The position numbers and the translations under genes are program-made. 64,000 bases of DNA from Myxococcota bacterium (GTDB taxonomy: Bacteria > Myxococcota_A > UBA796 > UBA2385), in the NCBI GenBank assembly GCA_044344255.1, contig JBIJDH010000018.1, forward strand, positions 32,001 to 96,000. Reading direction: 5' to 3'. Positions within the stretch are counted from its first letter, which is position 1, and each line of letters begins with the position of its first letter. The notes beneath the pieces were generated by a model, which was given only the letters and a program-made list of their open reading frames with translations, ran no database searches and was not told the DNA's origin. Positions 1 through 64,000 of this stretch are shown piece after piece.

Positions 1-1443
1 CACCGCCCACTCCGCCGCGGCGAGGATGCTGGCCTTGTCCTCGCTCCGCCCTCGTGCGCGCTCGGGGGGCAAGGGCGTCGGGTAGCGCGTGAGGAGCGAG
101 GTGATGAGCCTGTCCCAGGCCTCCTGTCGGTCGAGCTCGGTCAAGCGCTCGGCGGCGAAGGCCCTCACGGTGGGCAGCATCTCCAGCCGCCCCTCGCCCG
201 ACCGCCGCAGCAGGCCGGCGCGCACGAGGGTGTCGAGCGTGGCGGGGCCCCGGGCCTCGACGGCCCCCCCGAGGAGGGCCTCGGCCGTCTCGAGGGAGAA
301 GCCGTCCTCGGCGAGGGAGAGGCGGGCGAGCGCCGCTCGTGCGGGCGGCGGGAGGAGGGCCCAGGTGCCCTCGAGCACGCCCAACATGGCGCCCTGCCGC
401 TCGGGGGCGCTCGGATCGGAGAGCACCCGCAGCCAGCCTGCGCCGCTCTGCTGCTCGCGGAGGAGGCTCGCCAGAGCGCCCGGGCCGACGAGGGCGGTCC
501 GCGCGGCGGCGAGCTCGACGGCCAGCGGGATGCCGTCGAGGCGGCGGAGGACGGCGTCGGCCGCTGCGTCGTCGAGGGCGGCCTCCGCGCGGGCCCGCAG
601 CAGGGCGCCGGCGGCCTCCGGGTCGAGGCCGAAGAGCGGGAGCCGTGACTCACCGGCGATCTGGAGCGGTGCGCGGGAGGTCACGAGCACGCGCAGCGAG
701 GGGGAGAGGTCGAGGCAGAGCTCGACCATGCGCGCCGTCTCGACGAGGGCGGACTCCGCGTTGTCGAAGAGGAGGAGCGCGTCGGGGGCCTCGGCCAGCG
801 CGGCCTCGATCGCGGCGCTCGGGCGCGGCGAGGTCGCGGGGGCCCCGACGGCGCGCAGCACCGCCGCCTCGACGTCGGCATCGCCGCGGGCCGCCACGAG
901 GTCGCAGAGCGCCACGGGGCCCGTCCAGCGAGCGGTGGCGAAGTGGAGGGCGAGGCGCGTCTTGCCGATGCCCCCCATGCCGACGAGGGTGACCAGGCGG
1001 TCTCCCCGCTGGAAGCGGGCCCGGAGCTGCTCGAGCTCGGCCGCTCGGCCGAAGAAGCGGTTCCGCTCGGCGGGAGGACGCCGGAAGGCGGAGCGCGCCC
1101 CCGGCACCTCCGCCGGGGCGGGCGGCGGCGGGGGCGCCACGACGCGCGCGGACAGACGGTACCCCACCCCCCGCTCGGCGAGCACGACGGTGGGCTCTGC
1201 AGGATTGTGCTCGATCTTCGTGCGCAGTCGCCGGCAGGTGTGGAAGACCGCCCGTGTCTCGGCGGAGGGCGCGTAGCCCCAGACCTCCCGGAGGAGCTCG
1301 ACGGTGCCCACCACCTCGCCGGCTCGTTCGGCCAGATAATGAAGGAGTTCGCGCTCTTTGGCGGTCAGGCTGGCGGTGGTGCCACCGCGGCGCACGAGGC
1401 CCGACTCCGTGTCGCAGGTCCCATCGGGGAGGTGGAGCAGCAT
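1..1443 (-). CDS. OmpR-type winged-helix DNA-binding domain fused to STAND/NB-ARC ATPase (partial, runs off the window)
   Basis: Manual translation from ATG 1443: MLLHLPDG...LTAKERELLHYL...LLREVWGY...RRLRTKIE...GVGYRL (Trans_reg_C-like), then LVTLVGMGGIGKT (Walker A), LLLFDNAE (Walker B) and LDGIPLAVELAAAR (GLPL motif). Not in the ORF track because there is no stop in the window. Confidence 0.85.
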   Translation of the reverse strand, partial: MLLHLPDGTCDTESGLVRRGGTTASLTAKERELLHYLAERAGEVVGTVELLREVWGYAPSAETRAVFHTCRRLRTKIEHNPAEPTVVLAERGVGYRLSARVVAPPPPPAPAEVPGARSAFRRPPAERNRFFGRAAELEQLRARFQRGDRLVTLVGMGGIGKTRLALHFATARWTGPVALCDLVAARGDADVEAAVLRAVGAPATSPRPSAAIEAALAEAPDALLLFDNAESALVETARMVELCLDLSPSLRVLVTSRAPLQIAGESRLPLFGLDPEAAGALLRARAEAALDDAAADAVLRRLDGIPLAVELAAARTALVGPGALASLLREQQSGAGWLRVLSDPSAPERQGAMLGVLEGTWALLPPPARAALARLSLAEDGFSLETAEALLGGAVEARGPATLDTLVRAGLLRRSGEGRLEMLPTVRAFAAERLTELDRQEAWDRLITSLLTRYPTPLPPERARGRSEDKASILAAAEWAV

Positions 1444-1573
1444 GGGCGCACCGTAGCCTGTCTCTGACGCAGGTCCTGCGTCCGTCCGCGTCTGGGACGC
1501 ATCGCGTTGGGGGGTGATGAAGGGAGCGGTGGTCGCGAACCCCGCGCCCCGCACCCCCGCCCTGGAGCACCCC

Positions 1574-3181
1574 ATGAACCCGCTGTCCCGCCGCCTCTCC
1601 TCGATCCTCGGCCTCACCCTCTCCGCCGCAGGCCTCCTTGCCCCGGCCGTCGCCAGCGCAGGCTCCGCCGGTATCAACGGTGTCAATTGCGGCTTCGCCA
1701 CCATCCAGGCCGCCATCAACGCCGCCCCCGATGGGGGCACGGTCTTCGTGAGCGAAGGTGTCCAGACCGATCCCGGCTTTGTCGTCACCAAGCGGCTGAC
1801 CATCCGCCGCGGCACCAGCGCCTGCCAGGCGGGGGGGGCCGGGATGGCGGTCATCGACTTCGCCGGGGCTGGACACGCGGAGATCGCCGACGACCTCTCC
1901 GCCGTCGTCTTTGAAGACCTGAGCCTCCTCCGTGGCGCGTCCTCCACCCAGGGCGGCGGGATCCTCGTGGGCGAGCGCTCGAACCTCGACCTGCGGGACA
2001 GCGCGGTCTCCCTCAGCAACGCCGACGAGGGCGGCGGCGTCTACGTCTCGGCGGGCGCCACCCTCGAGGCCGACGGCCTGCTGCTCGTCGGCAACACCGC
2101 CGAGGACGGGGGTGGGATCTACGGCGGCCCCGGCGCCACCCTCGACCTCTCCACCAGCCTCAGCGGCGACCTCCACTTCGCCAGCAACACGGCCAGCGGG
2201 CTCGGCGGCGGCCTGCTCTGCGCCGGCTGCACGCTGACGATCGATCGCGGCGTGAACGACTTCGCCGACGTGGTCTTCGAGGACAACGCGGCGGATCGCG
2301 GCGGCGCCGTCGCCGTGCTCGACGGCGACTCGGAGGTGGCAGAGGCCACGGTCTCCACGGGCAGCTTCGAGGCCAACGAGGCCGACGCGGGCGGCGCCTT
2401 CTACCTCTACACGAGCGGCGCCATGCGCCTCAGCGGCCTCGACCTCCTCGGCAACAGCGCCCGAGTGGGCGGCGCGCTGGTGGCCGACACGGCGAGCGAC
2501 GTCGCGATCGAGGGCGCGCTCTTTGAGGGCAACGTCGCCACCGCGCTCGGGGGCGCCATTCACTCGCTCTCGAGCGACCTCCTCGTCGAGACGAGCCGCT
2601 TCGAGGCCAACGCGGCGGCGGCGGGCGGGGCCTTCCTCTCGGACGCCGAGGTGCCCTTCCACCACTCGACCCTCGTCGATCGCTGCACCTTCTTCGACAA
2701 CACCGCGACCGGCGGGAGCGCCGGCTCGGCCGTCGAGGTGCGGAGCGCCGTCAATGACCTCACCCTCTCGAACAGCCAGGTGGTGGGCGGGAATTCCCCG
2801 GTCTCCCCTGGGGCCGCGGTGCTGGCGCTGAACGGCGCCACGCTGCACCTCTTCGACTCCACCGTCGCCTACAACGAGCGCTGGGGCGTGGCGAGCGTGG
2901 GGGGCACCGTCGAGATGAAGGGGGACATCGTCTGGGCCAATACCAACGGCGTGACCGGCGCGGGGCTCAGCGCCGTCTGCTCGGACGTCCAGGGCGGGCT
3001 CTTGCCGGGGGCCCTCAACCTCTCCACCAACCCCCTGTTCACCGATCCCGCCAACGCCGACCTGACGCTGCAGGTGGGCTCTCCGGCCCGCGACGTCTGC
3101 GCGGCGCACCCTGGCACTTCGCTCGACAATCACGATCGCAGCGTGAACCAGACCAACATGGGCGCCTACGACTGGAACTGA
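1574..3181 (+). CDS. Secreted right-handed beta-helix protein with polymorphic-membrane-protein-like GGA(I/V/L) and FxxN repeats
   Basis: Signal peptide (MNPLSRR...AVASA), TIQAAINAA start motif, repeated GGG/GGA and FxxNxA motifs, C-terminal NPLF...L...SPA.D...MGAY. Confidence 0.75.
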   Translation: MNPLSRRLSSILGLTLSAAGLLAPAVASAGSAGINGVNCGFATIQAAINAAPDGGTVFVSEGVQTDPGFVVTKRLTIRRGTSACQAGGAGMAVIDFAGAGHAEIADDLSAVVFEDLSLLRGASSTQGGGILVGERSNLDLRDSAVSLSNADEGGGVYVSAGATLEADGLLLVGNTAEDGGGIYGGPGATLDLSTSLSGDLHFASNTASGLGGGLLCAGCTLTIDRGVNDFADVVFEDNAADRGGAVAVLDGDSEVAEATVSTGSFEANEADAGGAFYLYTSGAMRLSGLDLLGNSARVGGALVADTASDVAIEGALFEGNVATALGGAIHSLSSDLLVETSRFEANAAAAGGAFLSDAEVPFHHSTLVDRCTFFDNTATGGSAGSAVEVRSAVNDLTLSNSQVVGGNSPVSPGAAVLALNGATLHLFDSTVAYNERWGVASVGGTVEMKGDIVWANTNGVTGAGLSAVCSDVQGGLLPGALNLSTNPLFTDPANADLTLQVGSPARDVCAAHPGTSLDNHDRSVNQTNMGAYDWN

Positions 3182-3317
3182 CGCGGGTGGCGGGCCAGGG
3201 GGTGCCGGGCGGGCGCAGGTGCGGAATGCACCTTGCCCGCCCGGCCGGGCACGGTTTAACGGGGCGGGCAGCCAATCGCTGACCCTGGTCACTCAATCCC
3301 CTTCTCGCGAGACCCCC

Positions 3318-4139
3318 ATGGACATCAAGAAGCTCCAACAGATCGTGATGGAGACCGTCGTCCCCCTCGGGACCAGCCTGATCACCAACCTCATCGTCGC
3401 GCTGCTGTTCTGGCTGATCGGTCGGAGGCTGGTGGCCCTCGCGATCGGCTTGCTGGACCGCGCCCTCTCCGCCCGCAGGATCGATGACACGGTCCGCCGG
3501 TATCTCACCTCCGCCCTCAACATGGTGCTGACCGGCGCGCTGGTCGTCGCCATCTTCGGCTACCTCGGCGTGGAGACCACCACCTTCGCGGCGCTGCTGG
3601 CCGGCGTCGGCCTCGCGGTGGGCACGGCCTGGGGTGACCTGCTCCGCAACTTCGCGGCGGGGGTCTTCATGCTCGTCCTCCGCCCCTTCAAGGTCGGAAA
3701 TTACGTGGTGGCCGGCGGCATCGAGGGCACCGTGGTCGAGATCGGCATGTTCGTGACTGCCATCGACACCCCCGACAACGTGCGCACCTTCGTGGGCAAC
3801 AACGCCGTCTTCGGTGGCACCATCAAGAACTTCTCCAACAACGCCCACCGCCGCGTCGAGCTCGTCGCCCAGCTCTCCAGCGACGCCGACTGGAAGAAGG
3901 TCATCACCGAGCTCCAGACGCGCCTCGCCAAGATCCCGAACGTGGTGGCGAACCCGGCCCCCGACGTCTACATCCTCACCTTCAGCGAGCGCGGGCCTGT
4001 CCTCTGTGTGCGCCCCCACTGCCACACGGACCATTATTGGCAGGTCTATTTTGACACCAACGCCCTGATCGCCAGCGTCGGCGCAGATCTCAACCTGCCC
4101 ACGCCTCAGATCCCGGTGCGGCTGGCCGGGAACGCGTGA
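3318..4139 (+). CDS. mscS: Small-conductance mechanosensitive channel
   Basis: Three N-terminal TMs, then GLAVGTAWGDLLRNFAAG, RPFKVG, GTVVEIGMF and IKNFS...RRVEL MscS motifs. Confidence 0.9.
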   Translation: MDIKKLQQIVMETVVPLGTSLITNLIVALLFWLIGRRLVALAIGLLDRALSARRIDDTVRRYLTSALNMVLTGALVVAIFGYLGVETTTFAALLAGVGLAVGTAWGDLLRNFAAGVFMLVLRPFKVGNYVVAGGIEGTVVEIGMFVTAIDTPDNVRTFVGNNAVFGGTIKNFSNNAHRRVELVAQLSSDADWKKVITELQTRLAKIPNVVANPAPDVYILTFSERGPVLCVRPHCHTDHYWQVYFDTNALIASVGADLNLPTPQIPVRLAGNA

Positions 4140-4155
4140 TCGTCGAAGGGGCGGC

Positions 4156-6387
4156 TCAGTCGAAGGCGAGCTGCAGGTAGACCGCGCCAGCGGCCATGCC
4201 GCCCGTGCTCTCACTGTAGGCGCCCATCGCGAGGTCGCCCCAGCCGTCGCCGTCGAAGTCACCGATGGCGAGGCCGTGGCCCAGCGCCTCATCGGCGCCC
4301 TCTCCCACGAAGCGGGCGGTGGCGTCGCTGGCCGTGAACCGGCCGGCGCGGACGGGGCCCATGAACAGGTAGGCGGCGCCCGCGCCGACCTCCATGGGGG
4401 CCCCGATGAGCAGCTCGTCCACGCCGTCGTGGTCCACGTCCCCCACGGTGTTGCCCATCCCGAAGTATCCGTTGGCGACCTCTCCAAAGATGACGAGGTC
4501 GGCGACGTCGAGGCCGGCCCTGTCGTTCGCCGGCCCGAACACCACGTAGACGGCGCCCGCCTGCATCCCGAGCTCGCTCGAGAAGGAGCTGATCACGGCG
4601 TCGGCGAGGCCGTCCCCGTCCACGTCGCCCTGGGAGACGCAGTAGCCGGACGACTCGCTCGGCTCGATGCCGGCGTAGGCCCCGTGCGCGTCGTCCATCG
4701 TCGTGGTGCCGCTCAGCGGCCCGGTGAGGATGTAGGTGATCCCGGAGTTGGTGGGTCCGACGCTGGCATAGACCGCCGGCACGATGGCGTCTCCGATGCC
4801 GTCTCCGTCCATGTCCCGCCCGGCCCGGAGGTTGCGGCCGAGGTATCCCATCTCCGCCGTGCCCTCGATGAGGGCGTCGGCGTCGGTGGTCATATCGATG
4901 GTCCCCTCGAGCGGGCCATACTCCACATAGACGCTGCCGCGGGCCCCAAGCGTGTTGTAGGCCCCGATCACCGCGTCGGCGACGCCGTCTCCGTTCATGT
5001 CGCCGACGTCGGAGCCATGGCCGAAGTAGGAGTCGGACTCACCGAGCAGCGTCACGTCGGGGGCGTCGAGGGCCCGGTCCTCGAGGACCGGACTGAGGAG
5101 GATGGCGACGTTGGGCGGGCTCGCCCAGGGGGCGCCGATCTCGACGTCCTCGAACCCGTCACCATCTACGTCGCCGAGGCCGATCGATCGGCTGGCCCCG
5201 TAGGTGCGGGGCACGCCGGCGAGGTTGTAGCCGACGTCGGGCAGCGCGTTCGTGCCGTCCGGGATCGCCCCGTAGACGAGGAAGGCGCCGCCGTTGAAGG
5301 CGTGGGCGTAGAGGGTGGCGACGAGGAGGTCGTCGACGCCGTCCCCGTCGAGGTCGGCGGCGTCGAGCAGGCGGCCGGCGTCCATGTTGGCCCGGTGGGC
5401 GGTGAGCTTCGTGCTCGCCTCGGAGACCAGGTACTCGCCCCCGAAGCCGCCGAAGGTGTCGTGGCCGTCACAGTCGTCATCGATCCCGTCGCCGGCGGCG
5501 TCCTCCGCCCCGGGGTGGATGGCGGGGTCTGTGTCTTCGCAGTCGCCGCCGCCGCAGCTCTCGGCGCCGTAGCCGTCTCCATCCGCGTCGAAGCCCTCGT
5601 CTGAGGCGCCGTCGCAGTCATCGTCGAGGCCGTTGCAGACCTCGAGGGCGCCGGGGTGGGCCACGGCCTCGTCGATCAGGCAGTCGCCGCCCTCCAACAC
5701 CCACCCCGCCGGCGGATCGCAGGCGTCGAGCTCGGTGCTGTCGTCGCCGTAGCCGTCGCCGTCGAGGTCTTCGTACCAGAGGGCGGGCGCGTCCGCTCGG
5801 TCAGGCAGGCCGTCGCAGTCGTCGTCGTCGTCGTCCCCGCAGACCTCCTCCGCGCCGGGGCTGCGACTGGGGTCTGTGTCGTCACAGTCCTCTCCCACCC
5901 AGGACTGGTCGTCGGCGAGCACGCAGGTGCGGGTGCGGGCGGTGGAGTCGCCGTAGCCGTCCCCGTCGGCGTCGGTGAAGGCGACCTCGGGCGCGCCAGG
6001 GTCGGCCTCGCCGTCACAGTCGTCGTCGAGGCCGTTACACAGCTCCTCCACCCCGGGGTGGACCGCGGCGTCGGCGTCGTCACAGTCCCCGTCGACCTCG
6101 GCGTACCCGCCCGGCGCGGCGCAGCCCTCGACCGACCCCTCGGAGCGGCCGTAGCCGTCGCCGTCGCCGTCCGGCCAATAGGCGACGAGCACGCCGTCAT
6201 CCACCGCCGCGTCGCAGTCGTCGTCCTTGCCGTTACAGCGCTCGGTGGCCCCGGGGTGGATGCCGGGGTGGGCGTCGTCACAGTCCTGCTCCGCGCTGTA
6301 GCCGTCGTTGTCGTCGTCGGTGACCTCGCCCTTGTCGCCGCAGCCGAGCAGGAGGAGGAGGGCGATCGGCATGAGGGGGCGGGACAT
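4156..6387 (-). CDS. Lipoprotein with MopE-like putative metal-binding repeats and C-terminal FG-GAP/integrin-alpha propeller
   Basis: Lipobox LLGC; repeated DxDGDGYG...DCDD...HPGA.E.CNG.DDDCDG; GDVDGDG..D...GAP repeats. Confidence 0.8.
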   Translation of the reverse strand: MSRPLMPIALLLLLGCGDKGEVTDDDNDGYSAEQDCDDAHPGIHPGATERCNGKDDDCDAAVDDGVLVAYWPDGDGDGYGRSEGSVEGCAAPGGYAEVDGDCDDADAAVHPGVEELCNGLDDDCDGEADPGAPEVAFTDADGDGYGDSTARTRTCVLADDQSWVGEDCDDTDPSRSPGAEEVCGDDDDDDCDGLPDRADAPALWYEDLDGDGYGDDSTELDACDPPAGWVLEGGDCLIDEAVAHPGALEVCNGLDDDCDGASDEGFDADGDGYGAESCGGGDCEDTDPAIHPGAEDAAGDGIDDDCDGHDTFGGFGGEYLVSEASTKLTAHRANMDAGRLLDAADLDGDGVDDLLVATLYAHAFNGGAFLVYGAIPDGTNALPDVGYNLAGVPRTYGASRSIGLGDVDGDGFEDVEIGAPWASPPNVAILLSPVLEDRALDAPDVTLLGESDSYFGHGSDVGDMNGDGVADAVIGAYNTLGARGSVYVEYGPLEGTIDMTTDADALIEGTAEMGYLGRNLRAGRDMDGDGIGDAIVPAVYASVGPTNSGITYILTGPLSGTTTMDDAHGAYAGIEPSESSGYCVSQGDVDGDGLADAVISSFSSELGMQAGAVYVVFGPANDRAGLDVADLVIFGEVANGYFGMGNTVGDVDHDGVDELLIGAPMEVGAGAAYLFMGPVRAGRFTASDATARFVGEGADEALGHGLAIGDFDGDGWGDLAMGAYSESTGGMAAGAVYLQLAFD

Positions 6388-6492
6388 CGGGGGGCTCCAG
6401 CACGACGGGCGATCATACGTCGTGCCGGTTCGATCCGCCGCGCCTTCATCGGCCACGTGCTCGATGCCAGGCCCGGACTGGGCGGATGTGGG

Positions 6493-7287
6493 TCAGAGGG
6501 GCTCCATCACCAGCCAGGGCGTGGGGCCCTCCCGCCACTCCCAGGTGGCCAGCAATTGGTCGAGGTGCCCGAGGCGCTGGAGCCAGTCGGGGAGCGGCGG
6601 AGCGGCGAGGCGGTGCTCGACGCGGGTGACCCTGTGGCTGTCGGCGAAGCGGCGCGCGAGCGTGTCGGTCAGCCCGGGGATGAAACAGTCATGGCACTCC
6701 ACCACCACCGTCATCGCGCGGAGGCCGGGGCTGGCGACGGGGTCGAGCAGCTCCCGCTCCGCGCCCTCGATGTCCATCAGGAGCCAGGTCTTCTTGTCTG
6801 CGAAGGCGGCGAAGTCGGCGGGCGTGAACAGACCTCCCACGGTCACGCGGTCGCCCACGCCGTTGAGCTCGGCGACGGCGCGGCAGGCCGCCTGGGCGAG
6901 GGGGTTGAGGTCGTGCGCGAAGACGGGGACCGCGGGGAGCCGCGTCGCGAGGCCGACGGCGTAGTACCCATCGGCGCAGCCGACGTTGAGCACCGCGTCC
7001 CAGCGCTCCAGGAGCAGGCGCTCGACGTAGGGGTGGAGCTCGTGCTCATAGCAGCCGAGCAGGCGCGGCGCCGAGCAGCCCTCCGTGACCTCTCCGACGA
7101 AGCGGAGCCCGGCGAAGGGCCCCGTCTGCACCACGTTCCCGCGCTCGGCGACCAGGGTGTTGGTGATCAGCCCGTGGCGCCACTTCGAGAGGAGGCGGGT
7201 GAGCTGGTTGAGGTCCTCGTTGCTGAGCGCTGACCGCTGGGCGAGCGCCTTTCGGAGCAGGATCTCGACGGGCTTCTGCGGAGGCAT
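6493..7287 (-). CDS. Putative SAM-dependent methyltransferase
   Basis: LLGCYEHELH, VLNVGCADGYY (SAM motif I) and MDIEGAE (FkbM-like). Confidence 0.7.
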   Translation of the reverse strand: MPPQKPVEILLRKALAQRSALSNEDLNQLTRLLSKWRHGLITNTLVAERGNVVQTGPFAGLRFVGEVTEGCSAPRLLGCYEHELHPYVERLLLERWDAVLNVGCADGYYAVGLATRLPAVPVFAHDLNPLAQAACRAVAELNGVGDRVTVGGLFTPADFAAFADKKTWLLMDIEGAERELLDPVASPGLRAMTVVVECHDCFIPGLTDTLARRFADSHRVTRVEHRLAAPPLPDWLQRLGHLDQLLATWEWREGPTPWLVMEPL

Positions 7288-7558
7288 CGGGCGGCTCCTG
7301 GGTCCCCAGGGGAGAGGACCGGGCGTGGACCTATGCTCCGCGGGGGCGGGCGAGCAAGCGGGAGACCCGCGCGGGGAGGAGGGGGAGGGGTGACGGAGGT
7401 CGACGAAGGGTGGTGGACATTCGTCAGTCTTCACCACCACCCAGACGGTTGAAGGCTCGTTTTTTGGTGGCATGCCTCCTGCATTGGGGGGCGCCACGCA
7501 CCGTCCGACCTCGACCGCCCTCCCGGCGGCGCCCACCCGGCGGTGAAGTGGCTGTCCC

Positions 7559-8359
7559 TTGACGCTCCGCCCGCTCTCTCCCCCTGCCGTCGCCCTGGCT
7601 CCTCCCGCCGCGCCCGCCGCGCCGATCGTGCTCGAGCTCCGCGGGAGGGCGGACTACCTCGGCGCGGTCTCGGTCATCCTGGCGATGAGCGACGGTCACC
7701 GGCCGCTGCAGCCCGTGGTCGTCCAGATCGTAGAGCCGGTCGGCCTCCCCTCCGTGCTCCACCTCGGCGAGGCGGGGGAGGGGCTGCCGGTTGACCTCAC
7801 CCTGGACGGAGGAGGCCACCGGCTCCGGCGCTGTCGCGTCTCCTTGGCGGGCCGGCGGGTGGTGGTGCGGGACCTGCACCTCGAGCCGGAGGGCCTCGCG
7901 GGGGACGCGCTCGTGGTGGACGCGACGCAGGCGGTGGAGCTGCACAACCTGAGCGTGACGGGGGCGGGGCGCGCACCTCCGGGCCGAGGCCCGCGGGGCG
8001 CGGGGCGCAGCGTCCTCCTCAGCGCCTCGGGCCCGTCCGTTCGGGTGGTCGCGGAGGGGGTGAGCGTCCTGGACGCGGGCTCTCCGGGCTCCGTCGTGCT
8101 CATGGGACAGGGGCAGGGATCGTTTGGCGAGGTGGACTGGGTAGAGGGGCGCTTCGGTGGGAACATCGATCCCACCTTTGTCACCGGGGGGGTGACGCTC
8201 ATCCGCGCCCGGGGCACCCAGCACATGGGCGCGGGCAGGCTCCTGTCGGCGCTGCCTTCGACCCTGCTCCTCGAAGACTGGACGGAGGTGCCCGCCTCCC
8301 AGGCCCTCCTCGACGCGTGGCGACAGGCGGCTCGGGGTGCCCTCGGAGCGCCCGGGTAG
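7559..8359 (+). CDS. Hypothetical protein (start uncertain)
   Basis: 266-aa ORF with protein-like composition filling the gap before the calpain-like gene; no recognised motif. Confidence 0.5.
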   Translation: MTLRPLSPPAVALAPPAAPAAPIVLELRGRADYLGAVSVILAMSDGHRPLQPVVVQIVEPVGLPSVLHLGEAGEGLPVDLTLDGGGHRLRRCRVSLAGRRVVVRDLHLEPEGLAGDALVVDATQAVELHNLSVTGAGRAPPGRGPRGAGRSVLLSASGPSVRVVAEGVSVLDAGSPGSVVLMGQGQGSFGEVDWVEGRFGGNIDPTFVTGGVTLIRARGTQHMGAGRLLSALPSTLLLEDWTEVPASQALLDAWRQAARGALGAPG

Positions 8360-8458
8360 CGGCACCTTCCCGCGCGCTCGCCTCTCTCTTCCGCCTGTCT
8401 CTCCCACTGTTCCCACCCTCCCTTCGCGCCGTCCCTATGGGACGGAGAGGACACCGCC

Positions 8459-10249
8459 ATGTCCAAGCGCCGCGCCGACCTTCGCTCCACCTCCCGAGAT
8501 GCCGCCCGCTCCGCCACCCCCGAGCAGGGGAGCGCCGCTGACCAGGCCGGCTCCAACCGACAGACCGGCGGCGCCGGGATGAGCGCCCGCGCCGAAGACC
8601 AGTCGGCGGCCGGTCAAGGCGCGACCCCCGTCACAGACCCCACGACCCCGTCGGAGGTGGAAGGGGAGCCGACCGAAGAGGGCCCGCTGAGCGTCGGCGA
8701 CAGCCAGGCGCCCCCGGAGCGGGCCGCGCCGGCGGTGGTGGAGGGCGAGCGAGCGGTGAGGGTGCTCGTGACGGCCGACCAGCCGCTGATCTTGTCCGGC
8801 CAGGCGGCGCCGCCGGCCTCCGCCTTGGTCGAAGAGCGACCGACCTCCGCGGAGGGCTCCTCCGAGGACTCCGCGGAGGACACGGCGGAGTGGGTTACGG
8901 TGACGCGTCAATACGGCACCGTGGAGGCGCCGTTCAGCGCCGCCTGCCTCGATCCGGTCGCGGTCTTCATCGGCGGTGAGCCCCAGCTCGCGGACATCCA
9001 GCAGGGGGCCATCGGCGACTGCTTCCTCCTCGCGGCCCTGGCCGACCTGCTCGGGAGTGACCCCGCGCGGATCAAGGCCATGATCCACGCGGACGCCCGC
9101 TCTGTCGCGGTGGACTTCTTTCGTTTCGATACGACCGCCGGCCAGTGGGCGCCGGTCACCATCCGGGTCGGCCGCGACCTGCTGCACTATCAGGACGGGG
9201 CGGACCTCTCGGGGTTGGTCGGGGCGGGGGTTCGGGTCGCCGCCAACCCGACCCAGGGCGCCTGGTTCGCGGAGGTCGATCCGCAGGGCCTCGGGGTCTG
9301 TGTGGACTGGACCTATGAGGCGGCCTCCTGGGTCGCCTATCTGGAGAAGGCATACGCGGCCTTCGCCGAGTCCTACGGGAAGTCGGGCGGCGCGCCCCAG
9401 GTCGCCGAGGCAGACGACCCGACGGGCGATGGGGTCTCTGGCTACGAGCACATCGACGGCGGCTTCGAGCGGGACGTGTACCGTGTCCTCTGTGGAGGCG
9501 ACGTCGTCCGCACCGGACGCTTCGGCATCGACGGCTGCGCCGACTCCGACTTCCTGATGGCGAACGCGGCGGTCATTCGAAGATTGGCCCAGGCGAGCGT
9601 GCCCGGGGAGACGGTGGACCGCTGTCTCACCGCCTCGATAGACCCAGGCAGCGCGGCCGAGCGGCTGCTCGTCGAGCTCCAGCGCGTCCTGTCCTGCGAG
9701 TGGATGAAGCGTTACCCCGCCTATCTTCGGGAGGAGCTTCAGTCCCTCGCCGCCGCGATCGGCCTGTGGAGAGACGCCCCGCTGTCCCCGTCGGACGAGG
9801 CGGACTCCCCCCGCGCGGCCGCGCTCGAGGCGGTGGCGGTCCGCGCGCGGCACCTCGTGGAGCCCGGTCGTTGGCCTGCCCTCGCCTCCGACGCGGAGGG
9901 CGGCGCCTTTCGGGCGCTCTATGAGCTGCTGCTCATCAACGCGACCAGCGGAGACGCCGAGGACCCGCAGCACACGATGACGGAGCACGCCTACTCGGTG
10001 CTGGGGGCCACGTTCATCGACCGGTCGGGGGCGGTCATCCCGATCGAGGGGGCCCCCTCGGTGGAGACCATCGCGACGATGGACGCCGACGCCTCCCAGG
10101 TGTCGCTCCGCAACCCGCACGGCGCCAACTCGCCGAAGCCGGCCGGGCCCGTTCCCGCGGATGATGGGCGCTTCTCCCTCAGCCTCGGCCAGTTCCTCCG
10201 GGCCTTCAGCGAGGTGGAGGTGGGGATGGTGAAGCGGACCGGCGCCTGA
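8459..10249 (+). CDS. Calpain-like (C2 family) cysteine protease
   Basis: DIQQGAIGDCFLLAAL (catalytic Cys), WVAYLEKAYA, HAYSVLG (His) and LRNPHG (Asn). Confidence 0.85.
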   Translation: MSKRRADLRSTSRDAARSATPEQGSAADQAGSNRQTGGAGMSARAEDQSAAGQGATPVTDPTTPSEVEGEPTEEGPLSVGDSQAPPERAAPAVVEGERAVRVLVTADQPLILSGQAAPPASALVEERPTSAEGSSEDSAEDTAEWVTVTRQYGTVEAPFSAACLDPVAVFIGGEPQLADIQQGAIGDCFLLAALADLLGSDPARIKAMIHADARSVAVDFFRFDTTAGQWAPVTIRVGRDLLHYQDGADLSGLVGAGVRVAANPTQGAWFAEVDPQGLGVCVDWTYEAASWVAYLEKAYAAFAESYGKSGGAPQVAEADDPTGDGVSGYEHIDGGFERDVYRVLCGGDVVRTGRFGIDGCADSDFLMANAAVIRRLAQASVPGETVDRCLTASIDPGSAAERLLVELQRVLSCEWMKRYPAYLREELQSLAAAIGLWRDAPLSPSDEADSPRAAALEAVAVRARHLVEPGRWPALASDAEGGAFRALYELLLINATSGDAEDPQHTMTEHAYSVLGATFIDRSGAVIPIEGAPSVETIATMDADASQVSLRNPHGANSPKPAGPVPADDGRFSLSLGQFLRAFSEVEVGMVKRTGA

Positions 10250-10381
10250 GGCGGCGCCGAATCAGCGTTGGGAATCGGTGGGGAGCTGACCCGCTGCGAC
10301 CAAGAGCACGCGCCCCAGAGCATCGTCGAGCAGGGAGCCTGGTTCTTCCCGGTTCACCGTTGCCCGGCGGCAGGCTCGGGA

Positions 10382-10431
10382 CGAGGGGGCGACCCGCCAT
10401 CCCTGGCACCGATTCGATTGGGGGACGATCA
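10382..10431. repeat. Degenerate 50-bp direct repeat, copy 1 (copy 2 at 12841-12890)
   Basis: 36/50 ungapped identity by manual alignment. Confidence 0.5.
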
Positions 10432-11316
10432 AACTCCGCCGCCAAGCTGGTCCAACAGGAAGTCCCAGACCGCCGCCACGCGAGGGACGTGGCGCTGCGC
10501 GCGATGCGCCACCAGCCACAGCTCCGTGGCGGGCAGGTCGGCCCAGGCCGTGGTCAGCGCCTCCCCGGGTGTCACAGGGACCAGCCCGAGGCGGGTGTAG
10601 GGGGCGGGGAGCAGCACGAGACCGAGGCCAGCGCGGGCCGCGGCGATGAGGCTCGCGGCGTGGTTGCTGCGCAGCACGGGGACGAGGTTTGGGGCGTGGG
10701 AGCGCAGCCAACGGGAGCCGGCAAGGTGGGCGAGCTGGTCCCCCCAGCCGAGCCAGCGGGCGTCGGAGAAGGCCTGCAGCGTGCCGAGGGAGGCCGCATA
10801 TTCGGGGGAGGTCAGCGGGAGCTCGTGGGTGGCCGCGACCTGAACCACCAGCAGCTCGCCGCTCTGGGGACGGACGGTGCGGAGCGCCAGATCGGCCTCC
10901 CGGCGCGTGAGGTCCGCGTAGGACACGCTGGCGTCGAGCTCGATGAGGAGGCTGGGGTACCGGGCCAAGAGCAAGGGGAGCAGGGGTGCCACGAAGGTGT
11001 CGGCGACACCCGGAGGCGCGGTGATGCGCACCAGCCCCTCAACGGTGGTCTCCACCTGGTTGCCCGCGGAGGCGAAGTGGGCGACGGCGAGCTCGACCTC
11101 TTCGGCGTGAGGAAGGAGGTGCTCGGCGGCGCTCGTGGGAACGAGACCGTCGCGGGTTCGGTCGAAGAGTGGTGCGCCAAGCTCCTCTTCGAGGCGGGCC
11201 AGACGGCGGCTGACGTTCGAGGCGTCGAGGCCGACGCGCCGCCCCGCGCCGACCAGGGTGCGAGCGCGCATCACAGCGAGGAAGAGGCGGATCTGCTCCC
11301 AGGGAGGCTCGAACAT
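10429..11316 (-). CDS. LysR family transcriptional regulator
   Basis: N-terminal HTH (IRLFLAV...AGRRVGLDASNVSRRLARLEEELGAPLFDR) and substrate-binding domain (DLTRREADLALR); divergent from an oxidoreductase. Confidence 0.92.
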   Translation of the reverse strand: MFEPPWEQIRLFLAVMRARTLVGAGRRVGLDASNVSRRLARLEEELGAPLFDRTRDGLVPTSAAEHLLPHAEEVELAVAHFASAGNQVETTVEGLVRITAPPGVADTFVAPLLPLLLARYPSLLIELDASVSYADLTRREADLALRTVRPQSGELLVVQVAATHELPLTSPEYAASLGTLQAFSDARWLGWGDQLAHLAGSRWLRSHAPNLVPVLRSNHAASLIAAARAGLGLVLLPAPYTRLGLVPVTPGEALTTAWADLPATELWLVAHRAQRHVPRVAAVWDFLLDQLGGGV

Positions 11317-11422
11317 GGGGTCCACCGGGCTCGGCTGCGAAATCGCAAACCGGGACGGCAAATTAACAGCTTGGCCGGCGAACACGCAAGGGGCAAGTTG
11401 GGTTGAACCCAAGGAGCTCCCC

Positions 11423-12364
11423 ATGCAAGCGCTTCATGTCGTCCTCGGTGCCGGCCAGGTCGGACCCCTCGTCGCCCAGTCCCTCGTCGCCCGCGGGCAC
11501 CGGGTGCGGGTCGTCCGTCAATCGAGCCGGGCGGTCACGGTCCAGGGTGTCGAGGTGGTCACCGCCGATGTCCGCGACGCGGGAGTGGTGGCTCGGGTCA
11601 CCGAGGGCGCCGCCACCGTCTATCACTGTGTCAATCCGCGCTATTTCGAATGGCCCGCGCTGCTCATGCCCATCACAAAGGGGATTGTCGAGGGGACCCG
11701 CCGAAGTGGCGCAAACCTCGTCGCCCTAGACAATCTCTACATGTACGGCGATACCTCCCATGTCCACGCGGGCTCTGTCGTCGGGCCGCGCTCTCGAAAG
11801 GGGGCGCTCCGCGTGGAAGCGGCGGCCCTGATGTTGGACCCGACGATGAAGGGGGATCGGCGCGTCGTGATCGGTCGAGCGGCAGACTTCTTCGGGCCGG
11901 GCTCGACACAGTCCGCCGTCTTCGGAGCACGGTTCTTCGAGCGGATCCTGAACGGTCGTGCGGGCGAGTCTCTCGGCGACCCCGACATGCTCCACAGCTA
12001 CTCCTATGTGCCCGATGTGGCAGAGGGGCTCGTGGCGCTCGGCACCTCCGCGACGGCGACAGGCGTCTACATGCTGCCCGTCCAACCCGCGGAGACGACA
12101 CGCGCTGTCATCCAGCGCTTCTACCGCGAGATGGGCATCGACCGCGGGGTCGATCGGGTGCCCACCTGGGTCCTGCGTTTGATGGGGCTGTGGAACCCGA
12201 CGGTGCGGGAGCTGGTGGAGATGGTCTACCAGTGGGAGCAGCCCTATGTGGTGGATGACAGCCGAATTCGGGGCGAGCTCGGCCTGCAGCCCACCCCCTG
12301 GGAGGAGGCGGTGTCGGCGACCCTCGCTTGGGGCCGGACCGCCATCGGCCCGGCCCTGGCCTGA
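11423..12364 (+). CDS. NAD-dependent epimerase/dehydratase family protein
   Basis: VVLGAGQVG Rossmann motif, DNLYMYG, RAADFFGPG and HSYSYVPDVA. Confidence 0.88.
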   Translation: MQALHVVLGAGQVGPLVAQSLVARGHRVRVVRQSSRAVTVQGVEVVTADVRDAGVVARVTEGAATVYHCVNPRYFEWPALLMPITKGIVEGTRRSGANLVALDNLYMYGDTSHVHAGSVVGPRSRKGALRVEAAALMLDPTMKGDRRVVIGRAADFFGPGSTQSAVFGARFFERILNGRAGESLGDPDMLHSYSYVPDVAEGLVALGTSATATGVYMLPVQPAETTRAVIQRFYREMGIDRGVDRVPTWVLRLMGLWNPTVRELVEMVYQWEQPYVVDDSRIRGELGLQPTPWEEAVSATLAWGRTAIGPALA

Positions 12365-12840
12365 CCGATATCTGGAGATCGGGGATGGAGATGGAGTGTC
12401 CGCATTGGAGATGGAGTGCCAGCGATGGATCGTTGACACTCCTGTTCGGCGTCGGCCCGAGGTCGGACAGCCCCTCCTTCCATCGCTCACACTCCGCATC
12501 GCGGGGGCGATGGGCACGCTGGCGCGCCTATCTCATTTGTATACGCGCGGGGGATCTCCCGTCACCTGGAAGAAGACGCGGCACGCCATCGAGCTCAAGC
12601 TCCGCCGAGGACCCGACACAGAGGAGCGCGCGCTGCGGCAGACCAACCACTGCCTCGACACCGCGGGTCGCGTCCATCCAAGGTAGCGCCCGCCGTGGAG
12701 GCCGTCCAAGGGGGCAGTTCACTGCCCGTTGACCGCAGAGTCCCGCCCTGCAGGTCTTCCAACAGGCTCATCGTACCGGAACGTCGGTGCCGAGCCCCGC
12801 TCCGAATCTTTGGCCCCAAAGCAGGCGGGTGAGCACCCCT

Positions 12841-12890
12841 CGAAGGAGCGACCCTCCATGCCTGGAACTGACTTGCGTCGGGAACGGTGA
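12841..12890. repeat. Degenerate 50-bp direct repeat, copy 2
   Basis: 36/50 identity to 10382-10431. Confidence 0.5.
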
Positions 12891-12977
12891 TGTGGGTGAT
12901 CTCGGTACACCGCTGGCGGATCACGGCGTCGATGCCAGCAGGATCTGGCGATCGCCGACCTCGGCGACTACAATCCG

Positions 12978-13190
12978 ATGATGGAACGCTCCTTCGACCA
13001 GATGACCAAGGCCGAGCGCATCCTCTACGTGCAGGATCTCTGGGACCGGATCGCCGCAGATCCCGAGCCGGTGCCGCTCTCGGCCGCACAGGTCGCAGAG
13101 GTCCGTCGCCGGCTGGCTGACCACGAGGCGCATCCCGAGGCGTCGATCCCGTGGGAGACCGCCCGCGAACAGGTTCGGATTCGGCGGTGA
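12978..13190 (+). CDS. Addiction-module antitoxin component (TIGR02574-like)
   Basis: ERILYVQDLWDRI...EVRRRLADH...IPWE pattern; GTGA overlap with the downstream toxin. Confidence 0.85.
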   Translation: MMERSFDQMTKAERILYVQDLWDRIAADPEPVPLSAAQVAEVRRRLADHEAHPEASIPWETAREQVRIRR

Positions 13191-13483
13191 CTCTGCCGCT
13201 CCGGATCCGCGCGGAGGCCAGCGCGGAGCTGAACGCCGCGTGGAACTGGTACGAGAACCAGCGCGAAGGGCTCGGGGATGATCTCCTGGGCTGTGTCGAC
13301 GCCGCCTTCGCCGCTGTTGCCAGAGCGCCCGAGGCCTACGCCGGCGTCGATGGACCAGTTCGGCGCGCGCTCGTCCGCCGGTTCCCCTACATTGTCCTGT
13401 TCCGCGAGTACCCCGATTACATCGCGATCCTGGCGGTTTTTCACACGAGCCGGAACCCGCAGGAGGCCCGCGGTCGGGGCTGA
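13187..13483 (+). CDS. Type II toxin, RelE/ParE family
   Basis: AELNAAWNWYENQREGLG...RRALVRRFPY...ILAVFHTSRNP. Confidence 0.88.
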   Translation: MTLPLRIRAEASAELNAAWNWYENQREGLGDDLLGCVDAAFAAVARAPEAYAGVDGPVRRALVRRFPYIVLFREYPDYIAILAVFHTSRNPQEARGRG

Positions 13484-13537
13484 CGATCGGCGACCTGCTA
13501 TGCGAGTTCGATAACTTCGGCGCCCAGAATTGAAGAA

Positions 13538-13569
13538 GGCCCGTAGAAGTTCGTCACTTTCGACGGGCC
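13538..13569 (-). terminator. Stem-loop, probable intrinsic terminator (possibly bidirectional)
   Basis: Arms ggcccgtagaagt / actttcgacgggcc; followed on the minus strand by ttcttcaattct. Confidence 0.55.
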
Positions 13570-13769
13570 CTCATAAGGTTGGTCGGGATGGGCGAACGCT
13601 TATAGAACTTTTTGGTCGGATCCGCAGGAGTGGTCGGAGGAGCGAATGCTGGCGTTGAAGGCGGCGGCGGAGCCGCCGGTGCCGGTGTTGGCGGAGTGAG
13701 CGCCAGGGCTTCCGGGCGTCCCTCGGGGGCCGCGAGGGCGTAGCAATCGGTGCATCAGCACGATCCGGC

Positions 13770-13949
13770 TCACGACGCGCCCGCGGTACCGCGACCCCAG
13801 CCGTACCGCGACGTCGCGAGGAGCGCCACGCCGGCGACGAGCCAGAACGCGACCAGCGCGAGCGCCGCTGGGTCCGTCTCGTGAAGGTGCGGAACAGCCG
13901 CGGGGTGGGCATGGGCGAAGCTGACGAGCGTGACGGCGAGGGAAAGCAT
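13770..13949 (-). CDS. Small His-rich membrane protein (59 aa)
   Basis: MLSLAVTLVSFAHAHPAAVPHLHETD followed by one TM segment; divergent from the sensor kinase. Confidence 0.55.
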   Translation of the reverse strand: MLSLAVTLVSFAHAHPAAVPHLHETDPAALALVAFWLVAGVALLATSRYGWGRGTAGAS

Positions 13950-13998
13950 GAACTCGACCCTATCCCGCTCCGCCGCCGGGACGGATAGCGTCGCGCTC

Positions 13999-15216
13999 GT
14001 GACCCGCCCCCCCACCGTCGACCCCGCCCTCGCGCTTCGCTGGCTCTCGCAGGCCCGCCGCGGCGTCATCCTCGCCCAGACGCTGCTTCTGGCCGTTGCG
14101 CGGTTCGGGACCGACGTGCGGCCACCCCTCGTACCGCTCGTCGTCCTGCTCGGAGGGCTCGCCGTCTTCGACATCGTGGAACGCCGACGCGCCCCCACCG
14201 AGAGGCGTGTCGTCATCCACGCGGCCGTCGACCTGCTCGCCCTCACGGGCATCCTGCTCGTGACGGGGGGCGCGCAGAACCCGCTACAGGCGTTCTACCT
14301 CGTCGAGGTCGCGCTCCTCGCGATCGTGCTCCCCGGCCGCGCCGCGTGGATGGCAACGGGCGCCGCGGTGCTCTTGCAGGCCGTGGCAACGGTGTTCGCC
14401 CTCCACATCCCCGGCTTCGACGAGGAGCCGCACCACCATCACGGGCACCTCGCGGGGCATGTGCTGGCGTTCGACCTCGCGGCCGTGGCCGTCACCGCGT
14501 TCGTGGGTCGGCTCTCGGCGGCGCTGCGGGAGCGCCAGGAAGCGCTCCGAGCGTCCGAGGCGGAGCGCGCGCGCAGCGAGAAGCTGGCCGCGCTCGGGAC
14601 GCTGGCCGCGGGGACCGCACACGCGCTTGGGACGCCACTCGGCGCCATCGAGCTCCTTGCGGAGGAGATGGCGCTCGAACCTACGGACGAGACGCTCGGT
14701 GCGCTGCGCGGGGAGGTCCGGCGGTGCCGCGCGATCCTCGACCGGATGCTCGCCGGCGATGGTGGCGCCGACGGGACTACGGATCGGGTCGGTGAGCGCG
14801 TGGCCGGGTGGGTGGAGGCCTGGCGGGCCGGACAGCCCGGCGCGGTGCAGCTCGAAGTGGACGGCGCTTCGGTGCTCGCGACGGTGCTCGGCGGCGAGGA
14901 GGGCTGGCGCGATGCGATGTGGACCCTGCTCGACAACGCGCGCGCGGCGGGCGAGCCGATTCGGGTGATGACGCGTCGCGATGGCGATCGCGTCCTGGTC
15001 ACCATCGAGGACAGCGGCCCCCAGGTCCCGCCCGAGCGCCTCGCCCGCGCGGGCCAGCCGTTCTTCAGCGCGTGGCCGAGCCGTAAGGGGACGGGCCTCG
15101 GCCTCTACGTCGCGCGGACGTTCGCCCGCGCCGCCTCGGGCGACGTCCTGCTCGAGCCTTGCCCCGAGGGCGGCGCCCGGGCCATCCTCACGATGGTCGT
15201 GGTGGAGGGAACGTGA
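13999..15216 (+). CDS. regB: RegB/PrrB/ActS-type membrane sensor histidine kinase
   Basis: TGGAQNP membrane motif, H-box AAGTAHALGTPL, RCRAIL redox Cys, N-box LLDNA, PFFS and GTGLGL. GTG start chosen by comparison with the paralog at 26121. Confidence 0.85.
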   Translation: MTRPPTVDPALALRWLSQARRGVILAQTLLLAVARFGTDVRPPLVPLVVLLGGLAVFDIVERRRAPTERRVVIHAAVDLLALTGILLVTGGAQNPLQAFYLVEVALLAIVLPGRAAWMATGAAVLLQAVATVFALHIPGFDEEPHHHHGHLAGHVLAFDLAAVAVTAFVGRLSAALRERQEALRASEAERARSEKLAALGTLAAGTAHALGTPLGAIELLAEEMALEPTDETLGALRGEVRRCRAILDRMLAGDGGADGTTDRVGERVAGWVEAWRAGQPGAVQLEVDGASVLATVLGGEEGWRDAMWTLLDNARAAGEPIRVMTRRDGDRVLVTIEDSGPQVPPERLARAGQPFFSAWPSRKGTGLGLYVARTFARAASGDVLLEPCPEGGARAILTMVVVEGT

Positions 15217-15728
15217 ACACAGTGCTGGTGGTCGAGGACGACGAGGTCTACCGAAAGGCGCTCGCCCGGGCCCTCCGCCGGGAGGGGTTCGAACCGGTGG
15301 AAGCCGAGAGCGTGGAGTCCGCCCTCGCCGCCCTCGGCGGGATCGCGCCAGCGTACGCGGTCATCGACCTCGCGCTGGGGGACGGCTCCGGCATCGACGT
15401 CGTGCGCGCCATCACCGCGCGTGCGCCGGGATGTCGCTCGTTGCTCCTCACGGCTCACGGGACCATCCCATCCGCGGTCCAGGCCATACGCGCGGGCGCC
15501 GTCGACTTCCGCACCAAGCCCATCTCCACCGCCGAGCTCGTGGACGCCTTGCGCCGTGCCGAGCCCCATCGGCAAGCCCTGCCCGACGAGCTCGACGACG
15601 CTGAGCGCCAGCACATCCAGCGCATCCTCGCGGAGTGCGACGGAAACGTGTCCGAGGCCGCCCGGCGCCTCGGACTTCACCGCCGAACGCTCCAGCGCAA
15701 GCTGGAGAAGCTGGCATCCAACCACTGA
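15213..15728 (+). CDS. regA: RegA/PrrA/ActR-type response regulator
   Basis: VLVVEDD, IDL (phospho-Asp), TKP and diagnostic Fis-type HTH GNVSEAARRLGLHRRTLQRKL; GTGA coupling to the kinase. Confidence 0.9.
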   Translation: MNTVLVVEDDEVYRKALARALRREGFEPVEAESVESALAALGGIAPAYAVIDLALGDGSGIDVVRAITARAPGCRSLLLTAHGTIPSAVQAIRAGAVDFRTKPISTAELVDALRRAEPHRQALPDELDDAERQHIQRILAECDGNVSEAARRLGLHRRTLQRKLEKLASNH

Positions 15729-15729
15729 C

Positions 15730-15767
15730 AAGGCAAAGTGTCGCAGCCTGTCGCGACAACGTGTCAC
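15730..15767. promoter_or_regulatory. Two imperfect RegR/RegA-type boxes upstream of the TonB-dependent receptor
   Basis: AAGGC-AAAGT-GTCGC (15730-15744) and GCGAC-AACGT-GTCAC (15753-15767), each 8/10 to GCGGC-N5-GTCGC or its reverse complement. Confidence 0.55.
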
Positions 15768-15802
15768 AGGGCCAAACGGCGCGCTCACTCGTATGAGGCG
15801 CC

Positions 15803-17725
15803 GTGGAACCAGCAGACGATACAACCGGCGTAGAGATCGTCATCGAGGCGCAGCGTCCGCAGGACTCGGCGACGGACCGCAGGCTCGACCGCGCGGCGAT
15901 CGAAGCGCTCCCCGGCCGCTCGGCGGACGACATGCTGCGCGCCATGCCAGGGCTCCACCAGTCGGCCCACGGCGGCCACGGGAAGGCGTACCAGTACTTC
16001 CTCCGCGGCTTCGACGCGGTTCACGGCTCCGACATCGCCGTCTCGCTCGAGGGCGTGCCGCTCAACGAGGTCTCCAACGTCCACGGGCACGGCTACCTCG
16101 ACCTGCACTTCATCCCACCGGCCGTCGTGCGCGGGCTCACGCTCCGGCCGGGGACCTGGCGCGCGGACGCCGGCGACTTCGCCGTGGCGGGGTCCGCCGA
16201 CTTCTCGCTGGGCCTCGAAGAGCCCGGCGGCCAGGTCTGGATCGGGGGAGGGACCGACGTGAGCGGAGCCGCCACCCTCGCGTGGCGCCCGCAGAAGTCC
16301 AAGCCGGGCACCTTTCTGGTCGCGGACGTGGACCTCGGCCAGGGCGTCGGGGACGCTCGCTCCTGGCGGCAGCTCCGCGCCGGGGGCGGGTGGGAAGGTG
16401 AGCTCGGTGGCGTGCACGCACGCGGCTTCCTCCTCGCCTACGACGGCGTCTTCGAGTCGCCGGGCGTGCTTCGGGAGGACGACCTCGCGGCGGGAGAGGT
16501 GGAGTTCTACGACGCGTACCCGGCCGCGGGCGGGGGCGCGTCTCGCCGGGTCCTCGCGAGCGCGCTGGTTTCGGGTGGAGACCGCGTGCCCTGGCGCGCC
16601 ACGCTCTACGGCGGGTGGCGAGACCTGCGGCTGGTCCAGAACTACACAGGGTTCTACGGCGACGACGGGCACGGCGACGGCACCGCGCAGGCGCACCACG
16701 CGGGCCTGGCGGGTGGCCGGTTCGAGGCGGGTTGGGCGGGTCCGCTCGGCCTCGTCCTGAAGGGCGGGCTCGACGCGCGCGGCGACTTCTTCCGCCAGAC
16801 CGAGGAGGGCGTGCTCTCGGACGGCGCGGTGTGGGAGACCCCCATCGACGCGACCGCCCAACAGGGCGATGTCGGCGCCTGGATCGCGGCGCCGTGGTCG
16901 ATCGCGCCCTGGCTCCGGATCGAGCCCGGCCTGCGCGCCGAGCTCCTCCTCGTGCACCCCGAGGAAGGCGACCCGGGCGTCGCGTGGGCGCCCGTGCTCG
17001 CCCCCAAGGCCGCCGTCACCCTGTTCCCCCGCGGCCCCGTGACCGCGTTCGCCGCCTACGGCCGTGGCTTTCGCTCCCCGGAGGCCCGGGGAACTGAGCC
17101 CGGGGAGATCGCCCCCGTCGCCCTGTCAGACTCCGCCGAGCTCGGGACGCGGGCGCACCCGACCGACTGGTTGGAGCTGCGGGCGGCGGGGTTCGCGACG
17201 CTCATCTCCGACGAGATCGTGTTCGACCACGCCGCCGCGCGCTTCCTCGCGACGGGCAGCACACGCCGCGTCGGCTTCGACGGCGGCGTGACCGCCCACC
17301 CCATCGAGCCGCTGCGCGTGGAGGTCGACGTCACCTGGTCGGACGGTGTCTACGTCGCGACGGGCGAGCCCATCCCATACGCCCCGCGCCTCCTCGTGGT
17401 CGGCGGGGTCTACACGGACGACCTGCCCGTCGGCCCCCTCCACCTGACCGCCGGCGTGCGCGCGTGGCTCCTCGGCCCTCGCCCCCTGCCCGGCGGCTTC
17501 TCCAGTCACACCGCCGGCGTCGTGGATGTCACCGCGCGGGCAGATTGGAAGAAGTGGAGCCTGTCGCTCGATGTCGACAACGTGCTCGGCAGCCAGTGGC
17601 GCGACGGGGAGTTCGTCTTTCCGTCGCATTGGGACCTCGACGAAGCACGCAGCGAGCTGCCCGTGCGTCACTTCACAGCGGGGGCGCCGACGGTGGCGCG
17701 CCTCGCGATCGGACGGAGCTTCTGA
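15803..17725 (+). CDS. TonB-dependent receptor, probably metal uptake
   Basis: Plug motif HGGHGKAYQYFLRGFDAVHGSD...NVHGHGYLDL, beta-barrel strands, AYGRGFRSP, VDNVLG and C-terminal Phe. Confidence 0.88.
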   Translation: MEPADDTTGVEIVIEAQRPQDSATDRRLDRAAIEALPGRSADDMLRAMPGLHQSAHGGHGKAYQYFLRGFDAVHGSDIAVSLEGVPLNEVSNVHGHGYLDLHFIPPAVVRGLTLRPGTWRADAGDFAVAGSADFSLGLEEPGGQVWIGGGTDVSGAATLAWRPQKSKPGTFLVADVDLGQGVGDARSWRQLRAGGGWEGELGGVHARGFLLAYDGVFESPGVLREDDLAAGEVEFYDAYPAAGGGASRRVLASALVSGGDRVPWRATLYGGWRDLRLVQNYTGFYGDDGHGDGTAQAHHAGLAGGRFEAGWAGPLGLVLKGGLDARGDFFRQTEEGVLSDGAVWETPIDATAQQGDVGAWIAAPWSIAPWLRIEPGLRAELLLVHPEEGDPGVAWAPVLAPKAAVTLFPRGPVTAFAAYGRGFRSPEARGTEPGEIAPVALSDSAELGTRAHPTDWLELRAAGFATLISDEIVFDHAAARFLATGSTRRVGFDGGVTAHPIEPLRVEVDVTWSDGVYVATGEPIPYAPRLLVVGGVYTDDLPVGPLHLTAGVRAWLLGPRPLPGGFSSHTAGVVDVTARADWKKWSLSLDVDNVLGSQWRDGEFVFPSHWDLDEARSELPVRHFTAGAPTVARLAIGRSF

Positions 17726-18384
17726 TGCTGCTCACCCTGCTCCTGGCCTGCGGGACCACCGACCGCGCCCTGCTCACGGTGCCCGTGACGTTCAAGGGCG
17801 CCACCGCCGACGTTGCGCCCGTCGACGGCGTCGCCGTCACCCTCACGGAGGCGTCCGTGACCGTCTTCGACGTGCGGATGGAGGGCCTCGCGCAGACGGC
17901 GTGGCGCTGGTCCCCCATCCCGAGCGCGCAGGCACACCCCGGGCACGACTTCGCGGGCGACCTGGCGGGCGAGCTCACGGGGACGTGGACCCTCGATCTG
18001 CTCGGCGGCGACGCTCTCCTCGGGGACGCCTCCTGCTACGAAGGCGAGTACGCGACCGGGCGGATCTCGCTGCTGGCGGACCCCGTCTCCGTGCTCGCCG
18101 GTACCGCGACCGTGGACGGCGTGGCCACCCCGTTCCGCTTCGAGCTCGCGCCCGCTCAGGAGATCACCGGCCTCTCCTTCGAGACCACGATGGCGGCCGC
18201 TGCGCCGCCGTCCGGAATCTCCCTGTCCGTCGACCTTGCCCACGCCCTCTCGTTCGCCGACTGGCGGACGGTCGACGCGGACGGAGACGGCACGCTCACC
18301 ACCGCCGACGGCACCCTCGCGAACACCGTGCTCTTCGGCATCGTCGCCACGCCCACCTGGACCCTCACCCCGGAGCCCTCATGA
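17725..18384 (+). CDS. Lipoprotein with internal AHPGH motif
   Basis: MLLTLLLAC lipobox; SAQAHPGH; translationally coupled to the receptor. Confidence 0.75.
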   Translation: MLLTLLLACGTTDRALLTVPVTFKGATADVAPVDGVAVTLTEASVTVFDVRMEGLAQTAWRWSPIPSAQAHPGHDFAGDLAGELTGTWTLDLLGGDALLGDASCYEGEYATGRISLLADPVSVLAGTATVDGVATPFRFELAPAQEITGLSFETTMAAAAPPSGISLSVDLAHALSFADWRTVDADGDGTLTTADGTLANTVLFGIVATPTWTLTPEPS

Positions 18385-19106
18385 CCCTCTTCTCCCTTCT
18401 CCCCCTCCTCGTCGCCTGCGGCGGCGGCACCTGGACCGTCAACACCTGGGGCGAGGAGTACATCGAAGACACGATGCCCGCCGAGATCTTCGAGGATGGC
18501 TGCTCCGTCACCTACGACAGCTTCGAGATCGCGATGAGTGGCGTCGCGCTGCTCGACGGCGACGGCACTGAGGTGGGCGTGGTCGACGGCGAGCAGGTGT
18601 TCGACCTCACCGCCGCCGGCCCCCACGACGTCGGCTCCGCGGAGGTGTCCGCCACCCACTACGCCAACGCCCGCTACGTGATCGCGCCGTCCGAAGAGCT
18701 TGGCGGCAGCTCCGTCGTCGCGGCAGGCACCCTCACCTGCGGCGCCGAATCGGTGACGTTCGACTGGGCGTTCGACACCGACACCACCTACGAGTGCGAG
18801 CCGGCCGACCTCACCATCCCCGCCGGGGGCGAGGACAGCACCGAGTACACCATCCACGGCGACCACCTCTTCTACGACGGGCTGGAGAACGAGGACGCCG
18901 TGGTCCGCGGGCAGGCGATCGCGGACGCGGACGGCGATGCCGATGGCGTGGTCACCCTCGCGGAGCTCGAGGCCGTGTCCGTCGCGACGCTCGGCTACGA
19001 GGTGGGCCAATACAGCGAGGTGACGAACCTCGCGCAGTTCGTGCGCTTCCTGACCCAGACGCTCGGCCATGTCGACGGCGAGGGGCACTGCCAGGTGGAC
19101 CTGTAG
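18381..19106 (+). CDS. Acidic lipoprotein with His motifs (TIHGDHLF, HVDGEGHC)
   Basis: LLVAC lipobox; ATGA coupling; EF-hand-like DGDADGVVTLAEL. Confidence 0.75.
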   Translation: MTLFSLLPLLVACGGGTWTVNTWGEEYIEDTMPAEIFEDGCSVTYDSFEIAMSGVALLDGDGTEVGVVDGEQVFDLTAAGPHDVGSAEVSATHYANARYVIAPSEELGGSSVVAAGTLTCGAESVTFDWAFDTDTTYECEPADLTIPAGGEDSTEYTIHGDHLFYDGLENEDAVVRGQAIADADGDADGVVTLAELEAVSVATLGYEVGQYSEVTNLAQFVRFLTQTLGHVDGEGHCQVDL

Positions 19107-19107
19107 C

Positions 19108-19869
19108 GTGCTGCTGCTCGCTTCCATCGCGTTCGCGCACGACCTCTGGCTCTCGCCGGCCACGCTCACCCCACCGCGTGGCCCCGCGCCCGCCGTCGTT
19201 TTGCGGCTGGGCGAGGACCTCGTGGTGGAGGAGGAGCGGCCCCTCGAGGCCGTGAAGGCCACGCGCTGGGTGCATGCGTGGAAGGGTCGCCGCGAGGAGC
19301 TGCTACGGGACGGAGTCCTCACCCAAATCGGCACGCTCGGGCGCGGGTGGCACGTCCTTGCCATGGATCGCACCCCGGCGCTCCTGGAGCTGCCCGCCGA
19401 CCGCTTCCGCGCCTACCTCGCGGAGGAGGGGCTCACGGACGTCGTGGCGCGCCGGGACGAGCTCGGCGAGGGCGAGGCTCCCGGCCGAGAGCGCTACCGA
19501 CGCTGCCTCAAGGCGCTCGTCCGCGTCGGTGAAGCGCCCTCAGCGGGTTGGGACAGCCGTCTCGGCCAGCCGCTGGAGCTCGTCGCAGCGGATCCGCCGG
19601 CGTCCGTGGAGGCCGGCGCCGACTGGCGCGTCCGCGTGTGGTTCCAGGACGCGCCGCTCCGTGGCGCGCGGCTGCGCCTCACTGTCAACGGCGCGGCGGG
19701 GCCGCGAAGCGTCGACGCCACCTCGGACGCAGAGGGCTACGCCACGTTCGTCGCGCCCGGGGCCGGCGACGCGCTGGTCACCATGGTCCATATGCAACGC
19801 GCGCAACCGGGCGACACGGTGGAGTGGGAGAGCTGGTGGGGGGCACTGTCGCTCCCGCTCGGGCGCTGA
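19108..19869 (+). CDS. DUF4198 family periplasmic protein
   Basis: AFAHDLWLSP mature N-terminal His, ERYRRCLKAL, GQPLELV and TSDAEGYATF. Confidence 0.8.
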   Translation: MLLLASIAFAHDLWLSPATLTPPRGPAPAVVLRLGEDLVVEEERPLEAVKATRWVHAWKGRREELLRDGVLTQIGTLGRGWHVLAMDRTPALLELPADRFRAYLAEEGLTDVVARRDELGEGEAPGRERYRRCLKALVRVGEAPSAGWDSRLGQPLELVAADPPASVEAGADWRVRVWFQDAPLRGARLRLTVNGAAGPRSVDATSDAEGYATFVAPGAGDALVTMVHMQRAQPGDTVEWESWWGALSLPLGR

Positions 19870-19995
19870 GACATCGACGATGGAGTACGCGCGCCCGCTC
19901 GTCGCGCAGGAGCGCGGAACATCTCCGGCGCGCGCGCAGGCGCGGAGCGGATCGCCGCCGGTCCCGGATTACACAGTGAACCTTTGGAAGGCACG

Positions 19996-20766
19996 ATGAC
20001 GGAGCAATACGCACAAGCGGCGACCGGACGGTGGATGGACGAGGCCGGCGTGGTGCCGGGGATGCGCGTGCTCGACGTCGGCTGCGGGCCCGGCGCCGTG
20101 ACCGCGTTGCTGCTGGAGCGAGTGGGTCCTGAGGGCCGGGTGGTCGGCATCGACCGGGCGCCCCCGCTCCTCGAGCTCGCCGCGGCCCGCAACCCGGACC
20201 CGCGCGCGACCTTCGTTCGCGCCGACCTGGACGCCGCGCTCCCTGAGCTTGGCGCGTTCGACGCCGTGGTCGGCCGGCGCGTCCTGATGTACCTGAAAGA
20301 CCCGGCGGCGACGCTCGCCCGGATGGTGGCGCTCGTCCGCCCTGGCGGCGTGGTGCTCTTCCAGGAGCTCGTGATCGACACCGCGCCGACGGGGCTCCGC
20401 CTCCACGATGCGCTGCGGGACGCGCTCGTCGGCATGCTCGCGCACGAGTCCGCGTCCTGGACCCTGGGGCGCGCGCTGCCCGGGATCTTTCGGCGCGCGG
20501 GGTTGCCTGCTCCGGTGTTGCGCGCCGAGATCGGCGTGGCCGCTCCGGGACAGCCAGACACGCTCGCCGCCCGCGTGGGGATGATGAAGGAGCGCCTCGC
20601 CGCGGGCGGGGCCTCGCCGGAGCTGCTGGACACCGACACCCTGGGCGCGCGCCTGCACGCGGAGCGGGAGGAGGCCGGCGTGGCGTGGCTGGCGGAGGCG
20701 GCGGTCGTCGCGTGGACCCGGGTTGGCGAGCGTCCAGCCGACACCGCCGGTCAGCGCCACCCGTAG
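19996..20766 (+). CDS. Class I SAM-dependent methyltransferase
   Basis: GMRVLDVGCGPG, VVGIDR, FDAVVGRRVLMYL and VRPGG. Confidence 0.88.
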   Translation: MTEQYAQAATGRWMDEAGVVPGMRVLDVGCGPGAVTALLLERVGPEGRVVGIDRAPPLLELAAARNPDPRATFVRADLDAALPELGAFDAVVGRRVLMYLKDPAATLARMVALVRPGGVVLFQELVIDTAPTGLRLHDALRDALVGMLAHESASWTLGRALPGIFRRAGLPAPVLRAEIGVAAPGQPDTLAARVGMMKERLAAGGASPELLDTDTLGARLHAEREEAGVAWLAEAAVVAWTRVGERPADTAGQRHP

Positions 20767-20789
20767 GTCGATGCCGGGGGGCCGTCCTT

Positions 20790-21416
20790 CGACGCCCGCG
20801 CCGACCTCGTGGTCGGGCGCGCCCGCGTCGACGCGGAGCGGATCGACTTCTTCAGCCTCCGGCTCGGCGGTGGCTTCCACTTCGAAGACGCCGAGGACCG
20901 GGCCGGCATCGCTGGACGAACGCCCACGGGCTTCGAGTTCTGGCGCTCGCCGACCGTCGCGGGGACCGTGTGGATTGCCGAGGGGCATGGCGTCGTGCTG
21001 GTCGGTCCTGTGCAGGTCACCATCGAGGGCGCCGCGGCGTCGGGGGGCGCTCCGAGGACACGGACGGCAACCCCGACACCCCGCGCGCCGAGCTGGATCC
21101 GGTTCAGTCGTGGGGGACGTCTGGAGAGGTGGCCTGGATGGTGACCGGGCAGCATCGGCGGCCGGGGGCGTGCCCGGTCGCCGGCGAGAAGATCGGCGTC
21201 GAGGTCGCGGGGGGCGGCGAGCGACTCTCGCTCGGTGGCGGCGCCTCGGGCGGCGAACTCGCCGTGCGGGTGTGGCACCCGATCGGGCTCGGCGGCGGCG
21301 TATCCGGCGGCTGGTTCCTCTACGACACCGTCCCGCTGGAGGAGCCCGAGGCGACGTCGTCATGGCATGTCGCGGCCCGCGTCACCGCCCGGTGGTTGTG
21401 GAGGGGTGATGGCCGG
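20790..21416 (+). pseudogene. Fragmented gene remnant(s) without a clear start
   Basis: Protein-like pieces in different frames (RIDFFSLRLGGGFHFED...; GVEVAGGG...WFLYDTVPLEE...WLW); the last piece is duplicated at 29886-30002. Confidence 0.45.
21300..21416 (+). repeat. Diverged 117-bp direct repeat, copy 1 (copy 2 at 29886-30002)
   Basis: Translations are identical at 29/39 aa, ungapped. Confidence 0.8.
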
Positions 21417-21498
21417 AGAGGAGCGGGACGGCGGTCTGGCCCCGCACGCGCCTGCGCCGACCTGGTCATTGCCTCGCTGCAGGCCGTCCCGAGCCCCC

Positions 21499-22329
21499 TC
21501 ACCACGTCCGCCCCCCGTGCCCCTCCCCATGGCACGAGCCCTCGCATTGCCGCGTCGGCAACCAGTCCATCCCCTCGGGGAGCGCGACGTCGGCGATGCC
21601 GTCGACGTGCCGCGCCGCGTCGGCGAGCGCGCCGGAGGCGTCCAGCGTGGCCGAGTGACACTCCGCGCACGCGAGCCCCTCGTCCAGGTGCCGCTTGTGA
21701 TCTCCGCTCATCCCGGCCCAGGCCGCGCCTTCGCTCTCCGCGGAGGCGTGGCAGTCGTCGCACGCGGCGAAGGTCTGCCCGACCGCCGCGGTGCCGTCGT
21801 TCCCCTGGCCGTTCCCGTGGCAGTACAGGTTGGAGCAGGTCCCGGACCCGGCGTACACCGCCGCCGGTGAGATCCCACCGGCAAAGGCGACCTCAGCGAC
21901 CGAGGGCGTCGCGTCCCCGTGGAACACGTGCCCCTCCGAGAGGGCATCGGCTGGGCGGGTGTGACATTGGACGCAGTCGTACGCCCCATGCAGGTTGGTG
22001 GTCACGTGCGCGGTGTGCGCCGCGAAGCTGATGTCGGCGTCGGCGCCGTCGATGTCTCGCGGAGGCGCGCCGGATGGCTCGTTGGTGCCGCCGTGGCAGA
22101 ACGTGCAGTCGGTGCGCCATCCCACGGGGTGACACGTGTCACAGGAGACAGCGGCCCCTTCCCCGGAAAGATCGGCGCCGTGGCAGTCCACGCAGACTTC
22201 CGCCTGGCTCTTGGCCGCGACACCGTGGACGGTCGGCGCCGCGAACCCGTCCGGATGGTGAGCGGCCGTCGCGGTGTCCTTTCCCGTGGGCGAGCAGGCG
22301 ACGAGGGTGGCGAGGAGGAGGGCGGTCAC
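21499..22329 (-). CDS. Multiheme c-type cytochrome lipoprotein (CxxxxCH/CxxCH type)
   Basis: LVAC lipobox; CVDCH, CDTCH, CTFCH, CVQCH, CDDCH and CAECH plus atypical CSNLYCH and CEGSCH. Confidence 0.88.
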   Translation of the reverse strand: MTALLLATLVACSPTGKDTATAAHHPDGFAAPTVHGVAAKSQAEVCVDCHGADLSGEGAAVSCDTCHPVGWRTDCTFCHGGTNEPSGAPPRDIDGADADISFAAHTAHVTTNLHGAYDCVQCHTRPADALSEGHVFHGDATPSVAEVAFAGGISPAAVYAGSGTCSNLYCHGNGQGNDGTAAVGQTFAACDDCHASAESEGAAWAGMSGDHKRHLDEGLACAECHSATLDASGALADAARHVDGIADVALPEGMDWLPTRQCEGSCHGEGHGGRTW

Positions 22330-22370
22330 GCCGTGTCCGTTACCCCGCCACCGTGCGCGTCGGCGCCGAG

Positions 22371-22387
22371 TGCGACAACTTGCCGCA
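22371..22387. promoter_or_regulatory. RegR/RegA-type box in the divergent promoter region
   Basis: tgcgacaacttgccgca; reverse complement is t-GCGGC-AAGTT-GTCGC-a, a perfect GCGGC-N5-GTCGC. Confidence 0.7.
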
Positions 22388-22441
22388 TTGCGTTGATCCT
22401 CCGCTCGCCGCTATCCGTACGACCCACTGTACGAGGAGCCC

Positions 22442-23341
22442 ATGGCACCGCCCACCTCCCTCCGCGCCCTTGCCATCGCCGCCTTCGCCACCTTCGGCGC
22501 AGGCTGTACCGGCCACGATCACGACGACACCGCCCACGCCGATGACACCGCGCACGAGGCGGACACCGACACCGATACGGACGCCGACACCGATACGGAC
22601 ACCGACACCGACGTTGTCGACCCCCTGACCACGGACGACGACCTCGACGGCGTGAGCGAGAACGACGGCGACTGCAACGATCGCAACGACGCCGTCTACC
22701 CCGGCGCGCGCGAGCGCAGCTTTGACGGCGTCGACTCCGACTGTGACGGCGCCGAGCTCCCCGCCGGCGGTTCGGACCGCTACGCCGAGGCGCTCCCCCT
22801 CCTCGACACCGACGAGGACGGCGCGGTCTCCTTCGAGGAGTTCGACGCGGCGTGCACCGCCTCGGCGATGGTGCTCGGGGAGGCGAATCCGGGCGTGGTC
22901 CAGACCCACGTGAGCTGCGGCGGCACCAACAGCTGCCGGGGCATGGTCCTGCACCCGTGGAACGAGCTCTACGAGCACGACTGTCGCGGCGTGAACGGCT
23001 GCGCCGGGTGGAGCTGCGTCGAGACGGTGGACGGTGCGGGGCGGGACGGCGCCACCGTCTACACCGAAGCCACGTGCGACTGGTGCCATGGCGGAGAGGG
23101 CACCTTCCTCGTCCACACGCCGGCCGGGGAGGACCCGGAGAGCTGGATCGCCACCTTCTTCGACCGCACCGACACGGAGTTCCGCTCCGCGATCGCCTTC
23201 GGGATGGACGGGATCGACTCCGATGGCGTGGCCACGCGCGACATGCCCGGCTTCCACGAGCGGATCTCCCGGGCCGAGATGGACGCGGTGATCGCGTACA
23301 TCCGCACGCTCCCGGTCGCGGCCCCGCCCGAAGAAGAGTGA
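22442..23341 (+). CDS. Lipoprotein with bufferin-like Cys motifs fused to class I cytochrome c; putative MNIO substrate
   Basis: GAGC lipobox, His/Asp-rich linker, (DT)n, one MopE-like repeat, EF-hand-like DTDEDGAVSFEEF, HVSCGGTNSCRG and HDCRGVNGCAG, then CDWCH...DMPGF...AVIAYIRTL. Confidence 0.8.
   Translation: MAPPTSLRALAIAAFATFGAGCTGHDHDDTAHADDTAHEADTDTDTDADTDTDTDTDVVDPLTTDDDLDGVSENDGDCNDRNDAVYPGARERSFDGVDSDCDGAELPAGGSDRYAEALPLLDTDEDGAVSFEEFDAACTASAMVLGEANPGVVQTHVSCGGTNSCRGMVLHPWNELYEHDCRGVNGCAGWSCVETVDGAGRDGATVYTEATCDWCHGGEGTFLVHTPAGEDPESWIATFFDRTDTEFRSAIAFGMDGIDSDGVATRDMPGFHERISRAEMDAVIAYIRTLPVAAPPEEE
22562..22612 (+). repeat. (GACACC)-type coding microsatellite, Asp-Thr linker
   Basis: Encodes DTDTDTDADTDTDTDTD. 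Confidence 0.9.
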
Positions 23342-24150
23342 GCATCGCGCGCGACGCCCTGGGCATCGGCCTGAGGCGCCCGCACGTGGACGCCCTCCTC
23401 GCCGAGCACGCGCCCATCGGCTTCCTCGAGGTGATCGCCGAGAACCACCTCGACGCGGGCTCCCTTCCGCGGGCGCGCCTCGACGAGATCGCGGCGCGCT
23501 ACCCCGTCGTCGGGCACGGCGTCGCGCTGAACCTCGTGGGCGCGGAGCCGCTCGACCTCGTGCACCTGGAGCGCGTTCGGGAGTTGGTGCGGGCCTACGG
23601 GATGCCCTGGTTCAGCGACCACCTCTGCTGGTCGGCCTCCGGCGGGCACCGTCACCACGACCTGTTGCCCGCACCCTACGATCCCGAGCTGGTGCCCTAC
23701 GTGGCCGCCCGCGCGCGCTTCGTGCAGGACTTCCTCGGCGTGCCGTTCGGCATCGAGAACCTCTCGTCCTACGTCGCCTGGGGCCGCGACCGGATGCCGG
23801 AGTGGGAGTTCTATCGGCGAGTCGTGGACGCGTCGGATTGCTGGTACATGCTCGATCTGAACAACATGTATGTGTCGAGCGTGAACCACGGCTTCGACCC
23901 CATGGACTACCTTGCCTCCGTGCGGTGGGACCGGGTGCTCCAAGTGCACATGGCGGGGCACCTCGTGCGGCCCGACGGGCTCCGGCACGACACGCACGAC
24001 CGTCCCGTCTGCGCCGAGGTCTGGGCGCTGTACCGCGAGGCGTGGGCGCTGGGCGGGCCGTTCCCGACGCTGCTGGAGTGGGACGACCAGGTGCCGCCGC
24101 TGCCCGAGGTGCTCGCCGAGGTCGCCAAGGCGGCGAGCGTGCGCACGTGA
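23338..24150 (+). CDS. DUF692 family multinuclear non-heme iron oxidative enzyme (MNIO, BufB/HvfB-like)
   Basis: GIGLRRPH, EVIAEN, HGVALNL, WFSDHLCW, DLLP, IENLSSY, LDLNNMYV, QVHMAGH, DTHD and TLLEWD; GTGA overlap with the upstream gene. Confidence 0.93.
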   Translation: MSIARDALGIGLRRPHVDALLAEHAPIGFLEVIAENHLDAGSLPRARLDEIAARYPVVGHGVALNLVGAEPLDLVHLERVRELVRAYGMPWFSDHLCWSASGGHRHHDLLPAPYDPELVPYVAARARFVQDFLGVPFGIENLSSYVAWGRDRMPEWEFYRRVVDASDCWYMLDLNNMYVSSVNHGFDPMDYLASVRWDRVLQVHMAGHLVRPDGLRHDTHDRPVCAEVWALYREAWALGGPFPTLLEWDDQVPPLPEVLAEVAKAASVRT

Positions 24151-25067
24151 CGTCGCTTCCGCCGCCGCCCCCGTGGCTCGCGCCGCTCCAGGAGGCGTTC
24201 GGCGCGCTGCTGGAGACGCCGCTCGACGCGACGGGCGGCACCCTGCGCTCCTCTGCCGACGCGCCGGCGCTCACGGCGGCGCTGGCGGACCCGGCCACGG
24301 CGCGGGCGCGCCTCGCGCTCTACCACGAGCAGTACTGGATGCGCCTCTACGGCTCGCTCCACGCGGAGCTGCCGCGGTTCGCGCAGGTCGTCGGGTATTG
24401 GCGCTTCAATGGGCTCGCCACGCTCCACCTCCGTGAGGCGCCGCCCACGCGCGTGGACCTCGCGCGCTGCGGAGACGGCCTCGCCGCGCGGCTCCTCGCC
24501 GGGATCGATCGCGTCGCCGCCACGGCCCCGCCGCCCGGCACCCCCGACACCCGGCCGATCGGACTGCTGGTCACAGTCGCGGGCCCCTGGGAAGCCGCGC
24601 TGCGATCGGTGTCGGCGCCCGTCGACCTCGCCCGGCAGGCGCTTCGAATGGACGAGGCGGCGCGCCGCGCCCTCGCCTCCCCGTTCGCGGGCGTGTGGCG
24701 GCCGTCCGGCGCCGACGCCGCCTCGCTCCCCGAGCGGCGGCTGCGCTTCGCGCCGTCGTTCCGCCTCCTGCGGGAGGACTGGGCCCTCGCCGAACGCGCC
24801 GTGCCATCGGACCCGCCCGCGCCCTTCGCGCGCCACGCCGAGCCGTGGTTCTGGGTGTCGTTCCGCGCCGAGCGCACGACCGCCCTGGCGCGGGTCGAGC
24901 CGGGCTTCGCGCGACTCCTGGCGCTGGCTGCGGAGCGGCCGTTCGGCGAGGCGATCGACGCGCTCGCGCAAGGCCGCGACCCGACGGAGACGGCGGCGTT
25001 GGGCGCGGCGCTCCCCGGTTGGATCGAGCGCGCGTTGACCTCCGGATGGTGGATCGGGGCGCGGTGA
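24147..25067 (+). CDS. DUF2063-like MNIO partner (BufC/HvfC-like)
   Basis: LQEAFGALL...ARLALYHEQYWMRL...LPRFAQVVG...F N-terminal pattern; coupled to the DUF692 gene. Confidence 0.8.
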   Translation: MTSLPPPPPWLAPLQEAFGALLETPLDATGGTLRSSADAPALTAALADPATARARLALYHEQYWMRLYGSLHAELPRFAQVVGYWRFNGLATLHLREAPPTRVDLARCGDGLAARLLAGIDRVAATAPPPGTPDTRPIGLLVTVAGPWEAALRSVSAPVDLARQALRMDEAARRALASPFAGVWRPSGADAASLPERRLRFAPSFRLLREDWALAERAVPSDPPAPFARHAEPWFWVSFRAERTTALARVEPGFARLLALAAERPFGEAIDALAQGRDPTETAALGAALPGWIERALTSGWWIGAR

Positions 25068-25222
25068 GCGGGGATGTCGGACCCGGAGGAGGGCGCCAGA
25101 GAGCGTCGGTGCCCCTGCGGGCGGCGGTCGGCGCCCGCGGCTCACGCCGCGGCCATCGACGGTGCCCCGGAGGAGGGTGCGGCCGCGCTCGGCGGGGGCT
25201 ACCCTGGTCCCGAGGAGCCCTG

Positions 25223-26041
<819 letters not shown>

Positions 26042-26120
26042 AGCAGGCTGGCGTCGCGCCTCGTCGAGCCGCTTGCCACGGGCGTCGTAGGCCCGCAGCT
26101 CCAACGTTAGGAAGCTCCCC

Positions 26121-26915
26121 GTGCACCCACCCCCGCCCACCCTCGCGCTCCGCTGGCTCGTCCGCCTCCGCTGGTGGGCCGTGGGCGCGCAAGCGGGCGT
26201 GCTCGCCGCCGCGACATTGGGCCTCGACGTCGACCTTCCGCTCCCAGCGCTCGCGGGCGTGGTGGGCACCGTGGCGCTCTCGAACGTCGCGCTCTCGCGG
26301 CTCCAGCGCGTCCATCCCTTGCTCCTCCCCGGCACGCTCCTGGCCGCGGAGCTCGAGGCGGACGACACGCTCGGCGCGGACACACGGGAGGATCTCGCCC
26401 TCATCCGCCGCGAGACGGAGCGCTGCCGCGCCATCCTCGCCCGGATGTCCACCGAGCCCGGGGTGCACCCCGGCGAGACGCTCGCGCCGATCGCCCTCGC
26501 CGGCGCGCTCAGCCGGATGAAGGAGCGATTCGGTCCCCGCGCGGAGCGGATCTCCGTTCACGCCGCGCCCGAGACGGTCGTGCGGGCCCCCGCCGCCGCG
26601 GTCGAGCGCGCCCTCGCCGGCCTCGTGGACAACGCGCTCCGGGCCGCACCGGCGCCCGCGCTGGTGCGGATCGAGGCGACCGAGCGGGACGGGCGGGTCT
26701 CCATCGCCGTCTGCGACACGGGTCCCGGCATCCCACCCGAGCACCTCGGCAAGGTCGGAGAGCCGTTCTTCACGACGCGACCCGCGGGAGAAGGCATGGG
26801 CCTCGGCGTCTTCCTCGCCCGGCGGCTCGCCGAGGAGCTCGGGGGGGCCTTCCTCGTGGAGTCGGCTCCCGGCCGCACCGTGGTGACGCTCACGCTCCCG
26901 GGCCATCCGGCATGA
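26121..26915 (+). pseudogene. Internally deleted RegB-type kinase
   Basis: Retains LALRWL N-terminus, RCRAIL, LVDNA, PFFTT and GMGLG but lacks the later TMs and the H-box His. Confidence 0.75.
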
Positions 26916-27055
26916 CTGATGAACAACCTTCGCTCCTGCTCGTCGAGGACGACGAGACGCTTCGCGAGCGCCTCACGCGCGCGTTCGCTCGGCGGGGCTA
27001 CGCGGTGACGGGCGCCGGCACCGTGAGCGAGGCCCTGACCGTCGCGCGCGCTCCG
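26912..27055 (+). pseudogene. Truncated RegA-type response regulator
   Basis: MTDEQPSLLLVEDDETLRERLTRAFARRGY...ALTVARA; similarity ends before the phospho-acceptor Asp. Confidence 0.75.
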
Positions 27056-27110
27056 CCGACGCGGACCTCCGCGCCTCCGCCGGCCTGCTCCTCGTGCACC
27101 CGACCCAGGA

Positions 27111-27473
27111 GTGACCGTGCTCTTCCTCCTCCTCGCCTGTGTCGACTCCGGTACGGCCGACACGGCGGCCGACGCGTCCATCACCTTCCTCGACCCGGTG
27201 GACGGTGACACGCTCGCCGTCGGCGCGCACCCGGTCTCCCTGATCGTGGACGGCTTCTCCCTCGTCGAGGCGAAGCACAACGAAGGCACGCCGGTCGGGT
27301 TCCTCGTGGTCCGGCTCGACGGCGAGGAGGTCCTCTCGACTGGCGAGACCATCTTCGACGTGGACTTCCCCGTGGCGGGGGACGTGACGCTCTCCGCCGC
27401 CCTCCAGTACGCCGACGGCGACGCGCTCGACCCGCCCGTGGAGGACAGCATCGGCCTCACGATCACCCCGTAG
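27111..27473 (+). CDS. Small lipoprotein, predicted beta-sandwich
   Basis: LLLAC lipobox; ITFLDPVDGDT pattern; 120 aa. Confidence 0.7.
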   Translation: MTVLFLLLACVDSGTADTAADASITFLDPVDGDTLAVGAHPVSLIVDGFSLVEAKHNEGTPVGFLVVRLDGEEVLSTGETIFDVDFPVAGDVTLSAALQYADGDALDPPVEDSIGLTITP

Positions 27474-27621
27474 GGATCCGGAGGCGGGGCGCCTGGACCG
27501 CGCGGACGCGGCCAGCGCGGAGACGGGGGTGCCGTCGCGGTCGGCGGAGGCACCGGAGCCTCCGGCGGTCGCGGAGGCTGCGTCGTCGCCGCGGCGCGGA
27601 GCGGCCGCCCCCCTGCGCCCG

Positions 27622-28812
27622 TCACTCCTCGAACGGATCGCTGTGGGCCGGGTTCTCCACGAACGTGTGGTCCGTGAACGATTCGAGGAACGCGACCACC
27701 GCGTCGATCTCCTCGTCCGTCGCGTCGAATCCCCGGATGAGACCCGACTTCAGAGGGCTGACGCGGCCGTCTCCCGCGTAGTCCCCGTCCTCGATCACGC
27801 GCCCGCCCGCAGCATAGTGCTCGACCATCTCGCGGAGGGTGGGGATGCTCCCGTCGTGCGTGTACGGCGCGGTGAGCTCGACGTTGCGCAGGCTGGGGGG
27901 ACGGAAGAATCCACGCAGATCGAGATCGATCCGAACGTCGTAGAGCCCCTGATCGTAGGCTGGATAGCTCCCCTCTCCGTCGACGTTGTAGAGGCCCGTG
28001 TTGAAGAACGGGTATTGGATCGTGTCAGCGGTCGTCCGCCAGTCACGGTAGGAGCCGGTCGCGTTCGTGCCACCATGGCAGTGGAAACACTCGAACTTCT
28101 CCCCGTTGAACAACGTCATGCCCGACTTCTGCTGATCGGTCAGGGCGTCCCGGTCGCCGGAGACGAACCGGTCATAGGCGCTGTCGCCCGACACGAGGCT
28201 CCGGCAGAAGCTGGCCAGGGAGTACGCGATCTTGTTGAGCGTGGCGCCTGACTCGCTCTCCGGGAACGCCTCAGCGAACATGCCTGCGTAGGTGGGGTCG
28301 TCATCGAAGCGCGATAGGACCTCGGCCTGAACGCCGTCGTTGACGCCCAACTCCACCGGGTTGTCCCCGGTGATGGGCACGAGGAGCTGGTTCTCCATCT
28401 CCAACATGCCATCGTGCGCCCACGTCAGCGTGGAGTACCAAGCGACATTCGCCAGCCCCGGGCTGTTGCGAACCAACGTCTCCCCGGTCGAGCCCTGCGG
28501 GGAGCTCTTGCCGTCGGAGAACGCCAGCTCCTGGAGGTGGCAGTTCGCGCACGCCTGGGTCCCGTTTCCCGAGAGGCGCTCGTCGTAGAACAGGTATCGA
28601 CCGAGCTCGATCTTCTCGGGCGTGAGCGGATTGTAGTCCGGGATGTACGGCACCTCGAGGTGGTCCGGCAGGTCCAGGAGCTCGCGGACGTAGGCCTGCT
28701 CGTCGCCCTCGGCCGCGGGCGCGTCCGGATCGACGACCTCGTCGGGCTCGCACGCCGCGACTCCACCCAGCCCGAGCACGACGACGAGACGGAACGCCGG
28801 GATGGATCGCAC
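27622..28812 (-). CDS. mbnH: MbnH-type di-heme enzyme (bCcP/MauG superfamily)
   Basis: NPLTPEKIELGRYLFYD, CANCH, RNSPGLAN, CFHCH and FRPPSLRNVELTAPYTHDGS; directly downstream of mbnP. Confidence 0.85.
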   Translation of the reverse strand: MRSIPAFRLVVVLGLGGVAACEPDEVVDPDAPAAEGDEQAYVRELLDLPDHLEVPYIPDYNPLTPEKIELGRYLFYDERLSGNGTQACANCHLQELAFSDGKSSPQGSTGETLVRNSPGLANVAWYSTLTWAHDGMLEMENQLLVPITGDNPVELGVNDGVQAEVLSRFDDDPTYAGMFAEAFPESESGATLNKIAYSLASFCRSLVSGDSAYDRFVSGDRDALTDQQKSGMTLFNGEKFECFHCHGGTNATGSYRDWRTTADTIQYPFFNTGLYNVDGEGSYPAYDQGLYDVRIDLDLRGFFRPPSLRNVELTAPYTHDGSIPTLREMVEHYAAGGRVIEDGDYAGDGRVSPLKSGLIRGFDATDEEIDAVVAFLESFTDHTFVENPAHSDPFEE

Positions 28813-28819
28813 GTGGCCC

Positions 28820-29773
28820 TCAGTTCACGCTGAACGCGAGGTTGTCCGCGGCGGCCGACGCCCCGGAGGCGAGGTCGAGGCCCACGTTCGCGAAGAACGG
28901 CGCGCAGTCGGGCTGCATGGAGGACGAATGACACTCGACTCCGACCCCCTCACCGATGACCTCGAAGGTCTCGGGGTCGTAGATGGGCGAGAGAAAATCG
29001 AGCCCGGCGAGGAGCGTGGGGATGTCGAGCGTGACGACGTTCGTCTCGAGGTCGAAGTCGGTGAGCTCTACCGAGGGAGTGTTCACGTACCCGCACTCGT
29101 CGCGGGACTCGAGCGCGAGCTCGCCGTCGCCTGCGCAGTCGACGCTGCCGATGTGGAGATAGCCCTCTCCGGTCTCGGTTCCGTCGTCCACCGTCATGTT
29201 GAACGCGAGGTGACGGTATCCGGTGGCCCACGACCAGTAGAGCTCGTTCAGCGGGGAGGGAGCTGCCTCCACGGAACCGGAGCCGATCACCTCCTGCATG
29301 AGGGCCTGGGGGACGCCGACATCGAACGACACCGAGGCGACGTGGTGCACGATCGTGGAGCCGGTGATGGCGTCGTTGGTCCGCGCGGTGCCTTCCGAGA
29401 AGCTGATGGCGGAGGCGACGCAGCTGCCGTCGGTGTTGCCGGTGAGATCGATCAGCCCGACCCATCCAGCCGCGCCGGTGTACTGGAAGTCGTTCGCGTC
29501 GAAGGTCGCCTCGACGGCGGCCCCGTTCTCGTCCCAGAACTGTACGTTGGACACGAAGAACCGGAGGTCGCTCATCCCGACGGTGTGCTGGCCGGCCGGG
29601 CCGAGGCCCGCGACGGGTGTGGTGCAGTCGGCGGGCGCGCCGTCGGCGGTCGCCTGGAAGCGGAGGCTGAAGGCCTCGGCCTCGTCATGATGCTCGTCCT
29701 CTTCCTTGGGATCGCAGGCGATGACGGAGAGCAACGGGATGAACAGGCAGAGGCTCGGATGGGCGCGGAACAT
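28820..29773 (-). CDS. mbnP: MbnP-type copper-binding protein
   Basis: DLRFFVSNV, FDVGVP, LYWSWATGY (WxW), HIGSVDC and CHS...DC; lipobox VIAC. Confidence 0.85.
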   Translation of the reverse strand: MFRAHPSLCLFIPLLSVIACDPKEEDEHHDEAEAFSLRFQATADGAPADCTTPVAGLGPAGQHTVGMSDLRFFVSNVQFWDENGAAVEATFDANDFQYTGAAGWVGLIDLTGNTDGSCVASAISFSEGTARTNDAITGSTIVHHVASVSFDVGVPQALMQEVIGSGSVEAAPSPLNELYWSWATGYRHLAFNMTVDDGTETGEGYLHIGSVDCAGDGELALESRDECGYVNTPSVELTDFDLETNVVTLDIPTLLAGLDFLSPIYDPETFEVIGEGVGVECHSSSMQPDCAPFFANVGLDLASGASAAADNLAFSVN

Positions 29774-29830
29774 GGGCGGCCCCAGTAACGATGGTGGCAC
29801 GAGGCTATGCCATGCCGTCCGCCGCCGTGA

Positions 29831-29847
29831 TGCGGCATGTTGTCGCA
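29831..29847. promoter_or_regulatory. RegR/RegA-type box upstream of mbnP
   Basis: t-GCGGC-ATGTT-GTCGC-a, a perfect GCGGC-N5-GTCGC, 57 bp before the mbnP ATG. Confidence 0.7.
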
Positions 29848-29885
29848 GCACTCTGCCCGTGGCGGCCCGACTCGTCGAACGCAGC

Positions 29886-30002
29886 GTGTCCAGCGGGTAC
29901 TTCCTCAACGACACGGCTCCGTTGGAGGAGCGCGAGCCGGCCTCGTCGTGGCACGCGGCAGCGCGCGTGACCCCTCGGTGGTTGTGGCCGGGTGATGGGC
30001 GG
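29886..30002 (+). repeat. Diverged 117-bp direct repeat, copy 2
   Basis: VSSGYFLNDTAPLEEREPASSWHAAARVTPRWLWPGDGR versus copy 1 at 21300-21416. Confidence 0.8.
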
Positions 30003-30136
30003 CGACAGCGGGCGGCCTTGAGTACCCCCTCCGACGGTCGCGACGCGAACTCCGCGGCATCTTGACCACGTTCGAGCCTCGTTATGCCCTGTTCTGGGGT
30101 CCGGCGTCGGAGCGACTATCGAACCCTGAAAACCTA

Positions 30137-30175
30137 CGAAGCTCCATGAAAACATGCGGTTTCCATGGAGCTTCG
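30137..30175 (-). terminator. Stem-loop downstream of tRNA-Pro
   Basis: 17-bp arms cgaagctccatgaaaac / gtttccatggagcttcg (one G-U pair), 5-nt loop. Confidence 0.75.
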
Positions 30176-30180
30176 ATGTT

Positions 30181-30257
30181 TGGTCGGGGTGGCCGGATTC
30201 GAACCGACGGCCTCTTGCGCCCAAGGCAAGCGCTCTACCAGGCTGAGCTACACCCCG
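30181..30257 (-). tRNA. tRNA-Pro (TGG)
   Basis: cggggtgtagctcagcctggtagagcg-cttgc-ctTGGgc-gcaag-aggccgtcggttcgaatccggccaccccgacca: full cloverleaf, TTCGAAT T-loop, encoded CCA. Confidence 0.97.
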
Positions 30258-30383
30258 CCGGCCGGCGTTGTAGCACCCTCGGCGGCCCCCTTCAAGGTGG
30301 CGCGGTCCGGGCGATCCTGTTCGTTCCCGAGGGGCGGGCGCGGGGCCGCAGGGGTGGTAGGCTCTGCGGCTTGGAGGGCTCCT

Positions 30384-31202
30384 GTGCACGACACCTTGAG
30401 AACACGACGAAATACCCCGACTCTGCGGCGCCGCTGGATCGGGCTGGTGGGGCTCGTGGCGGCGGGCGCCGCGGGCTGCGATGACACCTCCTTTGGGGGC
30501 GGTGGAGGGGGAGGTGGCGTGACCGGCTCCACCTACGACGACATGGTCACCCTCTTCGACGGCAACTGCATCGGCTGCCACAGCGCGGCCTCCAAGCTCG
30601 GCGGGCTCGACTTGGAGACCGACCCCTGCGTCGCCTTGGTCGGCGTCAGCTCCGGGTACGGCGATCCGCTGGTTGACCCAGGGAACGCAGATGGCAGCGT
30701 GCTCTTCGGCAAGGTGTCGGACTCTGGCGCGTATGGCGGCGTCATGCCGCAGGGCGGCGCGCTCGACAGCGCGAGCGTGGAGGCGGTGCGGAGCTGGATT
30801 GACGGCGGGGCCTCCTGCGCGACGGGCGGGGCCGACTCCGGGGGCTCGGATGGCGGTGGGGCGGCGGGCTTCACCTTCGCGCGGGTGCAGGATGAGATCC
30901 TGACCCCACAGTGCGCCGTCTGTCACGCGCCGGGCGCCGATCCGGACGCGGAGTACCTCGACCTCAGCGAGGGTGCAGCCTACGACAACATCGTGCGCGT
31001 CGCCGCGGGCTGGGACGCCTCCCTGTACCGGGTGACCCCCGGCAACCCCGAGACCAGCTTCCTCTACATGAAGGTGCGGAACTCCATCGCCGAAGACGGC
31101 TCCCAGGGCGAGCCGATGCCCGAGGGCGCGCCCAACGGGCTCGATGACACCGAGAAGCTGACGCTGCTGTACGGCTGGATCCTGGAAGGAGCCAATCCAT
31201 GA
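30384..31202 (+). CDS. Di-heme c-type cytochrome lipoprotein (two repeated monoheme domains)
   Basis: AAGC lipobox; CIGCH...LDL...VDPGN...S.L..K...MP and CAVCH...LDL...VTPGN...S.L..K...MP...WI..GA. Confidence 0.8.
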   Translation: MHDTLRTRRNTPTLRRRWIGLVGLVAAGAAGCDDTSFGGGGGGGGVTGSTYDDMVTLFDGNCIGCHSAASKLGGLDLETDPCVALVGVSSGYGDPLVDPGNADGSVLFGKVSDSGAYGGVMPQGGALDSASVEAVRSWIDGGASCATGGADSGGSDGGGAAGFTFARVQDEILTPQCAVCHAPGADPDAEYLDLSEGAAYDNIVRVAAGWDASLYRVTPGNPETSFLYMKVRNSIAEDGSQGEPMPEGAPNGLDDTEKLTLLYGWILEGANP

Positions 31203-32026
31203 TGTCCCTCGCTCTCCTCTGGGTGACCGCCCTCTCCAGCGTCGCGCAGGCGACCATCGACCCCAAGTGCCAGGACCTGGCCGACGAGGGCCCCCCCGCC
31301 GGCTACTCCGAGCAGGGGCAGCAGGACTGGCTGCTGAACTACTTCTCCCTGGCGACGACGCTGTCTCCGATGCACCCGCCGGTGCCCGTCGAGCCCGGTC
31401 ATGGCACCGTGGGCCTCGAGCTGATGGTGATCCCGCCGGTGAGCTGCGAGCACCGTCTCGTGCTCGGCTATTCGAAGACGGAGGACACGAACAAGGCCCC
31501 GGTGGCGCCCCGCCCGCGGGTGACCTTCGCGTTCCCCAAGGTGGGGCCGCTGATCCTCTACGGTGGCTTCGCCTACGTGCCCCCGATCACGGTCTTCGGG
31601 ACCCGCAATGTCATCGTCAGCGCGGAGGCGGGCGTCGGCTACCCGATGGAGAGCGGCCTGCAGCTCGGCCTCCGCTACCACGCCACCCTGATGAAGACGG
31701 TCGCGGAGATCGCCACCCCCTTCAACGAGGGAGATCCCGCGAAGGACGACTTCTATGTCGGCTCCACCTTCGGAACCGACGCCATGGTTGGCTTCGAGAC
31801 GAAGAAGCTCACGCCCTATGTCGCGCTGGGCTTCACGGATGTGAGCACCTACTTCTACATCGGTGACGATGGGTATGTGGGCAACAACGCGGACCCCTTC
31901 CTCGGCTTCACCGGGTCGGTCGGCACCAACCTCCACCTCGTGAAGTGGCTGGATCTGGATGGGGAGCTCTACACGGCCCCTGGCTATCTCTACACGGGGC
32001 GGCTCCGGGCGGCGATTCGACTTTAA
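31199..32026 (+). CDS. Secreted protein, probable outer-membrane beta-barrel
   Basis: Signal peptide (VAQA), alternating amphipathic strands (TPYVALGF); ATGA coupled to the cytochrome. Confidence 0.6.
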   Translation: MMSLALLWVTALSSVAQATIDPKCQDLADEGPPAGYSEQGQQDWLLNYFSLATTLSPMHPPVPVEPGHGTVGLELMVIPPVSCEHRLVLGYSKTEDTNKAPVAPRPRVTFAFPKVGPLILYGGFAYVPPITVFGTRNVIVSAEAGVGYPMESGLQLGLRYHATLMKTVAEIATPFNEGDPAKDDFYVGSTFGTDAMVGFETKKLTPYVALGFTDVSTYFYIGDDGYVGNNADPFLGFTGSVGTNLHLVKWLDLDGELYTAPGYLYTGRLRAAIRL

Positions 32027-32752
32027 GCCGGAGTTAAGGCCGCTCGGGGGGTGAATTGTTCAGGTGGGGATAAGGGAGAGGAGCGCGCTCCCGCTCCACC
32101 TTGGGATGGGTCAGGCATTGATCATGAAACGAGATCGATATCACCACGGGGACCTGCGGAGCGCGCTCCTGCAGGCCGCAGGGGAGTCCCTCCGCGATCA
32201 GGGGGTGGCAGGCCTCTCGCTGCGGGAGGTGGCGCGTCGCGCCGGGGTGTCTCATGGGGCACCGGCGCACCACTTCCCGTCCAAAGCGGCGCTCCTGACC
32301 GCCCTCGCCGCCGACAGCTACGGCAGGATGAGCCGGACGATCCAGGCCGAGATGGCGGCGAGGCCCCCCGCCTCCTGTCCGGCGGCCCTCGCGGCGATCG
32401 GGCGGTCGTATGTGCGCTTCGCCGTGGCCGAGCCCGAGCGCTTTCATCTGATGTTTCAGATGGAGCTGCTCGATCGCGAGGACCCCACGCTCTGCGTGGC
32501 CCAGGATCAGGCCTTTGAGCAGCTCCGGGGTGTGGTCCGGCGCTGTGTGGACGAGGGCCGCCTGGCGTTGGCTGACCTCGAGACCGTGGTGATCTCGGCG
32601 TGGTCGCTCGTTCACGGCCTCGCGAGCCTCCACATCTGCGGTCGGCTCGCCGGTCGGGTGGAGACCGCCGACATTGAGGTCATCACCGATCGGGTCACCC
32701 GCACCTTCGTGCGAGGGGTGCTCGGGCCCTACGCGGAGGTCCCCGCGCCGCC

Positions 32753-35092
<2,340 letters not shown>

Positions 35093-35313
35093 GCCCGTCG
35101 CCGCGCCGCTCACGGTTCGAAAGGCTGAAGGCTCGGCGGCGACAGGCAAGGCGGCTCCCGGCGGGGCTCTAACACCCCCCCGATCGGCGGAAGCGGAGCC
35201 CCGGAGAACGCCGGTCGACCCCGTGGACCGGACGCAGAGACGCCCGCGCAGGATGTCCCACGCGGGCGCTCAAGAGCGGGGGGCCGCCGGAGCGGCCGCC
35301 GGGCTCGGTTGGA

Positions 35314-36987
<1,674 letters not shown>

Positions 36988-37072
36988 GGGATCTCTCCTG
37001 CTGTTCAGTACCTGAGAAACGTTGAACGGCGGCCCGAGGGTGCGGCCACCGCTGGATCAATTCGGGGGAGCT

Positions 37073-37366
37073 TCAGCTCCGCTCGATGACGGCGAGGATG
37101 TCTTCTTCGCGGAGGATGATGTGGTCCTCCCCGTCGATCTTGACCTCGTCACCGGTGTACTTGCCGAAGAGCACGTTGTCGCCGGCCTTGACGCTGACCG
37201 GGCGGAGGGTGCCGTCCTTGCCGGGCTTGCCGTTGCCGACCGCGATGACGGTGGCCTCGAGCGGCTTCTCCTTGGCGGCTTCGGGGATGATCAGGCCGGA
37301 CGCGGTCCGGTGCTCGGCGTCTACGCGCTTGACGACGATCCGGTCGTACAGGGGACGGAACTTCAT
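37073..37366 (-). CDS. groS: Co-chaperonin GroES
   Basis: FRPLYDRIVV...TASGLIIP...KEKP...EEDILAV. Confidence 0.99.
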   Translation of the reverse strand: MKFRPLYDRIVVKRVDAEHRTASGLIIPEAAKEKPLEATVIAVGNGKPGKDGTLRPVSVKAGDNVLFGKYTGDEVKIDGEDHIILREEDILAVIERS

Positions 37367-37693
37367 CTCGCACTCCAGTTGATGAGGGTGGGAAGAGCCG
37401 CTTCACGCGGCTGGTCGCAACACGGAGGGGGTCTACCGAGGGACGAAGCCACCTGGAGGATCCAGGGAGCCTGCCCAGCCCGACCGGCGCCCGCGGACAG
37501 CGCGCGGGCGCTGCCTGGACACCGGAGACCGTCCTCCGGACGGCCGAAGGGATAGGCACGGGGGAGGGGTGCGTCAACGGGGACCATCAAATTTCAAGGG
37601 CCCCCGCCCGCGGCCCTCCGTAGCCCGGGGCGTGGCTCGGGGGTAGGTTCAAGCCCCCTCTTGCACCCGACGAACCCTCCGCCGTGGGTACCC

Positions 37694-39781
37694 ATGTCTG
37701 ATCCGAAGCCCCTGCTGACGGAGGCCGCGCGGGCCCACGCCGCCGGCCGCAGCGCCGAGGCGGAGCGCCTCGTCCGCCGGGCCCTCGCGCTGCGTCCAGG
37801 CCACCCGCCGGCGCTGCGCTCGCTGGGCGTGCTCGCCTTGGAGGGCGGCCGCTGGGCCGAGGCCGAGGCCTCCTTCTCCGCGGCCCTCGCGGCTGACCCG
37901 AACGCGCGCGCGCTCCAGGCCGACATCGGCATCGCCCAGCGAGAGCAGGGGCGGCTCCCCGAGGCGCTGCGCTCGCTGTCCGCCGCCGCCCGCGACCTCC
38001 CGAACAGCGCGCCGGTCCGGTACCACCTCGCGGTCACGCTGCGTCGGGCCGGCGCCCTCGACCTCGCCCTACAGGAGCTGCGCGCGCTCTCTGACCTCAG
38101 CCCCCTCGATCCGGAGCCCTGGGTGCTGATCGCCGAGGTCTCGCTGCTGCGCGGAGACGCCCGCGGCGCCGAGGCCGGCTATCGCCGCGCCCTGGCGCTC
38201 CGGCGCCCGCAGCCGGCGGTCTCCCGGTCCCTCGGGCAGCTCCTCGGTCAGCAAGGCCGCGCGGCCGAGGCGATCCCCGTCCTCGTCCAGGCCCTCCGGG
38301 AGAGCCCGACCGAGCTCAGCCTCTACAGCGCGCTGGTGGACGCCCTCTTCGTGCTGCCCGCCGCCACGCCGGAGCTCGAGCCCCTCCTCCTCGCGCTGCT
38401 CGAGCGCGACGACATCGACCACCAGCGCCTGGAGCGCGTGATCCGCGCGCTCCTGCCGGAGCCCTCCGCCTGGCCCGAGAGCCCGCTCGCCGTCGGCTGG
38501 CTGCGGCGCACCCTCGCCGCCGACCCCAGCCTCGAGCCGCGCCTGCGGGCCGAGCGCGGCCGCCTGCTGGGGCTGGCCGAGCGTGAAGAGCCCGTCCCCA
38601 TCGACTGGATCGAGGCCCTCGCCCTCCAGTCCTGGTACACCGAGCACGCGGGCCGCGCCGCGCCCGGGGAGCGAGAGCGGGCTCGAGCCCTCTCCGAGCG
38701 CGCCGACCCCGCCGCGCTCGCCGCCTTCGCCCTGTTCTTCCCCTTGGACGAGCTGCCGGAGCTGCGCCGCCGGGGCCTGCTGCGCCCCGGGTGGGAGCAG
38801 CGCCCGCTCGCCCGCCTCGTCCGGCGCTCCCTCGTCGAGCCGGCGGAGGAGGAGCGGCTGGCCCGCGGCCTGCCCGCGCTGTTCCCCGTCTCTGACCCCA
38901 CCTCCGTCGCCGTGCAAGCCCAGTACGAGGCGCACCCCTACCCGCGCCTCGTCGGCCTCCATCGCCCCGCGCCCACCCGCCTCTCGGCCTGGCTCGGGGA
39001 GCTCTTCCCGACGAAGGGCCCCTGGGAGGGCCTCGACGTGGAGCCCGTCTCGGTGCTGGTCGCCGGCTGCGGCACCGGCCAGCAGCCGATCTCCGTCGCC
39101 CGCCGCCTCCCGGGGGCCCGAGTGCTCGGCGTCGACCTCAGTCGCCGCAGCCTCGGTCGGGCGGCCCGCCTCGCCCGGGAGGCGGCGGTGACCAACACCC
39201 GCTTCGCGGTGGCCGACCTCCAAGACCTCGGCGTGCTCCCCGAGCGCTTCTCCTTCATCGACTGTGTGGGTGTGCTCCACCACCTCGCGGACCCTGCGCG
39301 CGGCCTCGCCGTCCTCCGCAAGCTGCTGCGCCCCGGCGGCGTGCTCCGCCTCGGCCTCTACAGCGAGCGGGCCCGCGCCGAGGTCGTGGCCGCCCGCGCC
39401 CTCATCGCCGAGCGGGGCTGGCTGCCGGACGACGACGGCCTCGATCGCATGCGCGCCGCCGCGCTGGACGCGCCCGAGGAGAGCCCGCTCGCCCCCCTCC
39501 GCCGCTCGATCGACCTCTGGACCCGCACCGGGCTGCGCGACCTCGTGTTCCACCCCTGCGAGCACCGCTTCACGCCGCTGGGCCTCGAGGCGCTCCTCGA
39601 GGGCGCCAGCCTGGAGCTCCTGGGGTTTCAGGCGCTCGATCCCACCTTGCTCCCTCGCTATCGGTCCGCCAACCCGCAGGACCCCGGCGCCACCGACCTC
39701 ACCGGCTGGGAGGCCTTCGAGGCCCAGCACCCGCGCAGCTTCGCCGGGATGTTCCTCCTCTGGTGCCGGCCGCGGGGCTGA
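37694..39781 (+). CDS. TPR-containing class I SAM-dependent methyltransferase
   Basis: N-terminal TPRs; QYEAHPYP, VLVAGCGTG, GVLHHL and RDLVFHPCEH. Confidence 0.85.
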   Translation: MSDPKPLLTEAARAHAAGRSAEAERLVRRALALRPGHPPALRSLGVLALEGGRWAEAEASFSAALAADPNARALQADIGIAQREQGRLPEALRSLSAAARDLPNSAPVRYHLAVTLRRAGALDLALQELRALSDLSPLDPEPWVLIAEVSLLRGDARGAEAGYRRALALRRPQPAVSRSLGQLLGQQGRAAEAIPVLVQALRESPTELSLYSALVDALFVLPAATPELEPLLLALLERDDIDHQRLERVIRALLPEPSAWPESPLAVGWLRRTLAADPSLEPRLRAERGRLLGLAEREEPVPIDWIEALALQSWYTEHAGRAAPGERERARALSERADPAALAAFALFFPLDELPELRRRGLLRPGWEQRPLARLVRRSLVEPAEEERLARGLPALFPVSDPTSVAVQAQYEAHPYPRLVGLHRPAPTRLSAWLGELFPTKGPWEGLDVEPVSVLVAGCGTGQQPISVARRLPGARVLGVDLSRRSLGRAARLAREAAVTNTRFAVADLQDLGVLPERFSFIDCVGVLHHLADPARGLAVLRKLLRPGGVLRLGLYSERARAEVVAARALIAERGWLPDDDGLDRMRAAALDAPEESPLAPLRRSIDLWTRTGLRDLVFHPCEHRFTPLGLEALLEGASLELLGFQALDPTLLPRYRSANPQDPGATDLTGWEAFEAQHPRSFAGMFLLWCRPRG

Positions 39782-39811
39782 GGGCGCTCGTTCGCAGGCG
39801 CCGCGCCCCGA

Positions 39812-41209
39812 TCAGCCCCCGCCGCCGGGCGGGAGGATGGCGCCGTCTTCGGTGATCGTGACGGCGGTGCCCGGGAAGTCCTGCACCGACAGATCTCGGA
39901 TCGAGAGGATCGCGCGCTTCTCTGGGTCTTTGGCGGGGACTCCTCCGCCGAGCTGCTGGGTGGGCAGCACCCGGCCGCCCTTGAAGCGCCCGTCCGCGGC
40001 GAGGGTGGCCTCGACCACCGCGCCGACGCCCGAGGCCCCCTTGAGCGAGAATCGGCCGTAGGTGGCGAAGTTGCCCATCGAGTAGACGATGAGGCGGTCC
40101 TTGTACATCTCCATGCCGCGCAGGACATGGGGGCCATGGCCGAGCACGAGGTCGGCCCCGGCGTCGATCACCGCGTGCGTGAAGGCGCGCAGGTCGCCGC
40201 GGTCCTCTCCGTAGAAGATCTCATTGGTCTGAGGGACATGAGTGGCCTTCCCACCCTCCGCGCCGCCGTGGAAGCTCACGATGACGAGGTCGTTCTCCGC
40301 AGCGACGGCCCTCACGATGGCGCCGGCCTGCTCGTGATCATTGACGAAGTGGCTGTTACGGTTGGTGTGAAAGCCGATCATCGCGACCTTCACGCCGTTG
40401 ACGGTGGTGGTGGCGATGTCACCGGGGCGCCCGGAGTGGCGGATGCCCACCGCGTCGAGCGCTTGCTCGGTGGCCAGTCGGCACTCGTAGCCGAAGTCGG
40501 AGGCGTGGTTGTTGGCCGTGCTCACGAGGTCGAAGCCGGCCGCCTGGTAGATCTTGGCGTACCGACTCGGCGACCGGAAGGCGTAGCAGCTCGACGGCGG
40601 CGCGTCGGGCTTACACTTGTTGGTCTCGCCGATGTCGCAGAGCGGCCCCTCCATGTTGCCGAAGGTGAGGTCTGCGTCGCGCAGCCAGTCGCTCACGTCG
40701 TTGAAGGTGCCGACGGCGTCGTCGGCCTGTAGGGCGCCCTCGGGGAAGGTGGTGCCGATCATCAGATCGCCCACGGCGCGGATGCGCACAGACGCCCCCT
40801 TCGGGGCCTGGCTGACGTAGGGCGTGGCGTGGGCGGCCTTGTCGAGGAGCTGCGCCAGCGCCTTGTTGTCCCTCGCTTGGGGTAGGAACTCGCTCAGCCC
40901 CTCGCGGCTGGGCTGGGCCTTCTGCACCGCCTCCCAGTGTTCGACGGTGTGCTTCCAGTCGGCGCGGGCCCAATAGGCCCAGCCGAGCTCCCAGTGGCAG
41001 TTGACGGCGTCGGCCGAGCCTGCGGGCGCGGCCTTCACGCAGCGGCTGAACGCGGCGATCGCCTGGCCGATGTTCTTCGCCTGCAAGGCCGCCACGCCCG
41101 CCTCGTAGTTGGGGTCAGCGGCGAGGGCCGGGGAGAGGGCTCCGGTGAGCGCGGCGGCGGCGAACAGCAGCGCAGGCAGGCGGAGATCGGAGCGGCGAGG
41201 CGGTCGCAT
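39812..41209 (-). CDS. CapA family (PGA_cap, metallophosphatase fold) protein with N-terminal TPR-like region
   Basis: VGDLM, GNMEG, ANNHASDFG, SFHGGAE, GHGPHV and YSMGNF. Confidence 0.88.
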   Translation of the reverse strand: MRPPRRSDLRLPALLFAAAALTGALSPALAADPNYEAGVAALQAKNIGQAIAAFSRCVKAAPAGSADAVNCHWELGWAYWARADWKHTVEHWEAVQKAQPSREGLSEFLPQARDNKALAQLLDKAAHATPYVSQAPKGASVRIRAVGDLMIGTTFPEGALQADDAVGTFNDVSDWLRDADLTFGNMEGPLCDIGETNKCKPDAPPSSCYAFRSPSRYAKIYQAAGFDLVSTANNHASDFGYECRLATEQALDAVGIRHSGRPGDIATTTVNGVKVAMIGFHTNRNSHFVNDHEQAGAIVRAVAAENDLVIVSFHGGAEGGKATHVPQTNEIFYGEDRGDLRAFTHAVIDAGADLVLGHGPHVLRGMEMYKDRLIVYSMGNFATYGRFSLKGASGVGAVVEATLAADGRFKGGRVLPTQQLGGGVPAKDPEKRAILSIRDLSVQDFPGTAVTITEDGAILPPGGGG

Positions 41210-41235
41210 CAAGGTCCTCGGGGGAGCCCCGGGGG

Positions 41236-42036
41236 CTAACCTGGACCCCTGACGCTGGGTGGGTGCTGGGGCGGATCCAGCTCCAGCGTCGGATCTTCCA
41301 TGGAGGGATCGTCGCTGCCGAAGCGCGGCGCCGCACGTGCGCAGTCTCGGCCCTCCGCCTTGGCCCTGTACAAGGCCTGATCGGCCCGCTCGACCATCAA
41401 GTGCGTCGGCAACGCCCGGGAGGTGCTGGCGGAGCCGATGGAGACGGTCAAGTTGCCCCTGGAGGACTCGCGGAGGGTGGTGATCAGCCGTTCGGCGAGG
41501 CCGCGGGCCTCTTCGGCGTCGCAGGCGGGGGCGATGATGGCGAACTCGTCGCCGCCGATCCTCGTCAGCGTGTCGCTGTGGCGCGCGCAACATTTGAGCG
41601 CCTGAGCGACCGTTCGCAGCGCGGCGTCGCCGGCCGGGTGACCGCCCTCGTCGTTGATTCGCTTGAGGTGGTCTACGTCGAGGATGAAGAGCGACAGCGA
41701 GCTCTGGACCCGCTCCAATCGTTCGAGCTCAGCGGCGAGGCGGGCATCGAAGAGCCGCCGATTTCCGAGCGCGGTGAGAGGGTCAGACGTGGAGTACGAG
41801 CGGAGGAGGTCCGTTCTCCGCCCGAGGAGCCAGCCGGGGACGCAGAGCGCCACCGCGGTCGAGGCGAAGAGGTACACCCAGAGGGCGACGTCGGCGCGGA
41901 GGGTCTCCTCCAGCCAGGCGAGCGAGGCCGGGCCTCTCCCTTGGAGGAGGCGCACCACGAGGAGCCCGGCGGGTGCGCCCGCGGCTAGCGCCAGGCCCCA
42001 TAGGGGATAGGCAAGCTCCTTTCGAAGGTGGGACAT
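41236..42036 (-). CDS. Membrane-bound diguanylate cyclase
   Basis: Two TMs; DPLTALGNRR, DVDHLKRIND..GH, RHSD I-site and intact GGDEF. Confidence 0.9.
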   Translation of the reverse strand: MSHLRKELAYPLWGLALAAGAPAGLLVVRLLQGRGPASLAWLEETLRADVALWVYLFASTAVALCVPGWLLGRRTDLLRSYSTSDPLTALGNRRLFDARLAAELERLERVQSSLSLFILDVDHLKRINDEGGHPAGDAALRTVAQALKCCARHSDTLTRIGGDEFAIIAPACDAEEARGLAERLITTLRESSRGNLTVSIGSASTSRALPTHLMVERADQALYRAKAEGRDCARAAPRFGSDDPSMEDPTLELDPPQHPPSVRGPG

Positions 42037-42191
42037 GTTCGGTGAATACCGCGAGGCTCCCGGAGCTTCCACCGCGGGACACCGCGTTGACACTTTCTTG
42101 GTACTTGCTCAATTAGCCGGACCCCCTCTCCTCGCTCCTGTCCTGGATGCGCGGTGGTCTGGTACGGTTCGCCCTCCCCTGGGGCGGATCT

Positions 42192-42878
42192 TCAGCGAGC
42201 CCGCCCCCGGCCGCGCGTGGCCTGGCCGACCACCCAGGAGACCAGCAGCCCGCCCAGCCAACCGAAGAAGTGGCCCTCCCAGGAGATCCCCTGTTTCGCC
42301 ACCGCGGGGGTCGCGCTCGACAGCATGCCGCCAAACAGCGCCGTGACGGCGGCGCTCAACAGGACCGCGCCGGGGCGCCGCTCGAAGAAGCCGCGCCCCA
42401 TCAGGAAGCCGAGGAAGCCGAAGACCACGCCGCTCGCGCCGATGTGGACGGTGCCCGGGCGCCCGGAGACCCAGGTGCCGAGCCCGGCCACGAGGGCGCT
42501 GGTGAGGAACACGTACCAGAAGTCAGCCCGCTGTCGAGACGTGGACAGAAAGCCAAGGATACAGAACATCACCGTGTTCGACGCGAGGTGGGCGATCCCG
42601 CCGTGCAGGAAGGGCGCCAGCGGGATCCCGGCGAGCCCCAGCAGGGTGCGGGGCTCGATCCCGTATCGATCGAATCCGCCTCGGAAGAAGCCGAGATCAA
42701 TGAGCTCGATCGCCCACAAGAGTACGGTGACCTGGCCGAGGAGTGAGACGCGCGACCGTGTCCCCTCCACGAGGCCCCGAAGGGGGGAGCCAGCCCTCGC
42801 GGCGCCTCTCGGCGCGGGCCGGGAGGAGGGCTGCGGCGCGGGGGCGCGGGAGGCGGGGGATCGGGTGGAGCGGGCCAC
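42192..42878 (-). CDS. Rhomboid family intramembrane serine protease
   Basis: FLHGGIAHLASN, GASG and SWEGHFFG. Confidence 0.9.
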   Translation of the reverse strand: MARSTRSPASRAPAPQPSSRPAPRGAARAGSPLRGLVEGTRSRVSLLGQVTVLLWAIELIDLGFFRGGFDRYGIEPRTLLGLAGIPLAPFLHGGIAHLASNTVMFCILGFLSTSRQRADFWYVFLTSALVAGLGTWVSGRPGTVHIGASGVVFGFLGFLMGRGFFERRPGAVLLSAAVTALFGGMLSSATPAVAKQGISWEGHFFGWLGGLLVSWVVGQATRGRGRAR

Positions 42879-42920
42879 GCCCGCAGGTATCGCGGCGCCC
42901 GCCGGCTGGGCACGCTCCGC

Positions 42921-43907
42921 TCAGCCCGAACGACGTGCCGTGGGGGGGCCCGCCCAGGCCGCGGCGCGGGCCCAGGCTCGATGCAGCTCATCGGCGTGGA
43001 AGGCGCACCAGTAGTAGCTCATCGTGATCCAGGAGAAGGGTCCGAGCTCGAGCAGCACCCAGAGGCTGAGGTGGAAGACCACCCCGAGGGCGATGTAGAG
43101 GGAGCGCAGGTCGAGGCGGTTGAAGGTGGCCCGCAGCCAGCCAGCGCGCTCGCGGGTAGCCCGGTACCAGAAGGCGAGGAGCACGATCGGCCAGCTCACC
43201 TCCCAGTGCCAGGCCACCGCCGTGCCCACCTGGGTGAGGGGGAAGACCCAGCCCACCCAGCCGACGCTCCAGCGGCGCCAGCTCGGCAGCAGCAGGGCGT
43301 CGTAGAGGGCCTCGTAGTGGCCCCACGGGAACCACTCGCTGCCCACCTTCTGGATCCCGGTGAAGCCGTAGACCAGGGCGAGCTGAAATACGGCGAGGTA
43401 GCGGGGCCAGGTGGGGACAGGCAGGCGGTCTGTCCATCGGCCGCTGCGGAGCCGACAGTCGAGGGAGAGGGTCTGTGTCGCCGGGGAGAGGAACAGCAGC
43501 CAGAGGGCGTTGGTGATGAGCTTGTCGTGCCCGCCGCCGGTGCCCTGATCGAGGCTGAAGAGGGCGTTGCAGACCTGGAGCGTGAACAGGGCGGGCCAGC
43601 GCCCGAGCAGCCCCAGCGCCACCGTGGCCCCGCCGAGGATCGCCGTGGCGACGAGGCCGTGTACGACTTCAGCGGTGGCGCCGCCGAGCAGCGAGATGAG
43701 CCAGTGGCCCTCCGAGGGGTCGCGCACGCCGCCGTCGGCCACGCGCGTCCAGACGGGGGCAACGGCGTCGAGGCGGAGCGCGCTCGCGAAGGTGACCGTG
43801 ATCACGAGGCCCACGCTCAGCCGAAAGAGGGCGAGCGGGGTGGCGGGCTCCTCGGTGGCGAGGCGCCGGCAGAGGCGCGTCCAGGCGCCTGCGTGGGGGG
43901 CGCTCAT
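42921..43907 (-). CDS. HTTM domain membrane protein
   Basis: LALFRL, LSLD, WPRYLAVFQLALVY..GIQK...W and GVVFHL. Confidence 0.8.
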   Translation of the reverse strand: MSAPHAGAWTRLCRRLATEEPATPLALFRLSVGLVITVTFASALRLDAVAPVWTRVADGGVRDPSEGHWLISLLGGATAEVVHGLVATAILGGATVALGLLGRWPALFTLQVCNALFSLDQGTGGGHDKLITNALWLLFLSPATQTLSLDCRLRSGRWTDRLPVPTWPRYLAVFQLALVYGFTGIQKVGSEWFPWGHYEALYDALLLPSWRRWSVGWVGWVFPLTQVGTAVAWHWEVSWPIVLLAFWYRATRERAGWLRATFNRLDLRSLYIALGVVFHLSLWVLLELGPFSWITMSYYWCAFHADELHRAWARAAAWAGPPTARRSG

Positions 43908-44626
43908 CGGTCGGCCTGGCCGCGGAGGCGGTCGAGGCTCCGCTCTTCGGGCCAATAGACCGCGTCCTCGCGCAGCGCCCCGGTCGCGCGCAGCTCGGCG
44001 GGCGGCGGGATGCGCATCGACACCATCTGCGCCTTGAGGGCGGTGGCCTCGGGGAAGTCGGCCGCCGCGGCCCCGGCGAGCCAATCGACCCACGGACCCC
44101 AGCCGGAGTGGCCGCGCCGCCAGGAGAAGTTGTTAACCAGCGTGCGGATTCGCTCTTCATCGAGCTGCCGGGCCCGCCAGTCGAGCTCGGGGTCGCGTGA
44201 GCGGTAGATGAGGCGCCAGCCGTCGGCCGACGGGGGATCGGAGCTCTGTCCACCGACTGCTCCGCGGACGTAGACCTCAAGGCGGCCCGGGTGGAGGTTG
44301 GCGATGCCGAACATCGTCCAGCCCTGCTCGACCCCCGCGATGCGCTCGTAGGGGCGGAAGGGGGAGAGGAGCGTCCGTCGCACCGCCTGGAGTGACCTCG
44401 CGTGTTGATAGACCGACTCGCTGAGGGCCTCGACGGAGGTGGGTTGGCCGAGCGCCCCGAGCACGCGGGCGCCGGCCTCCATCGTCTCGACCAGGCTCGG
44501 CTTGCGCAGCCCCTTCCGGGTGACCTCTCCGGGCGAGGGCACCGCCAGGAGCGTGACCGCGGCCACGTGGAAGAGCACGAAGGCCGCGTGCAGGTGGTCG
44601 CGGAGCCGGAGGGGCGGGGGGGACAT
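43904..44626 (-). CDS. HTTM partner protein (DUF5819/SdpA-like)
   Basis: N-terminal TM, Y.....EQGWTMF motif; ATGA coupled to the HTTM gene. Confidence 0.6.
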   Translation of the reverse strand: MSPPPLRLRDHLHAAFVLFHVAAVTLLAVPSPGEVTRKGLRKPSLVETMEAGARVLGALGQPTSVEALSESVYQHARSLQAVRRTLLSPFRPYERIAGVEQGWTMFGIANLHPGRLEVYVRGAVGGQSSDPPSADGWRLIYRSRDPELDWRARQLDEERIRTLVNNFSWRRGHSGWGPWVDWLAGAAAADFPEATALKAQMVSMRIPPPAELRATGALREDAVYWPEERSLDRLRGQADR

Positions 44627-44686
44627 GGTCGGTGGCTTAACGCTGACCCGCCTCCCTCGCCGCGCCGGTGGCCCGCGGGGCCGTCG

Positions 44687-46171
44687 TCAGGGGGCCTTGC
44701 TCTTCCCCTTTTGGCTCGGTGCTTTCCCTCGGGCCTCGAGGGGCACGTCGACCAGGACCTGCCCGCCCCGGCGCTGCACCACGAGGAGGGCGCCCTCTCC
44801 CGCGCCGCGGAGGGCGGCGCTCAGGTCTGCGGCGGAGGAGACGTCCTTCTGGTTGACCTCGAGGATGACGTCGCCGGGGCGGAGGAGGCCGGCGGCGGCG
44901 CTGCCCGTCTCGACGCTCGTCACGAGCAGGCCACCGCCGCGCGCCTCGCCGACCGACCGCACGGAGATGCCGAGCTCACGGCCCTCCTGGGGGGTCTTGT
45001 CCTCGGGTTGCTCCGGCGCGGTCCGCCAGCTCTCGCTCGCGAGGGCCTCCTCTTCGGGGCGCTGGCCAAGCTGGACGGAGACGTCCTTCGCCTTGCCTTC
45101 GCGGAGGAGCCCGAGCTTGACGGTCTCCCCGGGGCGGTGACCGCCGATCGCCCGCACGAGGGCGTCGCTCTCGGTGACGGGCTGGCCGTCGATGCTGGTG
45201 AGGACGTCGCCCGCTCGGAGGCCGGCGTCGGCGGCGGGGGTCTTCGGATAGACCTGCTGGAGCACCACGCCCTTGTCAATGTCGAGCTGGAGGCGGCGCT
45301 TGAGGTCAGGGTCGAGGTTCGTGAGGCCCACCCCGATCCAGCCCCGGTTGACCTTGCCGTCCGATTGAAGGGCATCGACGATGTCCTTCACCATGTCGAT
45401 CGGCACTGCGAAGCCGATACCCTGTCCGACCGAGCTCACCGCCGTGTTCATCCCCACCACCTCTCCGTCCAGGTTGAACAGGGGGCCGCCCGAGTTCCCG
45501 GGGTTGATGCTGGCGTCGGTCTGGATGAAGTCGTCGTAGGGGCCAGCGCCGATCACCCGGCCCTTGGCGGAGACGATCCCGGCAGTGACGGTGTGATCGA
45601 GGCCGAATGGATTGCCGATGGCTACGACCCAGTCGCCCACCCGGAGGTCCTTCGAAGAGCCGAGGGGCACGGTGGGCAGGCCCTTGGTGTCGATCTTGAC
45701 GAGGGCGATGTCGGTGCGGTCGTCCTTCCCGATGACCTTGCCATCGAAGCTGCGGCCGTCGCTGAGCTTGACCGTGACCTCGTCGGCGTCGGCGATCACG
45801 TGGTTGTTGGTGATGATGTTGCCGTCGCTCGAGATGATGAAGCCCGAGCCGAGGCCCTGTCGGGTCTGATAGCCCTGCTCGTCTTCCTCACCACCGTAGG
45901 GGTGACCCGGCGCGCCGGGGAAGCCGAAGCCGAAGGGGGACATCTGTCGGCGATCTACCTTGACCTTCTGCTTGATCTCAAGGTTCACCACCGCCGGGCC
46001 CAGCCGGTCGACCAGGGGGGCGAGGCTGTGGTTCGGGTCATAGGTCGTCGGGGACAGGGGCGCGGCCTCACCGGCGTGCGCGCGGCTGCTCCACACGTCG
46101 GAGACCGCGAGGAGGCCCCCGCCGAGGGCCACCCCGGTGAAGAGGACGGCGACTGACTTGAGAGAGGACAT
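44687..46171 (-). CDS. htrA: HtrA/DegP (Do) serine protease with two PDZ domains
   Basis: TNNHV, DIAL and TDASINPGNSGG catalytic triad motifs. Confidence 0.95.
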   Translation of the reverse strand: MSSLKSVAVLFTGVALGGGLLAVSDVWSSRAHAGEAAPLSPTTYDPNHSLAPLVDRLGPAVVNLEIKQKVKVDRRQMSPFGFGFPGAPGHPYGGEEDEQGYQTRQGLGSGFIISSDGNIITNNHVIADADEVTVKLSDGRSFDGKVIGKDDRTDIALVKIDTKGLPTVPLGSSKDLRVGDWVVAIGNPFGLDHTVTAGIVSAKGRVIGAGPYDDFIQTDASINPGNSGGPLFNLDGEVVGMNTAVSSVGQGIGFAVPIDMVKDIVDALQSDGKVNRGWIGVGLTNLDPDLKRRLQLDIDKGVVLQQVYPKTPAADAGLRAGDVLTSIDGQPVTESDALVRAIGGHRPGETVKLGLLREGKAKDVSVQLGQRPEEEALASESWRTAPEQPEDKTPQEGRELGISVRSVGEARGGGLLVTSVETGSAAAGLLRPGDVILEVNQKDVSSAADLSAALRGAGEGALLVVQRRGGQVLVDVPLEARGKAPSQKGKSKAP

Positions 46172-46348
46172 GAGCTTCGATCACCTCTTGGCGACGGGCG
46201 CGGGGATGGGCGGACACGGTCCAGCCGAGGTACCCACCCGCCGACCGCGCGGCGGGGAGCGCCCCTCGGCTCCACCCTCCCCCAACACAGCGCCCTCGGG
46301 GACCCTTCCCGCCCTCGGGGACCTTTCCCCGAGCCGCTCAGGGGGCGC

Positions 46349-49300
46349 TCAGGGCCGCCGTCGCCGCCGCAGCGCCGCGAGCCCGAGCGCGAGCCAGCCG
46401 AGCGAGAGCGGGCCGGAGCTCACCGAGCAGCTCTTGGAGGTGCCGGCCTCGTCGTCGTCGGACTTCCCGCAGCCCTTCCCCCCGGGGCCGCCGCCGTCGC
46501 CGCCGTCGCCACCGCCGCTGCCGCCCTCGGCGTTGGCCGAGCCCGGCGTGGGGCCCATGCTGACCAGGTCGACCGCGTTGTCGTTCGAGTCCTCGCCGTC
46601 GGGGTACCGCCCGAAGGTGAAGCCCTCCTCGGGGAGGGGGCCGAAGGTCGAGCCGCCCGCGTCGTCCAGGAGCTCGGTGTCCTCGACGGGATCGCCCGTC
46701 TGGCCCCACAGCACCGTGTCTTGCACGGCGGGCTCGGCCTGACAGTCGAGGAGGCGGGCGCCGTCGGGGGCCGAGGAGGCGTTGCCGATCGGCGAGGCGG
46801 TCGACCACTGGTACTCGGTCTCGACGAAGGAGCCGCCCACGAGCACGAACTCGCCCGGGCCGATGTTGACGTTGCTCGGGAAGGTGTAGGTGTCCCCCCA
46901 GGAGGAGGAGGCGGTCTCGAGGATCCAGCCGTCGAGGGCCACGCTCTCGGAGCCGGTGTTGAAGAGCTCGATGAACTCCTGGTCGGAGTCGGTGCCCTCG
47001 GGGTTCGGATAGACCTCGTTGATCTTGACGACGCCGGTGCCGGGCACGCAGGGGCGACAGGTCGGGTTGTCTTCGCCGGGGCTCGGGGCGTCGAAGTTCG
47101 AGAAGTCGTCGCCGGACTGGTCGGTGTCGAGCCCGTCCGTGCAGCGGCCGATGGAGACGCCCACCTCGGGGTCGGGGGCGAGAGAGGTGGTCACCTCGCC
47201 GGAGTCGTCCTCCCAGTCGCCGTCGTTCGTGCCACCGTAGATGACGGTGTCGGCGGCGAGGCCGTTACAGTCGGTGAGCAGGAGGCCGTCGGCCGAGGAG
47301 GGGCCGGCGTTGCCCATGTCGAGGGCGTCCGACACGCCGCCGGTGTCGCCGTCGGGCTCGACGACGACGTAGTCGGCCTCGGGCACGAGGGTGCCGCCGA
47401 TGACCACGAAGGCCCCGGCCGACAGCGTGGCCCCCTCTGGGAAGGTGTAGCTGTTCGTGGCCGACTCGAAGTTGGAGGTGCCCCACCAGACCGTCCAGCC
47501 AGAGAGGCTGACGCTGGCGCCGCTCGTGTTCATGAGCTCGATCCACTCGGCGCCGGTGTCGCCGCCCTCGCTGTTGGGATCGGGCATGAATTCGTTGATC
47601 TTGATGGCGTCGTGGCCGTCACAGGCCGGGATGTCGTTGGTGAGGCCCGGGGTGGGGTTTGGGAAGGTGCGGAAGTCGATCGCGCTGTCGTTCGTGTCGA
47701 CGCCGTCGCTGTTTCGGCCCACCGACTGGCCGCTGTTGGAGCTCGCCTTCGGGGCGAGCTGCTCGTCGGGGCAGATGGCGTCGTCGTCGTCGGCGAAGTT
47801 GTCCTCATCGACGTTCTTCGTGCCATAGAGGACGGTGTCGACCGGATCGGCGTTGCAGTCGACGAGGCGGAGCGCGTCGGCGTTGCTGCTCGCGTTCGTG
47901 AGCGCGAGGCTCTCGGCGATGAGGTCGGCCTCGGCGACGAACTCCTCGCCGATGACGAGGTAGTCGCCGGCGGAGAGGGTGACCGCCCCGAAGGCGTAGG
48001 TGCTGGCGTCGGAGAGGTCGGTGCCGTCCCACTGGAGCTGCCAGTCGGCGAGGTCTACGTCGGCGCCGCCGCTGTTGTAGAGCTCGACCCAGTGGAAGCC
48101 GGTCTCGGACTCCTCGGCGGGGTCAGCGAAGAATTCGTTGACGGTGATGAACTCCTGGCCGTCACATTCCCGCGGCGGCACGGTGTTGGTAGCGCCGGGG
48201 GTGGGCGAAGAGAGGGCGCTCCAGTCGGCGGAGGAGTCGTCGGTGTCGACGCCGTCCTCGGTGCGGCCGAGCGACCGGTCGTCGGAGGGCTTGGGGGCGG
48301 CGTCCTCGGGGATGGTGCCGTCGTCTTCGGGCCAGAGGTCGGTGTTGGAGTTGCCGTAGATGACGGTGTCGACCACCGCGCCGGTGCAGTCGAGGAGCTG
48401 GAGGCCGTCGCCGCCCGAGGTGCCGTTCGTGAGGTCGATGTCGACCACGTAGTCGGCGTCGGTGACCATATCGCCGCCGAGCACCACCCACTGCCCGGGG
48501 AGGAGCTCGTGGTTGGGAAAGGGGTCCGAGGCGTGAAGCGTGGTGCTGTCGGGGGTGGTCTTCGTGACCACCGACCAGCCCTCGATGTTCACCGGGCTGC
48601 TGCCGGGGTTGTAGAGCTCCACCCACTCGTAGCTGCCCTCGGGGTCCGAGGCGGAGGCGGCGATGAACTCATTGACGACGAGCTCGCCGGACTCACAGGT
48701 GCCCGACGTGCCGGTGTCGCCCCCCGACGAGCCGGTGGGGTTGCTCGTGCCTGGGGTGCCGGCGTCGCCGTCGATGAAGTCGACCGAGGCGTCGTCGGTG
48801 TCCAGGCAGTCAGCGCTGCGGGCGAGGGTGTGGCCCTCGGCGAGGTCGGAGGCGAAGCTCGTGCCGGCGACGCCGAGGTCATCGAAGAGCCCATTGGTGT
48901 TCGGCGAGTCGTAGAGCAGGGTGTCGAGGACGTCGCCAGAGGGGGCGACGATGCGCAGGCCGTCGGTGTCGCTGCCGCCGTTGGGCAGGTTCGGCGTGAA
49001 GGTGACGGCGAGGGAGCTCGACCCCGCTCCCACCAGGAGGAGGCCGCCCGCCGGCACCGTGCCGCTGGTGAAGGTGTAGCTGGGGCTCCAGGAGGAGCCA
49101 GCGCTCTCGAGGGTGAAGCCCGTGAGATCCTGATCGGTGGAGCCCGGGTTGCAGAGCTCGATCCACTCCATCCCGCCGTCGGCGCCGGTGGGGTCGTAGA
49201 GCACCTCGTTGATCTTGATCTCCTCGGTGGTGGCCGGCGTGCCCGTGTCGACGGGGGTGCCCGTGTCGACCGGGGCCTCGGGGTTAGCTGCGCCCGGCGT

Positions 49301-49807
49301 GCCCACGGCGCCGTCGAGGAAGTCGAGGGCCGAGTCGTTCGTGTCGCTGCAGTTCACCGCGCGGGCGAGGCTCGCGCCCTCCGAGGTGTCGGCGGCGAAG
49401 CTCGTGCCGGTGATGCCGAGGTCATCGAGGAGGCTGTTCGTGTTCGGCGTGTCGAAGAGCAGGGTGTCGACCACCGCGCCGGTGCTGTCCATCAGGCGGA
49501 GGCCGTCGGTGTCCGAGCCGCCGTTCTGGAGGTTGGGCGAGAAGGTGATCGCGTGGGTGGCCGACCCCCCGCCGACGAGCAGGTAGCCCCCCGCGGGCAC
49601 GGTGCCTGCGGTGAAGGTGTAGGCGCTGCTCCAGCTCGTCCCGGCGGTCTGTATCTTCCAGCCGGTGACGTCCTGGTCGACCGCCCCGGCGTTGCAGAGC
49701 TCCACCCACTCGGCCCCGGCGTCCGTGCCCGTGGGATCGTACATCACCTCGTTGATCAGGATGTCCGAGGCGTAGACCGCGAGCAACGAGGGCAGGAGCA
49801 GGATCAT
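46349..49807 (-). CDS. Surface protein with six lamin-tail domains and MYXO-CTERM-like tail
   Basis: Six (I/V)NE...(W/F)(I/V)EL.N...W/F repeats; C-terminal KSCSV + TM + RRRRR. Confidence 0.85.
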   Translation of the reverse strand: MILLLPSLLAVYASDILINEVMYDPTGTDAGAEWVELCNAGAVDQDVTGWKIQTAGTSWSSAYTFTAGTVPAGGYLLVGGGSATHAITFSPNLQNGGSDTDGLRLMDSTGAVVDTLLFDTPNTNSLLDDLGITGTSFAADTSEGASLARAVNCSDTNDSALDFLDGAVGTPGAANPEAPVDTGTPVDTGTPATTEEIKINEVLYDPTGADGGMEWIELCNPGSTDQDLTGFTLESAGSSWSPSYTFTSGTVPAGGLLLVGAGSSSLAVTFTPNLPNGGSDTDGLRIVAPSGDVLDTLLYDSPNTNGLFDDLGVAGTSFASDLAEGHTLARSADCLDTDDASVDFIDGDAGTPGTSNPTGSSGGDTGTSGTCESGELVVNEFIAASASDPEGSYEWVELYNPGSSPVNIEGWSVVTKTTPDSTTLHASDPFPNHELLPGQWVVLGGDMVTDADYVVDIDLTNGTSGGDGLQLLDCTGAVVDTVIYGNSNTDLWPEDDGTIPEDAAPKPSDDRSLGRTEDGVDTDDSSADWSALSSPTPGATNTVPPRECDGQEFITVNEFFADPAEESETGFHWVELYNSGGADVDLADWQLQWDGTDLSDASTYAFGAVTLSAGDYLVIGEEFVAEADLIAESLALTNASSNADALRLVDCNADPVDTVLYGTKNVDEDNFADDDDAICPDEQLAPKASSNSGQSVGRNSDGVDTNDSAIDFRTFPNPTPGLTNDIPACDGHDAIKINEFMPDPNSEGGDTGAEWIELMNTSGASVSLSGWTVWWGTSNFESATNSYTFPEGATLSAGAFVVIGGTLVPEADYVVVEPDGDTGGVSDALDMGNAGPSSADGLLLTDCNGLAADTVIYGGTNDGDWEDDSGEVTTSLAPDPEVGVSIGRCTDGLDTDQSGDDFSNFDAPSPGEDNPTCRPCVPGTGVVKINEVYPNPEGTDSDQEFIELFNTGSESVALDGWILETASSSWGDTYTFPSNVNIGPGEFVLVGGSFVETEYQWSTASPIGNASSAPDGARLLDCQAEPAVQDTVLWGQTGDPVEDTELLDDAGGSTFGPLPEEGFTFGRYPDGEDSNDNAVDLVSMGPTPGSANAEGGSGGGDGGDGGGPGGKGCGKSDDDEAGTSKSCSVSSGPLSLGWLALGLAALRRRRRP

Positions 49808-49916
49808 GGGCTCTCCATCCGAGGCGCGCGGAGTCTACCCCGGCGGGAGCTCACCCGGGTGACAGGCCGGTGGCGCGGCGTGCCCCAGGCACCGGCCTGG
49901 GCTATCGGCGCGCCCG

Positions 49917-50804
49917 ATGCCCGCCCCGCGCCCGCCGCCCCGCGCCCTCTTCACGCTGCTCGTGGTGCAGCTCCTCTTCGGGACGCTCGGCCCGGTGGGC
50001 AAGGTCGCGATGCCGGTCTTCGGCGCCTCGGGCATCGCGCTCGCGCGGATCGCGGGCGGTGCCCTCGTCTTCGGGGCGCTGCGGGCGCTCTTCTCGCTCC
50101 CGCGGGTGCCGCGCGAGCACCAGCTCCGCCTCGCCCTCTGCGCGGTGGTGGGCATCGCCGGCAACCAGCTCCTCTTCCTGGCGGGCCTCTCCCGCACGAG
50201 CTCCATCCACGCCACCCTCATCGTCACCACCACGCCGGTCTTCACGATGCTGCTGGCGGCGCTCATCGACGGCGAGCGGCCCACTCCGCGCACCATCGGC
50301 GGGGTGACGCTCTCCCTGTCGGGGGTGGCCCTCCTCCTGAGCCCGGGGCTGGGAGCGGGCTCGCTGGTGGGTGACCTGCTGGTCCTCGCCAACACCGCCC
50401 TCTACTCGCTCTACCTCGTCTGCAGCCGGCCCTTGTTGAAGGCCCTGCCGCCGCTCTCGGTGGCGGCGGGGCTCTTTGCCTGGGGTGTGCCCTGGGTGTT
50501 GTTGGCCTCGGCGCTTACGGGCGCGGCGCCCTCCCTCGGGGGCCTCGCCGGCTTCGCCGTGCCGCCGGCCGCCGGCTGGGCCCTCGCCTGGATCGTGCTC
50601 GGCCCCACGGTGGGCACCTACTTGCTCAACCTCGTCGCCCTGCGCAGCGTGCCCGCGACCTTGGTCGGCCTGTTCATCGCGCTCCAGCCTTTCGTGGCCG
50701 CGGCCATCGCCATCCCCCTGCTCGGCGAGGAGCCGGGCCTGCGAGAGGTCGCCGCCGCCTGCCTCTCGGTGGCCGGCATCGCGCTCGCGAGCCTCCGGCG
50801 CTGA
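49917..50804 (+). CDS. EamA/DMT family transporter
   Basis: About ten TMs in two repeats; GDLLVL, LQP and LLGE motifs. Confidence 0.88.
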   Translation: MPAPRPPPRALFTLLVVQLLFGTLGPVGKVAMPVFGASGIALARIAGGALVFGALRALFSLPRVPREHQLRLALCAVVGIAGNQLLFLAGLSRTSSIHATLIVTTTPVFTMLLAALIDGERPTPRTIGGVTLSLSGVALLLSPGLGAGSLVGDLLVLANTALYSLYLVCSRPLLKALPPLSVAAGLFAWGVPWVLLASALTGAAPSLGGLAGFAVPPAAGWALAWIVLGPTVGTYLLNLVALRSVPATLVGLFIALQPFVAAAIAIPLLGEEPGLREVAAACLSVAGIALASLRR

Positions 50805-51496
50805 TGGCCGACCTCGCGCGCGTGCTCGATCGGGTGCGGAAGCTCCTCGCCCTCGCCACGTCGAGCAACGTCTTCGAGGCCGCGGAGGCCGCCGCCCAGG
50901 CCCAGGCCCTGATCGACCGGCACCGCCTGGAGTCCTTGCTGCAGGAGCAGGTCGAGGCGCCGATCACCGACGGGGCCGAGTCCCCCCTCGAGCGGGCGCG
51001 GCGGCCGCGGGTCTGGCGCTCGGTGCTCGCCGCCGGCCTCGCCGAGGCCAACGGCTGCCTCGCCTGGTCGACCGTGCGAGGGGGAGAGACCGAGCTCTGC
51101 ATCCTCGGCCGGGAGGGCGATCGTGCAGTCGTGGTGGCCCTCTTCGAGTGGCTGGCCCCTCGGATCGAGTGGCTCTCGGCCACCCACGCACCAGGGCGGG
51201 ACCGCGCCTACCACGACGCCTTCCGTGTCGGTGCGGCGGGCGCCGTCGTGGAGCGGCTCCGGAGCCCACCCGACTCCCCGGAGGTGAGCCCCGAGGACGC
51301 GGCGCTGGTGCGGGTCAATGAGGCGCTGGCCGCCCGTCGGGCCGCCGTGGAGGCCTTCGCCGAGGCGCGGCTTGGCCCGGCGCGGGGCCGCGGGCTCCGC
51401 CTCGACGCCCGCGCCTACGCCCGGGGGCGGGCCCGCGCCGCGGAGCTGAGCCTGCCCTCGCGGGAAGGCGGGCTCCAGCGGCGCGGCGGTCGCTGA
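50804..51496 (+). CDS. DUF2786 domain protein
   Basis: VLDRVRKLLALATSSNVFEAAEAAAQAQALIDRH N-terminal motif. Confidence 0.8.
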   Translation: MADLARVLDRVRKLLALATSSNVFEAAEAAAQAQALIDRHRLESLLQEQVEAPITDGAESPLERARRPRVWRSVLAAGLAEANGCLAWSTVRGGETELCILGREGDRAVVVALFEWLAPRIEWLSATHAPGRDRAYHDAFRVGAAGAVVERLRSPPDSPEVSPEDAALVRVNEALAARRAAVEAFAEARLGPARGRGLRLDARAYARGRARAAELSLPSREGGLQRRGGR

Positions 51497-51529
51497 CGCC
51501 CCCGCGCTCGGGGCGGGAGCGGGCGCCGC

Positions 51530-51670
51530 CTACTTGCCCTTGCCCTTGTTTCCGGGCACGGCGGGAGTGGGCGCCGCCTGCTTCTTGTCGTGCGCGGCCT
51601 GGTTGGCGCTGCGCTGGACCTCGCCCTGTTTCTTGGTCTTCGCCTGGGACTTGGGGTTCTTGTCGCCCAT
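51530..51670 (-). CDS. Small basic protein (46 aa)
   Basis: MGDKNPKSQAKTKKQGEVQRSANQAAHDKKQAAPTPAVPGNKGKGK*, GAAGG upstream, strong GC3 bias; below the ORF-track cutoff. Confidence 0.7.
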   Translation of the reverse strand: MGDKNPKSQAKTKKQGEVQRSANQAAHDKKQAAPTPAVPGNKGKGK

Positions 51671-51837
51671 GGGGAGCCACCTTCTGTGTCGCGTTTGGAC
51701 TGGGGGGCCGGGAGGCTGCGAAGGTCCGCCGGGCAGGGGAGCGGCTCGAAGCTCGACCCTCCCCGGAGGTGGGTAAGCACGGTCGCCGGGCAGACCAGCC
51801 CGGCCGCGTTAGTCGGCGCCTCCCTCCCAGGCCCGCC

Positions 51838-52671
51838 ATGCCGATCCACTGGTTCCCCGGCCACATGGCCACCGCTCGTCGGGAGATCCGAAAGGCGATG
51901 CCCGAGGTCTCCCTCGTCATCGAGGTGGTAGACGCGCGCATCCCCTTCAGCAGCGAGAACCCGCTGGTGGCGGAGCTCCGAGGCGATAAGCCCCGCATCC
52001 AGATCTTGAACAAGGCCGATCTCGCAGACCCCGCGGTCACCGCCCTGTGGCTGGCCGCGACCGCCGCGAGCCCCCGCTCGGCGGCGATCACCCACTCGCT
52101 CGGCCAGAGCGGGATCCTCGGGCCGGTGATGAGCCTCGCCCGCAGTATGGTCCCCCTCGATCCCACCGGCCCGATGGTGGCGATGATCGTGGGCATCCCG
52201 AACGTGGGCAAGTCCACCCTCATCAACACGCTCGCCGGGCGCATCATCGCCAAGACCGGCAACAAGCCGGCGGTCACCCAGATGCAGCAGCGGGTGAGGG
52301 TGAGCCCCGCGCTCGTGCTGCTCGATACGCCGGGCTTCCTCTGGCACAAGCTCAGCCCGGAGGCCTGCGGCTACCGCCTCGCGGTGACGGGCGCCATCTC
52401 GGACCGCGTGGTGGACTACCGCGACATCGCGGGCTTTGCAGCGCGCTTCTTGCGGGAGCGTTACCCCGATGCCCTCGCCACGGCCTACGGGATCACCGAG
52501 CCCCCGCTCGAAGACGAGGCCCTGCTCGAGGCGATCGGCCGCCGCCGCGGCTTCCTCGTGAAGGGGGGCGGCGTCGACCTCCAGCGCGCCGCCGAGCGGC
52601 TCATCCAGGACCTCCGCGCAGGGGTCCTCGGGCGCATCAGCCTCGAGACGCCGGCCGACGCTTCGGGATGA
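51838..52671 (+). CDS. rbgA: Ribosome biogenesis GTPase RbgA/YlqF
   Basis: IHWFPGHM, DARIP, NKADL, GIPNVGKST and DTPG (circularly permuted GTPase). Confidence 0.93.
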   Translation: MPIHWFPGHMATARREIRKAMPEVSLVIEVVDARIPFSSENPLVAELRGDKPRIQILNKADLADPAVTALWLAATAASPRSAAITHSLGQSGILGPVMSLARSMVPLDPTGPMVAMIVGIPNVGKSTLINTLAGRIIAKTGNKPAVTQMQQRVRVSPALVLLDTPGFLWHKLSPEACGYRLAVTGAISDRVVDYRDIAGFAARFLRERYPDALATAYGITEPPLEDEALLEAIGRRRGFLVKGGGVDLQRAAERLIQDLRAGVLGRISLETPADASG

Positions 52672-53620
52672 GGGCCCAGAGCCGCTTCGGGATGCCGGTG
52701 GCCAGGGCCCCGACGACGAGGAGCCCCGCGACCGCCCCCACGGCGAGCTCGATGACCATACCGACGACCCCGCTCAGAGGGGAGGGGATGGAGGCGAGCA
52801 GGTGCTCGACCGCCACGGCGAGGGGGTGGATGCCGTGGAGGAGGATCTGCCCGCCGACGAGCAGCATCGCCACGGTGCCGATGATCGAGATCGCGTGCAG
52901 CAGCTTGGGGGCGCCCTTGAGCATCAGGTTGCCGAGGCCCACCATTGAGCCACCGCGCCGTACGAGCAGCTCCCCGGCGTCGTCGAGCTTGATCAGCACG
53001 GCCACGAGCCCGTAGACGCCCACCGTCATCACGATCGAGACGACGTAGAGGGTGGCGGCCTGCGTGACGAAGGGAGCGGCGGCGACCTGACCGAGGCTGA
53101 TCGCGATGATCTCGGCGGAGAGGATGAGGTCTGTGCGGATGGCCCCGTCGATTCGGCTCTGCTCGAAGGCCTCGGGGGTCAGGGGCTCGGCTTCGGCCCC
53201 GCCTCCGTCGGCCTCCTCCGCCTTGTGCGGCATCAGCTTGTGGAGCACCTTCTCGACGCCCTCGTAGGCGAGGAAGGTGCCGCCGGCCATCAGGAGCGGG
53301 GTGATGGCCCAGGGCGCCACGGCGTTGAGGGCGAGGGCGCCCGGCACGAGGATCAGGCCCTTGTTCTTGAAGGAGCCCTTGGCCACCGAGAGCACCACCG
53401 GGATCTCCCGCTCGCGCCGGATGCCGATCGCCTGCTCGGCGGTGACGGCCATGTCGTCGGTGACGATGCCGCTCGTCTTCTTGGTGGCCGCCGCCGTGAG
53501 GTTTCCCACGTCCTTCGCCATGGCGCTGCCCTTGCGGGCGCTGACCGCGGCCATGGTGGCGACGTCGTCGGCGATGGTGGCGATGTCGTCGAGGAGGGCG
53601 ATGAGGCCGGAGGCGGGCAT
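52637..53620 (-). CDS. DUF808 family inner-membrane protein (YedI-like)
   Basis: GLIALLDDIA, RREREIP, KGSFKNK, AIRTDLILSAEI and KLDD. Confidence 0.9.
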   Translation of the reverse strand: MPASGLIALLDDIATIADDVATMAAVSARKGSAMAKDVGNLTAAATKKTSGIVTDDMAVTAEQAIGIRREREIPVVLSVAKGSFKNKGLILVPGALALNAVAPWAITPLLMAGGTFLAYEGVEKVLHKLMPHKAEEADGGGAEAEPLTPEAFEQSRIDGAIRTDLILSAEIIAISLGQVAAAPFVTQAATLYVVSIVMTVGVYGLVAVLIKLDDAGELLVRRGGSMVGLGNLMLKGAPKLLHAISIIGTVAMLLVGGQILLHGIHPLAVAVEHLLASIPSPLSGVVGMVIELAVGAVAGLLVVGALATGIPKRLWALIPKRRPASRG

Positions 53621-53745
53621 AGGCGAAGATCCGAGTGGAGTGGCGCTGACCTACCGTCGGAGGCAAGGGGAGACAAGTGCGACCTTTTTTGTGCTGTGCC
53701 CCCGGGGACCCTGGCGTCGCCTCTGTCGAGGGGTAGCCTGTCCAG

Positions 53746-55803
53746 ATGCGCGCTCCGCTCTCCCTCGTCGCCGCCTCCGCCCTGCTCTCTCTCCTGTTTG
53801 TCTCCCTGCTGTACGCGGCTCCGGCCCGCGCCTACAGCGCGGGACAGACGGGCAAGTCCACCACGGGGTGCGCCAATTGCCATGGCACGACGGCGAACGC
53901 CGCGGTGAGCGCCACCTTTGGGGCCACGACCACCACGCTCGCGCCCGGCGAGCTCGTGGCCTTCACCTTCACGGTGGGCAGCAGCAGCTCCAGCCACTCG
54001 GTGGGCGGCTTCAACGTGTCGGCCACCAGCGGCACCCTCGGCGCCGCGACGGGCACGCGCGTGGCCTCCACAGAGGTCACCCACTCGAATGACAAACACT
54101 TCTCGGGGGGCTCTGCCACCTTCGACTTCACCTGGACCGCCCCTTCGGCGGAGGGGGTCTACCAGCTCCGCGGGGCCGGCCTCGCCGGGAACCACGACAA
54201 CGCCAGCACCGGAGACGGTTGGGCGTTGGCCACGAGCCTCAACGTCACGGTCGACGACGGCTGCGACGACCTCGACCTCGACGGCTACGAGGCCTGCCTC
54301 GACGGCTCCGGAGAGGACTGTGATGACGACGACGACACCTTGAACCCGGGAGAGGTCGAGCGCTGCGACGGCCTCGACAATGACTGTGACGGCGCCATCG
54401 ACGGCCCCGACGCCGTCGGCGCCATCGCCTGGTACGCCGACCTCGACCTCGACGGGTACGGAGATCCCGGCAGCACCCTCGTCGATTGTGACGCGCCTGT
54501 GGGCTACCTCGCCGATGGCTCCGACTGCGACGACAGTCGTGCCAGCGTGAGCCCGGAGGGCGCCGAGCAGTGTGACAGCCTCGGCCTCGATGAGGACTGC
54601 GACGGCCTCGAGGGCGACCTCGACCCCGACGCCAGCGGCAAGGCCACCTTCTACGAAGACAGTGACGGCGACGGCTACGGTGACGACACGCGCCCCGTCG
54701 AAGCGTGCGCGGTGTCGAGCGGCCTCTCCGCGATCGGCGGGGACTGTGACGACGCCGACGTCTCCTACAACCCGGCCGCGCTCGAGTCCTGCGCCGACCC
54801 CGCCGACTACAACTGTGACGGCTCGGTGGGCTACGCCGACGCCGACAGCGACGGCTACGCCGCCTGCGTCGAGTGTGATGACCAGGACGCCCTCGTCTCC
54901 CCCGAAGGCACCGAGCGCTGTAACGGCGCCGACGACGACTGCGACGGCGTGGTGGACGAGGCCGACGCCGCGGACGCCGCGGTCTGGTTCATCGACGAAG
55001 ACGGCGACGGCGCGGGCAGCCCCGCCGCCTGGGTCGTCGCCTGCGCGGCCCCGGAGGGCTACGCCGCCACCCCCGACGACTGTGACGACCAGGACGCGGG
55101 CGTGCGCCCCGACGCCCCGGAGAGCTGGTACGACGGGGTCGATCAGGACTGTGACGGGCGCGATGACGACCAGGACGGAGACGGCTTCCCGCTCGCCGTG
55201 GACTGTGACGACCTCGACCCCGCCGTGCACCCCGGCGCCCTCGACGCCCCCTACGATGACATCGACGCCGACTGCGACGGCGCCTCCGACCACGATGCGG
55301 ACGGCGACGGCCAGGACGCGGCGGCCTCGGGGGGCACCGACTGTGACGACGCCGATCCCCAGACCTACGCCGGCGCGCCGGACACGGCGTATGACGGGGT
55401 GGCCCACGACTGTGACGCCACCGACGAGTACGATGTGGACGGTGACGGTTACGACATCTCCGCCGACTGCGACGACCACGACCCAGGCGTCTACCCGGGC
55501 GCCGTCGAGCAGTGGTACGACGGGGTCGATCAGGACTGCGATCTCAACGACGACGACCAGGACGGCGACGGCCTCTCGGTGGTCGTGGACTGCGACGATG
55601 AAGACGCCGCCGCCCTCCTCGACTGCGGGGCCGACGGGGCGTCGCCCGACGGCAAGGGCTGCGCGAGCGCGCCGCTCGGCGGGCCCCTGGGTGGGTCGGC
55701 TGGGGGGTGGGGCGCGGTCGTCGGGGCCCTTGGAGCCTGGGCGCTGAGGCGTCGGCGAGCCGGTCGGGGCGCGGCGGCGGCAGGCGACGGTCGGCCCCGC
55801 TGA
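53746..55803 (+). CDS. Surface protein: reeler-like/choice-of-anchor-V domain, MopE-like repeats and MYXO-CTERM-like tail
   Basis: Signal peptide; GCANCH; FTWTAP; many DxDGDG/DCDD repeats; KGCAS...TM...RRRR. Confidence 0.8.
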   Translation: MRAPLSLVAASALLSLLFVSLLYAAPARAYSAGQTGKSTTGCANCHGTTANAAVSATFGATTTTLAPGELVAFTFTVGSSSSSHSVGGFNVSATSGTLGAATGTRVASTEVTHSNDKHFSGGSATFDFTWTAPSAEGVYQLRGAGLAGNHDNASTGDGWALATSLNVTVDDGCDDLDLDGYEACLDGSGEDCDDDDDTLNPGEVERCDGLDNDCDGAIDGPDAVGAIAWYADLDLDGYGDPGSTLVDCDAPVGYLADGSDCDDSRASVSPEGAEQCDSLGLDEDCDGLEGDLDPDASGKATFYEDSDGDGYGDDTRPVEACAVSSGLSAIGGDCDDADVSYNPAALESCADPADYNCDGSVGYADADSDGYAACVECDDQDALVSPEGTERCNGADDDCDGVVDEADAADAAVWFIDEDGDGAGSPAAWVVACAAPEGYAATPDDCDDQDAGVRPDAPESWYDGVDQDCDGRDDDQDGDGFPLAVDCDDLDPAVHPGALDAPYDDIDADCDGASDHDADGDGQDAAASGGTDCDDADPQTYAGAPDTAYDGVAHDCDATDEYDVDGDGYDISADCDDHDPGVYPGAVEQWYDGVDQDCDLNDDDQDGDGLSVVVDCDDEDAAALLDCGADGASPDGKGCASAPLGGPLGGSAGGWGAVVGALGAWALRRRRAGRGAAAAGDGRPR

Positions 55804-55829
55804 GCCCCGGCGCGCGATAGGGCGCGGCG

Positions 55830-56372
55830 ATGGCGCTGCCCTCCACCGTGCATGTCTTCGAGATCGACCTCTCCCACGTTGATCGCGGCGTCTACGAGAC
55901 GCTCACCCTCAAGGTGGCGCGGCACCCCTCCGAGACGGTCGAGTACATGCTCACCCGGGTGCTGGCCTACGCCCTCGAGTACGAGGAGGGCATCGCCTTC
56001 TCCCAGGGCTTGAACGCCGACGAGGAGCCGGCCCTCTGGGTGCATGACCTCACCGGGCGCCTGAAGGCCTGGATCGAGGTGGGCACGCCCGAGCCCGCTC
56101 GCCTCCACCGCGCCAGCAAGGCCACCGGGCGGGTGGTGGTCTACTGCCACAAGGACGTTCGGCCCTGGTTCCGCGCCCTGGCCGGCCAGCGGGTGCACGC
56201 GCCCGAGCAGGTGAGCATCATCGAGCTCGACCGTGCCTTCATCACCGCTGTCTCAGCGAAGATCGAGCGCCGTTGCGCCCTCGCGCTGTCGGTGAGCGAG
56301 GGGCAGCTCTACCTCGACCTCGGGGGTGAGTCGTTCACCGTCGCCCTGACCCGCCACGCCCTCCCGGCTTGA
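55830..56372 (+). CDS. yaeQ: YaeQ family protein
   Basis: MALPST...DRGVY...ARHPSET...EPALW...WIEVG. Confidence 0.93.
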   Translation: MALPSTVHVFEIDLSHVDRGVYETLTLKVARHPSETVEYMLTRVLAYALEYEEGIAFSQGLNADEEPALWVHDLTGRLKAWIEVGTPEPARLHRASKATGRVVVYCHKDVRPWFRALAGQRVHAPEQVSIIELDRAFITAVSAKIERRCALALSVSEGQLYLDLGGESFTVALTRHALPA

Positions 56373-57642
56373 GGGGCGTAGGGTCGGCGGGGCGGGCGCG
56401 CTTGGGATCGGGGGCGCTGCCTGCCTTCTGGTACTTCTGGACGTTGGTGCGGGAGCGTGGGGGGGCGGCTGGCCGGGGGTCTTGTCCTTCGGCGTCGGGG
56501 CGGCGAGGCGGGCGGCCCTGGAGGCGATCGATCAGGGGCAGATCGCGCTCGGTGACGAGGTTGACGACGAGGCCAGGGCGCCCCGCCCGCGCCGTACGCC
56601 CGACCCGGTGGAGGTAGTTCTTCATCTCGGTGCAGAGGTGCACGTTGATCACCCGCCCCACGAGCGGGAGGTCGAGGCCGCGGGAGCCGAGGTCGGTGGT
56701 GATGAGCAGGTGCACCTCGCCCTTGCGGAAGGACTCGAGGTTGGCTCGCCGCTCCACCTTGTCCATCTCACCGCGGTAGAGCGCGACGGCGTGCCCATTC
56801 GACTTCATCCACTCGGCGAGGACATCGCACTGGTCGCGGGTGTTGGCGAAGAGGATGGTCCCCCCCTCGGTGCGCTCGCGCAGGAGCTGGGCGAGCTCCT
56901 TGAAGCGGTCACCGTCCACGACGGTGCGGTTCACCGTCTTGAGCGAGGCCACCACCCGGTTGCTCCCCTTGGTGCGGAGGATTCGAGGTGCGGGGCCGAA
57001 GAGCCGGGCGATGAGCTCCTCGACCTTGGGGGCGACGGTGGCCGAGAAGAGGGCGAGCTGGCGGCTCGGGGGCGTCTCGGCGATGATCTGGGAGACGTCG
57101 GGGAGGAAGCCGAGGTCGAGCATCTGGTCGACCTCGTCCAGCACCAGCATCCGCACGTCGCTGAGGCGGATGAGCTCGGCCTCGAGCTGCTTCTTGATGC
57201 GCCCCGGCGTGCCGACCAGCACCTCGAAGGGCCCGCTCACGTTGCGGCGCGCGATCTCGGCCGTGGTGCCGCCGAGGGCGCTGCGCACGCGCACGCGGGT
57301 GCCGTGGGTCAGCGTCTTCAGCACCTTGGAGACCTGCTCCCCGAGCTCGCGGGTGGGGACGAGGATGAGCCCGCGCGGCTGGCCGCTGGCCTCCACGGCG
57401 AAGCCGCCGCTCTCCAGTGACTTGCACAGATGGAGCATCGGGAGGCTGTAAGCGAGGGTCTTGCCGCTGCCGGTCTCGGCGATGCCTACCACGGAGCGGC
57501 CCGATCGGAGCTCGGGGATCGCGGCGGCCTGGATCTCCGTCGGCCGCTCCATGCCCTGCTCGGTGAGCGTCGCGACGAGCGAGGGGAGGAGGTCGAACCA
57601 GGCGCTGTTCGCGGCGGTTCGGACGGGGAGGGTGTCAGACAT
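56335..57642 (-). CDS. DEAD/DEAH-box RNA helicase
   Basis: Q motif PTEIQ, AETGSGKT, PTREL, DEVD, FSAT and HRVGRTAR. Confidence 0.92.
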   Translation of the reverse strand: MSDTLPVRTAANSAWFDLLPSLVATLTEQGMERPTEIQAAAIPELRSGRSVVGIAETGSGKTLAYSLPMLHLCKSLESGGFAVEASGQPRGLILVPTRELGEQVSKVLKTLTHGTRVRVRSALGGTTAEIARRNVSGPFEVLVGTPGRIKKQLEAELIRLSDVRMLVLDEVDQMLDLGFLPDVSQIIAETPPSRQLALFSATVAPKVEELIARLFGPAPRILRTKGSNRVVASLKTVNRTVVDGDRFKELAQLLRERTEGGTILFANTRDQCDVLAEWMKSNGHAVALYRGEMDKVERRANLESFRKGEVHLLITTDLGSRGLDLPLVGRVINVHLCTEMKNYLHRVGRTARAGRPGLVVNLVTERDLPLIDRLQGRPPRRPDAEGQDPRPAAPPRSRTNVQKYQKAGSAPDPKRARPADPTPLKPGGRGGSGRR

Positions 57643-57748
57643 GTACAGTGACTCCGAAACAATGACGGCGAGCCGCGCCCCGTATCCCGGCGCGAGATAG
57701 CGGGCCGGGAGGGCGAGGCCGCGGCGGCCGTCGAGCGGGGGAGCGGCG

Positions 57749-58417
57749 ATGGAGGTCGGGGTGCTGGTGCCGGCGCGGAACGAGGCCCGCAGCCTCTCCC
57801 GTGTGCTTGGCGGCGTGCGGGCCGCCCTGCCGGGCGCGCGGGTGCTCGTCATCGACGGCCACAGTGAAGACGACACCGTGGCGGTGGCCCTGGCCTTCGG
57901 GGCCGAGGTGCTGCGCCAACCGGGGCGGGGCTACGCCGACGCCCTGGCCGAGGGCTATCGGGCGCTGGCCGGCTGGCCGATCCAGGCCGCCTTGCAGCTC
58001 GACGCCGATGGTCAGCACCCCCCGGAGGCCGCGCCGGGCCTGCTCGCCGCGCTCGCCGACGCGGACGTGGTCTTCGGCAGCCGCCAGGGCACGGGCGTCG
58101 GCGGGGCCCGGCTCCGGCGGGCGGGCTCGGCGCTGCTGTCGGCCTCGGTGGCGCTCGGCACCGGGCGCTGGCTCCACGACGTGATGAGCGGCTATTGGGC
58201 CTGCTCTCCGCGCGCGGTGGCGCTCTTCGCCGAGCGGCTCCCCCGCGACCTCGCCGACGCCAACGCGCGGGTCATCGCGCTGCGGGCGGGCCTCCGGGTG
58301 CTCGAGCGGCCGGTGATCATGGCGCACCGGCTCGAGGGGGAGTCGATGCACGCCGGCTGGGGCGGGCTCCGGAACGGCGCCCGCAGCCTCGGCGCGGTCT
58401 GGCGGGCGGCCCGATGA
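57749..58417 (+). CDS. GT2 glycosyltransferase (DPM-synthase-like)
   Basis: VPARNE, IDGHSEDDT, LDADGQH, VFGSR and DVMSG. Confidence 0.88.
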   Translation: MEVGVLVPARNEARSLSRVLGGVRAALPGARVLVIDGHSEDDTVAVALAFGAEVLRQPGRGYADALAEGYRALAGWPIQAALQLDADGQHPPEAAPGLLAALADADVVFGSRQGTGVGGARLRRAGSALLSASVALGTGRWLHDVMSGYWACSPRAVALFAERLPRDLADANARVIALRAGLRVLERPVIMAHRLEGESMHAGWGGLRNGARSLGAVWRAAR

Positions 58418-59283
58418 GCGGCGTCCCCGGGGGCCTCGGCGTCTGTATCCAGGCCGGCGGTCGGGGCACCCGCTTGAGCGGCGCGCTCGACGGCGGGCTG
58501 AAGGCCCTGGCCCCCCTCGCCAGGGGGACGCTGCTCTCCTACCAGCTCGGCCGGGCCCGCGCGCTCGCCCCCGAGCGCCTCGTGGTGATCGGCCAGCACC
58601 GAATTGACGCCCTGCGGGCCGCGCTCGGCGTTGAGGCGGAGCTGCTCGTCGAGGCCGTGCCGCTCGACACCGCGGGCGGGCTCGTTCTGCTCCCCGCGGA
58701 GCCCGAGACCTGGCTCGTGGTCAACGTCGATCACGTGGGGGACGTCGATTGGGAGGGCCTCGTCGCCTCCCACCGGGGCGCGGCCACGGCCGTCGTCTAT
58801 GCGCAGCCCCACGAGATCCCGGAGGGGGTGGTAGAGGTCGAGGCCGGGCGGATCGTCCGCTACCGGGAGCGCCCCGTGCTCCGCGTGGACGTGACGGTCG
58901 GGCTCTATGTCTTCTCGCGCGCGGCCCTCCGCCGCGTCCTCCACGGCCAGCCCTGTGGCATGCCGGCCCTGATCGAGGCGCTCGTGCCGGAGGGGGTGGG
59001 CGTGTGGCGTCACCCCGGCACCTGGCTCGACGCCGGCACCCCCGAGCGCCTCGCGCGGGCCGAGCGGTGGCTCGAGGGGCAGGGCTCAGCCGCCGCCGCG
59101 GAGCTCGGGCAGGGAGGCGACGCCGCCGCGACGGGGATCGGCGGAGATCCACCACAGCGCGAGGTTGGTGAGCAGCGGAACCGAGGGCGGGCCGAGGTGC
59201 GTGAGGGCGGTGATCATCGCCCAGAACTCCGCGCGGGTGGGGGCGGGGTCCGGCCGCGCCCGCCCGAAGGGGCCGAGCGGTAG
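58414..59283 (+). CDS. NDP-sugar pyrophosphorylase / nucleotidyltransferase family protein
   Basis: QAGGRGTRL...K, PLDTAGG, VVNVD and WLDAGTPE. Confidence 0.8.
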   Translation: MSGVPGGLGVCIQAGGRGTRLSGALDGGLKALAPLARGTLLSYQLGRARALAPERLVVIGQHRIDALRAALGVEAELLVEAVPLDTAGGLVLLPAEPETWLVVNVDHVGDVDWEGLVASHRGAATAVVYAQPHEIPEGVVEVEAGRIVRYRERPVLRVDVTVGLYVFSRAALRRVLHGQPCGMPALIEALVPEGVGVWRHPGTWLDAGTPERLARAERWLEGQGSAAAAELGQGGDAAATGIGGDPPQREVGEQRNRGRAEVREGGDHRPELRAGGGGVRPRPPEGAER

Positions 59284-60222
59284 GCAGAGCAGCGCGCCCT
59301 CGTCGTCCCTCCGGCGGTGGGCGGCGTCGCTGAGGATGTGCCGGGCGGTCTCCGCCGTGTCGGCGGCCATCCAGATCCCGGGATCGAGGCGGATGAGCTC
59401 GCGGGTGACGCCGAGGAGCTGCTCGGCCACGGGCTGCACCCCCACCTCCTCGTAGGCCTCCCGGTAGACGTCGAGCTCGGCGAGGCGGCCGCCGCGGCAG
59501 CGCAGGACGTCGTCCCAGTCGAGGGTGCCCGAGCCGCCCGGGCAGAGCTCACCGGCGCGGAAGAGCACGCGGCCCTCGCTGCGCCGCTGTACGACCAGGG
59601 CCCCGTCGGCGCTGAAGAGGAGGATGCCGGTGCCGACGGTGTTGGCGAGGTCAGAGTCCTCGAGCGGGCGCAGCCGGCCCCCCCGGGTCTCCTCTCCGCG
59701 CAGGGTGCGACCATCGGGGAGCGGGCAGTCGAGGCCGAGGTTGGTGCGGACGTAGTCGGTGTACCGCACGGGCTCCAGGCAGAGGGCCGCGGGCGCGCGG
59801 GCGACACGGCGCAGGCGGGCTGTGCCGTAGCGGGGATCGTAGGGGCGCCGCATGCCGAGGGCGTCGGCCTGGCCGTCCCAGGCCTCGCCGGCCGCCTCGA
59901 CGGGGAGGCGCGGGCGGAAGAGCGGCTCGGCGGCGACCTGCACCGCCACCTCGCCCCCCTCGCCGGGCCTGAAGGGGCCCATCTCGACGACGTGGGGCAG
60001 CACGACCCGCTCGCCGTGGGGGCCCTCGATCCAGAGCAGATCGGCCTGGTGGGGGAGCTGGTCGGGCCAGGGCGGGGCCCAGTCGATGGGCTCGAGCCCA
60101 CCGTCGAGGGGGGGGGCCTCCACGCCCAGCAGGCACCGGGCCGCGCCCAGGCGCTGCCAACGGAGCCGCGACGGGAGGGGTGCGGCGAGGCCGCGCCCCG
60201 GCGGCGACGCGGCCAGGATCAT
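59086..60222 (-). CDS. Hypothetical protein with Nudix-like C-terminal region
   Basis: LANTVG...DG.LV.QRRS, GGSG and REAYEEVG (partial Nudix box). Confidence 0.6.
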   Translation of the reverse strand: MILAASPPGRGLAAPLPSRLRWQRLGAARCLLGVEAPPLDGGLEPIDWAPPWPDQLPHQADLLWIEGPHGERVVLPHVVEMGPFRPGEGGEVAVQVAAEPLFRPRLPVEAAGEAWDGQADALGMRRPYDPRYGTARLRRVARAPAALCLEPVRYTDYVRTNLGLDCPLPDGRTLRGEETRGGRLRPLEDSDLANTVGTGILLFSADGALVVQRRSEGRVLFRAGELCPGGSGTLDWDDVLRCRGGRLAELDVYREAYEEVGVQPVAEQLLGVTRELIRLDPGIWMAADTAETARHILSDAAHRRRDDEGALLCLPLGPFGRARPDPAPTRAEFWAMITALTHLGPPSVPLLTNLALWWISADPRRGGVASLPELRGGG

Positions 60223-62177
60223 GGGATGCGAGGGGCCCCGATCACCGCGGCGGAGAGCATCTCGGCCAGCTCGCGCGCCATGCGCTCGTGGCTGAAACGA
60301 GCCCGGGCGCGGTCCTGGGCGGCTGCCCCGAGGCGAGCCCGGGCGGGGGCGTCCTCCGCGAGGCGGAGGGTGGCGGCGGCGAGGGCGGCGGTGTCGCCGG
60401 GGGCGGCGAGCAGGCCGACCTCCTCGTCGATGAGCTCGGCCGCCCCTTCGGTGCGGGTGGCCACCACCGGCAGCCCGGAGGCCATCGCCTCGATGGTGGT
60501 GAGCGGCATGCCCTCCCAGTCCGAGCAGTTGATGAAGAGGTCCGCGGCGCCCAGCAGATCGGCGACGTCGGCGCGCAGGCCGGTCAGCCGCACACGGTCT
60601 TGCAGGCCAGCCGCCTCGATCAGGCCCTCGAGCTCCGCCTGTCGGGTGCCGGTGCCGACGATCGCGAAGCGCAGCTCTGGGGCCTGATCGCGCAAGGTGG
60701 AGGCGATGGAGATGATGTGCTGGTGGGCCTTTTGGGCCTCGAGCCGGCCGACGGCCACCGCGAGGACCTCCCCCGCCTGCCCGCTACCGCCCAGCGCCGC
60801 CCGCGCCGCGGCGCGGAGGGGGCCGGTGCGGCGCCCGAGCGGGCGGAGGTCGACCCCGTTCTGGATGACGGTGCAGCGCTCCGCGGGGAGGCCTGCGGCC
60901 ACGAGCTTGTCGCGGACATCCGGGGAGACCGCGACGACCTGATCGGCCACCCGCAGCAGCGGCCCAACGCGGGCGTACCGCTCGGCCGGCCAGCCATGGG
61001 CGATGTTCACTACGGCCACCCGTCGTTCGGCGGAGGCGAGGCGGCCGATCCAGGTGGTGATGAGCGAGTTGGCCACGATGGCGGCGGGCGCCAGCTCTTC
61101 GACGAGGGCCCGCACCTCGGCCACGGCGAGGGGGAGGTCGGCCCGCACCTTGCGGAGGGCGCAGGTGCGGTGGCTCACCCGCGGGTCGAGGGCCGAGACG
61201 AGGTCGCCCCCCGACGAGGCCACTACCACCGTCGTACCCTGCTCGACCAGCCAATTGGCGACCGTCACGACGTAACGCTCGGCCCCGCCCACCCCGAGGG
61301 TGTTGATGAGCATCAGCACCGGGGAGGGGGGCGGCGGGAGGGCCTGGGCGCGGACGGCCTCGCCCAGGCGCTGGTGCAGGCCCTCGACCAGCGCCCGGAT
61401 CTCCGGGCTGGCGGGTGGGGGGGCGCCGCGCCGCACGGAGTCGGCCCGCACGCGGTCGATGTAGGCGGGGGTGAAGGGCGCGCCCAGGTGAGCGAAGACC
61501 GGCGGGAAGGCGCGGGCCGGCTCCTGGACGAGGTCTTCGTAGCAGGCGAGCCGCATCCGGGGATGTCGGTCGAGGCCGAGGGCGAAGTAGAAGGCGTTGC
61601 GCAGGTACCAGAAGAGCAGCCCCCCCTCCTCGGGGCTGAGGTCGGGGCGCCAGACCGCGCGCAGCGCCTCGGCCACCGCCGCGGGGACCCGCGCCGTGCG
61701 CCAGCCCCAGCTTGGGGAGGTGTCAGACCGGACGACGGCGGTCACCACGTCGCGCTGGTGCTCGCCCCACTTCTCAGTGGCGGAGCGGGTGACATCGTCG
61801 GGGTGCCGGTAGATCCACAGCCCGCGTGCCTCGGGGAAGCGCTCGAGCAGGCGGTCTGCGTCCTGGCTGTCGCAGATCGGCTTGAAGATCTGGGCAGGGG
61901 CGGGGCTGAGGCGCAGGAGCATCCGCAAGGTGTTGTCGGATCTAAGCTGAAAATCGCGAAACGCGGAGTCGTGATTCTCGTGGTAGATGTGGGTGACCGG
62001 GCAGCGGTCGAGCACCCGCATCACCATCTTTGTGCCAGAGCGCTGGCAGCCGAAGACAAAGCTAAGCCGGCGCGGGTGCCCCCAGCCGTACCGGAGCTGG
62101 CGAAGGTGCTTTCCCTGTCGCTGGAGGAAGCCGGGGCCGGACTTCTTCAGATCGGCCAAGCTGCGAGGCAAGCTCAT
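60219..62177 (-). CDS. Sulfotransferase - GT4 glycosyltransferase fusion
   Basis: GCQRSGTK (5'-PSB), YRHPDDVTRS (3'-PB) and YEDLV; then GGAER, NGVD, VGRL..QK and EGMPLTTIEAMASGLPVV. Confidence 0.85.
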   Translation of the reverse strand: MSLPRSLADLKKSGPGFLQRQGKHLRQLRYGWGHPRRLSFVFGCQRSGTKMVMRVLDRCPVTHIYHENHDSAFRDFQLRSDNTLRMLLRLSPAPAQIFKPICDSQDADRLLERFPEARGLWIYRHPDDVTRSATEKWGEHQRDVVTAVVRSDTSPSWGWRTARVPAAVAEALRAVWRPDLSPEEGGLLFWYLRNAFYFALGLDRHPRMRLACYEDLVQEPARAFPPVFAHLGAPFTPAYIDRVRADSVRRGAPPPASPEIRALVEGLHQRLGEAVRAQALPPPPSPVLMLINTLGVGGAERYVVTVANWLVEQGTTVVVASSGGDLVSALDPRVSHRTCALRKVRADLPLAVAEVRALVEELAPAAIVANSLITTWIGRLASAERRVAVVNIAHGWPAERYARVGPLLRVADQVVAVSPDVRDKLVAAGLPAERCTVIQNGVDLRPLGRRTGPLRAAARAALGGSGQAGEVLAVAVGRLEAQKAHQHIISIASTLRDQAPELRFAIVGTGTRQAELEGLIEAAGLQDRVRLTGLRADVADLLGAADLFINCSDWEGMPLTTIEAMASGLPVVATRTEGAAELIDEEVGLLAAPGDTAALAAATLRLAEDAPARARLGAAAQDRARARFSHERMARELAEMLSAAVIGAPRIP

Positions 62178-62401
62178 GGGGGCTCCATCCGGGCGGGGCT
62201 CGGGCCTATCGCGGGGGCTTTTCGGAGGCACCTCCGGTGGGCGCATCGTCTGCGGTGGCGCGCCCCCTGGTCGGGACTGCGCAGACGAGGGCCGGCGTAA
62301 ACCAATTGTGCGAGGCGGGCCGCGGGGGCGCGCCGCCCAGGAGCGCGGACAGATGAGCGGATAAGCCGTGGCGGCATCCTGGCGACCCGAAGGAACCGCG
62401 C

Positions 62402-63607
62402 GTGCGCTCGAAGCGGAATCGAACCGATGAAGGTCCCGCTCAGCCGGGTCGATCCGCCGACCGCGGTCCCCTGCGCGTCCTCTTGCTGATCACCCGCGCC
62501 GAGCCGGGGGGCGCCCAGGTCCACCTGCTCGAGCTCTGTCGCGGCCTGCTCGGGCGGGTCGAGCTCAGCGTTGGGGTGGGCCAGGAGGGGCCCGACGACA
62601 ACCCCTTCCTGGTCGAGGCCCTGCGCAGCATTGGCGTGACGGTCGAGGTGCTGCCCGACCTCCGGCGCGCGGTCGCGCCGCGGGCCGATCGCGCTGCGCT
62701 GGCCGCCCTCCGCGCCCTGATCCGCGCGCGGCGCCCGCACCTCGTGCACACCCACAGCAGCAAGGCGGGGCTGCTCGGGCGCCTCGCCGCGCGGCTGGAG
62801 GGTGTCCCCGCCGTCCACACGGCCCACGCTTGGTCCTTCTCCGACGGCCTCCCCTGGCGCCAGCGGGGGCCGGCGATCCCGATCGAGGCCCTGGCCGCCT
62901 GCTGGACCCGCCGCTTCATCGTGGTCTCGGAGGCGGACCGCGAGATCGCGCTGCGCTTCGGCGTCGCCCGGGCCGAGCAGGTGCGGGTGGTGCACAACGG
63001 CGTGCCCGAGGTGATCCCGCGAGCGAGGCCCTCCGCCGATGGCGCCCCGGTGATCGGCATGGTCGCCCGGCTCGCTGCGCCGAAGGACCCCCTCACCCTC
63101 CTCCGCGCCCTCGCGCCGCTGCGCGTGCCCTACCGGCTCGACCTCATCGGCGATGGCCCCGAGCGGCCCGCGGTGGTCGCGGAGGTGCAGGCCCTCGGCC
63201 TCGGAGCGCGTGTCCGCATGCTGGGAGACCGGCGGGACGTCCCCGAGCTCCTCGCCGGCATGCAGGTCTTCACCCTGGTGTCCCGGCAGGAGGGCTTCCC
63301 GCTCGTGATCCTCGAGGCGATGCGCGCGGGGCTGCCCGTGGTGGCCTCGGACGTCGGGGGGGTGCGAGAGGCGGTCGCGGAGGGGGTGACCGGCGCCCTC
63401 GTGGCCCGCGGCGACGTCGCAGGCCTTCGGGCGGCCTTCCTCCGCCTGCTCTCCGATCCGGGGCTTCGGGCCCGCCAGGGGCAGGCCGGCCGGCAGGCCT
63501 GGGAGCGCCGCTTCACGGCGGCGCGGATGATCGAGGCGACCTTGAACATATACGGTGAGATCGCCGCTGAAGACGGTCTCCCACTCCCGCGGGCGGGGTC
63601 GCGATGA
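62402..63607 (+). CDS. GT4 glycosyltransferase
   Basis: GGAQ, HTHSSKAG, VHNGV and EGFPLVILEAMRAGLPVVASDVGG. Confidence 0.92.
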   Translation: MRSKRNRTDEGPAQPGRSADRGPLRVLLLITRAEPGGAQVHLLELCRGLLGRVELSVGVGQEGPDDNPFLVEALRSIGVTVEVLPDLRRAVAPRADRAALAALRALIRARRPHLVHTHSSKAGLLGRLAARLEGVPAVHTAHAWSFSDGLPWRQRGPAIPIEALAACWTRRFIVVSEADREIALRFGVARAEQVRVVHNGVPEVIPRARPSADGAPVIGMVARLAAPKDPLTLLRALAPLRVPYRLDLIGDGPERPAVVAEVQALGLGARVRMLGDRRDVPELLAGMQVFTLVSRQEGFPLVILEAMRAGLPVVASDVGGVREAVAEGVTGALVARGDVAGLRAAFLRLLSDPGLRARQGQAGRQAWERRFTAARMIEATLNIYGEIAAEDGLPLPRAGSR

Positions 63608-64000
63608 CCATCTTCTCGATCCCGGTTGAACGCCGCGCCCTCCTCTACCTTATCGGAGATGTGCTCCTCTGCTTCATCTCGATCGCCTGGGGACAGTGGC
63701 TGCGCTTTGGGCCCGGCGCGCCGGGCGCTGATCTCCTGACCGTGCTGCATGACACGACCGGCGCCTCCGCGGTCTTCATCGTCACCCACTTGCTCGTGCT
63801 CTACCTCGCCGAGGGTTATGACCTCGATCGCGACTTTCGGCTTCGTATCAACATCTTTCGGATCTGGGTCGCCATCGTCGCCGCCTTCCTGGGCCAGGCG
63901 ATCCTGTTCTACTTGCTGCCGAACTGGTGGTGGGGCCGCGGGATCACCTTCATCAGCAACCTCGTGTTCGCGGTGCTGCTCACCGTCTGGCGGCTGGTGG
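63604..64000 (+). CDS. Probable priming (polyprenyl glycosylphospho-)transferase, N-terminal membrane part (partial)
   Basis: ATGA overlap with GT4; MTIFSIPVERRALLYLIGD...WLRF...LYLAEGYD...GRGI...WRL multi-TM pattern. The catalytic domain lies outside the window. Confidence 0.6.
   Translation, partial: MTIFSIPVERRALLYLIGDVLLCFISIAWGQWLRFGPGAPGADLLTVLHDTTGASAVFIVTHLLVLYLAEGYDLDRDFRLRINIFRIWVAIVAAFLGQAILFYLLPNWWWGRGITFISNLVFAVLLTVWRLV

Follow-up and report, generated by a model that had tools for sequence, protein, structure and literature searches.

The locus and its surroundings

The DNA analysed here, a stretch of 64,000 nt referred to below as the window, carries three consecutive genes on the forward strand, in the order lipoprotein, MNIO, DUF2063 partner according to the ORF list and translations. 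Their features are as follows:

22433..22438, + strand: Shine-Dalgarno sequence GAGGAG, 4 nt before the gene 1 ATG at 22442 (read from the sequence)
22442..23341, + strand: gene 1, a 299-aa lipoprotein (P0001), the proposed MNIO substrate (ORF, translation, homologues)
22442..22507, + strand: putative signal peptide with lipobox Cys C22 (residues 1-22, ...FGAGC; hydrophobic stretch, then C22)
22508..22621, + strand: low-complexity linker, His/Asp then Thr-Asp (residues 23-60; translation)
22670..22753, + strand: MopE-type Cys repeat (residues 77-104; PF11617 Cu-binding_MopE)
22805..22840, + strand: EF-hand-like Ca-binding loop D122..E133 (canonical sequence D122-x-D-x-D-G-x-V-x-x-x-E133, conserved)
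22853..23017, + strand: six-Cys bufferin-like core (C138, C159, C165, C181, C187, C192), with two C-x-G-x-N-x-C-x-G motifs
23033..23320, + strand: predicted class I cytochrome c domain (residues 198-293; PF00034, fold match)
23075..23089, + strand: haem motif CDWCH, residues 212-216 (translation)
23243..23245, + strand: codon of the distal Met268, within DMPGF, residues 267-271 (translation)
23338..24150, + strand: gene 2, MNIO (DUF692), BufB-like, without signal peptide (PF05114; GTG start overlapping the gene 1 stop)
24147..25067, + strand: gene 3, DUF2063 partner, BufC-like (PF09836; GTG start overlapping the gene 2 stop)

A first-pass annotation of this DNA had described the three genes as coupled by GTGA overlaps, and both junctions do read GTGA (23338-23341 between genes 1 and 2, 24147-24150 between genes 2 and 3). 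Just 112 bp are free upstream of gene 1, which leaves no space for a hidden small ORF. The same annotation noted the lack of an adjacent DoxX or ECF sigma gene: there is none among the ORFs scanned (14-34 kb of the window), and no DoxX match in the whole genome, which is 95% complete. Its remark that both genes are usual in bufferin loci is too broad for DoxX, which buf2-type clusters normally lack according to PMC11626156.

The surroundings are metal-related: Pfam and NCBIfam models identify MbnP/MbnH (MbnH being di-haem), a YtkA-like lipoprotein, DUF4198, a TonB-dependent receptor and a nearby multihaem cytochrome, and the genome carries cytochrome c assembly genes. Across six related loci, no neighbour beyond the three genes is conserved, and this variation indicates no fixed external partner. 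In one relative (G115) an FGE-sulfatase gene adjoins the fusion gene; the genome analysed here has 48 FGE-sulfatase matches, none of them on the window's contig, and the link is possibly due to chance. RNA-library contigs from two studies match gene 1 without mismatch (22459-22636, 22590-22787, and 22880-23121), and one matches the MNIO gene (23519-23669). These are a weak hint of expression, as such libraries can hold DNA and the contigs give neither strand nor level; uncovered parts carry no information.

Domains of the gene 1 lipoprotein

The lipobox, His/Asp tract, and MopE-like repeat picked out at first reading were all recovered. The lipobox cysteine C22 is invariant (47/47 aligned homologues), the tract of His/Asp and then Thr-Asp occupies residues 25-57, and AlphaFold pLDDT is below 50 for residues 1-49. 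The MopE-type repeat matches PF11617 in Pfam (residues 77-104, E 1.8e-9, 38.1 bits against a cut-off of 27), with C78 and C101 invariant in the same alignment. The PF11617 match is to the repeat motif alone and has no bearing on the copper site of Methylococcus MopE.

The EF-hand-like loop, also proposed earlier, holds as to its canonical and conserved sequence (D122, E133, and F134 invariant, and D124, D126, G127, and S130 in at least 90% of the 47 homologues), and an EF-hand-type NCBIfam model is matched by 29 of the 47; the Pfam EF-hand models, however, give ~16 bits, below their cut-offs of 25-30 (25.9 for one). In the predicted structure, the helix leaving the loop (residues 131-140) bears the first cysteine of the core, C138. 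The loop is strongly conserved in the subfamily with the MopE repeat; a short subfamily lacks it, yet keeps core and cytochrome.

The two Cys motifs, which the first-pass annotation had placed at about 22907-23017, lie at residues 156-167 (HVSCGGTNSCRG, 22907-22942) and 179-189 (HDCRGVNGCAG). C138, C159, C181, C187, and C192 are invariant in the 47 aligned homologues and C165 is present in at least 90%; over a wider set of 244 core domains from 236 proteins, each of the six is kept in 96-100%, with C165 substituted in ~4%. Where C165 alone is lost, an odd number of cysteines remains, which fits a modified cysteine better than a disulfide partner.

A model search had been suggested for placing the core among known precursors, and it did not make it a member of BufA2: NF050166 gives 15 bits (E 0.021) for P0001 and 18.2 bits for the isolated core, against a cut-off of 60. 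Among the homologues 21 of 47 match this model at E <= 0.1 (best 2.3e-4), and one protein (P0160) bridges the two families, with 53.8 bits to BufA2 and E 8e-22 to the core profile. As judged by the curated model (15-20 bits against 60), the core is a distinct sister family outside BufA2. DUF2282 (PF10048) is absent from P0001, with no match genome-wide at E <= 1.

A profile of the core retrieved 206 proteins from 1.84 billion representatives; with so few retrieved, most of the published Buf2 proteins must lie out of its reach. Fusion to the cytochrome is the most frequent architecture (82 of the best 150 representatives, and 9 more whose haem motif is variant), and the core also stands without cytochrome, in one to four tandem copies that form the C-terminal part of small lipoproteins beside MNIO/DUF2063. 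These stand-alone cores surfaced by profile, a previous search for shorter homologues of residues 125-200 having given one candidate and none that was scored. Searched against PDB sequences, the core profile reached a best E of 1.6, and residues 125-200 had no usable match in the ESM Atlas; folded alone (7 sequences), the core has a mean pLDDT of 57, which is too low to support a fold comparison.

The C-terminal domain of gene 1 is, by profile and fold match, a class I cytochrome c with predicted haem attachment. Cytochrom_C (PF00034) matches residues 202-290 with 31.6 bits against a cut-off of 21.3, and VIA-align finds 5mxz as the best fold match (Z 8.1, rmsd 2.2 A over 71 residues), followed by many c-type cytochromes. 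Its rows for the full model span residues 198-293 alone; Foldseek of the full model against the PDB gave nothing at E <= 0.001. The haem motif CDWCH does not directly follow the core motifs, as had been stated, and lies 20 residues past the sixth cysteine, C192. The distal DMPGF was correctly recognised (residues 267-271), and M268 and P269 are invariant in the 47 aligned homologues together with C212, C215, and H216. In ~9 of the best 150 relatives, CxxCH is replaced by CX3CH or CX4-5CH. The invariance or near-invariance of the cysteines, CxxCH, and Met-Pro across the 47 homologues shows that these features of gene 1 are not there by chance.

The MNIO and its partner

Gene 2 matches MbnB_TglH_ChrH (PF05114) at E 5e-94 in Pfam. 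On the NCBIfam models it scores 290 bits for BufB (NF050167, cut-off 310) and 239 for HvfB (cut-off 360), and by these scores is a member of the BufB/HvfB group, 20 bits short of the BufB equivalog cut-off. Its relatives in the PDB are 3bww, 8hci, and MbnB, and ten residues (H60, H95, E140, D173, N176, H204, D218, H220, E247, D249) are invariant in seven relatives. The putative catalytic D249 is followed by D250, a position where relatives show D, E, or A. PMC13097082 reports a D after the putative catalytic D for MNIOs of its “Cys-Lys” precursor group, which both C-[RK]-G motifs of the core fit.

Gene 3 matches DUF2063 (PF09836) at E 1.3e-10 over residues 41-114, with no match among PDB sequences; in related loci, too, a DUF2063 gene is found downstream of the MNIO. 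All characterised clusters of an MNIO with PME1, a DUF2063-type partner, install 5-thiooxazoles as described in PMC13097082. A predicted complex of MNIO, DUF2063 protein, and core scored 0.00 in both runs, the fold of the partner being uncertain, and counts neither for nor against an interaction. The locus as a whole has the parts of a bufABC-type cassette: a BufB/HvfB-group MNIO, DUF2063 directly after it, and directly before it a Cys-containing, putatively exported precursor.

Distribution of the fusion and its linkage to MNIO genes

Homologues of gene 1 are readily found, 95 of the 120 listed being at E <= 3e-48. In a genome search by full-length alignment, where 5 candidates per genome were scored, MopE repeats crowded out other matches, and a single-protein locus search of genome contigs fared similarly: 64 of 65 loci matched the MopE repeat alone, the one true relative being L004. 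A combined core and cytochrome profile was used instead, over 401 Myxococcota genomes, and gene context was taken from HMM matches on all stop-to-stop ORFs of this high-GC DNA.

The profile found nine non-self fusion loci in eight of the 401 genomes. Seven have MNIO and DUF2063 directly downstream; another has the pair ~2.9 kb upstream on the same strand, and the last is an additional copy whose genome carries a linked one as well. No MNIO lies within ~6 kb of the fusion locus G230:C11. Metagenomes added 34 fusion loci, and in 30 of the 33 informative ones the MNIO follows immediately in the same orientation (23 of 25 after clustering at 90% identity), with DUF2063 after it where the sequence extends far enough. 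One cluster (L157/L158) has no MNIO within 3.5 kb downstream. The neighbourhood survey for fusions next to DUF692 that had been proposed as a check thus came out positive in both data sets.

Core-only genes are informative in two ways. Within the flanks examined, none has a stand-alone cytochrome c of the gene 1 type beside it (0/19 metagenome and 0/7 genome loci), so that no split arrangement backs a core-cytochrome partnership. The core adjoins MNIO/DUF2063 without a cytochrome as well, so it is the Cys domain that the MNIO link tracks.

Recurrence of the fused ORF and of the gene order in independent genomes and metagenomes makes it very improbable that faulty assembly or gene calling produced the adjacency or the fusion, even though the source assembly is a draft in 83 contigs. 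Furthermore, 17 DNA runs hold at least half of the stretch's sampled words, four of them possibly being the source DNA itself.

A more substantial alternative is that gene 1 encodes an ordinary periplasmic lipoprotein cytochrome with three structural disulfides, and that the enzyme pair modifies some other substrate and travels with it through a shared part in copper/redox homeostasis. The core does miss the BufA2 cut-off, a few fusion genes have no nearby MNIO, and PMC12452194 describes both a sizeable share of bufferin precursor genes away from MNIO genes and MNIOs whose substrates are hard to find. Yet an ordinary cytochrome would hardly account for an MNIO/DUF2063 linkage that tracks the six-Cys domain with or without cytochrome, for the A-B-C order with start/stop overlaps as in bufferin clusters (PMC12452194), or for the odd cysteine count left by single loss of C165. 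The other substrate is also hard to place: a separate small precursor, which would have told against the original proposal, turned up in neither the locus nor the genome, where DUF2282 is lacking and the best BufA2-like match is gene 1 itself. This alternative is considered unlikely.

Most likely, then, the gene 1 lipoprotein is the substrate of the MNIO/DUF2063 pair, as the comparative evidence supports well. Of the first-pass proposal of a fused 299-aa lipoprotein substrate with a bufferin-like core, gene order, coupling, linkage, and the stand-alone cores speak for the substrate; by the curated model, the core itself falls outside BufA2.

A possible course of maturation, and function

Taken as a whole, the locus is probably a bufABC-type (bufferin/captophorin) cassette whose precursor forms one domain of a full-size lipoprotein destined for export. 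The course that we infer for gene 1, from modification of particular cysteines through thiooxazole chemistry to copper binding and electron transfer, would begin in the cytoplasm, where the BufB-like MNIO and its DUF2063 partner would oxidise C159, C165, C181, and C187 to 5-thiooxazoles, leaving C138 and C192 free for a disulfide. The analogy is with Buf2, in which CysI and CysVI are unmodified, the four central cysteines lose 4 Da each, and modification does not require the signal peptide (PMC11626156). The still-unfolded protein would then be exported via Sec and lipidated at C22, and the cytochrome c maturation system would attach haem to C212/C215, its axial ligands being H216 and M268. 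In its mature form it would be a membrane-tethered, periplasmic copper-binding thiooxazole domain, preceded by the EF-hand loop and MopE-type repeat and covalently bound to a one-electron haem carrier. Its function would most likely be in copper handling, with bound Cu(I)/Cu(II) exchanging electrons with the haem.

Gene 1 might also be the substrate without its product being a copper-buffering thiooxazole site coupled to haem: there could be another modification or metal, a Ca-regulated sensor working through the EF-hand, or a cytochrome that docks to a respiratory or MbnH-type partner. These variants, together also rather improbable, could draw on the strong conservation of the EF-hand loop in the MopE-bearing subfamily (it is missing from the short one), the variant haem motifs of some relatives, and the di-haem MbnH and multihaem cytochrome nearby; the characterised members of the BufB/HvfB enzyme group, however, are all makers of 5-thiooxazoles and copper binders (PMC13097082), and the neighbours beyond the three genes, not being conserved, point to no fixed external partner.

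For the cassette with a thiooxazole-haem product, a haem-copper redox or copper-sensor role is conjecture. It is conceivable, if doubtful, that these proteins are a natural haem-thiooxazole-copper redox family, in which thiooxazole-held copper and the tethered cytochrome c would exchange electrons, so forming a hitherto undescribed type of membrane-anchored cuprous oxidase or cupric reductase. Bufferins and captophorins are regarded as passive copper buffers; a modified domain in a lipoprotein, welded to a one-electron haem carrier, would point to redox chemistry on the bound metal. PMC13097082 ranks bufferins/captophorins among the most populous classes of ribosomal modified peptides. As a proposed substrate, the family would show MNIO enzymes acting on one domain of a true multi-domain protein.

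The layout of core, cytochrome, and MNIO appears to have been missed by published surveys. Signal-peptide precursors in the PMC12452194 survey had to be < 200 residues long, and its genome table gives no bufferin precursor for any of the 12 Polyangia rows considered, nine of which list 1-6 MNIOs and eight 1-3 DUF2063 proteins. In Sorangium cellulosum So ce56, for which that table gives MNIO WP_012240314.1 and DUF2063 WP_012240315.1, the homologue of gene 1 is WP_012240313.1, the consecutive accession numbers hinting that it adjoins the MNIO gene; as a cultured strain, So ce56 offers a test system. If the redox-protein reading were true, it would also explain why Sorangium and other Polyangia have “orphan” MNIO/DUF2063 pairs with no precursor listed in published surveys.

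Comparison with known systems

The closest known system is Bufferin 2 of Caulobacter vibrioides (BufA2/BufB2/BufC2; BUF_6/12Cys; captophorin), which has the same order of precursor, MNIO, and DUF2063 without DoxX (PMC11626156, PMC13097082), and likewise an exported precursor with a domain of ~55-60 residues, six conserved cysteines, and C-[KR]-G and N-x-C motifs. As there, the MNIO scores best on the BufB model. The gene 1 Cys domain differs in lying within a 299-aa lipoprotein, ahead of a cytochrome c domain, and in reaching 15-20 bits on the BufA2 model, whose cut-off is 60; its modification and copper binding are predictions.

The first-pass annotation knew of no described example of a bufferin-like core fused to a cytochrome. 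The idea is not unprecedented, however, since PMC12452194 mentions Buf1/Cytochrom_C and Buf1/Cytochrom_C/FGE-sulfatase chimaeras in “a few instances”, along with lipoprotein Buf2 precursors and Buf_EGKCG/EF-hand chimaeras. The Buf1/Cytochrom_C proteins resemble gene 1 in joining a bufferin-type domain to PF00034 in one exported protein, but as described there they carry the four-Cys DUF2282, whereas the gene 1 core has six cysteines and no DUF2282 match. For the six-Cys/cytochrome c lipoprotein family itself, no description was found in the literature on bufferins, captophorins, MNIO, DUF692/DUF2063, and thiooxazole with cytochrome.

The Buf_EGKCG/EF-hand type joins an MNIO/DUF2063 substrate to a Ca-binding EF-hand, as proposed for gene 1, and has a Glu three residues before the target cysteine (E-G-K-C, compared to E-H-x-C in gene 1). 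Gene 1 lacks EGKCG repeats, and its EF-hand precedes the Cys domain rather than following it. With class I c-type cytochromes (c6/c551/c552 type), finally, the gene 1 domain has CxxCH, the distal Met-Pro, and the fold in common; unlike them, it is fused C-terminally to a Cys-rich domain with genetic linkage to a peptide maturase.

The three-gene cassette

The window has a G+C content of ~72%. Three genes lie end to start in it and, as the first-pass annotation described, are coupled by GTGA overlaps: the gene 1 stop falls within the GTG start of gene 2 at 23338-23341, and the gene 2 stop within that of gene 3 at 24147-24150. A GAGGAG Shine-Dalgarno sequence precedes gene 1. By ORF reading and translation, the features are:

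22442-25067, +, whole cassette
22442-23341, +, gene 1, 299 aa, proposed substrate lipoprotein
23338-24150, +, gene 2, 270 aa, GTG start
24147-25067, +, gene 3, 306 aa, GTG start

Gene 2 encodes an MNIO (DUF692; PF05114, E 5e-94) whose top NCBIfam model is BufB, at 290 bits (cut-off 310), followed by HvfB at 239 (cut-off 360). It reads E247-W248-D249-D250, the second Asp being variable among relatives. Gene 3 has a DUF2063 domain (E 1.3e-10).

Architecture and conservation of gene 1

Features of the gene 1 product (residues, + strand):

up to C22, lipobox Cys closing a hydrophobic N-terminus (translation)
25-57, His/Asp and Thr-Asp linker (translation)
77-104, MopE-type repeat (Pfam, above cut-off)
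122-133, canonical EF-hand loop (read from sequence; Pfam models below cut-off)
138-192, core: six Cys with HVSCGGTNSCRG and HDCRGVNGCAG (translation)
202-290, cytochrome c domain (Pfam); contains CDWCH (212-216) and DMPGF (267-271) (translation)

All the elements first listed for this protein, from lipobox to distal DMPGF, hold; CDWCH is present but, rather than directly following the Cys motifs, lies 20 residues past the last core Cys. The DNA encoding the Thr-Asp linker (22562-22612) is a simple ACCGAC-like repeat on which contigs from other organisms pile up, giving false joints when reads are aligned there.

An AlphaFold2 model from the family alignment is confident over residues 60-299, with a mean pLDDT of 79; past residue 60 most 10-residue blocks score 82-98, and four are lower (68-78). 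C138 is predicted to lie on a helix (131-140) and the other core Cys on four short strands. Structural alignment places residues 198-293 with class I c-type cytochromes; the top match has Z 8.1 and an rmsd of 2.2 A across 71 residues, and dozens more cytochromes c rank below it.

Homologues of gene 1 gave 132 matches among 5.8 billion clustered proteins; 95 of the 120 matches listed have E <= 3e-48 over most of its length. They come from Myxococcota, many Sorangium strains among them, and those with names are labeled "MopE-related protein," "EF-hand domain-containing protein," or "c-type cytochrome." Invariant in 47 aligned homologues are the lipobox C22; the MopE Cys C78 and C101; D122, E133, and F134 of the EF-hand; core Cys C138, C159, C181, C187, and C192; and C212, C215, H216, M268, and P269. 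C165 is retained in at least 90%. Other Myxococcota have relatives with neither MopE repeat nor EF-hand in which the six-Cys domain is still fused to the cytochrome; core plus cytochrome is the conserved module. Each core Cys is retained in 96-100% of 244 domains, drawn from 236 proteins, and H156, G161, N163, [RKA]166, G167, E178, H179, [RKA]182, N185, G189, and S191 are conserved as well.

Nine relatives (P0126, P0133, P0138, P0145, P0147, P0151, P0152, P0158, P0185) have CX3CH (CGSMCH, CASTCH) or CX4-5CH (CGAGGCH, CGNGGGCH) in place of the family's usual CxxCH. Motifs of these kinds seldom serve for haem attachment and may call for a dedicated lyase.

Linkage to the maturase

The neighborhood survey proposed in the first-pass annotation found most fusions linked to DUF692 genes. 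A profile of core plus cytochrome c module, run on 401 Myxococcota genomes (own genome included), detected fusions at 10 loci of 9 genomes, leaving 9 non-self loci in 8 genomes. MNIO and then DUF2063 lie directly downstream in seven of these nine, and in three of the seven (G317, G062, G159) Pfam places both domains in a single protein (583-593 aa) encoded immediately downstream of a short-type core-cytochrome c gene:

L124:710-2458, -, single-ORF MNIO-DUF2063
L125:4868-6622, -, single-ORF MNIO-DUF2063
L127:1379-3157, +, single-ORF MNIO-DUF2063

The MNIO/DUF2063 pair of G115 is ~2.9 kb upstream of the fusion gene on the same strand; a second fusion copy in G230 has no MNIO within ~6 kb. Metagenome contigs yielded 53 loci, 34 with core and cytochrome, one of which was left out as uninformative (49 bp downstream only). 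MNIO is directly downstream on the same strand in 30 of the remaining 33; of the 22 contigs that extend at least 1 kb past the match, 21 have DUF2063 next. Clustering these 33 loci at 90% identity leaves 25 clusters, 23 of them MNIO-linked. The exceptions are L157 and L158, which have no MNIO within 3.5 kb downstream, and L171, which has a DUF2063 fragment 3.1 kb upstream. Judged by gene order, the core-cytochrome module travels with the maturase. Past the three genes, no conservation was seen across the related loci compared.

The core also occurs without cytochrome, in both genome and metagenome searches, as the C-terminal end of small lipoproteins whose linkers are of low complexity, usually with MNIO/DUF2063 convergent or alongside. 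In G165 (L112/L119, G165:C1:2158422-2159705) three tandem lipoprotein genes (stop-to-stop ORFs of 124, 216, and 158 aa) each close with one core, convergent with MNIO and DUF2063, which were matched in overlapping opposite-strand stop-to-stop frames. The MNIO link therefore goes with the Cys domain. A profile of the core alone matched 206 of 1.84 billion representatives at E <= 0.001, 165 of them at E <= 1e-10.

Architectures of the best 150 of the 206 matches
82, core followed by a tail of 70 or more residues bearing CxxCH
9, core and a comparable tail carrying CX3CH or CX4-5CH
54, core C-terminal, as a single copy or up to four in tandem
5, incomplete or of uncertain architecture

Genomic setting

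14116-15725, complete kinase/regulator pair (two-component system)
21499-22329, -, multihaem CxxxxCH/CxxCH cytochrome, divergent from gene 1
25211-26041, +, YtkA-like lipoprotein, also with a (Thr-Asp)n linker, after gene 3
26121-26912, +, histidine-kinase ATPase domain ORF, between the YtkA-like gene and MbnH; no HisKA or sensor part recognized in the domain scan
27622-28812, -, MbnH-family di-haem enzyme (TIGR04039, 453 bits, cut-off 363)
28820-29914, -, MbnP-family copper-binding protein (TIGR04052, 196 bits, cut-off 140)

The MbnH/MbnP pair is 2.5 kb downstream of the cassette, and the setting also includes DUF4198 and a TonB-dependent receptor. A 276-aa ORF in a related locus (L121:3053-3883) has the length and divergent position of the multihaem cytochrome. 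The remark that no DoxX gene adjoins the cassette extends to the whole genome, which has no match; in the eight relatives DoxX sits either on a different contig or 1.4 Mb from the locus.

Two further MNIO genes (PF05114, E 1e-56 and 2e-20) are in the same genome:

G000:C74:69916-70695 (L002), a 334-aa ORF with two ORFs ahead of it, one of 210 aa without Cys enrichment and one of 249 aa
G000:C20:149597-150274 (L003)

Metatranscriptome contigs from two freshwater or riverine studies, identical to parts of gene 1 (22459-23121) and the MNIO (23519-23669), weakly hint at expression of both in nature.

Comparison with known systems

Against the curated BufA2 model (cut-off 60), gene 1 scores 15 bits and its core 18; 21 of the 47 homologues match at E <= 0.1 (best 2.3e-4), and stand-alone core relatives score 14-25 bits. 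A four-domain relative, P0160, bridges BufA2 and the core (53.8 bits to BufA2, E 8e-22 to the core profile), and DUF2282 has no match in gene 1 or across its genome. The suggested likeness to bufferin precursors is a weak, sub-threshold match to BufA2 and not to DUF2282, and the core is therefore placed beside Buf2, as a putative sister family, and not within it.

Of the six Cys in Buf2, only the four in the middle are modified, each losing 4.03 Da; CysI and CysVI probably pair with each other, and modification does not need the signal peptide (PMC11626156). In gene 1, C159, C165, C181, and C187 would first be modified in the cytoplasm, with Sec export and then lipidation at C22 to follow; a C138-C192 disulfide would form after export, and haem would be attached in the periplasm. 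The order is coherent because Sec export and haem ligation both act on unfolded protein. The genome carries cytochrome c assembly genes. C165 is occasionally lost singly in family members, which would fit a modifiable rather than a disulfide-bonded Cys. A putative copper site tethered to a predicted His/Met haem suggests, from architecture alone, Cu(I)/Cu(II) redox handling.

All MNIO plus DUF2063-type clusters characterized so far install 5-thiooxazoles, and in Cys-Lys enzymes an Asp tends to come after the catalytic Asp (PMC13097082); gene 1 has two C-[RK]-G motifs, and gene 2 resembles these enzymes in having D250 after D249, but D250 varies in relatives. The Caulobacter Buf2 system likewise lacks DoxX (PMC11626156).

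In G115 an FGE-sulfatase-domain gene (L128:7392-8612, -) is convergent with the core-cytochrome gene, recalling published Buf1|Cytochrom_C|FGE-sulfatase chimaeras; the adjacency may be chance, because our source genome alone has 48 FGE-sulfatase matches.

The family may have been passed over in the survey of PMC12452194, whose first signal-peptide precursor collection, from its cluster set, was restricted to <200 residues. In its genome table, all 12 Polyangia rows examined give zero Buf1, Buf2, and Buf_EGKCG, with 1-6 DUF692 genes in nine and 1-3 DUF2063 genes in eight. The homologue of gene 1 in Sorangium cellulosum So ce56, WP_012240313.1, has the accession just before that table's MNIO/DUF2063 pair, WP_012240314.1/WP_012240315.1. 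"Cytochrom_C" and "MopE" are absent from the supplements searched, and no description of the six-Cys/cytochrome c lipoprotein family was found in the literature searched. To that extent the first-pass statement that no described example was known holds for the family, but not for the wider idea: the same paper reports Buf1|Cytochrom_C(|FGE-sulfatase) chimaeras in "a few instances," MerC fusions and Buf_EGKCG|EF-hand chimaeras, and lipoprotein signals on about 16% of Buf2 precursors (PMC12452194). The principle of a bufferin-type/cytochrome fusion is therefore already in print.
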